Shown: positions 1 through 32,000 of the stretch, one piece after another
Position numbering within the stretch: position 1 is the first letter of the stretch
Layout of the letters: every line of letters begins with the position of its first letter
NCBI GenBank assembly: GCA_031316235.1
Contig: JALDRA010000001.1
Span: forward strand, 4,050,001 to 4,082,000
Reading direction: 5' to 3'
Length of the DNA: 32,000 nucleotides
Source of the DNA: Candidatus Scalindua sp.
GTDB lineage: Bacteria > Planctomycetota > Brocadiia > Brocadiales > Scalinduaceae
The notes under the pieces: model-generated
What the model was told of the DNA's origin: nothing
The model's input: the letters and a program-made list of their open reading frames with translations, nothing else
Databases searched by the model: none
Made by a program: the position numbers and the translations under genes

Positions 1-145
1 CCACACCCCGATGAAGATACCCGATGTGCGGCGTAACCCTGACGACAGTCTCACCATCAAGATCGAGAACCAGCCTCAAGACACCGTGGGTGCTTGGATG
101 CTGGGGACCCATATTTATCGTCATTACCTGTTGCGTCTCTGTCAT
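1..145 (-). CDS. nuoD: NADH-quinone oxidoreductase subunit D, first 48 codons only (gene runs off the left edge)
   Basis: The reverse complement of 1-145 translates from the ATG (143-145) as [48 protein letters not shown], the conserved NuoD N-terminus. ATGA start/stop overlap with nuoC. Absent from the ORF track because it is truncated. Confidence 0.85.
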
Positions 146-654
146 CGTTTTACTTTTCTGTAAACATCTCTCAGCGAATTGGGTTGTCTGCCTTTCAGCG
201 GATAATCTTTTCTCAAAGGATGTCCCTCAAAGCCGTCAGGTGTTAAGATTCTCACTAAATTAGGATGTCCCTCAAAGGTAATTCCAAACATGTCGTAGGC
301 TTCTCTTTCATGCCAGTCTGCTGTCTTCCAGATACCGGTAACAGATCCGATAGTTGGTTTTAAAGCGGGTATTTTCACTTTCAGTCTCACTCTGTGATTT
401 CTTTTAATTGAATAGAGGTGGTAAACCACTTCGAAGGAATTACTCTTCTCCAGAGACGTCTTATCCACACCACACAGATCGGTAAGAAAATCAAAAGCGA
501 GTTCGCCATCGTCACGCAGGAACTGCAGAACCCGCACAATGGAGTCCCTGTCTATGCAGATGGTCAGTTCATCTCTGAAAATCTTTACAGTGAGAACAGC
601 TCCAGGAAATCTGGACCTTAACCTGTTTTCTATAAGAGAAATGTCTTCTGACAT
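142..654 (-). CDS. nuoC: NADH-quinone oxidoreductase subunit C
   Basis: [39 protein letters not shown] is the NuoC (30-kDa subunit) signature. The track ORF starts at a TTG (681). The ATG at 654 (MSEDIS...) has AGGA six nt upstream and is preferred. Confidence 0.9.
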
Positions 655-710
655 TGCAAGTCCTGATTTAAAAAAGTACAAGTAAAGTTAAGCCGGCAAA
701 AATATCAAAA

Positions 711-1196
711 TCATTGAGGACCGTCATCCAGAACGGATTCCGTATCAATTCTTTTCTGTAATTCCATAATGGCATGGATCAACGCTTCGGGCCGCGGCGG
801 GCATCCCGGCAGAAAAATATCAACAGGAATGATTTCATCTACCCCCTGCACCGTACTGTATGTATCAAATATTCCGCCCGATGTGGCACAGGCTCCCATT
901 GCAATCACCCACTTCGGTTCCGGCATCTGATCATAAATCTTTTTCGTTACCGCCGCCATCTTATGCGTTACGGTACCCGCAACAATCATCAGATCAGATT
1001 GGCGGGGTGAAAAGCGGAAGACTTCCGCACCGAATCTCGCAAGGTCGTAGCGCGGCGCAACAACCGCCATCATCTCAATTGCACAGCATGCCAGGCCAAA
1101 AGGCATCGGCCAGATAGAGTTCTTCCTGGACCAATTTACCACCTTATTAATCGTGGTCGTGAGTATTGTATCACCAAAAACAGTCTCTAGTCCCAT
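711..1196 (-). CDS. nuoB: NADH-quinone oxidoreductase subunit B
   Basis: [19 protein letters not shown] and LPGCPPRPE motifs (Cys ligands of cluster N2). 10-nt overlap with the nuoA stop. Confidence 0.93.
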
Positions 1197-1543
1197 TCGA
1201 AACCACCCCTTTTCCAGATATAGGCATAGCAGACCAGCAGGATCATCATGAATACTGCCATCTCGATCAGGCCGAAAATCTTCAAGGACTTGAAAACGAC
1301 AGCCCAGGGATATAAGAAAACGACCTCAATATCAAAGATTACAAACATTATGGCAACCAGAAAAAATTTAATAGAAAATCTCTCTCTTGAACTCCCCACA
1401 GGTTCAACTCCGCATTCATAGGGAGAGAGCTTTTCTTTAGAAGGTCTCTGCCGCCCGATGATGGCTGAAATGCCGACATTGGAAAAGGCAAAAACCACTA
1501 CTACTATCAGAACTATGAGGATAGGAATATAACCGATTAACAT
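1187..1543 (-). CDS. nuoA: NADH-quinone oxidoreductase subunit A
   Basis: 118 aa with three hydrophobic helices. YECG..P.G....RFS.KF and FLV.I.FVIFD.E..FLYPWA motifs typical of NuoA/ND3. First gene of the nuoABCD order. Confidence 0.88.
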
Positions 1544-2057
1544 AAGAGCTGTCGCACGTAAGTATTAATGATAAATTCATGAAACATAATAGTATAGCCG
1601 AGTCTGATCGCGTTCATAACGATGGGGAAGGTAACAAAAAAAACAGCCTTAGTCAACAAAAAATATTTAGAATCCTTCCCCTGCATATTTGTGATTTCAG
1701 GAAAAAAATTCCTTATTGCACCAGTACAATTTTTTTTCACTGAGATTGATGCGAAGCAACTGCCTTTTGTACCACTACCAGAGCGTATAGAATGTCAGAT
1801 CTCTTCATGTGTCACTATTCGTCCAAAATTTTCATTGAAACAGATAGCAATCACCCCTTTTCCCGTCAAATACTCTACAGGTTTTCTGCAGTTGAGTTTC
1901 GGCAGATCAAAGGTGAACCAGACAATATTTGCCTGCACCGTTTCCATGGAAATATCAAAGCCATCTTTTTTACAAGAATTCAGATAACAGAGTCACAGTA
2001 CCTTGCCAATTCAGCTGATCCTCAATCCGGTCTACCTGACTATCGGGTACGTAAAAT

Positions 2058-2861
2058 CTATGCATACCCCTTCATCCAGCGGGTCATCCACCAGCCCTCT
2101 CCCCTTTCCCCGGCAACAACCTCTTTCGCCAGATTCATATAGTCCTTATTACCGCTGCTTTCCGGGGCGTATAAGGTTATAGGCTGACCGGAAATCGGAC
2201 ACTCTGCAAGTTTTGTGCTTTCCCTTATCAGAGATTTAAACAGTTTATGGCTGAAATTATGCCTGATCCTGGCGACGACCTCGTTACTGAGATTCGTTCT
2301 GATATCGAACATACAGGCTACAATACCGGTTATTTCGAGGTCGGGATTCAGCGTGTCTTTAACGAGATTAACTGTGTTGATCAAGGTAACGAGTCCATTG
2401 AGAGCCAATACCTTGGTTTCTAACGGTATCACAACCTCACGGGCTGCCGTCAACGCATTCAGGGTAAGTATCCCCAGTGAAGGAGGGCAGTCAAAGAGCA
2501 CATAATCATAACAATCGGCAACCAGAGTCAATCTCTCTTTCAGGACAGTATCCCTATCGTCCCTGTTCAGGAGAGTCCTTTCTACAGAAGCCAGTGTAAC
2601 ATTGGAGGGAGCAACCCAGAGATCCTTTACACAGGTTTCCTGGATTATTTCTTTCAGCGGTAACTCATCATTGAATACATTGGACATGGATTTACTCAGC
2701 TCATTAATCCTTATGCCAAGCCAGGAGCTCATGTTTCCCTGAGGATCAAGATCAATCAAGAGAACCCGCCTGCCCAGCTTTGCTATACAGGCTCCGAGAT
2801 TAACTGCTGTTGTTGTTTTTGCGACACCACCTTTTTGATTCGTTATTGCTATTATCCGCAT
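2058..2861 (-). CDS. ParA/Soj-family P-loop ATPase (orphan; no parB nearby)
   Basis: Deviant Walker A ITNQKGGVAKTTT, LLIDLDPQGN, FDCPPSLG. There is no ParB-like gene in the window. Confidence 0.85.
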   Translation of the reverse strand: MRIIAITNQKGGVAKTTTAVNLGACIAKLGRRVLLIDLDPQGNMSSWLGIRINELSKSMSNVFNDELPLKEIIQETCVKDLWVAPSNVTLASVERTLLNRDDRDTVLKERLTLVADCYDYVLFDCPPSLGILTLNALTAAREVVIPLETKVLALNGLVTLINTVNLVKDTLNPDLEITGIVACMFDIRTNLSNEVVARIRHNFSHKLFKSLIRESTKLAECPISGQPITLYAPESSGNKDYMNLAKEVVAGERGEGWWMTRWMKGYA

Positions 2862-2864
2862 GAA

Positions 2865-3008
2865 ATATACTCATTTTATAAGGGTTTTCGGATACAATCC
2901 GAGAAAAAAACGGAGCGAGTAAAGTCCCTGACACCTATTGTCCGGGGATACTATTAACCAGGCTTTGGTTTTTAGAAAAATCTGAAACCAGATCGGTTTC
3001 AGTCTACT
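2865..3008 (+). repeat. Intergenic modular repeat, copy C (long form L+M+R)
   Basis: tatactcattttataagggttttcggatacaatccgagaaaaaaacggagcgagtaaagtcc...gtccggggatac...aaccaggctttggttt...aaaccagatcggttt. Aligns with copies at 3743, 6604, 9727, 10016, 12726 and 15858. Fills essentially the whole trkA-parA spacer. Confidence 0.85.
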
Positions 3009-3013
3009 CTCAG

Positions 3014-3706
3014 TTATTCAAACTGTTTTTCAAACATTTCAATATCTTTACTTTTACCAACTACAACCAAAACGTCTTTTTCTCTCAATACATAATCCGG
3101 CGTTGGTAGTTTTTTCATCTCTTTTTCAAAAATCAGGCCATCTTTGCCACTCTTCTGCTTTACTTTTTCCATGATCATGATGACGTCAACATGGTATTTC
3201 GATTTAATATCGAGCTCTTTAAACATTTTTCCTGTGAATTCTCCCTTTACCTCAATCTCCGCCAGATTGCAGTCTGCACCAAGCTCGATATATTCCAGCA
3301 CTCCCGGTTCCAGGATGCTGTTGGCAACTCGTAACCCCATATCCTCTTCAGGAAAGACAATCCTTGTAGCACCTACTTCCTTCAAGATCTGGGCATGTAA
3401 TCTTGAACTCGCTCGAGAAACGATCTCTTGAATCCCCAGATTCTTAAGAAGAGTGGTAGTCATGATGTTGGACTCTATATCTTCACCGATACACACAACA
3501 GCAACATCTACAACTTGAATGCCGCTTTCTCTCAGTGCTTCCTCATCAGTGCTGTCAAACTGTAAAGCCTCTGTAACCATATCCCTGACCTTTTCCACCA
3601 GCATATGATTTTTATCAATAGCGATAACCTGTGCCTTTTTCTGTGTCAGGGTTTCAGCTACCTTGAAACCAAACCTTCCCAGACCAATTACGGCAAACTG
3701 TCTCAT
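3014..3706 (-). CDS. trkA: K+ uptake regulatory subunit TrkA/KtrA (RCK N+C domains)
   Basis: N-terminal Rossmann motif AVIGLGRFG, about 230 aa, TrkA-N plus TrkA-C layout. Lies immediately downstream of trkH. Confidence 0.85.
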   Translation of the reverse strand: MRQFAVIGLGRFGFKVAETLTQKKAQVIAIDKNHMLVEKVRDMVTEALQFDSTDEEALRESGIQVVDVAVVCIGEDIESNIMTTTLLKNLGIQEIVSRASSRLHAQILKEVGATRIVFPEEDMGLRVANSILEPGVLEYIELGADCNLAEIEVKGEFTGKMFKELDIKSKYHVDVIMIMEKVKQKSGKDGLIFEKEMKKLPTPDYVLREKDVLVVVGKSKDIEMFEKQFE

Positions 3707-3742
3707 TTAAAAGATTACTCCCTTCGGTCTCCTGTCCAATAA

Positions 3743-3858
3743 TATACTCATCTCATACTGGATTTCGGATAAAATCCGAGATAAAATTGAGCGAGTATAC
3801 CTTCACCAGGATCTGGTTTCCGGTAAAACCGGAAACCAGATCGGTTTTAGTATATCTG
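3743..3858 (+). repeat. Intergenic modular repeat, copy A (short form L+R with perfect hairpin)
   Basis: Nearly identical to copy B (6604-6720). Contains hairpin tcggat-aaa-atccga and a perfect 15-bp stem/3-nt loop at 3810-3842. Ends in agtatatctg. Confidence 0.9.
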
Positions 3859-3870
3859 TTCTGCAGTAAA

Positions 3871-5214
3871 TCACCCAACAACTATTCTCTCTACCGGTAA
3901 CCTGATCTTTCTATCCGCAGACTTCCTCGCAATGATTAATGCCAGGGTCAATGGACCTGTTCTTCCAATAAAAATCAACATGCACACCAACATTTTCCCT
4001 CCCGCAGAAAGGTTGGGTGTTAATCCACAACTAAGACCCACGGTTCCAAACGCTGAAAACACTTCAAAGATGATAACCTCAAAGGGGGCATGTTCAGTAT
4101 GAAGTAAAACCATACTGAACAGTGTAACCGTCAAGAGAGAAATTGTTAAGATGGAGACTGCTTTGAGTACCGTTCGTTTAGGGACAGTGCGTCCAAATAT
4201 TTCCATATCATCTCTCCCTCGAATAAGATTGTAAACAAGGATTACGATTACAAAGAGTGTGCTTGTTTTGATCCCCCCTGCAGTAGAACCGGGCGAGCCG
4301 CCGATAAACATGAAAAAGATAAAATACAGAATCGTTGCTGAAGAAAGGTCACCGACATTGACCATGGTAAATCCCGCCGTTCTTGTAGTAACAGATTGAA
4401 ATAGTGAGACAAAGATCTTATCCTTAACTGATAAGGAAGACAATGTATGCTCATACTCTAATGTGAAAAAGAGAATTGCACCCAATATAATTAATATTCC
4501 TGTTGTGGTCAACACTATCTTGGTGTGAAGATTAAGCTTCCTTTTCCTGCTTCCATCCGGATACGGTATCAGAAAATTCACCATATTAATTAAAACGACA
4601 AATCCTATCCCTCCCAGAATAATGAGGAACACAATTGAGAGGTTTACGACGAGGTCAGCACGGTAAGGAACCATGCTTTCACTCGTAAGTGAGAAACCTG
4701 CATTGCAGAAAGCACTTATCGAGTGAAACAGTGCATAGAATAAGTATTCTCCAGGTGATTCACCGGACCAGTGGATGGCAAGAACAGCTGTCCCGATCCC
4801 CTCAATAACGAACGTCGATATTACAATGAATAAGACGGTTCTTTTTATTCCACCGCTATACTCGACGTCAAATACACCCTTTATGGCAACCTGTTCAGAA
4901 ATTAAAAGCTTTTTACCGATAGCAATACTGAGGAAAACGTAAGCGGTCATGATACCCAATCCGCCAAACTGGATGAGTACAAGTATGACAATATGGCCGA
5001 ATCGAGAAAAGTAGAGTAATGTGTCCTGTACAACCAGGCCGGTTACACAGACCGCGGAAGTAGAGGTAAAAAGAGCATCAATAAACGAGGTACCTCTCCC
5101 ATCAGTTGTAGCAGGCGGCAGCATAAGCAGTGCCGTACCAATGGAGATGAAGGTAATGAAACTGACAACAATGGTCATACCAGGCTTCGATGTAAAATTT
5201 TTCATTATCTTCAT
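3871..5214 (-). CDS. trkH: K+ transporter membrane subunit TrkH/KtrB
   Basis: Polytopic membrane protein with DALFTSTSAVCVTGL, FGGLGI, CNAGF and GGSPGSTAGGIKT selectivity-filter-like repeats. The track ORF extends to a TTG at 5373. The ATG at 5214 (MKIMKNF...) gives a typical length, but the start is uncertain. Confidence 0.85.
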   Translation of the reverse strand: MKIMKNFTSKPGMTIVVSFITFISIGTALLMLPPATTDGRGTSFIDALFTSTSAVCVTGLVVQDTLLYFSRFGHIVILVLIQFGGLGIMTAYVFLSIAIGKKLLISEQVAIKGVFDVEYSGGIKRTVLFIVISTFVIEGIGTAVLAIHWSGESPGEYLFYALFHSISAFCNAGFSLTSESMVPYRADLVVNLSIVFLIILGGIGFVVLINMVNFLIPYPDGSRKRKLNLHTKIVLTTTGILIILGAILFFTLEYEHTLSSLSVKDKIFVSLFQSVTTRTAGFTMVNVGDLSSATILYFIFFMFIGGSPGSTAGGIKTSTLFVIVILVYNLIRGRDDMEIFGRTVPKRTVLKAVSILTISLLTVTLFSMVLLHTEHAPFEVIIFEVFSAFGTVGLSCGLTPNLSAGGKMLVCMLIFIGRTGPLTLALIIARKSADRKIRLPVERIVVG

Positions 5215-5478
5215 CTGCTGTGTGAAAATAGCACCTGGTCCTGATAGTAAATGATTAAAAAAAATTATGGTGAATAGAGGATATAAAAAAACGGGTGGTA
5301 TCTCTTTGCTCGATGTGTCAGGCATAATCAGCGGTTGAACGGAGGCATGAAACCGATTTACCACAGCCTGCAATGTTTCATGGTATATGGCAGAGGAGAT
5401 GATACCGCACAGCTTTTAACTAGAGGTACTGCAATGAGAAAAACGAAAATTAAAGCAGATCTGCATAACAACTGATTA

Positions 5479-6552
5479 CTAGCTGAAAACCTTCCGGCCA
5501 ATCTTACGTTTCAGATTCATAACCATTTCCCGCACCATTAATTTTTTATCCTCCAATGCCTTGAGGTGAAATGGCAAAACACAGCCGCAGCGTTCACAGT
5601 CAGCCAGAGGACCCATCATACACGGCCGTTTCCTCTTCCCCTGGGGATCGAGGCAGAACGAGACTTGCCGAAAAAGGCAATCAGCAGTTACCTCTTTACA
5701 TTTCTCTGATTTCATCATCTCAAGCACATATCCCGGTACAGCAATAAAATCGCCATATTTCTCCTTGAGCGCCAGTAATTTATCGACTATACGGTCCCTT
5801 AATTCCCATCCCGGCCACAGTTCGTCATTATATTCTAATCCCTTTACCGGCGTGTGCATCTGAAAAAGGCACCCTTTTACGGAGGTGGTTGCCCAATCTT
5901 CAAGAAATCTTTCAATCCCCGTGTAGTTGATCTTGTTAACCACCATGGACACAATTATCTTTAAATCAGGTCTGTCTGCATTTTTCCTGATCTTGGCATA
6001 GCATCCTTTTCCCCGTATCTCATCGTGCATCTCCTCCGGCCCGTCGACGGCAATATAAAAATTAACATCCGGCCAATCAGGAAGCGGGATTGTACCATTC
6101 GTAGCAACCAGGTTTGATTTAAAATACTTCATGGTCCGTTCTATCAGGTCTTTACGCAAGAGAGGTTCCCCCCCTATCCAGGAACATTGATAAAACGGGA
6201 AGTCTGTCTCCTTCAACTCTTCAAGCTTATCAATCCATTCATCATCCGTCAGCTCTCTTTCCGCTTCGTAATCATGAGCATAAAAATAACAATGCTTGCA
6301 GCGGAGGTTGCACCTGTTCGTTATATCAAATGAACTGATGGCACCTTGCGGTTTTCCAAAGATATCAAATCTGCCAAGGTCGTACAGCTTGAAGAGGAAT
6401 TTTGTAGTCCCTCTTCCAATGGTATTTGACGAGATGTTAAAAAGTGAGTCGCGGAAAGTCTTCTTTGGGCCTGCATTGCTCCCACGTTTTGATCGCGGAT
6501 CGGAATCTATGGCTTTTTCAGACACGGTTTTTATTTTCATAACAGGTAACAA
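5479..6552 (-). CDS. Radical SAM enzyme with a C-terminal Cys-rich (SPASM/twitch-like) region, function unknown
   Basis: ITNRCNLRCKHCYF (CxxxCxxC), GGEPLL, and C-terminal C..(n)..CMMGPLADCERCGC. The 6552 start is a TTG; an ATG alternative lies at 6540. Confidence 0.75.
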   Translation of the reverse strand: MLPVMKIKTVSEKAIDSDPRSKRGSNAGPKKTFRDSLFNISSNTIGRGTTKFLFKLYDLGRFDIFGKPQGAISSFDITNRCNLRCKHCYFYAHDYEAERELTDDEWIDKLEELKETDFPFYQCSWIGGEPLLRKDLIERTMKYFKSNLVATNGTIPLPDWPDVNFYIAVDGPEEMHDEIRGKGCYAKIRKNADRPDLKIIVSMVVNKINYTGIERFLEDWATTSVKGCLFQMHTPVKGLEYNDELWPGWELRDRIVDKLLALKEKYGDFIAVPGYVLEMMKSEKCKEVTADCLFRQVSFCLDPQGKRKRPCMMGPLADCERCGCVLPFHLKALEDKKLMVREMVMNLKRKIGRKVFS

Positions 6553-6603
6553 TTAATCAGATAATCTATTAAAAAGCAACTAATAATTTACCAGTAATAT
6601 GAA

Positions 6604-6720
6604 ATATACTCATCTCATACTGGATTTCGGATAAAATCCGAGATAAAATTGAGCGAGTATACCTTCACCAAGATTTGGTTTCCAGAAACACCGAAAACCA
6701 AATCGGTTTTAGTATATCTG
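6604..6720 (+). repeat. Intergenic modular repeat, copy B (short form L+R)
   Basis: atatactcatctcatactggatttcggataaaatccgagataaaattgagcgagtataccttcacca... The first ~65 nt are identical to copy A. The hairpin arm carries a paired substitution relative to A. Confidence 0.9.
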
Positions 6721-6790
6721 ATAGAAAGTGGCTGTTATGGCTCTTTGCACGGATTTGCTTTTCCACCCATATAGCTCCATATTTTTTTAT

Positions 6791-6818
6791 TTGACATCAC
6801 TGTTTTTTGTGGTATAAA
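6791..6818 (+). promoter_or_regulatory. Near-consensus sigma-70-type promoter with no downstream annotated gene
   Basis: TTGACA (6791-6796), 16-nt spacer ending in TG-n, then TATAAA (6813-6818). It points into the 460-bp non-coding gap 6721-7179. Confidence 0.4.
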
Positions 6819-7179
6819 AAATAGAAAGGTGTGTATGGTGCTCTATCAGTTATGTTTTTAGCAAGTTTTGTTATAACATTCTTTTCCTTTTCAGCTCATA
6901 ACACTTTTAGGTAAAATCGGTAGCACGTGTTACCTTTTTCCTTAGCTGAACACGTATCAGGAGGATGTTCAGGGAGAAGGAGGAAAAGAGAGAAATTATA
7001 AAGTTTGTTCTAAATTTATTTCTTTTACAAAACCATGCACACCTTTATTTATCTACACGTATCCACTGCAGCAATCTCCTCTCACTGACATCACGTTACA
7101 AAGGGAGATATTCAAGTCCATTTCCTTTTCAGCTTCTAAAATAAGATGGCAATTTGCGGAAAAGCTCATGTGAAGAAAA

Positions 7180-8604
7180 TTATAATCCGACCTGTACCCG
7201 GTATCTGACCTTCAACTCTCCGTCTTTCGGCACGTCAACATCAAACCGGATCGTAAACGCATCGATCTTTTTGAATGGATGACTGTTATTGAGCACTTTC
7301 CAGTTTCCAAACAATGGCTCTATGATACCAATAGCGATGTCTTCTTCCTTGTGATTCCTCACGGTGACCTCCCACTCTGATTCATGGAGTCTTGACGTTC
7401 TCTGCGCATAATCTGTCTGTATCCTTTCGACGGTGACATCAAAGGCTTCACCGATTTCAAGCTTTACCTCTTCTTCTTTTGGGGTATGTTCTATTCTATC
7501 CTCACCAATAAATTGCAAGCTCCCCTCCTCGTCCTGTTTATACAACCGCATTATTCCCGCCGGAAGGGGTATCCCGAGACGGTTATCTCTGGTATTTTTG
7601 AATTTAATATTCACCGTTACCGCCTGTTTCAGATTTTGTCCCGGGTACTGTCTGGTAAAATAGCCTTTAATTCCAGAGACAAGAAGCTCTTTCTGAACCT
7701 TCGTGCCGGCAGCCTCTAAGAGGCGAATCTGCTTCTTCTGATTATCCTTGATGGTAGTCTTCCTCTGAAGATCATAGATATGGTATTCAAAGAAAGCCTT
7801 CTCTTTAAATTGCGGAGCATCAGCCATCACCATTTCTGCCGCCACATATCCCCGCCTCTCATCAAACTTCTCCCTGACACGATGCACATCACCAGCGATC
7901 AATTTAAGAGATGCATCTTTATACGTTGCACCACTTTCGTTATCGATGGTAACCCAGCCGGATAAATCTGCCGCTGTATCATTCATATTTAAGACAACAA
8001 CATAGTCTGCCTTCCAGCTGATATTATTCGTAAGGTAAGATACTTCGACATTATGACTCTCCTTCCCCCTGTTACTATAGATCCAGGTTAATGTCGGCTT
8101 TGCTATCAGGTTTTCCGGAATTTCCGGAAGGATCTTTATCCCCGGGTGGCCAAGAAAGATCTCATCCTTTATCTGAAATATCTGTCCACTGTTATTGCTC
8201 AGCAAAGAGGCCTCTACTACATCCTTTCTATCCTGATATTCATTCCACACAACTATCTTGATCTTTTTTCCCACATATTTGTCGAGCAGTTTATCCGCAC
8301 TCATCAAGTCATACTCGTAATTCTGCTCAAGAACAGAGAAGTTTTCCGGGTAATTGAGCGATTTCACGTGAACGGTTTCAGGCATAATGCTGGATGCCAC
8401 ATCCATGAACTTCAACTCACCTTCATCACCAGGGAGTGTTACCTGCCTGACATCCTTTATGAGGCTGAGATCACTGTTATATACGGTAACTTCAACGGAT
8501 TCCTGGTCAGCCAGAGAACTCTCAGTTACCGTATTTTCAGCAGCTGTCATGTTACATGAAAAAAACAAAAATATAGCCGCAATGATACAATTTTTTACGT
8601 TCAT
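7180..8604 (-). CDS. Secreted DUF4139/DUF4140-like (MuiA-family-like) protein
   Basis: Signal peptide MNVKNCIIAAIFLFFSCNMTAA. The N-terminal VEVTVYNSDLSLIKDVRQVTLPGDEGELKFMDVASSIMPETVHVKS matches my recollection of the DUF4140 pattern. About 470 aa, beta-rich. Confidence 0.6.
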   Translation of the reverse strand: MNVKNCIIAAIFLFFSCNMTAAENTVTESSLADQESVEVTVYNSDLSLIKDVRQVTLPGDEGELKFMDVASSIMPETVHVKSLNYPENFSVLEQNYEYDLMSADKLLDKYVGKKIKIVVWNEYQDRKDVVEASLLSNNSGQIFQIKDEIFLGHPGIKILPEIPENLIAKPTLTWIYSNRGKESHNVEVSYLTNNISWKADYVVVLNMNDTAADLSGWVTIDNESGATYKDASLKLIAGDVHRVREKFDERRGYVAAEMVMADAPQFKEKAFFEYHIYDLQRKTTIKDNQKKQIRLLEAAGTKVQKELLVSGIKGYFTRQYPGQNLKQAVTVNIKFKNTRDNRLGIPLPAGIMRLYKQDEEGSLQFIGEDRIEHTPKEEEVKLEIGEAFDVTVERIQTDYAQRTSRLHESEWEVTVRNHKEEDIAIGIIEPLFGNWKVLNNSHPFKKIDAFTIRFDVDVPKDGELKVRYRVQVGL

Positions 8605-8728
8605 TTCTCCCCCTTATCCATAACTATTTATAGAAATATTCAGTCGTGTCCGCTCAGCTTTTCTGCATGTTTATTGATACTCATCTTATAATGGTTTTCC
8701 GATAAAAAAAATTGCCCGTATGCCGCAG

Positions 8729-9580
8729 TCATTTTGCCTTCAACATACTACGCAGAACGAGGCAGGACTCTTTCTTCGGCAACTTCAGTATTTCCCGATA
8801 GAGCGCAACCATTATGTGACAGAATTTTCTTTTATCTATCCCCGGCGCATGAGGATTTTCCAGGAGCAGTGCGTCATCACCATATGTTTCGTGAAGATTA
8901 ATAATGATGTTTTGTATGAAAGCATCATATTCCGGAAAATCCTGGATGTCCTCAGAAGCCTCTGCCCCGGTTCTTATCACGGAAGCTAATGCATCCAGAT
9001 CAGCTTGCTGTGTTTCCGGCTTGATATATTGTGTCACGTCAATGGTTCCGTACTGCTTCGGAAACAAAAACTTATAGCAAAGTTCAGGACTTTGATGGGC
9101 CAGCTCTTCAATTTCCAGGATTACCACATTCATGTAATCAAGCAATGCCTGATCAGAGGAGAGGGGAAGATACTTTTCCACCAATTCGCTGATAATGAAC
9201 CGGATTCGCTGAATAATTTGAGATTGACTCTCCCCTTTTATCACTGATTTCCGGATCTCATCCTTTATACGTTGATACGTTTCCGCATCATACATTGATA
9301 TCTGCTTGTAAGCGGGGATTTCAGCCAGAGATACTTCCAGAGCATTGAGAAATTTCTCTGTTTTTTCAGCCTGAGATACTTCCAGAGCATTGAGAGGTTT
9401 CTCTCTTGTTGTTGTTGGCTTTATAATGAAACTCATTGTCGCATAACAAACTGCACAAGACGTAAAAAAAACAATTGTATAGAGCCCCCACCTCTCTTTG
9501 GGTTTCCGTACCACAAGAAATACAATCCCTGTTGCCAATGCTCCAAATGCCCCTGCAATCCCGGTAGATATCCAATCCAC
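8729..9580 (-). CDS. Hypothetical membrane-anchored protein (two N-terminal TM helices)
   Basis: 283-aa ORF with TM segments GIAGAFGALATGIVFLVV and LYTIVFFTSCAVCYATMSFII. Internal 15-aa duplication. No recognised catalytic motif. Confidence 0.55.
   Translation of the reverse strand: MDWISTGIAGAFGALATGIVFLVVRKPKERWGLYTIVFFTSCAVCYATMSFIIKPTTTREKPLNALEVSQAEKTEKFLNALEVSLAEIPAYKQISMYDAETYQRIKDEIRKSVIKGESQSQIIQRIRFIISELVEKYLPLSSDQALLDYMNVVILEIEELAHQSPELCYKFLFPKQYGTIDVTQYIKPETQQADLDALASVIRTGAEASEDIQDFPEYDAFIQNIIINLHETYGDDALLLENPHAPGIDKRKFCHIMVALYREILKLPKKESCLVLRSMLKAK
9321..9410 (-). repeat. In-frame 45-bp tandem duplication (2 units) inside the 283-aa ORF
   Basis: Units 9321-9365 and 9366-9410 share tcagcc.gagatacttccagagcattgaga..tttctct. 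They encode EKPLNALEVSQAEKT / EKFLNALEVSLAEIP. Confidence 0.8.
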
Positions 9581-9726
9581 TATACCCCTCCTGTCTCTTC
9601 TTTTTATAAAAAAGTATCTCTTGATAAATTTACAAAATCAACCATCCGAACGCTGTATCAGTAAAGACATGAAATTTATGATCATAATAACTGCATTCAT
9701 GATCCGTTGCGGCTGCAGAGCCATGA

Positions 9727-9894
9727 ATATATTAAAACCGATCTGGTTTTATATTTTTCTACAAACCAAAGGCTGGTTAGCGGTATCCCCGGACAAAAAC
9801 CGCCGAGGACTTTCCCCGGACCAGGCGCCGAGGACTTAACTCACTCATTCTTATCTCGGATTTTATCCGAAAACTCTTATGATACGGGTATATA
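9727..9894 (-). repeat. Intergenic modular repeat, copy D (L+M+M+R, M module duplicated)
   Basis: atatattaaaaccgatctggtttt...ggtatccccggacaaaaaccgccgaggactt|tccccggaccaggcgccgaggactt aactcactc...tctcggattttatccgaaaac...gggtatata. Confidence 0.85.
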
Positions 9895-10015
9895 AGCCAA
9901 TATGTGCAGTTGGATTATAATACAATATTTCTCATTTGTAAATGCACAGTTCTTTGATTTATTGCATCCTGCACCCAGACGTTATTCAGGCGGGAATCAA
10001 CCTGGCAGGTCAAAC

Positions 10016-10130
10016 ATATACGAAACCAGATCTTGGTGAAGGTATCCCCGGACAAAAAGCGCCGAGGACTTTACTCGCTCAATGTTATCTCGGATTTTAT
10101 CCGAAATCCAGTATGAGATGAGTATATCTG
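10016..10130 (-). repeat. Intergenic modular repeat, copy E (L+M+half R)
   Basis: atatacgaaaccagatcttggtgaaggtatccccggacaaaaagcgccgaggactttactcgctcaatgttatctcggattttatccgaaatccagtatgagatgagtatatctg. Confidence 0.88.
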
Positions 10131-10370
10131 CTTTATAAGAATGAAAACCCTGTGTCTGAACCAGAACTGCCCAGGTACAAGGCGCGAAATAATTACGTAA
10201 CCTGAGCGTACTCCAGTGCTTGAGGGTAACGTCATTATTGCAGCAACGATGTAGATGGGTAGTTTTCGTGCAAATACTATTTAATTGAAATAACCGGGTT
10301 ATCCTGTATCATGTCTCTTTTGTCCATATCTCAATAAAGAGAAAAGCATAGCGGACTTTCAAGGCTCCAG

Positions 10371-11177
10371 ATGGAAAAAAATGAAAAACGAGAGCTGTTC
10401 ATCATAAATGGCAGAACATTTACCGTATATAAATATGCCAGACTTGACTCAACGAATACGTTCCTGAGACAACGCTGCATGGAGCTGGAGGAGTATTCAG
10501 TCGTCTGGGCAGAAGAACAGACAAAGGGAAGAGGGCGTTTCGATCGGGTCTGGTATTCCAGCCCGGGAAAGGACCTTACAATTTCAATTCTGCTGCCTCT
10601 TGATCCCCAGGTGGTAAAGTACAGGCAGAATATCACACAGATTACAGCCCTGGCGGTGGCCAGGCTATTGGAACATTACGGATTGAAACCAGATCTGAAA
10701 TGGCCGAATGATGTGCTGGTAAATAATGGGAAAATATGCGGCATACTCTGTGAAATAGTTGAAACCGGAGAGAAAACATACGCTGTTCTCGGAATAGGCC
10801 TCAACGTAAACAGTACTTACAGCACCTCGCCGTATTATGACTCTTTTATAACCTCAATACAAAAAGAGTTGAGATCAGCAGTAAATCGTCGTGAAGTACT
10901 TCAAAGACTCCTGACCTTAATCTGCAGGAGTTTTGATGAGCTTGGCAGAACAGGTTTCAGCCAGAGCAGAAAGGAGATAAAGAAGAGATTATTATTTGTC
11001 CGTGACAGGATTGTCATCAGGGATGGAACAAAAAATTCACATTCGGGGAAGATCCTGGATCTCAACCATGATGGGTCACTCCTCTTTCAATGCGAGGAGT
11101 GTAATATTATCAATATCAATTCCGGAGAGATAACGTTTCGTATTAATTCGGTTAACGATCGCTTTCATGATCAGTAG
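10371..11177 (+). CDS. birA: Biotin--[acetyl-CoA-carboxylase] ligase, group I (no N-terminal HTH)
   Basis: GRGRFDRVWYSSPGKDL (GRGRxGRxWxSPxG motif), KWPNDV..NGKK.CGIL, 268 aa. The only confident plus-strand gene. Confidence 0.88.
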   Translation: MEKNEKRELFIINGRTFTVYKYARLDSTNTFLRQRCMELEEYSVVWAEEQTKGRGRFDRVWYSSPGKDLTISILLPLDPQVVKYRQNITQITALAVARLLEHYGLKPDLKWPNDVLVNNGKICGILCEIVETGEKTYAVLGIGLNVNSTYSTSPYYDSFITSIQKELRSAVNRREVLQRLLTLICRSFDELGRTGFSQSRKEIKKRLLFVRDRIVIRDGTKNSHSGKILDLNHDGSLLFQCEECNIININSGEITFRINSVNDRFHDQ

Positions 11178-11239
11178 TAGAATTGTGTCTGTGGTATAAT
11201 TTTCATGGAGGTGTCATTTTCATGGTAGTATCGGTCATC

Positions 11240-11272
11240 TATACGAAAACTACTATGAGATGAGTATATCTG
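11240..11272 (-). repeat. Intergenic modular repeat, copy H (minimal / terminal fragment)
   Basis: tatacgaaaactactatgagatgagtatatctg matches the L-module terminus of copy E (ccgaaatccagtatgagatgagtatatctg). Confidence 0.6.
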
Positions 11273-11386
11273 TTAAACCGTTTGCTCATTATGCTATCAT
11301 TCTGCACTTCGCAATGCTTTCCCGCATGATGCGCATCGGCTCAACAGTATATTACTCAAAAAGTGCATTTTCATCTGATGAATCCA

Positions 11387-12358
11387 TTAATTTGTCGCAA
11401 TTATAAGAAATTTCACATACCAGAAATTTCTCGGATCTTTAATATTTATTACAGATACATTATCCTCATAATATACATCATAATACTCTTTGTCTCGATA
11501 GGGCAATATTGCCTTAATTTTACCACTCATTCTGTATATGGTTTTTGTTTTTTTCTCTTGTTTAAATTTAGACGAACTGCAATTCGGACCCAACGCATAG
11601 CTCTTACTGAATGGATTTAATTTGCTTATAATGGGAATACCTCTTTTTGCGACAATCCCCCTCTCTATCAATTCTTCACTATCACCAATTATATAGTAAA
11701 TTGTGTTGATTTCATCCTTCAGTGTAGTAATTTCCAACTCTTTCTTCGATAGTACCTGCTCTTTCGATACCAATTCATTTTTTAAATAACTTATTTTTGA
11801 ATTCTTCTCCTTTGCCAGCTCCGTATATGAGTTTATCTGGTTTGATAATTCGCCTTGTAAGTTTTCTAAATGAGCAATTTGACTTTTAAGGATATCAATA
11901 TTATTTTCCAGAGTATCAATTGTTGAGGTTTTTTCTTTAATAACTGCTTTCAAAGAAGATAACGATTCATTTGTCTGGTTATTGCTGTCTGCAAAAGAAT
12001 CAAGTTTCTTCTGCAATTCATCGGCTCTCTGTCTATGGATTTTCAGTGCATCGTAGAGCTCTTCTATGTCACTCAAAATCTCATCTTTTGCGCCAGCAGT
12101 TTTTTCTAAAGCATCTACATCAAATAATATCTGTTTCTTGTCATCGATTTTCAATTCAGTTTCGTGAATACTGTTTATCAGCGAGGTAACCGCATCGATC
12201 ACATCAGTGGTTGCTTCCAGACGGGTGCGTTGTTCCTGTAACTGCAAATGAGTGTTTTGTTTTTCATCTTCCAGCTCCTGAATCCTCTCTTTCATGTGTT
12301 CATTACCACATCCGAAAACACAAACAAGCATAATAGAGATTAATATTCGTTTGTTCAC
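11387..12358 (-). CDS. Coiled-coil lipoprotein (C-terminal domain reminiscent of Cbp1-type adhesins)
   Basis: Lipobox MLVCVFGC, then ~190 aa of heptad-rich E/K/L/Q sequence. The C-terminal YYIIGDSEELIERGIV....IKDPRNFWYVKFLII resembles the Cbp1-family tail as I recall it. Confidence 0.6.
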   Translation of the reverse strand: MNKRILISIMLVCVFGCGNEHMKERIQELEDEKQNTHLQLQEQRTRLEATTDVIDAVTSLINSIHETELKIDDKKQILFDVDALEKTAGAKDEILSDIEELYDALKIHRQRADELQKKLDSFADSNNQTNESLSSLKAVIKEKTSTIDTLENNIDILKSQIAHLENLQGELSNQINSYTELAKEKNSKISYLKNELVSKEQVLSKKELEITTLKDEINTIYYIIGDSEELIERGIVAKRGIPIISKLNPFSKSYALGPNCSSSKFKQEKKTKTIYRMSGKIKAILPYRDKEYYDVYYEDNVSVINIKDPRNFWYVKFLIIATN

Positions 12359-12699
12359 AATATATCTTCTCCTTCTTATTTAAGATTGTTAGAAAACGTA
12401 TGAGAAATCATGTTCAGGACCCGGGGAAAAATTTGCCATTTGCTATAAAACATGGATAATCTACTCATTCAACTTTGAGTTGTAAAGAGAAAATGTATGT
12501 ATACTGCAGCGTCTGCAAAGATGTTTTCATGCACAATAAAAGGCAAATCAGGGGCTTGGAATACCTGAACCCGGAACATGCTCTCTCTGCTTTGCAGGCA
12601 GCAGGCTTTCTTTTACCTGGCTGCACAGACAGCACCGGAACAGGTAAGATACACTGATGGGTAATGGTAAATATACACTATTTGATGTTTGATATCCAG

Positions 12700-12739
12700 A
12701 ATTAAAGTATATCAAATCTTGATTTGATATACTTTAATT
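12700..12739. repeat. Perfect 19-bp inverted repeat with 2-nt spacer
   Basis: aattaaagtatatcaaatc tt gatttgatatactttaatt. Each arm contains the repeat-family terminus motif agtatatc. The right arm is the end of copy F. Confidence 0.9.
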
Positions 12740-12868
12740 GATCTGGTTTTAGCTTTTTCAAAACCCCAAAGCCTGGTTAACGGTATCCCCGGACAAAAAA
12801 CGCCGAGGACTTTACTCACTCAGTTTTTTCTCGAATTTTATCCGAAAACCAATATAAGATGAGCATAA
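12726..12868 (-). repeat. Intergenic modular repeat, copy F (long form L+M+R)
   Basis: gatatactttaattgatctggttttagctttttcaaaaccccaaagcctggttaacggtatccccggacaaaaaacgccgaggactttactcactcagttttttctcgaattttatccgaaaaccaatataagatgagcata. Confidence 0.85.
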
Positions 12869-12953
12869 CCTGCTTTAATCGGCAGCTTTTCCAGGCGCAG
12901 CTATGAAAGACACTTAGTCACTCAAGAGGTAGTTTCCTGATTTTTGCGTATTG

Positions 12954-13457
12954 TTAACAACTCTTTAATTCAAAATACCTCCTTAATCCCTTTTTCATAG
13001 ATTCAAAGGCGAATTGTTCGTATTGTATTTCCTCGCCTGCAATCCATTGTGTTGCGGCAATCTCATCACCAATCGTTATTCGGGGTATCTCCTTTAACTG
13101 GAGAGAGTAAAAGAGATCGAGGGTATGATATTCTACCGACTTATAAAGATAGACATTGGGAAACGATCCGAGGTAATGCATTTCTGTAACGGGAATTTCC
13201 ACCTCTTCAAATATTTCCCGTTTCAAAGCTGATTCTGCAGACTCATTCATGTCTACAAACCCTCCGGGAAGCCCCAGCATGCCTTTGCATGGTTCATATT
13301 TTCTGACACAGGTAAGTATCTGATTACGGCACTCAATTATGGCCGCAACAGAAGCGGCAATATTTTGAAAGTAGGTAAAACCGCAAGATTCACAGAAAAA
13401 TTCATTTGCCCTTACATTTTTAAACCTGTCAGCCCCACAGCGCAAACAATAATTCAT
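12954..13457 (-). CDS. Nudix hydrolase with N-terminal zinc ribbon (NudC-like architecture)
   Basis: Nudix box GGFVDMNESAESALKREIFEEVEI. N-terminal CLRCG...CESCG. Confidence 0.8.
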   Translation of the reverse strand: MNYCLRCGADRFKNVRANEFFCESCGFTYFQNIAASVAAIIECRNQILTCVRKYEPCKGMLGLPGGFVDMNESAESALKREIFEEVEIPVTEMHYLGSFPNVYLYKSVEYHTLDLFYSLQLKEIPRITIGDEIAATQWIAGEEIQYEQFAFESMKKGLRRYFELKSC

Positions 13458-13545
13458 TTCCTACTCCTGCTCACTTAATTCCGGTGCCGTTATGTGTTCA
13501 GTCCCTGTTCCTGTACTTATCAAGCACGTAGTTTTCTTCCAACCA

Positions 13546-14814
13546 CTACTTGAGAAGCGGTGTGTCAAAGACACCAAGTTTGCCGGCAACAAGCTGCTCC
13601 GAGATTCGGCGAAGATCGTCGAGAGATACCCTGCCCTGCTTCATCAGTTCACGGGTGACGTCATCGATAGTGTGCTTTTCTTTCGTCAGTTGTCGAATCT
13701 CCTTGTCCAGGTCCTGAAAAAGGATGAGGGCCCGGGCAGTAACCGGGCCTTTCGAATGTTCTACTCGAAGGGTTGTTACCTCACGACTCCATCTCTTCAG
13801 CCAGTTTCTCACCTTCTGGTAACGGGCTTCTGTCATACCCCCGGCACGATAGATAAGTTCGATTGAATAGAATTCAGCGATTCCTTCTGCAATCCAGTCA
13901 TCATTCATCTTTCCCTGGATGTGAGTAACAACATGCACCAGTTCATGCAGCACCGGGCTCGTCGAATTTTTGGACACAATAGCTCTGTCAGCGTGCAGGA
14001 AAAATGAGTTGGGAGCAGATAATCCACCCCGCCACATCGGATCTCCTGCACCTACAACGAGTAATTTACGAGGCATCTTCCCAAACGCAAGCTCAGCTTC
14101 ACGCCAGATGAAATTGAAAAAAGTCAGTATTTCCATCCGACTGAAACCGAATCCTACCGGTGCAGACACGCAGATTTCAGTACCCCCGATAAAATCCCGT
14201 CGTGTAACCACTTTGCCAGCAATCATCCAGCCCACCGGACGATCAAAAAGACGCTCCTGATTGTCCACCGTGAAACTTCCATCGGCCTTCCTGGGCCAAC
14301 CAGTATCCACATCAGTCCAGCCTTCCGGTAATACGAAGTGCAGTTTTGCTTGCAGGTTTGTACCCTTAACCAACTGCACTTTTACTGTTGGGATCAGATC
14401 GTCACCACGAAATATCGCCCAATCGGGTGTCATGAGTGCATCATACCTCCCGTTCTTTCTCTGATGATTCACTTTTACCGTCATGTTCAGAACTGCCGGT
14501 CCGTCTGGAGGTTCCCAGATTGCACGTTCTCCACCGATCCTGAGCCTGCCGTCTGCTTCAAGATCAGAGAATCGGTCTGACTTGATATGGAAATCAAGCC
14601 AACGCAACTGTGCCCCGTCTTCCAGGCGAATCGATACTTGAGCCATATCAAGATCCGGTTTAAGTGTAACGGTATAATCAACACGGCAGGATTGATCCGA
14701 AGCCGCAGCTATCGCAGCCACACCAAGCGTCCAGCACATCACCAGCAGGCATAAAATAAAAATCCCCTTCCCTTTACATAATTTCTCTTTTTGTAGTATC
14801 TCTGTGTTTATCAT
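13546..14814 (-). CDS. Secreted gluzincin-type zinc metalloprotease (M1/M61-like active site)
   Basis: Signal/anchor GIFILCLLVMCWTLGVAAIAAA. HELVH followed by WIAEGIAEFY, which parallels the HExxH...WLNEGFA.Y arrangement of M1-type gluzincins. Confidence 0.65.
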   Translation of the reverse strand: MINTEILQKEKLCKGKGIFILCLLVMCWTLGVAAIAAASDQSCRVDYTVTLKPDLDMAQVSIRLEDGAQLRWLDFHIKSDRFSDLEADGRLRIGGERAIWEPPDGPAVLNMTVKVNHQRKNGRYDALMTPDWAIFRGDDLIPTVKVQLVKGTNLQAKLHFVLPEGWTDVDTGWPRKADGSFTVDNQERLFDRPVGWMIAGKVVTRRDFIGGTEICVSAPVGFGFSRMEILTFFNFIWREAELAFGKMPRKLLVVGAGDPMWRGGLSAPNSFFLHADRAIVSKNSTSPVLHELVHVVTHIQGKMNDDWIAEGIAEFYSIELIYRAGGMTEARYQKVRNWLKRWSREVTTLRVEHSKGPVTARALILFQDLDKEIRQLTKEKHTIDDVTRELMKQGRVSLDDLRRISEQLVAGKLGVFDTPLLK

Positions 14815-14918
14815 TTTGTTGATAGAAAATCCGGCTCCTGAACGAAATACTTCCTGACCCGAACGAGCAGGAAAAGGATTCCAGGTTTACGATTCTCGCT
14901 TTTTTTTAACGAAGTCTA

Positions 14919-15524
14919 TTAAAATTTTTTAAATGTAAGCAGGTATTGGTCATAAAGAGTAGTTGGTTTGTCCTTAAGGTTAAAACCAGCTTCTGTCATT
15001 TCAACTATTACCTGCTCTTCAGAAACGGTACGACGTCCCTGGCCAAAACTCGGCGCCATATCGGCGATTGCAACAACAGTTTCTTCCTGAATAAAGGGAT
15101 AAACTTTTTCACGAAAGTATTGTACCGGCTTATCGAAATGAAAGTAAGTATAGCCGATAAAGAGCAGCTCAATTTCACAATTGAGCTGGTCAAGCCCCGG
15201 GTCTTCCTTTTCAATCTGATAAATGGATACATTAACTAAGGCATCTCTCCTTTTCCGCTCTTCAAGCCAGCAGATCAGCGACTTTTCCGAATCAAGCGCA
15301 ATGATTTTTCCTTCAGGCAGATGCCTGGAAAACAGGTCTGCAAAATACCCTGTCCCTGCACCGAGATCTACCACTGTCATTTCCGGCTGAATTAACAGCC
15401 TGGCCAGAATATCGGGCCTCTGCCACTGTGCCCGGTTCGTATCCATAACCGCGGCACAGAAGTTTGCATCGTCATAAGAAGGAATACAACCCTCGAAACG
15501 TCCTGTATCAGTATTTGTTTTCAT
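14919..15524 (-). CDS. Class I SAM-dependent methyltransferase
   Basis: Motif I VVDLGAGTGYFA, downstream acidic loop IIALDSE, 201 aa. Confidence 0.75.
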   Translation of the reverse strand: MKTNTDTGRFEGCIPSYDDANFCAAVMDTNRAQWQRPDILARLLIQPEMTVVDLGAGTGYFADLFSRHLPEGKIIALDSEKSLICWLEERKRRDALVNVSIYQIEKEDPGLDQLNCEIELLFIGYTYFHFDKPVQYFREKVYPFIQEETVVAIADMAPSFGQGRRTVSEEQVIVEMTEAGFNLKDKPTTLYDQYLLTFKKF

Positions 15525-15857
15525 TTCTCTCCAGCGCGGATAAATGAAAACTATCTATCTGCCGCGCTGCTGTAATAATGCTGTAATAATTACGCAATCC
15601 TCACCCTTATCCGTACTTCCCCTTTACGAAATTGCTGCTCGTCCTGCATCCTGACCAGAGATTACCGGCAACCAGCATAACCACCGATCCTGAGTACAAC
15701 GAATACCATGTAAGCAGCAGGGTAAATCATGAACTGCGATTGGTCAAATATTTTTATCAAGGTACTGCTTAAAAATGTATTAACATTAAACATCACTCTT
15801 GTCAAATTTTTTATTTACCAGTAAGAAACCTGACCCGTGGATCATGTTTCGTGTTGA

Positions 15858-15944
15858 CATACTCATCTTATACTGGATTTCGGATAAAATCCGAGAAAAA
15901 ACGGAGCGAGTCTACCAGCAACCAGACTTTGGTTTTAGTATATA
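15858..15944 (+). repeat. Intergenic modular repeat, copy G (L + half R)
   Basis: catactcatcttatactggatttcggataaaatccgagaaaaaacggagcgagtctaccagcaaccagactttggttttagtatata. Confidence 0.85.
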
Positions 15945-15999
15945 ACCAGCAGGTCACTGGTACAACGGGCCTGCCATTCAATTCTTCAAGCAATGATTA

Positions 16000-17898
16000 T
16001 TAATCATGTGACCGGATACCACGATGAAAGTAGCCATATACAGCCTCTGCATCTTTAGGGGTGATACTCTTTACCTTCTTCAGCTGATCTATCGAGGCAT
16101 TGCGAACACCTTGTACATTCCCGAGTGTTTTTAACAGATTTTTCTTTTTGATAGTCCCGATTCCAGAGATCTTATCGAGCGGTGATACATAATAGTGCTT
16201 CCTCCGCAGCTTCGTATGGTAGGCGAGTGCGAAACGGTGGGCTTCATCTCGAGCGTTTTGCAGAAGCCTCAATTCTGAAGATTCCTGATCGAGGATAATG
16301 GGTTCCCCCATACCTCGTACAAAGACCCGTTCCTCCTTCTTTCGCTTCAGTCCGTTGTTCTCACAACTCTCACTTTTTGCCTTGGCAAGCGCGACAACAT
16401 CCACACCATCAACACCCAATTCCTCAAACACCCTGACGGCCATGCCCAACTGCCCCTTCCCCCCATCGACAATCGTAAGATCGGGAAAATCATCATCCTT
16501 AAATGCACGGGAATATCTCCTCGTGAGCACCTCATACATCATACCATAATCATCCGATTGCGTTACCGTCTTCACCTTGTACCTCTTATAGTTAGTCTTT
16601 GCCGGTCTTCCCCCTTCAAATGTTACCAGAGAGCCTACTGAATGTTTTCCTCCGATATTTGAGATATCAAAACACTCAATCCTGTTTGGCACATTCTTCA
16701 AATGTAACTTCCTCTTTAATGAACTGAGTGTCGCTCCAATGTTTTCGCCCCCTGCATCTTGAATCCTGAATGCATTGGCAGCATTTCTTATCGCCAGTTC
16801 AAGCAGCTTATGTTTTTCTCCCCGCTGTGGGAATATAACATGAACCCTCTTTCCTTTTTGTTCGCTGAGAAGCTCTTCTAATATCTCCTTATCAGTACTT
16901 TCAATCGGAACGACAACCTCGTCCGGAATAAATCTCCTCTGACCATAAAACTGATTCAGAAAAGAGCGGAAAATATCGTCCCGCGAATTATTCAAAGTGG
17001 AAAACCTATATGATGCAATGTTCTCAAGATTTCCATTTCTTATGAACATCACCTGAATCTGAATATTTTTATCCTCTTTATAGTAACCGAATACATCCCT
17101 GTCTACAAACTCTATGGTATGGATCTTCTGTCTCTCTGCTGTCTTTTCAATAGCAGCAATGGTGTCCCGAATCTTTGCTGCCATCTCGTATCTCATAGCC
17201 ACTGACTCTCTCTCCATCTTTCCCCTTAACACCTTCAGCAGTTCATTGTTCCTGCCTTTCAATAAGAGGATTACCTCTTCGATCATCTCCTTGTAGGATT
17301 TTTCATCGATCAGATCGCAGCAGGGGGCAACGCACCTTCCAATCTGATGATAGAGGCAGGGTCTCACCCTGCCCTTGAAGACGTTTTGAGAACATTTACG
17401 TATGGGAAATAAACTATTTATATACCTTAACGTCTCCCGCACTGAATGTGACGAGGAGTAGGGACCGAAATACAAGATCTTATTCTTTTTACCGGTTCCA
17501 TTGGCCAAAGGACCTGGATCCTCAATCTGCCTGATTACAACTGGATACGGAAATTTCTCCTGTAAATCAAGTTTAATGGAAACAAACGTTTTATCATCAC
17601 GCAGGTTGATATTAAATCTAGGTTTGAAGTGCTTGATTAAGTTGTTCTCAAGAATAAGGGCCTCTTTCTCCGTATCCGTCAGGACAAACTCAATATCCGC
17701 AATCCTTTTAACGAGAAAGTCAATAAACAGCCGTTCATCTCTTGTTCCCTGAAAGTAGCTCCTCACCCGGTTTTTCAGATTTTTCGCCTTACCTACATAG
17801 ATAACCTTACTCATCGAGTCCTTCATGAGGTAGACGCCTGCACCGGTAGGAATAGTTTCTAATTTCCCTGATAAAACAGCATTTTTTTCCGCAATCAT
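16000..17898 (-). CDS. uvrC: Excinuclease ABC subunit C
   Basis: GIY-YIG region GVYLMKD...VIYVGKAKNLKNRVRSYF, a UVR domain, the endonuclease region, and C-terminal (HhH)2 GIGTIKKKNLLKTLG. The open frame continues to the ATG at 18033, but the extra 45 codons are not UvrC-like. Confidence 0.9.
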   Translation of the reverse strand: MIAEKNAVLSGKLETIPTGAGVYLMKDSMSKVIYVGKAKNLKNRVRSYFQGTRDERLFIDFLVKRIADIEFVLTDTEKEALILENNLIKHFKPRFNINLRDDKTFVSIKLDLQEKFPYPVVIRQIEDPGPLANGTGKKNKILYFGPYSSSHSVRETLRYINSLFPIRKCSQNVFKGRVRPCLYHQIGRCVAPCCDLIDEKSYKEMIEEVILLLKGRNNELLKVLRGKMERESVAMRYEMAAKIRDTIAAIEKTAERQKIHTIEFVDRDVFGYYKEDKNIQIQVMFIRNGNLENIASYRFSTLNNSRDDIFRSFLNQFYGQRRFIPDEVVVPIESTDKEILEELLSEQKGKRVHVIFPQRGEKHKLLELAIRNAANAFRIQDAGGENIGATLSSLKRKLHLKNVPNRIECFDISNIGGKHSVGSLVTFEGGRPAKTNYKRYKVKTVTQSDDYGMMYEVLTRRYSRAFKDDDFPDLTIVDGGKGQLGMAVRVFEELGVDGVDVVALAKAKSESCENNGLKRKKEERVFVRGMGEPIILDQESSELRLLQNARDEAHRFALAYHTKLRRKHYYVSPLDKISGIGTIKKKNLLKTLGNVQGVRNASIDQLKKVKSITPKDAEAVYGYFHRGIRSHD

Positions 17899-17931
17899 AT
17901 TTTTCAGATTTTTTCCTGTGAGATATACACT

Positions 17932-18103
17932 GGAATTATCATCTACCCATTCACGAAGTTTTAGCAACTCCCGGGTAAAGGTTGAATACTCCCTGATCTC
18001 ATACTGCAGCTTTCCTTCACCATCGACGGTCATGAAGCATGCAGATATCTTTGCTTATGGTGCAGATACGTGTCGGACTCATTACGTACCTGCTCATTGC
18101 CAT
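17932..18103 (-). pseudogene. Possible remnant of the 5' end of an IS110-family transposase gene (frameshifted, truncated)
   Basis: Two frames read ...RICTISKDICMLH / (frameshift) TVDGEGKLQYEIREYSTFTRELLKLREWVDDNS. This resembles the IGxDxSKD...vdxxGK...f.nt..xL..L.xW N-terminus of IS110-type transposases as I recall it. No downstream transposase body. Confidence 0.3.
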
Positions 18104-18272
18104 TTATTGACACAATAATTTCAATGTCACTGGTATTAAACAGATAAGCAGTTTGTTGCTATATAAAATATTCGGATGTGTTCTTCTCAAGTGGAAATTC
18201 TCCTGAAGCTGTAGATAGATTTTGATGAAGTGCAAATTCGCTTCTTCCATCCACAGGAGTTTGCAAATGCAT

Positions 18273-18752
18273 TTACTTTCTTACATAAGCACCGCTTTTT
18301 CCTCCTGATTTTTTGACTAAATGTATGTCACTTATGGTCATTGCTCTATCTGCAGATTTACACATATCATAAATTGTAAGAGCACAAATTGTAACAGACG
18401 TCAGTGCTTCCATCTCTACCCCGGTTTTACCAGACACCTTAACCTCTGATGTGATTTGAATGGAATCAAGATTATTATTTGTATAATCAATCTTAACAGA
18501 ACTCAGATTAAGAGGATGACACATCGGCACCAGATCCGATGTTCTCTTTGCTGCCATAATTCCTGCCACACGAGCTACTTCAAGAACATCGCCTTTCGCT
18601 ATTTTCTTATCTATAATGAGCGAAAATGTTTCACGGTTCATCGTAATCTTGGCATGAGCAGTTGCAATTCTTTCCGTGATTTTTTTCTCACCAATGTCAA
18701 CCATCCTTGATGCACCGCTTTCATCTATATGCGTTAATCTTATCTTGTCCAT
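18273..18752 (-). CDS. moaC: Cyclic pyranopterin monophosphate synthase MoaC
   Basis: LTHIDESGASRMVDIGEKKITERIA...AGIMAAKRTSDLVPMCHPL...TGVEMEALT, 159 aa. Confidence 0.92.
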   Translation of the reverse strand: MDKIRLTHIDESGASRMVDIGEKKITERIATAHAKITMNRETFSLIIDKKIAKGDVLEVARVAGIMAAKRTSDLVPMCHPLNLSSVKIDYTNNNLDSIQITSEVKVSGKTGVEMEALTSVTICALTIYDMCKSADRAMTISDIHLVKKSGGKSGAYVRK

Positions 18753-18838
18753 AAATATTTTGTAAAACCGACCATGTACCAGGAAAACAATTTTGAGAGA
18801 AGATTCTCTTTACTCCTTGGTAACTTTCTCTTTAAATA

Positions 18839-19816
18839 TCAACCTCCAATTTGATGCATCACAGCACTATTTCTCCCGGAATGAATTACGGGCTTCATCA
18901 TCGTTACTTTCATAAATGCATTTGTCAGCTGTTCGGCCAGGCCGGCATTATCAAAGACATCTGAACGTAGAATCTCTTTGACGTCGACCTCCCCGCCACT
19001 CAGCAGGCATGACCGTAACATGCCATCTGAAGTAAGTCTCAACCGATTGCACTTGTCACAGAAAGGCTTAGAGACTGCGGAAATAAACCCCAGAGAACCC
19101 AAGGCTCCCTTTATTTTATATATGGTTGCCGGCCCGCCACCCAGCCTCTGCTTCACAGGAGTAAGTTCTCCAATTTCCTCGACTCGTTGTTGTATCTCAG
19201 AGGCAGGTACAAACCGTTCTTCATCAACCATGTTTTTCCATCCGGAAGCCATGAGTTCAATAAATCGAAGCTCTATTCTCCTCTCAAATATGTAACGGAC
19301 AAAATCGTGGATTTCATCATCATTCTTTCCACGGATTACGACGACATTTATCTTTGTACCCTGAAAGCCTGCATCTAAAACTTCTTCAATTCCCTCCAGC
19401 ACATGCTCCAGACTGCCACCCCTTGTTATCTCGTCAAATCTGTCCTTGCGTAATGTATCCAAACTTACATTAAACCTGGTCAAACCGTTCTTCTTCAAAG
19501 TTTTTGCAAATTTCTTCAAAAAGGTTCCATTTGTCGTCATAGCAATGTCATTAACACCTTCAAGTTCCGCAATCCGTTTGGTTAAGGTTTCAATACCCTT
19601 TCTTACCAACGGTTCACCACCCGTAAGCCTGATCTTGTTGATACCAAGGCTGACACCGTGTTTTACCACTTTAAGAATTTCTTCAAAACTGAGAATTTCA
19701 TCCTTCCTGAGTAGATTGGCTCCCTGCACAGGCATGCAGTAGGTGCATCTTAAATTGCAGAGATCAGTAACAGAAATCCTCATATAATTTATATTTCTAA
19801 AATTTTTGTCGATCAT
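18839..19816 (-). CDS. moaA: GTP 3',8-cyclase MoaA (radical SAM)
   Basis: MRISVTDLCNLRCTYCMP, IRLTGGEPL, C-terminal CDKCNRLRLTSDG and terminal GG. Confidence 0.92.
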   Translation of the reverse strand: MIDKNFRNINYMRISVTDLCNLRCTYCMPVQGANLLRKDEILSFEEILKVVKHGVSLGINKIRLTGGEPLVRKGIETLTKRIAELEGVNDIAMTTNGTFLKKFAKTLKKNGLTRFNVSLDTLRKDRFDEITRGGSLEHVLEGIEEVLDAGFQGTKINVVVIRGKNDDEIHDFVRYIFERRIELRFIELMASGWKNMVDEERFVPASEIQQRVEEIGELTPVKQRLGGGPATIYKIKGALGSLGFISAVSKPFCDKCNRLRLTSDGMLRSCLLSGGEVDVKEILRSDVFDNAGLAEQLTNAFMKVTMMKPVIHSGRNSAVMHQIGG

Positions 19817-19820
19817 GAAG

Positions 19821-20693
19821 TCAAGCTCCCTCTGGCCGCTTATTTATCTTTTTTGTTATTTCATTAAATGCGGACGAATAGTCTGAATCACTACGTGCAG
19901 CAACGAACGCTTTCCCTTCATCGCACTGACGTGTGATCTGCGGATCCAGTGGGATCTTACCAAGAAATGGTACACCCATTTTTTTCGCGATCTTCTCCCC
20001 GCCTCCGCTCTTGAATACATCAATCTTCTCATTACAATGAGGACAGGTTAAAATACTCATGTTTTCAACAAGCCCTATGATTTTTATGTTATTGTCCCTG
20101 GCGAACAAAATTGCCTTTTGGGCATCTAATAAAGCTACATCCTGTGGTGTTGTTACGATTATTGCACCGTCAATCTTACCCAGTAATTCAATTAACGTAA
20201 TTGGTTCGTTGCCTGTTCCAGGTGGTAAATCTACAAGCAAATAATCAAGTTCACCCCAATTAATGCTCCCTACCAGCTCGCATAAAAAATCATACTTTGC
20301 TGCATCTCTCCATGCAACAGGTTCATCAGGCCTTTCAATGAGAAAAGAGAGTGATACAACTTTTAGATTCTCACTGACTGATAACGGTTCAATACCCAAT
20401 TTGTTACTCTTGAGCCTGGCTCCCTGGACTCCCAGCATTATTGGTATATTAGGCCCATGGATGTCTGCGTCTCCAACCCCGACCTTATACCCTAATCTGG
20501 CCAGATACACACCCAGGTTTGCTGTTACCGTACTTTTCCCAACACCTCCCTTATTACTCATAATCACGATCTTTTGATCGATCTTAGACATTCTATTGCT
20601 AATAGCCCATTTATTATGTTCGTGATGGTCTATCTTACATTCAGAATTTTTTTCACATAATTCACACGTAAATGGTAAATTACATTCACTCAC
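19821..20693 (-). CDS. mrp: Mrp/ApbC/NBP35-family Fe-S cluster carrier ATPase with Cys/His-rich N-terminal extension
   Basis: MSNKGGVGKST, DADIHGPN, LVDLPPGTGNE, CPHCNEKIDVF. N-terminal CNLPFTCELCEKNSECKIDHHEH. GTG start with GTGA overlap onto the upstream stop. Confidence 0.85.
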   Translation of the reverse strand: MSECNLPFTCELCEKNSECKIDHHEHNKWAISNRMSKIDQKIVIMSNKGGVGKSTVTANLGVYLARLGYKVGVGDADIHGPNIPIMLGVQGARLKSNKLGIEPLSVSENLKVVSLSFLIERPDEPVAWRDAAKYDFLCELVGSINWGELDYLLVDLPPGTGNEPITLIELLGKIDGAIIVTTPQDVALLDAQKAILFARDNNIKIIGLVENMSILTCPHCNEKIDVFKSGGGEKIAKKMGVPFLGKIPLDPQITRQCDEGKAFVAARSDSDYSSAFNEITKKINKRPEGA

Positions 20694-21328
20694 GAGTTCC
20701 CCCTTTCCGTTGTCAATTCCTCATGCACGGGAGCCACCTTGATGGCAATCGGTTGATTAACCGTATTGCAGATATTCTCACAAATACCGCATCCCACACA
20801 TTTTTCCCTATCAACTAATGGTCTGTTATCATCCTGATATATTGCACCTGGTATGGGACAACTTCTTACGCAGTGTTCGCAAAATTGAGCACCCCAGGCC
20901 ATACAGTGCGACTCATTTATATATGCATGGCCCATCCTGACTTTGCCTTTGTCCTGAACCTCTACAAGTGCTCCTTCCTTACATGCCTTTATACAGGGAA
21001 AACCCTCACAGAGATAGCACGGCACCTCTTCCGGCAGTATCATAGGTGTACCGTATGATATATCAAGCTCCTCATTTACCCTTCGAATACTCTTGTGCGG
21101 ACAGACCTTTATACATTCATCACATTTCGTGCACAGAGAGAGAAATTCATTTTCAGGTACAGACCCGGGAGGGCGTAGAAAACGCCTGGCTTTAATAACA
21201 GTGTACGGTTTCTCTTGAGAAGTTAAATCGATCTTATTTTTGACAACATCGTGAATCTTATTACCCACAAAAGAAAAGGTTTCCTTAAAAAACAGCCTCC
21301 TCCCCTGGTCTATTGTTTCTTCATTCAT
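20690..21328 (-). CDS. NapF/MauM-like poly-ferredoxin (four Cys clusters) with vestigial twin-arginine motif
   Basis: N-terminal QGRRLFFK, LRPPGSVPENEFLSLCTKCDECIKVCP, CYLCEGFPCIKAC, CMAWGAQFCEHCVRSCP, CVGCGICENIC. Layout parallels NapF. Confidence 0.7.
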   Translation of the reverse strand: MNEETIDQGRRLFFKETFSFVGNKIHDVVKNKIDLTSQEKPYTVIKARRFLRPPGSVPENEFLSLCTKCDECIKVCPHKSIRRVNEELDISYGTPMILPEEVPCYLCEGFPCIKACKEGALVEVQDKGKVRMGHAYINESHCMAWGAQFCEHCVRSCPIPGAIYQDDNRPLVDREKCVGCGICENICNTVNQPIAIKVAPVHEELTTERGNS

Positions 21329-21467
21329 ATTATACTACCTTTATAATAGTCTTATACAAAAAATCTTTCTTCATGTGTTAATCTCATCATGCCTGCCTGT
21401 GAGTAAATACCTGTCTTTGTGCATCTCCCACACAGACACAACTCTTCTAAAACTGGTACCTCCTCCC

Positions 21468-21626
21468 GTAAGTTCAAACTGTTTTCAGTGATCAAACTTT
21501 TCAGTTTAACTACCCTCTTTTGTCATGCCTGAATGCCTTTATCGGGCATCCAGAATTGTCGTCACCGCTGGATTCCCGCTTAAAGCATGCGGGAATGACA
21601 ATTTTCTGAAAACAGTTTGAACTTAC
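21468..21626. mobile_element. 159-bp MITE-like non-autonomous element
   Basis: Perfect 21-bp terminal inverted repeats gtaagttcaaactgttttcag (21468-21488) and ctgaaaacagtttgaacttac (21606-21626). Flanked by direct cctcctcc (21459-21466 and 21627-21634). Internal hairpin attcccgc-N9-gcgggaat. No ORF. Confidence 0.8.
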
Positions 21627-21819
21627 CCTCCTCCAATGACCTGTAGGGCGGGTAACGAGTTTCCTTTCGTTGCTTAACGTCATTGCAGAATCAGGTTCAG
21701 CACTGGTTTTGGTATCTGACCACCCGGATGAATCTGTTCAGGCTGGCCAGACTGTTTCGTTCAGACAGATGTACTGATGCACAGTAAACAAGCTTCAGGA
21801 ATTCCCATACCTATGTTTA

Positions 21820-23634
21820 CTATTCATTCAGCTCATGTGGCCGAACACCCTTTAGATCAGCAGGCTCCTCAAACTTATACTCCCCTGATTCAGCAGCAAA
21901 GTGACCTAAATAGAGCAATCCATCTGACATTGAAAAATTGTATGGAAAAATCGGTAATCGTTTATCTATTTCAGATTTTATATACTCGTAAACACTACTG
22001 GATTCCTCAGGTGGCATACCCCTCTCTGTCTCATAAAAATAGCCAAGACTCAGATCGTCAAGCATTGGGTGCCCTATTCTGGACAAACCGTACTTACCCG
22101 GATCTCGCATAATAGGGGCATGTTTTTCCAGTTCAAAGAGACAAACCAGGCAGGAAGCGCCTTTTGACCTCATAAACCGGTCATGGGAAAGAACAAAATC
22201 AAGAGTCTCAAGTGCTTCTTCCCGAGACTCAGTCGGAAATCCGACAATAACATACATATGTATGGCAATGCCGGAATCCAGGCAGGAATCGATAATATTC
22301 CTGGTGATTTCCGTCTCAGTCCCCTTCTCCATCAATGAAAGAATCCTTTTGTTTGAAGATTCAAGACCATATACCAGCTTAAGACAACCAGCGCTTCTCA
22401 CCTCCTTTAATATTTCTTTCGTAAGCCCCTTATCGAAACGTACCCCTGCCATCCACTTAATGCTGCACTCCTCATCGATCAATCGCAAACTCAGATTATG
22501 CAATTGTTTTACCGGCATGCACTCATCACTAAAAAACAGATATTCCGTATCATATTTTTCTTTGAGCTTCACCACGTCTTCAAGCAGCAGTTCTAAATTC
22601 CTTGATCTGAAACGCAAATTGTCTACATGAAGATTACAGAACGTACACTTTCTCCAGTAGCATCCTCTTGATCCCTGCAGTGGTAAAACCCTTACCGGAG
22701 ACAAATATTTGTCCAGGTGAAAACCATCATAATCAGGTGTAGGCAGAGAATTTATATCCTCTATATGAAATGGTTCATTCACACAAATTTTATTATTACC
22801 TTTAAAGACAAGATTTGGTACCTTATAAAAATCCCTCTCACCTTCAAGCTGCTCTATTAATCCGAGAAGTGCATGTTCTCCCTCAAACACGATAAAACTA
22901 TCAACGAGTTCAAAGAGCTTATGATTTTTTTGAAGATTATCGATAAGCTTTGTGAACACACTCCCTCCCATAGTTATATGAATGTTCCTGTATTTTTCTT
23001 TCAACAATCTGGCCATTGTAAAAGCCGGCATTACCTGTGAAGTAGCCGTAACTGAAATACCGATGAGACACTGTTCCTCTATTTTAAGTGAATCAAGGAT
23101 GTGTATCCTGAAAAGATCACAATACGGATTCTCTTTCTCATCATTCACTGCCTTCAAAACCTCTTGCGTAGAATATACGCTGTATCTCATGGTATTGTCG
23201 GAAATTGAAATTTCAGAAGGATAATACAACATACCAAATACCTGCAGCCACCTGTCAATTATCTTCCAGCTCTCAACATAATCATTTATATCATAAAAAC
23301 CATCAGACTTTAACGTTTGTTTTGCCCATTCTACATTTTGAACCATATTGTCATCTTCTATTGAGTCCCTTGCCCACTCAAGCCTTGAAATGATATCATC
23401 CTCATTTTGTCCGGATATACTGGACGGTATACCATTGCTGAGTTTATCAACAATAGCTGCATAGGTTCCTTTGACCTTGGCTGCAGAGAGCAACACATCC
23501 ATTATCTCAATATTGATATCCCTGATGGAAACATTCTCTACCCCTTCTTTCTTAAGAAATGCCTGTAAAGAAGGAAGACTTAAAAAAGGTTGAGAGGGAA
23601 TCCATGACGGCGGAAAAAGTAATAGTACCTGCAA
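21820..23634 (-). CDS. B12-binding-domain (class B) radical SAM enzyme, function unknown
   Basis: N-terminal VLLLFPPSW...LPSLQAFLKKEG (cobalamin-binding-domain-like), radical SAM core GSRGCYWRKCTFCN, 604 aa. TTG start with AAGGG upstream. Confidence 0.75.
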   Translation of the reverse strand: MQVLLLFPPSWIPSQPFLSLPSLQAFLKKEGVENVSIRDINIEIMDVLLSAAKVKGTYAAIVDKLSNGIPSSISGQNEDDIISRLEWARDSIEDDNMVQNVEWAKQTLKSDGFYDINDYVESWKIIDRWLQVFGMLYYPSEISISDNTMRYSVYSTQEVLKAVNDEKENPYCDLFRIHILDSLKIEEQCLIGISVTATSQVMPAFTMARLLKEKYRNIHITMGGSVFTKLIDNLQKNHKLFELVDSFIVFEGEHALLGLIEQLEGERDFYKVPNLVFKGNNKICVNEPFHIEDINSLPTPDYDGFHLDKYLSPVRVLPLQGSRGCYWRKCTFCNLHVDNLRFRSRNLELLLEDVVKLKEKYDTEYLFFSDECMPVKQLHNLSLRLIDEECSIKWMAGVRFDKGLTKEILKEVRSAGCLKLVYGLESSNKRILSLMEKGTETEITRNIIDSCLDSGIAIHMYVIVGFPTESREEALETLDFVLSHDRFMRSKGASCLVCLFELEKHAPIMRDPGKYGLSRIGHPMLDDLSLGYFYETERGMPPEESSSVYEYIKSEIDKRLPIFPYNFSMSDGLLYLGHFAAESGEYKFEEPADLKGVRPHELNE

Positions 23635-23713
23635 TTCGTAACCCTTAAATACAATTGATATAAATCAGTCTCAAACCTCAATCTGTACAACTCTCAGTGT
23701 AAGCCTGATTCAA

Positions 23714-23754
23714 AGAAAAAAAGCCCCTAATTTGTAGTTAGGGGCTTTTTTTAT
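23714..23754 (-). terminator. Rho-independent (bidirectional) terminator downstream of nxrA
   Basis: aaaaaaagcccctaa-tttgtag-ttaggggcttttttt: a 9-bp GC-containing stem (23722-23730 / 23738-23746) flanked by an A-run and a T-run. Lies 35 nt after the nxrA stop. Confidence 0.8.
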
Positions 23755-23788
23755 AACATTTTATACCATATAATAAAAAACTTACTCA

Positions 23789-26700
23789 CTACTCAACAGA
23801 AGTGGTTCCTCCGGCAAGATAAAGTTTCATAAACTTACTCTCGTTCGCAGGAGTAAATCCTGTCCTTGCAGGTTCCCAAACACCTTTGGCACCGAGACCC
23901 CCATCTTCAGCCTTTGTGATCCTCACCAGGGTTTCCTTCGGAACAGTATTCACAACGTGGTTGTCTGCCTCACCACCATGCATATAACCCATAGCAACCT
24001 TCTTTTTATGGAAGAGCGTATCAGTCTGATGCATCGGCATCAGCCACGATCTCGTGATAGACTGCTGTGATCCATATCTAAAGTTAGCAAGATAACCGTC
24101 CGAGGACATAGCCATGCCGTCTTTCCTGGACTCGTGGGCCTTCACACTCTTCTCAGTTGAAACATTTGTTGAGTGTTTCATCATCGTAGTGTGGTACGGA
24201 TATGCTGGATTGTACTTAGCTCTCACCATCAACCGTGCCACCTTATAAAACGGATCGTTCGGTTTCCACCCCCTGTATGGCCTATCAACGGGATTTGCGT
24301 CAACATAGATGTAATCACCATCGTTGATACCAAGGTCCTTGGCAGCTACAGGATTGATATGGAGCTGATGTTCACCCGCACCCGGACTTCTCTTATCCAT
24401 CCTGTATGGATCTCCGAAGTTGTTGTTCCAGATAAGGTTCCAATCCACCGTACTCCACTGCGAGTGAACCCTGTGCCTCGTCTTCGGAGTAACGCAATAG
24501 AATCGATAACCCCTTTCCCAAAGAGGATTCTTCGTCTTCTTTACCTCGTTCCACGGCATCTTGATATTTCTTACATGACGCTCATCAGCCCCCATATGAC
24601 TCTGAGGTATTCCATAATCCTCTGGCCTGATATAAGGGTTCGTGCTGACAATAACATTCGGCAGGTAAGGCGTCGCCTCAACAGCCTCCCGGTGACAAAC
24701 GAAGTTTTCTCCGTATTCGATCGCCTCAGGTATATCACAGTAGGAATGAATCCTTCCATCATCAGTAGCAAATGGACGATCATAGACCACCTGTTCATAC
24801 ATCGGTGTCCTCGGATACGTACCAAAATTCAAGAGTGCTCCTCCGGGGACCCCATATTTACCGGCAATCATCTCATTCACATTATACCCTCGTGTTGGAA
24901 CACTTCCATCAAAGAGCCTCTGCATATAGATTTCCGGTCTCCCCTCAAGCGCAAATTTCCAGTAATCAGCAAACCTGCCATCTCCAAGGATCTCACCCAT
25001 TCTTTTTGCAATCAAGGCGGGAACCATAACATCATCCTTCGTATCGTGAAGCGGTTTAATACCACCCTTCCACACCTGCAAGAATGGATTTGAACACGAA
25101 CAGGTAACCTCATAATGTTCAAACTCCATCCAGGAGTTGACAGGAAATCCAACGTCAGCATATTGAATTGAAGACGTCATCATGATATCACTGGACATTA
25201 TCAGGTCGATCCTTGGATTTACATTTTTGAACATCTCATAAACCCATTTAGCATTATTAAGCAGGTTGACGTTATTGAACCACAAAACCTTGGTAGGAGT
25301 GTTATAGTGGGTCACTCCCGTAAAGCTCTTTCTCCCGAACTTTGGTGTATTAACAATCAAAGGAGTATCACCATGGTTCCAATACGCAACCTCTTCATCC
25401 ATTGCATAACTATGTGCATGGATACTCTTACCATCAGCACGGGGATCAAGATTCATGTCGAACGGATCCTCAGCAATAATGCCCTTGAACCCTGGACCCG
25501 ACCAACTTGACGCCTGAAAGTTCCCGGCCTTGTAATTACCAGCCCATGTGTGCGAACCAGTACCATGATAGCCAATATTTCCTGTCAGCATTAAAGGCAG
25601 ATAGGTTGCCCGGTTATGCAGCGTCGCATGGAAATAGTGGTTTATCCCCTCGCCATAGTGTATGGCAGCAGGTTTGATCGTAGCAAGGTCCTTAGCCAGC
25701 CTCTCAATAAGATGAGGAGGTGAACCGGTTATTTCAGCGGTGGTCTTTACATCAAAGTCTCGCAGATGTATCTTATACATATCAAACAGCGTCATAACTT
25801 CAATTTCCTTACCATCAACCGTCTTCACCTTAAAAGTGCCTTCCAATACCGGATCTATACCTTTTGACACCATTTTCTTACCAACATCCTCCCTGGTTAT
25901 CGCCTTGACACTTTTTGTCTTTGAATCATATACAACGAAATCACCAATTGAATCACGCTGCTCCTGCGTCAACCCCTGCACCGTGTGACTATAGTCAAGC
26001 GCTGGCGCTTTATAGTCGGCAATTACCTCTTCAGCCTTCAACCTCTTCAAGGTATCAGTCCTGATAAGGAGTGGGAAATCGGTAAACTTCTTGACAAAGT
26101 CTGCGTCATACCAATTGTTATCAATTAATATCTTGGTCAGACAGAGAAAGATTGTTGTATCTGAAATTCCGGTTCTGCAAGGTATCCAGTAATCGACTTT
26201 TGTTGCTGAGGGGCTGTATTCCGGAGTTATACATACCAGTTTTCCACCCCTCTCCATGATCTCTGTCAACCAGTGCGCCTCAGGCATCTTGTTTTCAATC
26301 AGATTTTTTCCCACCTGTATGAGTAACTTGGTGTACCGAAGGTCGGCGAAATCAACGTCAGATGCCTGCAGTCCATGAACAAATGGGTGCCCCGGCGCCT
26401 GGTCGCCATGCCAGGTGTAATTTGAAAATCTTCTGCCACCCATTGCTTTATCAGGTCCAACACCTCTTACGTTGGCATCAAGGAGGGCAAGCATGTTGGA
26501 GAAACGATACATCCCCATGTATTTCCCAATCACACCCAGCAAACCCATCCCCCCACGGTTTTTAAAACACCTCGTACCGGCACCATTCCAGTGGGTAAGC
26601 GTCTCCGGAGCATATTTGTCCCTCTCCAGCAGTCTTTTCTTGCCTTCCTCACCGCTGTATGCCTTGGCTATGTGGATCATACCTCTTGCGACATAATCCA

Positions 26701-27235
26701 CGATATCATCCCATGACGTCTTTAACAGTTCATCAGATCCCCTGGCAGTAAACCTGTATTTCTCTCTATTATCCCAATCAAGTTCCGGAAAACCATCGTC
26801 TGCCCACTCCTTCCACCCTTTTCTCAGAAGAGGATGCCTTAACCTGTGCGGGCCGTATACCCTCCTGAAAAAGGTATACCCCTTTAAACACATCCTGGGA
26901 TTCCATGTCCTTTGAGGTTTTCTGCCCTCCAGATCTCCATAGTCCTGATGCTCATAATCCTGCTCAACCCGGATCACCACACCGTTTCTGACAAAAGCCC
27001 TCACCCTGCATTGGTGGGTATCATTTGGAGAACAACAAAACGCAAAATCGCGATCATAACGGTATTGGTCTCTGTATACATCTTCCCAGTCCCTCTCAGG
27101 ATAAGCATCGAGAGGGTTATTCGCCTCAACTGCAGGCCTCAGCGATTTAAAGGCCAGAGCCTTTCTCGTTGGTATTGAAACAGCCGCAGTTACCCCTCCA
27201 GCAATCTTAATAAACGTCCTACGTGTAAGATTCAT
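23789..27235 (-). CDS. nxrA: Nitrite oxidoreductase / nitrate reductase alpha subunit, periplasmic (Tat-exported) type II DMSO-reductase family
   Basis: Tat signal MNLTRRTFIKIAGGVTAAVSIPTRKALA. N-terminal FS0 motif region CCSPNDTHQCRVRAFVRNG. 1148 aa, molybdopterin oxidoreductase-like throughout. Strong AAGGAGG SD. Adjacent to nxrB, nxrC and a TorD-like gene. Confidence 0.85.
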   Translation of the reverse strand: MNLTRRTFIKIAGGVTAAVSIPTRKALAFKSLRPAVEANNPLDAYPERDWEDVYRDQYRYDRDFAFCCSPNDTHQCRVRAFVRNGVVIRVEQDYEHQDYGDLEGRKPQRTWNPRMCLKGYTFFRRVYGPHRLRHPLLRKGWKEWADDGFPELDWDNREKYRFTARGSDELLKTSWDDIVDYVARGMIHIAKAYSGEEGKKRLLERDKYAPETLTHWNGAGTRCFKNRGGMGLLGVIGKYMGMYRFSNMLALLDANVRGVGPDKAMGGRRFSNYTWHGDQAPGHPFVHGLQASDVDFADLRYTKLLIQVGKNLIENKMPEAHWLTEIMERGGKLVCITPEYSPSATKVDYWIPCRTGISDTTIFLCLTKILIDNNWYDADFVKKFTDFPLLIRTDTLKRLKAEEVIADYKAPALDYSHTVQGLTQEQRDSIGDFVVYDSKTKSVKAITREDVGKKMVSKGIDPVLEGTFKVKTVDGKEIEVMTLFDMYKIHLRDFDVKTTAEITGSPPHLIERLAKDLATIKPAAIHYGEGINHYFHATLHNRATYLPLMLTGNIGYHGTGSHTWAGNYKAGNFQASSWSGPGFKGIIAEDPFDMNLDPRADGKSIHAHSYAMDEEVAYWNHGDTPLIVNTPKFGRKSFTGVTHYNTPTKVLWFNNVNLLNNAKWVYEMFKNVNPRIDLIMSSDIMMTSSIQYADVGFPVNSWMEFEHYEVTCSCSNPFLQVWKGGIKPLHDTKDDVMVPALIAKRMGEILGDGRFADYWKFALEGRPEIYMQRLFDGSVPTRGYNVNEMIAGKYGVPGGALLNFGTYPRTPMYEQVVYDRPFATDDGRIHSYCDIPEAIEYGENFVCHREAVEATPYLPNVIVSTNPYIRPEDYGIPQSHMGADERHVRNIKMPWNEVKKTKNPLWERGYRFYCVTPKTRHRVHSQWSTVDWNLIWNNNFGDPYRMDKRSPGAGEHQLHINPVAAKDLGINDGDYIYVDANPVDRPYRGWKPNDPFYKVARLMVRAKYNPAYPYHTTMMKHSTNVSTEKSVKAHESRKDGMAMSSDGYLANFRYGSQQSITRSWLMPMHQTDTLFHKKKVAMGYMHGGEADNHVVNTVPKETLVRITKAEDGGLGAKGVWEPARTGFTPANESKFMKLYLAGGTTSVE

Positions 27236-27283
27236 AAACTCCCCTCCTTCTCATCTATAATAATTATATTTTTGCACTTTCAC

Positions 27284-28285
27284 CTACCACTTCCCGACCT
27301 TGATTTTATAGTATTCGGTACACCTGGCACAAACACCATCATGCGGTTCCCAGTCTGGAAAGTCCTCTTTTAACACTTTAACCATCTCTTCATCATTTGC
27401 CACCTCATCAAGCCACTCAAACGATGGAAATCCGCAGAGTGGACAGGTTGTACCAGGAAGTGGCCCTATCTTCTTCACCTCTTCTCCACCCTCATTGAGA
27501 TCATTTTCACCTTCAGCCAATGACAATACATTATTTATCTTTCTCGACAATTCAACAATTTTATCATGAGTTAAAGGCTCATCAACTCTCCAGAGTCTGG
27601 CAAAAATTTGCTCCTTGGTATCATCCGGAATTTTTTTAAAGAAGGTATCGAATTCTCTATTCCAGCTCTCCCTGGTTCCATGAGTCTCTTTCCCCATCTT
27701 TTCCAATCGACCATCGACATAGATATCCCAGAAAAGGCGGTACCTATCACGAATGATACGGTCTTCCATAGGAGAAGGGTGAAAATCCTCTACCTGATAA
27801 CCAAAACTCTTATCCATGATATCAGAAACATGCATGAGCTCGTGTCGCATCACCTTGGAAATCTCTTCACCGGTAAGAAAAAGCTCCGGGTATAGTCGGA
27901 CAATTACTTTCTTCCCTTCATCAACCACATTCGACCCCTCATTTTGCCGTGTTGTAGCCCTTCTCACATGCACCTCTTCAACAATCTCTTTAATGTCAGG
28001 AAACTCACCAAACACCTCAGCGACGTATCCATCAAATCCTAACAGCTTAAAGAACTCATTATCAAGCGCTCTGAATTTCTTCGGCCTCATTTCCGGCTCA
28101 AGCTCATAGATTGCATCCCTTTGTTTATGATAAGCGACATAGAGATCGTAATCACCGTTTTTCTCCCTCTCTGCCAGACCTTTGTAAACAATATCGTCAA
28201 CCAGCTGCGGGTCATACTTGATATCAAGCTCTCTCGGCTCTTTTTTCTCTTCCGTATTTGGCTCTTTCTCTTCAGTCTTAAGCAT
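27284..28285 (-). CDS. Uncharacterised cytoplasmic protein with HExxH motif and C-terminal CPxCGF...CxxC module (nxr-cluster accessory)
   Basis: HELMH at 27830-27844. C-terminal CPLCGFPSFEWLD...FPDWEPHDGVCARCTEYY. K/E-rich N-terminus. The track ORF extends to 28366, but the ATG at 28285 (MLKTEEK) overlaps the upstream stop by 8 nt and follows GAGGAAGAG. Confidence 0.6.
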   Translation of the reverse strand: MLKTEEKEPNTEEKKEPRELDIKYDPQLVDDIVYKGLAEREKNGDYDLYVAYHKQRDAIYELEPEMRPKKFRALDNEFFKLLGFDGYVAEVFGEFPDIKEIVEEVHVRRATTRQNEGSNVVDEGKKVIVRLYPELFLTGEEISKVMRHELMHVSDIMDKSFGYQVEDFHPSPMEDRIIRDRYRLFWDIYVDGRLEKMGKETHGTRESWNREFDTFFKKIPDDTKEQIFARLWRVDEPLTHDKIVELSRKINNVLSLAEGENDLNEGGEEVKKIGPLPGTTCPLCGFPSFEWLDEVANDEEMVKVLKEDFPDWEPHDGVCARCTEYYKIKVGKW

Positions 28286-29054
28286 ACTCTTCCTCATCCA
28301 TACAAGAGTCACACGCCATAGCGCTCTTACCTTCAAGCCTCTGCAGATAATCAGGCTCATTGCCATGAGATGCGTCTACCTCTTCGGTATCAATTTCAAG
28401 CTTCGTCATTTCAAGATGGATAAAAGTATTTGCCAACTCGGCAACATGACGGTAAAATTCTACCGGAGATTTTTTCGAAACTGTAATTGCAAAGGCACTT
28501 ATCCATCTTCCGATATGGGCCATCAGGAACTTTTTCTTCCCGGCAAGACACAGATCAAACTCATCTTTCCCATGGTTGTTTTCAATGGCATAGGCGAGTT
28601 TATACGTTATAAAGTGCATAAACTCTAACTCCACAGCAATATGGTCCCACCTGCTCGTTGAATCACCCTCGGCAATCTCCAAGCCATACGCCTTATAAAA
28701 GCCGGATATATCGGCAAGATCCTGAGTTTGCTGCCATATGTGTGAGCCGCTGAAATACATCTCAAAGGGTGGACAGTCCATGGCAACAGTAGAGCTCCCA
28801 AAAGTAGACCGAAACCCCTGGGCCAAAGTTTCAAGATCACTGCTCCGCAAACTCACCTTCAGCAACCTGAATGTTTCGGACAGCTCTCCGTTATCGCTCT
28901 TACCCAGACAACTTTCCACCTCGTCAAGGTACTCAGAGTCATTCACCAAATCGAACGTATTTTTATCAAGTTCAAAAAGACAGGTCGAAAGAAATTGATA
29001 CACCTGGCTCGCCGCCAGCAACTCTTCAACCTCTTCACTTTTATTGTTTTCCAT
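28278..29054 (-). CDS. TorD/NarJ/DmsD-family redox-enzyme maturation chaperone (NXR delta-like)
   Basis: 258 aa, helical, with N-terminal AASQVYQFLSTCLFELD typical of the family. Positioned between the nxrB and nxrA genes. AGGAG SD. Confidence 0.6.
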   Translation of the reverse strand: MENNKSEEVEELLAASQVYQFLSTCLFELDKNTFDLVNDSEYLDEVESCLGKSDNGELSETFRLLKVSLRSSDLETLAQGFRSTFGSSTVAMDCPPFEMYFSGSHIWQQTQDLADISGFYKAYGLEIAEGDSTSRWDHIAVELEFMHFITYKLAYAIENNHGKDEFDLCLAGKKKFLMAHIGRWISAFAITVSKKSPVEFYRHVAELANTFIHLEMTKLEIDTEEVDASHGNEPDYLQRLEGKSAMACDSCMDEEEYA

Positions 29055-29075
29055 AAAATACTCCTGATATCAGTA

Positions 29076-29678
29076 TCACTTCACATTTTTAAAGTAATCC
29101 TGCACATATTTTGACTTGTTATAACCAATTACATACTCATCGGTAGTTGAAGCGACCTTGCCGTCATACCAGGTTCCAGACGTTACTGTGTAATTTTCAA
29201 AACAGTTTCGGCAGATACCATCATCCTGAGTCCAGCTGGGATTATCTACCTGTATAGTCTTCAACGTTTTACTATCCATGAAACCGTTATCGAGCCAGAA
29301 GTAAGTGTCAAATCCGCAAATCGGGCAGGGGCTATGGTATTTATCTGCACTTAGATTGGCCGGTTCCTGATACGCTAACCTTGAATGCTTCTCAGTTTTC
29401 CGTATCCTGTTGACCCACCCTTTTTCCCCCTCAATCCAGAAGATATCGGTAAAATTCGGTGTACTGTTTTTCGTTTCTTCAGCGGGGAGCTCCTCAAATG
29501 AGTTCCAGGGAATATTCCCCGTATTTCTCTGATGGTATTTCGCATCGGTCGCAGGCTTAAATGCCTCAAACCCACCTTTCCATTCACCAGCAACAGAGTT
29601 TCCCGGACCGAAAGTGATCAAGCCCATCCCCACAAAGACAAATCCCACAAACAAACAAATATATTTCTGGTGTTTCAT
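29076..29678 (-). CDS. Uncharacterised exported/anchored protein with C-terminal CPxCGF...CxxC module (nxr-cluster accessory)
   Basis: Sec-type signal or anchor MKHQKYICLFVGFVFVGMGLITFG. C-terminal CPICGFDTYFWLD...NPSWTQDDGICRNCFENY is paralogous to the tail of the 333-aa protein. GGGAGGA SD. Confidence 0.6.
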   Translation of the reverse strand: MKHQKYICLFVGFVFVGMGLITFGPGNSVAGEWKGGFEAFKPATDAKYHQRNTGNIPWNSFEELPAEETKNSTPNFTDIFWIEGEKGWVNRIRKTEKHSRLAYQEPANLSADKYHSPCPICGFDTYFWLDNGFMDSKTLKTIQVDNPSWTQDDGICRNCFENYTVTSGTWYDGKVASTTDEYVIGYNKSKYVQDYFKNVK

Positions 29679-29731
29679 TTTCTATTATCCTCCCTTATCA
29701 CAAAACTAAAATATCAGTTTTATTTTGATCC

Positions 29732-30994
29732 TTAGTACGTAACCATCCTCTTTTCATCGCTTTCCCAGGTAGGCTCCTCAACCTGAACCCTCACCATCTC
29801 TGTCCCGTCCGATGCAAACCCTATAACAGTGTCGTTGTACACTTCGAACTTCCTGCCATCTACCTGAGTCTCATAAATCTTCTTTCCTTCCTCAATTTCA
29901 AATCTTGCAAACATGGTCTGCGTTGTCCTGAACAGCTGCAATACCGCCATCAATTCTCTTGAAGGCGTTGCATACTTTTCAAGCGCCTCCTCAACACCAG
30001 GTCCAAACATCTGGCGTAAATAGCTCCTCGGAGCCCACCGTGGCGGGATGTAATAAACGTTTGGTTCCGTACCAAATTGAGGATACAGCGGCAACGCTAC
30101 CCTATGAATATGGATCAACCAGTCCAGCGGATTCTTCGGATCCGGTTTTGTGTAGTCACCCGTCAGCAACCCGTTGAGCCTGATCTTCCCGACACAGGCA
30201 GCCATACATCTCGCCTCCATCCTTCTCCCCTTGGTTATGGGGTCCTTACCTTCAACTCGGGGATAACATGCAATGCACTTCTCTGAAATACGTGTTTCTC
30301 CCCTGTACATGGGTTTTTTGTATGGGCACTGCTCTACACACTTCCTGTACCCCCTGCATCGCTTCTGATCTATCAAGACAATCCCGTCCTCTTTCCTTTT
30401 ATAGATTGCCTTCCTTGGACAGGCTGCAAGGCAAGCTGGATAAGTGCAGTGGTTACAGATCCGTTGAAGATAGAAAAACCATCTCTTGTGCTCCGGAAGC
30501 TCAGATGACTCACTTGCCGCTTCCGTCTCATAGTTTGTCTTCTCACTTGATGCGGTATCTTCATAGATATTTGGAAATCTCCACTCCTTATCGTCCGGTA
30601 TATACCCAACTGCCACCTGATTGAGACCCTTTGTCTGGGCCAGCTCAAAGATCGTGTCGCTGTTATAAAGCCCATAAGGTGCAGCAACAGCGTCTTTGTC
30701 ATCATCAGACGTAAACCACTCCATCGGGTTATTACCATTATCCCACAGCAGCTGCAATATCTTATGATCCCAGAATTGCGGATAACCCCCATATGGCTTC
30801 GTTTCTACATTATTCCACCACATATACTCCTGCCCCTTACTATAGGTCCATGTACTTTTGTGGGCCATCGTACAGGTCTGACAGGCTATACACCTGTTGA
30901 TATTAAAAACAGCTGCAAATTGCTGTTTTGGTCTTGACTCAAAATATGGATACTCCATCTTCCTTCCAAGATGCCAATTGTGAACAAGCGTCAT
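29732..30994 (-). CDS. nxrB: Nitrite oxidoreductase / nitrate reductase beta (Fe-S) subunit
   Basis: NarH-type cluster motifs CIACQTCTMAHK, CNHCTYPACLAACP, CRGYRKCVEQCP, CIACYPRVE. 420 aa. AAGGAGGGG SD. Confidence 0.88.
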   Translation of the reverse strand: MTLVHNWHLGRKMEYPYFESRPKQQFAAVFNINRCIACQTCTMAHKSTWTYSKGQEYMWWNNVETKPYGGYPQFWDHKILQLLWDNGNNPMEWFTSDDDKDAVAAPYGLYNSDTIFELAQTKGLNQVAVGYIPDDKEWRFPNIYEDTASSEKTNYETEAASESSELPEHKRWFFYLQRICNHCTYPACLAACPRKAIYKRKEDGIVLIDQKRCRGYRKCVEQCPYKKPMYRGETRISEKCIACYPRVEGKDPITKGRRMEARCMAACVGKIRLNGLLTGDYTKPDPKNPLDWLIHIHRVALPLYPQFGTEPNVYYIPPRWAPRSYLRQMFGPGVEEALEKYATPSRELMAVLQLFRTTQTMFARFEIEEGKKIYETQVDGRKFEVYNDTVIGFASDGTEMVRVQVEEPTWESDEKRMVTY

Positions 30995-31056
30995 TATACC
31001 CCTCCTTAAAATCTATAATTTTTCGTCCATCTAGTATGTTTATTATAACATCTCTT

Positions 31057-31995
31057 TTATTCCAGATATTTCACCGTTTCCAGCTTAATAGGATTCCATC
31101 TTGTGCTGATTGATTTCTGACCGTTCCTGTCACCCTCTTCACCGTCCCAGACTGCAACATTAAAAAAAGTCTCCACCCCGGGTATAAACTGAACATCGCT
31201 AGTATCAGCAGTGACCAGGCTCCTGTACATAGTCACATTCCACCCATCACCATTCCAGTTACCTTGTCCCTGCACATCCTGATGCTCTTGTGTAGTCAGC
31301 GTACTGAACCCGATAGCGTTCAGATCTTCAACGGTAGTTCCTTTATTCGGCTGCGAAAGCAAATTCCCTGCAGCCCTTCCACCGGATATAAGTGGTATGC
31401 TGTGATACTCTTGATCGTGAAAATGCAAAGGATGAGTATGGAAATCATAATCGGTAAACATATCCGGATATTGATCTTCCATGTGCTCGAACCCACACTC
31501 TGAATCCAATTCTCTTTCCCAATCAGCTTTCCAGTGCCAGATATTCACAGGCTTCCCCCTGTCTCCCATCCTTGGACTAAACGGTGTGTCCGGCGAAATG
31601 GTAACAATATCCAGCGGAAACATCATGCCTACTGCATCGCGAAACAGATGGTCGGCAATAATTCGATCGTTTTTTGTTTTATCACTCCACTTGAAATTAA
31701 AAAATATCCTGTCACCATTGTGCACCCCTCTTACTTCCAGGGCACTTACCGTACCTCCTCCGTTAGGAAACGCCCTGTCCTGCATCTGCAGCTCAATCGT
31801 AAGAGGTTCGGATTGAGCAAATGCCTTATCAATCGAATCGAGATCAGCATTGATATATTTAACAACAAGCCCTTTCTCCCTCGGTATATTTTCCTCCACA
31901 GTTGCTTCTGAGTCCAACTCCTGTGAAAAAGCTCTATCATTTAAACTAAAAAACAGCGTGGCACCAGCGAACATACACAGGACAGATTTAAACAA
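31057..31995 (-). CDS. nxrC: Type II DMSO-reductase-family gamma (heme b, EbdC/SerC/DdhC-like) subunit
   Basis: Signal peptide MFKSVLCMFAGATLFFSLNDRAFSQ. FNFKWSD...FRDAVGMMFPLD and WHWKADW resemble the ethylbenzene-dehydrogenase gamma-like fold family. Immediately upstream of nxrB. Confidence 0.7.
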   Translation of the reverse strand: MFKSVLCMFAGATLFFSLNDRAFSQELDSEATVEENIPREKGLVVKYINADLDSIDKAFAQSEPLTIELQMQDRAFPNGGGTVSALEVRGVHNGDRIFFNFKWSDKTKNDRIIADHLFRDAVGMMFPLDIVTISPDTPFSPRMGDRGKPVNIWHWKADWERELDSECGFEHMEDQYPDMFTDYDFHTHPLHFHDQEYHSIPLISGGRAAGNLLSQPNKGTTVEDLNAIGFSTLTTQEHQDVQGQGNWNGDGWNVTMYRSLVTADTSDVQFIPGVETFFNVAVWDGEEGDRNGQKSISTRWNPIKLETVKYLE

Positions 31996-32000
31996 CAGTT

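Follow-up and report, generated by a model that had tools for sequence, protein, structure and literature searches.

A modular, TA-duplicating intergenic repeat family of Candidatus Scalindua as a probable MITE

The modular intergenic repeats of this Candidatus Scalindua DNA are very probably MITEs, a class of non-autonomous DNA transposon. The family is mobile, duplicates a TA dinucleotide on insertion, has terminal inverted repeats (TIRs), is present in many copies, lies almost always between genes and varies in situ in the number of an internal module, M. In kind it is a Correia/RUP-type MITE with BOX-like modularity, and thus ordinary bacterial selfish DNA. The family itself appears to be undescribed so far, since neither Rfam nor the searchable literature gave a match, in keeping with an earlier note on this DNA whose author did not recognise it as any described family.

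Copies in the window and in other assemblies

The window, meaning the whole 32,000-nt stretch analysed here, holds nine copies or fragments of the family, all nine of which are intergenic and which occur in both orientations, as the earlier note had stated for its eight copies. Those eight are real, each having been retrieved by a repeat finder and by MAFFT and module HMMs, but the list was not complete, as the repeat finder and the module HMMs also identified an L-end fragment at 8677-8707. An 18-mer of the family (TTTCGGATAAAATCCGAG) occurs seven times at up to three mismatches, compared with an expected 0.04, and a 30-mer from M occurs three times where none is expected.

With the terminal TA counted as inside the refined copy limits, copy A (2866-3006, plus strand) is an L-M-R element with a diverged M. 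It occupies the spacer between trkA and parA, with its L end 4 nt ahead of the start codon (ATG) of parA. Copies B (3743-3854, plus strand), between trkH and trkA, and C (6605-6716, plus strand), upstream of a radical-SAM gene, are both L-R elements and have orthologues in the related locus L123 at 3799-3913 and 937-1052, respectively; the R hairpin of B is a perfect 15 bp. The additional fragment, I (8677-8707, plus strand; nhmmer E 6.6e-05; repeat families D5, I21 and I22), is a solo L end broken in the loop of the L hairpin, and fragment F (about 11239-11268, minus strand; module HMM E 7.8e-04) is also a solo L end. Copy D (9728-9892, minus strand) is L-M-M-R, the first of its two M hairpins having a short loop, in line with the duplication of M reported for one copy. 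Copy G (12728-12867, minus strand), between a hypothetical gene and a NUDIX gene, is L-M-R. M had been taken to be absent there (at 12726-12868), whereas it is B, C, F, H and the 8677-8707 fragment that lack M. Copies E (10017-10129, minus strand) and H (15858-15942, plus strand) are internal-deletion derivatives in which both termini are kept, rather than simple truncations. E consists of L-M and an internally deleted R ending in ...CTGGTTTCGTATA, and H of L and an R without its hairpin (...TTTGGTTTTAGTATA). The deletion in H is of the same type as that at L004 5698, and the TA of its left border is mutated to CA. Copy E is directly adjoined, at 10130-10288, by a member of a second MITE family. 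The module HMM scan found no copies in the window beyond 16 kb, as had been noted for its right-hand half.

A genome-wide scan, which the earlier note had proposed, found many further copies: at least 117 in the assembly SCAELEC01, at least 70 in RBC_AMX3 and at least 7 in CBDCUS, besides the 9 in the window. Among the matches listed there are at least 118 8-kb blocks, all from Ca. Scalindua MAGs; a BLAST search of the consensus against plasmids gave no matches. Five of 204 copies lie within genes, with crude gene calls spanning 64% of the DNA.

Element ends, target site and transposition

The core of the element is about 113 nt long and has 34% GC, compared with about 40% GC for the loci, and size variants of the family range from 100 to 249 nt. 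The element proper extends from TACTCATCTC... to ...GGTTTTAGTA, and its ends are conserved over 121 distinct copies. The 24-nt TIRs (TACTCATCTCATAATGGTTTTCGG versus TACTAAAACCGATTTGGTTTTCGG) are imperfect, with 16 of 24 positions matching, and the matched part comprises the terminal TACT and TGGTTTTCGG. This imperfection counts against the MITE reading. A 10-nt motif, TGGTTTYCRG, has one occurrence near the left end and two, inverted, near the right end. Of 84 distinct copies, 79 are bordered by TA on either side. Outside it the flanks vary across the 121 distinct copies and the TA alone is conserved, which removes from the element the outer cag...ctg that had been included in it. Being of a size within the limit of roughly 200-250 bp, non-coding, multi-copy, dispersed, AT-rich, predicted to fold into stable stem-loops and bounded by TIRs, the family has the properties by which bacterial MITEs are defined (PMC2229807).

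Target duplication can be read directly at two independent sites that are available both empty and filled. One lies within a second repeat, uninterrupted copies of which read ...CGCCTTG-TA-CCTGGGC..., while those in L007 and L013 read ...CCTTG-TA-[112-113 nt element]-TA-CCTGGGC... The other is the trkA-parA spacer, which is 13 nt in L124/L125 (CTGAGAG-TA-TACCATG) and reads CTGAGAG-TA-[element]-TA-TTTCATG in the window. This site, that of copy A, is filled in the window and in L123 and empty in L124, L125, L126, L131, L132 and L133. Within the same syntenic region the sets of insertions differ between species, other insertions also being lineage-specific. The 94% identity of the copies points to a recent spread of the family. 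TA duplication and mobility did not figure in the earlier note and are added by the present analysis.

The element inserts at a TA dinucleotide with duplication of the TA, so that copies read TA-element-TA. The L and R modules are the two element ends, each with its own hairpin, and the TGGTTTYCRG motifs are putative binding sites of a transposase supplied in trans. Copies would persist almost only between genes because insertions within genes are purged by selection. Effects on neighbouring genes, whether through hairpins in the mRNA or through the terminator-like R hairpin when it is read from L to R, would be incidental.

No transposase was found in the window, in agreement with the earlier note, and neither the window nor 0.9 Mb of related loci yielded one with matching ends; a screen of multi-copy ORFs in those loci gave no transposase family. 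Solo L or R ends adjoin unique flanks or result from truncation or internal deletion, and no IS interior is common to them. In one metagenome collection no L-end TIR that runs into non-MITE bases was found, which is a weak null because only four contigs there carry the element. Pairs of L and R ends separated by 1-4 kb were considered as candidate autonomous elements and rejected. At such a copy density they are nearly all chance pairs, and the two real cases, L066 and L103, have an IS110-family element inserted in the M hairpin and are not parent elements. IS630/Tc1-mariner elements typically give a 2-bp TA duplication, but one is also produced by some IS5-family (IS427 group) elements. Since the searches gave no transposase partner, it is from the TA duplication only that we infer a partner of the IS630/Tc1-mariner DDE type.

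Internal hairpins and competing explanations

M is an optional GC-rich internal hairpin, present zero to two times per element. The tally of architectures is 59 LR, 55 LMR and 2 LMMR, plus variants, and elements that lack M are no rarer than those that have it. At the trkA-parA locus there is one M in the window and there are two in L123, a 97% relative. M varies in place by gain, loss or duplication, in the manner of boxB in BOX elements and probably via slippage or recombination. In other genomes further hairpins are nested in the element; together these modules (M, N and X1-X3) have 59-81% GC within the 34% GC backbone. The X1 unit is shared by the L and R loops and in each case lies directly 5' of TAAAAYC. 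When free-standing repeats were searched, the modules proved to be almost confined to copies of the present MITE, and the idea that they form an independent dispersed family was therefore rejected.

M is also a point of insertion. A 1.7-kb IS110-family element (PF01548 and PF02371) occupies the same position in the M hairpin in L066 and L103, where the target sequence is CGGACAAAAA / GCCGAGGACT. The non-coding ends of this element, of which the 3' one is 323 nt long, have no Rfam match, and their only guide-like complementarity to the M target is an A-rich 7-mer, ACAAAAA, at the right end, in a type of search that short split guides escape. Such features could be taken together as a three-layer nested mobile system, in which GC-rich hairpins are gained and lost by a loop-directed process separate from transposition, M serves as the landing site of a presumably RNA-guided IS110/IS1111-type IS, and a composite of the MITE within a second MITE is then amplified. 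This proposal is speculative and unlikely to be right as a whole; if loop-directed module gain were true, it would be an undescribed route to the diversification of small mobile elements.

An element that uses M in this way might be suspected as the source of the family, the repeats being by-products or attachment sites spread by the IS110-family recombinase. Its presence at the identical M position in L066 and in L103 speaks for such an origin, but these two are its sole carriers among more than 200 copies, it interrupts M rather than having L and R as its own flanking ends, and copies lacking M are equally common. A different, DDE-type mechanism is indicated by the TA duplication and the TIRs, and apart from ACAAAAA the non-coding ends have no guide-like complementarity to the M target that reaches 7 nt; an IS110 origin is thus extremely improbable. 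The hairpin form of the units, their variable mosaic composition and their strictly intergenic location also recall palindromes of the REP/BIME type, which a RAYT (Y1, IS200/IS605-like) transposase would have spread and of which L, M and R would be the mosaic palindromic units. Of the three parallels suggested in the earlier note, this is the one that has not survived: the repeats have TIRs and duplicate a TA target site and are therefore not of the BIME kind, while the Correia parallel and the BOX-like internal module are upheld. The unit is moreover about 113 nt long with fixed ends, not a palindrome of 20-40 nt, and the general multi-copy ORF screen gave no transposase-like ORF near the copies, leaving the REP/BIME explanation highly improbable.

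The repeats could instead be a structured cis-regulatory RNA family (terminators, attenuators, mRNA stabilisers or sRNAs) maintained by selection, their repetition reflecting function and not mobility. Folding predicts the stem-loop of about 58 nt that had been proposed for L, together with the R hairpin. The predicted folds are very stable. For copies A and B read from L to R, and for the consensus and B on both strands, z ranges from -4.5 to -8.4 (-6.4 to -8.4 for both strands of the latter two); the reverse strand of A folds weakly (z -1.9). Read from L to R, the R hairpin and the GGTTTTAG that follows it have a terminator-like score, and the position of copy A so close to the parA start codon also speaks for this explanation. 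Selection on structure is a possible reading of the paired changes in the R hairpin between the orthologous copies B of the window and L123, and of a single compensated pair of the L stem. Against this, orientation relative to genes in tandem contexts is unbiased (37 same versus 35 opposite), presence or absence differs at orthologous sites, and copies are also nested in another repeat. RNAalifold on 37 L-R copies gave a covariation term of -0.2 kcal/mol, with double changes in 2 of 29 pairs, although this set is 94% alike and so too similar to inform in either direction. The Rfam search that the earlier note had proposed gave no matches at gathering thresholds, and at E <=1 only chance matches to miRNA models. 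A regulatory RNA family is therefore very unlikely, and the RNA role entertained in that note is neither needed nor supported, because the copies are 94% alike and lack meaningful covariation. Individual copies may have secondary, copy-specific effects on expression.

Relation to known families and significance

As a MITE, the family invites comparison with the Correia elements (NEMIS) of Neisseria, which are about 100-155 bp long, have TIRs of about 24-26 bp and TA termini, and duplicate a TA target (PMC2229807). These are present in hundreds of intergenic copies, their transcripts form long stem-loops, their size classes differ by an internal segment and their cognate transposase is not known (PMC2229807). 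The Scalindua family is similar in size, in being non-coding, in its TIRs, TA duplication and intergenic copies, in its predicted stem-loops and in having size classes set by internal segments. In the loci and the metagenome collection searched here, no transposase partner was found for it. No sequence similarity is seen, however, and the present host is an anammox member of the Planctomycetota. The Correia size classes also arise from one 50-bp segment, whereas those of the Scalindua family involve small GC-rich hairpins, M, N and X1-X3. The RUP element of Streptococcus pneumoniae is about 107 bp long, has TIRs, inserts at TA, exists as highly similar copies suggestive of recent spread and inserts in other mobile elements (PMC2229807), and the nesting of Scalindua copies in a second MITE is comparable. 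A matching IS630-family parent is known for RUP (IS630-Spn1) but none was found here.

The modularity resembles that of the streptococcal BOX elements, boxA-boxB(n)-boxC, in which boxB may be absent or repeated, folds alone and is variable in number at the same locus in different genomes (PMC3049150). The likeness, of fixed ends around a variable internal module (M being present 0, 1 or 2 times), is one of architecture only, and sequence homology to BOX is unlikely given the host and its base composition. M rarely exceeds two copies, and the several hairpin modules of the Scalindua family are nested in loops and do not form tandem arrays. REP/BIME elements and REPINs are likewise intergenic, palindromic and mosaic, but differ from the present family, which has both TA duplication and TIRs; REPs are RAYT-associated and have neither TIR-bounded units nor target duplications (PMC2817692).

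The IS110-family element at one fixed M position in two copies recalls the targeting of repeats by IS110/IS1111 elements. IS621 and its relatives insert into REP sequences by means of a guide RNA. In the present case a MITE is the target, and an RNA guide is only presumed.

The family opens no new kind of system. It adds to the Planctomycetota a TA-duplicating MITE that has Correia/RUP-type ends and BOX-like modularity and is the target of an IS110-family element. Together with the second family it occupies many intergenic spacers in part of the Scalindua genomes, with at least 117 copies in a single MAG, and such copies can break or confuse short-read assembly and binning. Lineage-specific insertions could be used in strain typing. 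Insertion can also alter the spacers within operons, as with copy A, which separates the start codon of parA from its original ribosome-binding sequence.

Insertion at TA

The eight sites brought together in the earlier note (copies A to H, at about 2866-3006, 3743-3854, 6605-6716, 9728-9892, 10017-10129, 11239-11268, 12728-12867 and 15858-15942 of the window) do form one repeat family, being linked by direct and inverted families in a repeat finder and by common modules in a MAFFT alignment. The core 18-mer TTTCGGATAAAATCCGAG occurs seven times in the window at up to three mismatches, against 0.04 expected, and a 30-mer of M three times, against 0 expected. The element is non-coding, about 113 nt long and 34% GC, with two ends, L and R, that each carry their own hairpin, and an optional 27-nt GC-rich hairpin, M, inserted at ...GAGCGAGTA^TACC... 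HMMs made for each module from the window copies match L nine times and M and R five times each; every match falls left of 16 kb, in keeping with the copy-free right-hand half described earlier. The ninth L match, an L-end fragment at 8677-8707, had been missed, and M, thought absent from the copy at 12726-12868, is present there.

The conserved block starts with TATACTC and finishes with AGTATA, and the bases outside it vary among 121 distinct full copies; the outer ‘cag...ctg’ formerly assigned to the element is therefore flank. TA is found at both ends of 79 of 84 distinct copies. The ends form an imperfect 24-nt inverted repeat (16/24 matching), and the motif TGGTTTYCRG is present as one copy in L and as two inverted copies in R that make up the R hairpin.

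Two filled sites can be compared with their empty counterparts. In L007 and L013, two related Scalindua loci, an L-R copy interrupts a member of another dispersed repeat family; intact members of that family, of which there are dozens, carry ...CGCCTTG-TA-CCTGGGC..., and the interrupted ones ...CCTTG-TA-[element]-TA-CCTGGGC... The syntenic trkA-parA spacer, which holds copy A in the window, is only 12-13 nt in six relatives, with CTGAGAG-TA-TACCATG in L124 and L125 against CTGAGAG-TA-[element]-TA-TTTCATG in the window. These independent comparisons show that a TA is the insertion target and becomes duplicated. Copy A landed at a TA between a Shine-Dalgarno-like CTGAGAG and the parA ATG (window 2857-2870; L124 10693-10710), and the purine-rich stretch upstream of the window parA start now comes from the copy's own end (ATGAGTATATTTC-ATG).

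Amplification and distribution

The source of the window is a Candidatus Scalindua sp. MAG whose contig measures 4.15 Mb. When the L core was searched for in one genome per species, many further copies came up: at least 118 8-kb blocks match, all from Ca. Scalindua MAGs among the matches listed, where the carriers are SCAELEC01, RBC_AMX3, a Scalinduaceae MAG (CBDCUS) and OFTM1. Chaining of adjacent module HMM matches gives 204 copies or fragments in 0.9 Mb of matched blocks (59 LR, 55 LMR, 2 LMMR, 30 variants with extra internal sequence, the remainder partial), with at least 117 copies in SCAELEC01, 70 in RBC_AMX3 and 7 in CBDCUS. Amplification has been recent, and copies are 94% identical. 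No copy appeared in the 14-20 kb sampled from Scalindua lineages further away, S. japonica included, and in the JGI metagenome collection the family is all but missing (four contigs).

All window copies lie between genes, as had been claimed; their neighbours are nuoABC, a parA-like gene, trkA, trkH, and radical-SAM, DUF4139, BPL/LplA, NUDIX, methyltransferase and uvrC genes. Copies are subject to purifying loss from genes: 5 of the 204 lie in crude genes, which make up 64% of the DNA. Within one of the window's genes, a 283-aa hypothetical membrane-protein ORF (8729-9580, minus strand), two tandem 45-nt units, 89% alike (9319-9408), encode a duplicated 15-residue stretch (...LNALEVSQAEK / ...LNALEVSLAEI).

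Modular change and nested sequences

At the locus of copy A, the window carries one M unit and the 97% relative L123 carries two, so M number changes in place after insertion. Related genomes hold further GC-rich hairpins (N, X1, X2 and X3; 67-81% GC), which sit within the linker or the hairpin loops of L (L048 4798, L101 2810, L035 299) or R (L061, L085, L076, L118 and others) and extend the longest copy to 249 nt (L054 1137-1385). The modules are found almost only within copies of the element. X1 is shared by L and R loops, each time directly 5' of TAAAAYC.

Copies also shrink. E and H in the window, and also L004 and L076, have lost internal sequence between repeated GGTTT motifs. Many solo L-end fragments (window 8677-8707 and 11239-11268; L063 5275, L010 7665, L065 6334, L046 3128, L036 6699, L049 5879) stop at one common point, ...GGTTTTCGGATA, before unique sequence, and this shared end suggests that the L-hairpin loop is a recurrent breakpoint. 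At 12695-12745 of the window, the R terminus of copy G and 6 nt of flank form an inverted duplication, the near-perfect palindrome AATTAAAGTATATCAAATC-aa-GATTTGATATACTTTAATT, which gives chance-level Rfam matches to miRNA models.

A 1.7-kb IS110-family element (PF01548 and PF02371), its transposase frameshifted in both cases, sits at the identical position inside the M hairpin of two different copies (L066 4510-6209; L103 about 3236-4922; junction ...GTCCTCGGCGC-IS-TTTTGTCCGGGG), which suggests that it targets M sequence-specifically. A search of the IS element for guide complementarity to M turned up one A-rich 7-mer and nothing more, and the IS element has no Rfam match. An ORF adjoining the L103 copy (5121-5534, minus strand) matches a fragment of Druantia DruA (PF14236, E 1.9e-14).

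Nature of the element and its mobilisation

An RNA role, raised in the earlier note, would fit the predicted folds of both strands, which for the consensus and copy B are far better than those of shuffles (z -6 to -8), and the terminator-like score of the R hairpin with GGTTTTAG in the L-to-R direction. However, the covariation term is negligible (-0.2 kcal/mol, with any double change in 2 of 29 pairs), orientation relative to neighbouring genes is random (37 against 35) and an Rfam search gave no match, so that an RNA function shared by the whole family lacks support; individual copies may have side effects on expression. The R-hairpin arms of the orthologous copies B do carry complementary changes, GATCTGG/CCAGATC in the window (3810-3842) and GATTTGG/CCAAATC in L123 (3799-3913), a single event that could reflect constraint on the inverted putative binding motifs or conversion of one copy by another.

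By its defining properties, as reviewed for bacterial MITEs (PMC2229807), the family is instead a bacterial MITE. The likeness to BOX, BIME and Correia elements proposed earlier stands in part: TA, TIRs, intergenic position and stem-loops place its way of working with Correia and RUP, and variation in M number parallels that of pneumococcal boxB (PMC3049150), whereas the TA duplication and TIRs contradict a REP/BIME identity. A literature search returned no paper linking Scalindua with MITEs. RUP is mobilised by IS630-Spn1 (PMC2229807); on this precedent, and given its TA duplication and its TIRs, the element may be mobilised in trans by an IS630/Tc1-mariner-type DDE transposase. No partner transposase was found in the window, as had been noted, in 0.9 Mb of related loci or in one metagenome scan, which with four element-bearing contigs had little power.

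The window also holds, at 10130-10288 (minus strand), a member of another MITE-like family that is unrelated to the first and that the earlier note does not list. This second family is about 157 nt long and has the ends GTGTTTGAACGAAAAC...GTTTTCGTTCAGACAC; it shows a weak partial match at 15541-15648 (plus strand) of the window and occurs elsewhere, for example at L083 4152-4318 and L046 4422-4585. It is flanked by direct 6-mers TANNTA (TAAATA, TAGTTA, TATCTA and others) and gives 129 nhmmer matches in 0.94 Mb, of which SCAELEC01 accounts for 118. In that genome it carries an L-R copy at its internal TA on at least five occasions, in a single relative orientation (L007 7480-7748; L013 6831-7099; L124 4977-5243, 5393-5663 and 7202-7471), and this nested composite seems itself to have been amplified.

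What the first reader, a model, noticed from the sequence alone, without database searches (positions are those of the whole stretch)
27284..29327. Two uncharacterised nxr-operon proteins share a C-terminal CPxCGF...W...DG-C-x2-C module but lie on opposite sides of the membrane
The tail of orf333 (27287-27445) reads CPLCGFPS-FEWLDEVANDEEMVKVLKEDFPDWEPHDGVCARCTEYY. Region 29190-29327 of orf200 reads CPICGFDTYFWLDNGFMDSKTLKTIQVDNPSWTQDDGICRNCFENY. These have the same Cys spacing and roughly a third identical residues by eye, including CP.CGF, WLD, P.W, DG.C..C and E.Y. orf200 has an N-terminal signal or anchor, so it is exported. orf333 has none and is predicted cytoplasmic. A duplicated four-Cys (zinc-ribbon-like or metal/disulfide) module flanking the TorD-like chaperone gene suggests a dedicated, undescribed pair of NXR assembly, targeting or docking factors.
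Basis: partly seen in the sequence, partly recalled or inferred. Interest (0 to 1): 0.72.

Follow-up and report, generated by a model that had tools for sequence, protein, structure and literature searches.

The report
Shared zinc-finger in two NXR-cluster proteins
Two unnamed genes beside the chaperone gene of a marine anammox bacterium's nitrite oxidoreductase operon share a real four-cysteine finger: one belongs to a widespread, uncharacterised family that sits beside this enzyme's genes in many phyla, and the other is an exported copy found only in Scalindua.

Summary
On the minus strand, the tail of orf333 and the middle of orf200 share a 53-57-residue four-Cys module (40% identity, BLASTP E=2e-14; profile-profile 99.2%, E=3e-19). 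Nothing else in the two proteins is alike.

orf333 is not Scalindua-specific. It belongs to a family with no Pfam or NCBIfam model: about 300-330 aa, a zincin-like HExxHxxD core, and this finger at the C-terminus. The family spans 610 clusters at 50% identity and 488 genome loci. In every locus with enough flank but one, the gene lies beside the NarJ/TorD-type chaperone gene nxrD and/or nxrA/nxrB of periplasmic-type NXR. This holds in Nitrospira, Nitrospina, anammox bacteria, Methylomirabilota, an archaeon and others. Lücker et al. 2013 mention a conserved "putative zinc finger" gene in these clusters. Its function is still unknown.

orf200 has a conserved Sec-type signal, was found only in Scalindua, and always lies between nxrB and nxrD. 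By gene order and implied length, both proteins match entries detected in the S. profunda proteome.

Most likely orf333 is a cytoplasmic NXR maturation partner of NxrD, and orf200 is a lineage-specific exported protein that borrowed the finger. The mechanism is inferred, not shown.

The parts
27284..28285 (-). orf333 CDS (333 aa, true start M28 of the 360-aa ORF). Member of the NXR-linked 'zincin-like core + C-terminal Cys4 finger' family.
   Evidence: Homologues start at this Met. Its ATG overlaps the nxrD stop by 8 nt and has a GAGGA upstream. AF2 pLDDT 92.6, pTM 0.84. 114 close homologues. 610 clusters carry the module, and most of the top 150 have this architecture.
27287..27445 (-). Cys4 finger of orf333 (C281-W333): CPLCGF..W..DFPDW..DGVCxRCxEYY..GKW
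   Evidence: The four Cys are invariant in 95/95 diverse full-length members, W312 also in 95/95 and W291 in 94/95. In the AF2 DSSP the first CxxC lies in a beta-hairpin knuckle and the second at the start of helix 320-329.
27821..27844 (-). HELMHVSD motif (H148 E149 H152 D155) on helix 140-157, preceded by a three-stranded sheet
   Evidence: Invariant in alignments A2 and A3. Across 95 diverse members: H148 72, E149 91, H152 86, D155 93. Weak Foldseek hits are all zincins.
28278..29054 (-). nxrD, NarJ/TorD-type chaperone gene lying between the two finger genes
   Evidence: PF02613 E=2.9e-14. TIGR03482 type II DMSO-reductase chaperone E=4.8e-18, below the curated cutoff.
29076..29678 (-). orf200 CDS (200 aa), Scalindua-restricted exported protein
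   Evidence: 62 homologues; every one that a source names to genus or family is Scalindua or Scalinduaceae. AAGGGAGGA RBS. Same position in a distant Scalindua genome, L088. Absent from the homologous cluster L087.
29589..29678 (-). Predicted Sec signal peptide or signal anchor of orf200 (residues 1-30, conserved V-x-A at 28-30)
   Evidence: Alignment A5: n-region K/R, hydrophobic core, Ala30 at least 90% conserved. KD15 = 2.72. By inspection only.
29169..29327 (-). Cys4 finger of orf200 (C118-W170)
   Evidence: Invariant C118, C121, C156, C159, W128, W149, D145, Y163.
23789..27235 (-). nxrA (1148 aa, twin-arginine TRRTFIK), 48 nt downstream of orf333
   Evidence: TIGR03479. 57-68% identical NxrA genes sit next to orf333 homologues in other phyla, and 90% in another Scalindua.
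29732..30994 (-). nxrB, 53 nt upstream of orf200
   Evidence: TIGR03478.
31057..31995 (-). nxrC-like haem-b subunit (EB_dh) with a signal peptide
   Evidence: PF09459 E=4e-33.
18273..23634 (-). Co-directional downstream set: B12-binding radical-SAM, NapG/NapF-like ferredoxin with vestigial RRLFFK, MrpORP-like Fe-S carrier, MoaA, MoaC
   Evidence: The ferredoxin and radical-SAM genes co-occur with orf333 homologues in Nitrospira loci (62 and 42 of 86 loci).

Best explanation
The shared segment is one homologous small domain of about 55 residues with four Cys. In the model it looks like a treble-clef-type metal finger: a CPxC knuckle, a helix carrying DFPxW, then CxxC at the start of a second helix.

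orf333 is the Scalindua orthologue of a widespread, unnamed family that combines a zincin-like HExxHxxD core with this finger. The family is encoded in operon with the NarJ/TorD-type chaperone NxrD and with nxrA/nxrB of periplasmic-type nitrite oxidoreductase. I take it to be a cytoplasmic, NXR-specific maturation or proofreading factor. In this reading it works with NxrD on apo-NxrA or NxrAB before Tat export, and the zincin-like groove acts as a peptide-binding, possibly peptide-cleaving, site.

orf200 is a Scalindua-only, Sec-exported protein that carries only the finger. The finger was probably copied from orf333 within the anammox/Scalindua lineage. The only proteins that occur folded on both sides of the membrane are the Tat cargo NxrA and NxrB. 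So the most economical reading is that both fingers bind the same NXR surface: orf333 before export, orf200 after it.

Shown: the homology, the family architecture, the gene linkage, expression, and topology by sequence inspection. Inferred: metal binding, the partner, any catalysis, and the role of orf200.
For: Homology of the module.

Family breadth and architecture:
- 610 clusters at E<=1e-3. Most of the top 150 are 290-345 aa with the module at the C-terminus and HExxHxxD near residue 130.
- 488 of 490 genome stretches were confirmed as relatives.

Linkage:
- A NarJ/TorD-like gene lies on the same strand in 74/86 loci. NxrA starts 14-376 nt downstream in eleven non-Nitrospira loci, among them L001-L004, L010, L015 and L045.
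- Nitrospira loci read orf333h-Fdx-TorD-NxrC-rSAM.
- Divergent metagenomic members read NxrB -> NarJ-like -> orf333h, often with overlapping stop and start.
- In the window, the orf333 ATG overlaps the nxrD stop.

Fold:
- AF2 pLDDT 92.6, with a three-stranded sheet followed by the HExxH helix.
- All interpretable Foldseek hits are zincins: 4l7a, selecase, Wss1, SPRTN.

Expression:
- S. profunda scal00864: transcript rank 29, 8 peptides. scal00866: 5 of 17 observable peptides, emPAI 1.6.
- Kuenenia kustd1701 and kustd1702 are transcribed, fall together with NXR, and are not detected among proteins.
- NXR preparations were reported to contain only A, B and C, with NXR-T (Kustd1705) found in addition in purified tubules. 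This fits a transient factor.

orf200:
- Conserved signal.
- Same position in the distant Scalindua locus L088, absent in L087.
- Its module scores higher against Scalindua orf333 fingers (median 68.7 bits) than against other lineages (52.5).

Neighbouring genes are cofactor and export genes: MoaA, MoaC, Mrp, NapF-like ferredoxin, and TatA in L087.
Against: - No interaction, metal content or activity was tested.
- The Foldseek matches are not significant (best E=0.087, TM 0.27-0.31).
- The HExxH histidines are missing in 26 of 95 diverse members. These still sit in NXR clusters, so classical zinc-protease catalysis cannot be the family's universal function.
- The orf200 model is poor (pLDDT 52.6).
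- orf200's relatively high emPAI suggests a stoichiometric component rather than a catalytic helper.
- Identifying scal00864 and scal00866, and kustd1701, with these genes rests on gene order and implied length, not on sequence.
- I saw only the best 80 of the 488 genome loci.
Confidence: 0.55

Rival explanations
1. orf333 is an active zinc metalloprotease. It would either process NxrA (an N- or C-terminal segment) or degrade NXR subunits that fail cofactor loading, much as dedicated endopeptidases act on [NiFe]-hydrogenase large subunits. The finger would position the substrate.
For: HExxHxxD is intact in the window and in nearly all of the 88 genome and metagenome loci checked. The catalytic Glu is kept in 91/95. 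The weak structural neighbours are all zincin proteases.
Against: About a quarter of diverse members lack one His yet keep the NXR linkage. In what I read, no cytoplasmic cleavage of NxrA is described (PMC8387239). The Foldseek matches are not significant.
Confidence: 0.22
2. The Cys4 module binds iron or an Fe-S cluster rather than zinc. It would serve in electron transfer or Fe-S delivery: orf333 for FS0 or the NxrB clusters in the cytoplasm, and orf200 as a small redox partner of NXR in the anammoxosome.
For: The CPxCG knuckle and aromatic-rich core recall rubredoxin (my own knowledge of that family). The neighbours are Fe-S factors: a NapG/NapF-like ferredoxin and an MrpORP-like carrier.
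Against: There is no rubredoxin or Fe-S Pfam hit even at E<=1. The predicted module is helix-rich, with the second CxxC on a helix, unlike rubredoxin.
Confidence: 0.12
3. orf333 is a transcriptional regulator of the nxr operon (Zn-ribbon plus helix-turn-helix), as one source names a homologue.
For: JGI names P0001 'predicted Zn-ribbon and HTH transcriptional regulator'.
Against: No HTH family hit in Pfam or NCBIfam at E<=1. No DNA-binding proteins appear among the structural neighbours. Sigma-54 two-component regulators are already encoded next to these clusters. The gene is translationally coupled to a chaperone gene and is very highly transcribed.
Confidence: 0.05
4. orf200 is a structural, lineage-specific extra subunit or tubule/organisation factor of Scalindua NXR in the anammoxosome, analogous in role to Kuenenia NXR-T. 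It would have no functional tie to orf333 beyond a recycled domain.
For: It is encoded between nxrB and nxrD in all Scalindua loci seen. It is exported. Its emPAI of 1.6 is within about 2-3 fold of NarH at 3.4. NXR-T is poorly conserved and genus-specific in its placement (PMC8387239).
Against: It has no haem motif, and no NXR preparation from Scalindua has been analysed. The structure model is poor.
Confidence: 0.2
5. The resemblance is a chance or convergent match between two generic CxxC...CxxC zinc ribbons.
For: Short Cys-rich motifs often match by chance. Pfam gives sub-threshold zinc-ribbon hits on the CPICG knuckle only.
Against: E=2e-14 pairwise and 3.4e-19 profile-profile. Four non-Cys columns are invariant across both families. 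The match is ungapped over 53-57 residues.
Confidence: 0.01

Closest known systems
'Putative zinc finger protein' of the conserved NXR gene set (Lücker et al. 2013, PMC3578206); scal00864 in S. profunda; most probably kustd1701 or kustd1702 in K. stuttgartiensis; one of the 'proteins of unknown function' in NITMOv2_3614-3631
   Same: A conserved gene beside nxrD, nxrC and nxrA in anammox bacteria, Nitrospira and Nitrospina. It is expressed and unnamed.
   Different: The literature I could read gives only that label. It does not mention the HExxH or zincin-like core, the strict coupling to the NarJ-like gene, the spread over at least ten phyla, or the Scalindua paralogue. I matched these locus tags by gene order and length, not by sequence.
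NarJ / TorD / DmsD redox-enzyme maturation proteins (PF02613)
   Same: Cytoplasmic, operon-encoded, specific for one Tat-dependent molybdoenzyme, and expected to act before export.
   Different: orf333 has no sequence match to PF02613 and a different predicted fold (sheet, HExxH helix and Cys4 finger). It always co-occurs with a PF02613 protein rather than replacing it.
SprT / Wss1 / SPRTN-type minimal zincins with a zinc-binding C-terminal domain, and selecase-type minigluzincins
   Same: A small beta-sheet followed by an HExxH helix, then a Cys-rich metal-binding domain. They are among the top structural neighbours.
   Different: The matches are not significant (E 0.09-1.4, TM <=0.44 on the target). 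There is no Pfam hit. The candidate third ligand differs (Asp at +3 from the second His). Those proteins act in DNA-protein crosslink repair, a different context.
NapF / NapG / NapD accessory proteins of periplasmic nitrate reductase
   Same: Accessory genes in the operon of a Tat-exported nitrate/nitrite molybdoenzyme. A NapG/NapF-like ferredoxin with a vestigial twin-arginine motif accompanies orf333 homologues.
   Different: They are unrelated in sequence to orf333 and orf200.
NXR-T (Kustd1705), tubule-inducing subunit of Kuenenia NXR
   Same: A genus-variable extra protein acting on NXR on the anammoxosome side. It is a possible functional analogue for orf200.
   Different: NXR-T is a monohaem cytochrome c. 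orf200 has no CxxCH motif and shares only the Cys4 finger with orf333.

Membership tests
Treble-clef / zinc-ribbon type Cys4 metal finger | Four metal ligands in two CxxC pairs separated by a short spacer | tested here: met
   C281, C284, C319, C322 (orf333) and C118, C121, C156, C159 (orf200). Invariant in all family members examined.
Treble-clef / zinc-ribbon type Cys4 metal finger | First pair on a beta-hairpin knuckle. Second pair at the N-terminus of a helix (treble clef) or on a second knuckle (ribbon). | tested here: inconclusive
   AF2 DSSP puts the first pair between strands 279-280 and 287-288, and the second at the start of helix 320-329. This favours a treble clef.
Treble-clef / zinc-ribbon type Cys4 metal finger | Binds Zn(II) | not testable with these tools
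   Needs metal analysis of purified protein.
Known zinc-ribbon Pfam families (e.g. Zn_Ribbon_Prim, Zn_ribbon_RRN7, rubredoxin) | Score above the curated Pfam cutoff | tested here: not met
   orf333: no hit at E<=1. orf200: 16.0 and 11.2 bits against cutoffs of 23 and 27.1, covering only the CPICG knuckle. No PDB sequence match.
Zincin metallopeptidases | HExxH on a helix | tested here: met
   H148-E-L-M-H152 on helix 140-157 in the window protein.
Zincin metallopeptidases | Motif conserved throughout the family (catalytic necessity) | tested here: not met
   H148 in 72/95 and H152 in 86/95. 26/95 lack HExxH. The degenerate members remain NXR-linked.
Zincin metallopeptidases | Significant structural similarity to a solved zincin | tested here: not met
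   Best Foldseek E=0.087, TMq 0.27 (4l7a). The top hits are consistently zincins, but none reaches E<=0.001.
Zincin metallopeptidases | Third zinc ligand and peptidase activity | not testable with these tools
   D155 (93/95) and H240 (85/95) are candidates by conservation only.
NarJ/TorD REMP family (PF02613) | Match to PF02613 | tested here: not met
   No hit for orf333 or orf200. The neighbouring gene 28278-29054 is the PF02613 member.
NXR-cluster accessory gene (operational definition: co-directional neighbour of nxrD/nxrA/nxrB across lineages) | Conserved synteny with NXR genes in unrelated phyla | tested here: met
   For orf333. For orf200: met only within Scalindua, not elsewhere.
Sec-exported protein (orf200) | Basic n-region, hydrophobic h-region, small residues at -3/-1, no twin-arginine, no lipobox | tested here: met
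   MKHQK / YICLFVGFVFVGMGLITFG / NSVA|G. Ala30 is at least 90% conserved. By inspection; no SignalP. A cleaved signal and an N-in signal anchor cannot be told apart, but either places the finger outside the cytoplasm.
HTH transcription regulator | Recognisable HTH domain | tested here: not met
   No Pfam or NCBIfam HTH hit at E<=1. No such structural neighbour.

The most novel reading that the evidence does not exclude
The Cys4 finger is a dedicated NXR-docking domain used on both sides of the Tat pathway. In every organism with periplasmic-type NXR, a zincin-derived protein (orf333 family) uses it together with NxrD to hold and proofread, or process, apo-NxrAB. This would make the family an obligatory, so far missing, maturation factor for producing this enzyme. 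In marine anammox bacteria the finger was copied into an exported protein (orf200) that re-binds the same surface in the anammoxosome as an unrecognised NXR subunit or organiser.
Probability: 0.2. Interest if true: 0.75.

Novelty: new variant of a known kind. Interest (0 to 1): 0.55.

Why it matters
Periplasmic-type NXR makes most of the nitrate on Earth and is central to nitrification and anammox. I found no report of its heterologous production in the papers searched, though that search was not exhaustive.

A gene that accompanies nxrD and nxrA in Nitrospira, Nitrospina, anammox bacteria, Methylomirabilota and an archaeon, is highly expressed, and has no family model is an obvious candidate for a missing maturation factor. 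It is also a usable genomic marker for this NXR type. The zincin-like core, degenerate in part of the family, gives concrete residues to mutate.

The exported Scalindua copy offers a natural experiment on what the finger binds. It may also point to a lineage-specific NXR component in the dominant marine anammox genus.

Tried and rejected
- Translating the given coordinates on the + strand gave nonsense. The genes are on the minus strand.
- Pfam and NCBIfam scans of both proteins and of nine diverse family members found nothing usable.
- PDB sequence searches with the module profile and the full-length profile found nothing below E=0.07.
- The search for related loci with the 72-sequence alignment failed for lack of a conserved stretch. 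A narrower 18-sequence alignment worked. Its pattern, CPLC[RG]FPT[YF], excludes Scalindua (FPS) and possibly other anammox genera.
- I could not confirm the Kuenenia/Brocadia orthologue by sequence. The third homologue search, with the broad alignment, returned mostly Scalindua again because of the word index. Cluster look-ups gave no taxonomy.
- The orf200 structure model was too poor (pLDDT 52.6) to search with.
- Literature searches for zinc-ribbon, metalloprotease or maturation terms together with NXR found nothing specific.
- The 360-aa reading of orf333 was rejected. Its 27-residue extension overlaps nxrD and is absent from homologues.
- I considered and rejected chance similarity, a rubredoxin, an HTH regulator, and a REMP homologue.
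Full report
**1. What is at the coordinates**

All genes in this part of the window are on the minus strand. In order of transcription they are:

| Gene | Coordinates | Notes |
|---|---|---|
| nxrC-like haem-b subunit | 31057-31995 | EB_dh |
| nxrB | 29732-30994 | |
| orf200 | 29076-29678 | |
| nxrD | 28278-29054 | NarJ/TorD-type chaperone, PF02613 |
| orf333 | 27284-28285 | |
| nxrA | 23789-27235 | twin-arginine TRRTFIK |

orf200 is 100% identical to a protein of a Candidatus Scalindua MAG, so the window comes from a marine anammox bacterium.

The spacing is operon-like. The gaps are 53, 21 and 48 nt, and the orf333 ATG overlaps the nxrD stop (ATGCTTAA) with a GAGGA upstream. orf200 has an AAGGGAGGA ribosome-binding site. 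The longest ORF for orf333 is 360 aa, but all homologues begin at its Met28.

**2.

The supporting statistics are:

- BLASTP of the full proteins gives one ungapped match of 53 residues with 40% identity and E=2e-14.
- Alignments of 44 orf333-type and 52 orf200-type proteins match each other at 99.2% probability (E=3.4e-19) over 57 columns and nowhere else.
- In a joint alignment of 27 non-redundant modules, the four Cys, two Trp, one Asp and one Tyr are invariant.

The consensus is CPLC-G/x-F/x-P-T/S-Y/F-x-W ... D-x-x-T/I ... I-K-x-D-F/Y-P-x-W-x-x-x-D-G-V-C-R/x-x-C-x-E-x-Y-x-x-R/K-x-G-K-W. This is far more than a CxxC...CxxC coincidence. The module matches no Pfam, NCBIfam or PDB sequence.

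**3. Topology**

The orf200 family has a conserved N-terminus. It consists of a basic n-region, an 18-19-residue hydrophobic core and a V-x-A site, with Ala30 at least 90% conserved. There is no twin-arginine motif and no lipobox. The 15-residue hydropathy maximum is 2.72 at residue 7. Whether the signal is cleaved or acts as an N-in anchor, the finger lies outside the cytoplasm, in the anammoxosome or the periplasm.

orf333 starts with a highly charged stretch and has no hydrophobic segment. It folds in silico as a soluble protein. No signal-peptide predictor was available, so this part rests on inspection.

**4. orf333 belongs to a large unnamed family**

A profile of the module was scanned against 1.84 billion representative proteins. 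It found 610 clusters at E<=1e-3 and 136 at E<=1e-10. Most of the top 150 are 290-345 aa. They carry the module at the C-terminus, a YDPxLVEEVV-like N-terminus and an HExxHxxD motif near residue 130. None matches a Pfam or NCBIfam model.

AlphaFold2 on a 72-sequence alignment gives a confident model (pLDDT 92.6, pTM 0.84). It has N-terminal helices, then a three-stranded sheet (104-109, 117-121, 126-131), then helix 140-157 carrying HELMHVSD, then further helices and a lower-confidence linker. The finger comes last. Its first CxxC sits in a hairpin and its second at the start of helix 320-329.

Foldseek against the PDB finds nothing significant. Even so, every interpretable top hit is a zincin: a putative Zn-metallopeptidase (4l7a), selecase, Wss1, SPRTN, M61 and archaemetzincin. 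I read this as a zincin-like core, not as membership of any known peptidase family.

The histidines are not universal. Among 95 diverse full-length members, H148 is present in 72 and H152 in 86. E149 (91), D155 (93), F161, W186 and the four Cys are nearly or fully invariant. Zinc-protease chemistry therefore cannot be the common denominator of the family.

**5. Genomic linkage**

A scan of one genome per species (185,579 species) with the pattern CPLC[RG]FPT[YF] gave 490 stretches, of which 488 encode relatives. The best 80 come from:

- Nitrospira and other Nitrospirales (the majority)
- Nitrospinae
- Methylomirabilota
- the archaeon Ca. Hydrothermarchaeum
- Poribacteria, Tectomicrobia, Anaerolineae, Verrucomicrobiota, Acidobacteriota, Planctomycetota and others

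I searched the window's NXR proteins against these loci with tblastn. Three arrangements appear, all co-directional:

| Type | Gene order | Examples |
|---|---|---|
| I | nxrB - nxrD - orf333h - nxrA or nxrC | the window, L001, L006, L029, L070 |
| II | orf333h - nxrA - nxrB - nxrD - nxrC, with nxrA starting 14-376 nt after orf333h | L002-L004, L010, L011, L015, L045 |
| III (Nitrospira) | orf333h - ferredoxin with RRxFLK - nxrD - nxrC - B12/radical-SAM | |

A NarJ/TorD-like gene is present in 74 of 86 loci. All the exceptions but one, L086, are contigs that end too soon.

I also looked up nine divergent members in metagenomic contigs, including three with a degenerate HExxH. Eight read NxrB (58-70% identical) -> PF02613 -> orf333h -> NxrA, NxrC, MoaA or MOSC, often with overlapping stop and start. 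The ninth, L086, has no PF02613 gene upstream and is followed by an Mrp-like gene.

The neighbouring genes are those of cofactor supply and export. They include MoaA, MoaC, an MrpORP-like Fe-S carrier, a NapG/NapF-like ferredoxin with a vestigial twin-arginine motif, a B12-binding radical-SAM protein, and in one cluster TatA and MobB.

**6. orf200 is a Scalindua speciality**

Its 62 homologues reach down to 44% identity. Every one that a source names to genus or family is Scalindua or Scalinduaceae. A distant Scalindua genome (L088; orf200h 47%, NxrA 90%) has exactly the window's gene order. S. rubra and another MAG show the same order by locus tag.

The closest non-Scalindua cluster, L087 (NxrA 68%), has nxrB followed directly by nxrD, with no room for orf200. 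The N- and C-terminal parts of orf200 hit nothing in the non-Scalindua loci. Among the top 150 module hits, only the orf200 type has a hydrophobic N-terminus.

An HMM of orf200 fingers scores Scalindua orf333 fingers higher (median 68.7 bits) than fingers from other lineages (52.5). This suggests that the finger was copied within the anammox/Scalindua lineage, although the evidence is weak. The AF2 model of orf200 is poor outside the finger.

**7. What the literature already says**

- Lücker et al. 2013 list 'one putative zinc finger' protein among the genes conserved in the NXR regions of Kuenenia, Nitrospira and Nitrospina (PMC3578206).
- In K. stuttgartiensis, kustd1701 and kustd1702 lie between nxrA and nxrB. 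They are transcribed, fall together with NXR under NO-fed growth, and were not detected as proteins (PMC6423088).
- In S. profunda the cluster scal00868-00861 has nxrA=00863, nxrD=00865 and nxrB=00867. The unnamed scal00864 is transcript rank 29 with 8 peptides. scal00866 has 5 of 17 observable peptides and emPAI 1.6. Both are annotated 'unknown protein' (PMC3655542). The reads-to-coverage ratios imply genes of about 980 nt and 580 nt. These match orf333 and orf200, but I did not see the sequences.
- A 2025 Nitrospirales comparison still speaks of 'several proteins of unknown function' in the conserved NxrC/TorD cluster (PMC12342949).
- Purified Kuenenia NXR contained A, B and C, and purified tubules additionally contained NXR-T (Kustd1705) (PMC8387239).

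The family is therefore known to exist but has not been characterised.

**8. Mechanism (inference)**

The tight and often translationally coupled pairing with NxrD points to a cytoplasmic maturation or proofreading partner of NxrD. So do the cytoplasmic location, the cofactor and export neighbourhood, the high transcription, and the absence from the reported NXR preparations. Such a partner would act on apo-NxrA or NxrAB before Tat export.

A zincin-derived groove is a natural peptide-binding site. It may be catalytic where HExxH is intact. Where it is degenerate, the protein may act as a pseudo-protease that only binds.

If the two fingers share a target, that target must exist folded on both sides of the membrane. 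This points to the Tat cargo NxrA/NxrB. orf200 would then re-bind NXR in the anammoxosome, as a subunit or organiser. Its emPAI, close to that of NxrB, fits a stoichiometric role.

The alternatives are an active processing protease, an Fe or Fe-S site, a regulator, or an unrelated structural role for orf200. They are scored in the rival explanations.

**9. Verdict**

The finding is not an artefact, and it is not a brand-new gene family. It is an uncharacterised, NXR-linked family for which this work adds several things:

- the zincin-like architecture
- the degeneracy of the metal motif
- the strict coupling to the NarJ-like gene across many phyla
- a Scalindua-specific exported paralogue of the finger

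Noticed in passing
window 21820-23634 (-); also L054 14245-16020, L087 14573-16273, L088 16163-17953: A B12-binding radical-SAM protein follows nxrA directly in Scalindua and in L087. It resembles RiPP and MCR-type C-methyltransferases but scores below the curated cutoffs. It is also part of the Nitrospira accessory cluster (42 of 86 loci). This raises the possibility of a post-translational modification of NXR.
   Followed up: partly
window 20690-21328 (-), 19821-20693 (-), 18839-19816 (-), 18273-18752 (-): Four co-directional genes lie downstream of nxrA: a NapG/MauM/NapF-like poly-ferredoxin with a vestigial twin-arginine motif (GRRLFFK, no hydrophobic core), an MrpORP/ApbC-like Fe-S carrier, MoaA and MoaC. 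The ferredoxin lies directly after orf333 homologues in Nitrospira loci (62 of 86 loci).
   Followed up: partly
P0228, P0232, P0252, P0317 (family members): Some orf333-family proteins begin with RRxFL-type twin-arginine-like motifs that have no convincing hydrophobic core. These could be miscalled starts, or decoy motifs that a TorD-like chaperone might bind.
   Followed up: no
P0110 (297 aa, 'Parcubacteria' bin GW2011_GWF2_38_8): The N-terminal 184 residues are 68% identical to orf333 up to WDISVD. The sequence then switches to a LAGLIDADG-type homing-endonuclease region (PF14528). This could be an intein or homing-endonuclease insertion, or a chimeric or misbinned contig.
   Followed up: partly
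P0271 (479 aa, L086 2493-3932) and P0224 (262 aa): This variant architecture has a conserved helical extension of about 160 residues after the finger. In L086 the gene is followed by an Mrp-like gene and is not preceded by a PF02613 gene.
   Followed up: no
L087 19799-20963: A non-Scalindua NXR cluster carries tatA and a MobB/MOSC gene straight after the ferredoxin and Mrp genes. Export and Mo-cofactor genes are thus built into the same operon-like array.
   Followed up: no
orf200 family, alignment A5 (window 29190-29204 region): Most orf200 homologues have a fifth Cys directly after the finger (CxxCFEC-Y). The window's protein and its closest relatives have CFENY, CFDAY or similar instead.
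   Followed up: no
L054 4034-8667; L087 1-2115; L088 3843-7023: A sensor kinase and a sigma-54-dependent response regulator lie upstream of the NXR or accessory cluster in Nitrospirales, in Scalindua and in the L087 lineage. This conserved regulatory pair makes a regulatory role for orf333 less necessary.
   Followed up: no
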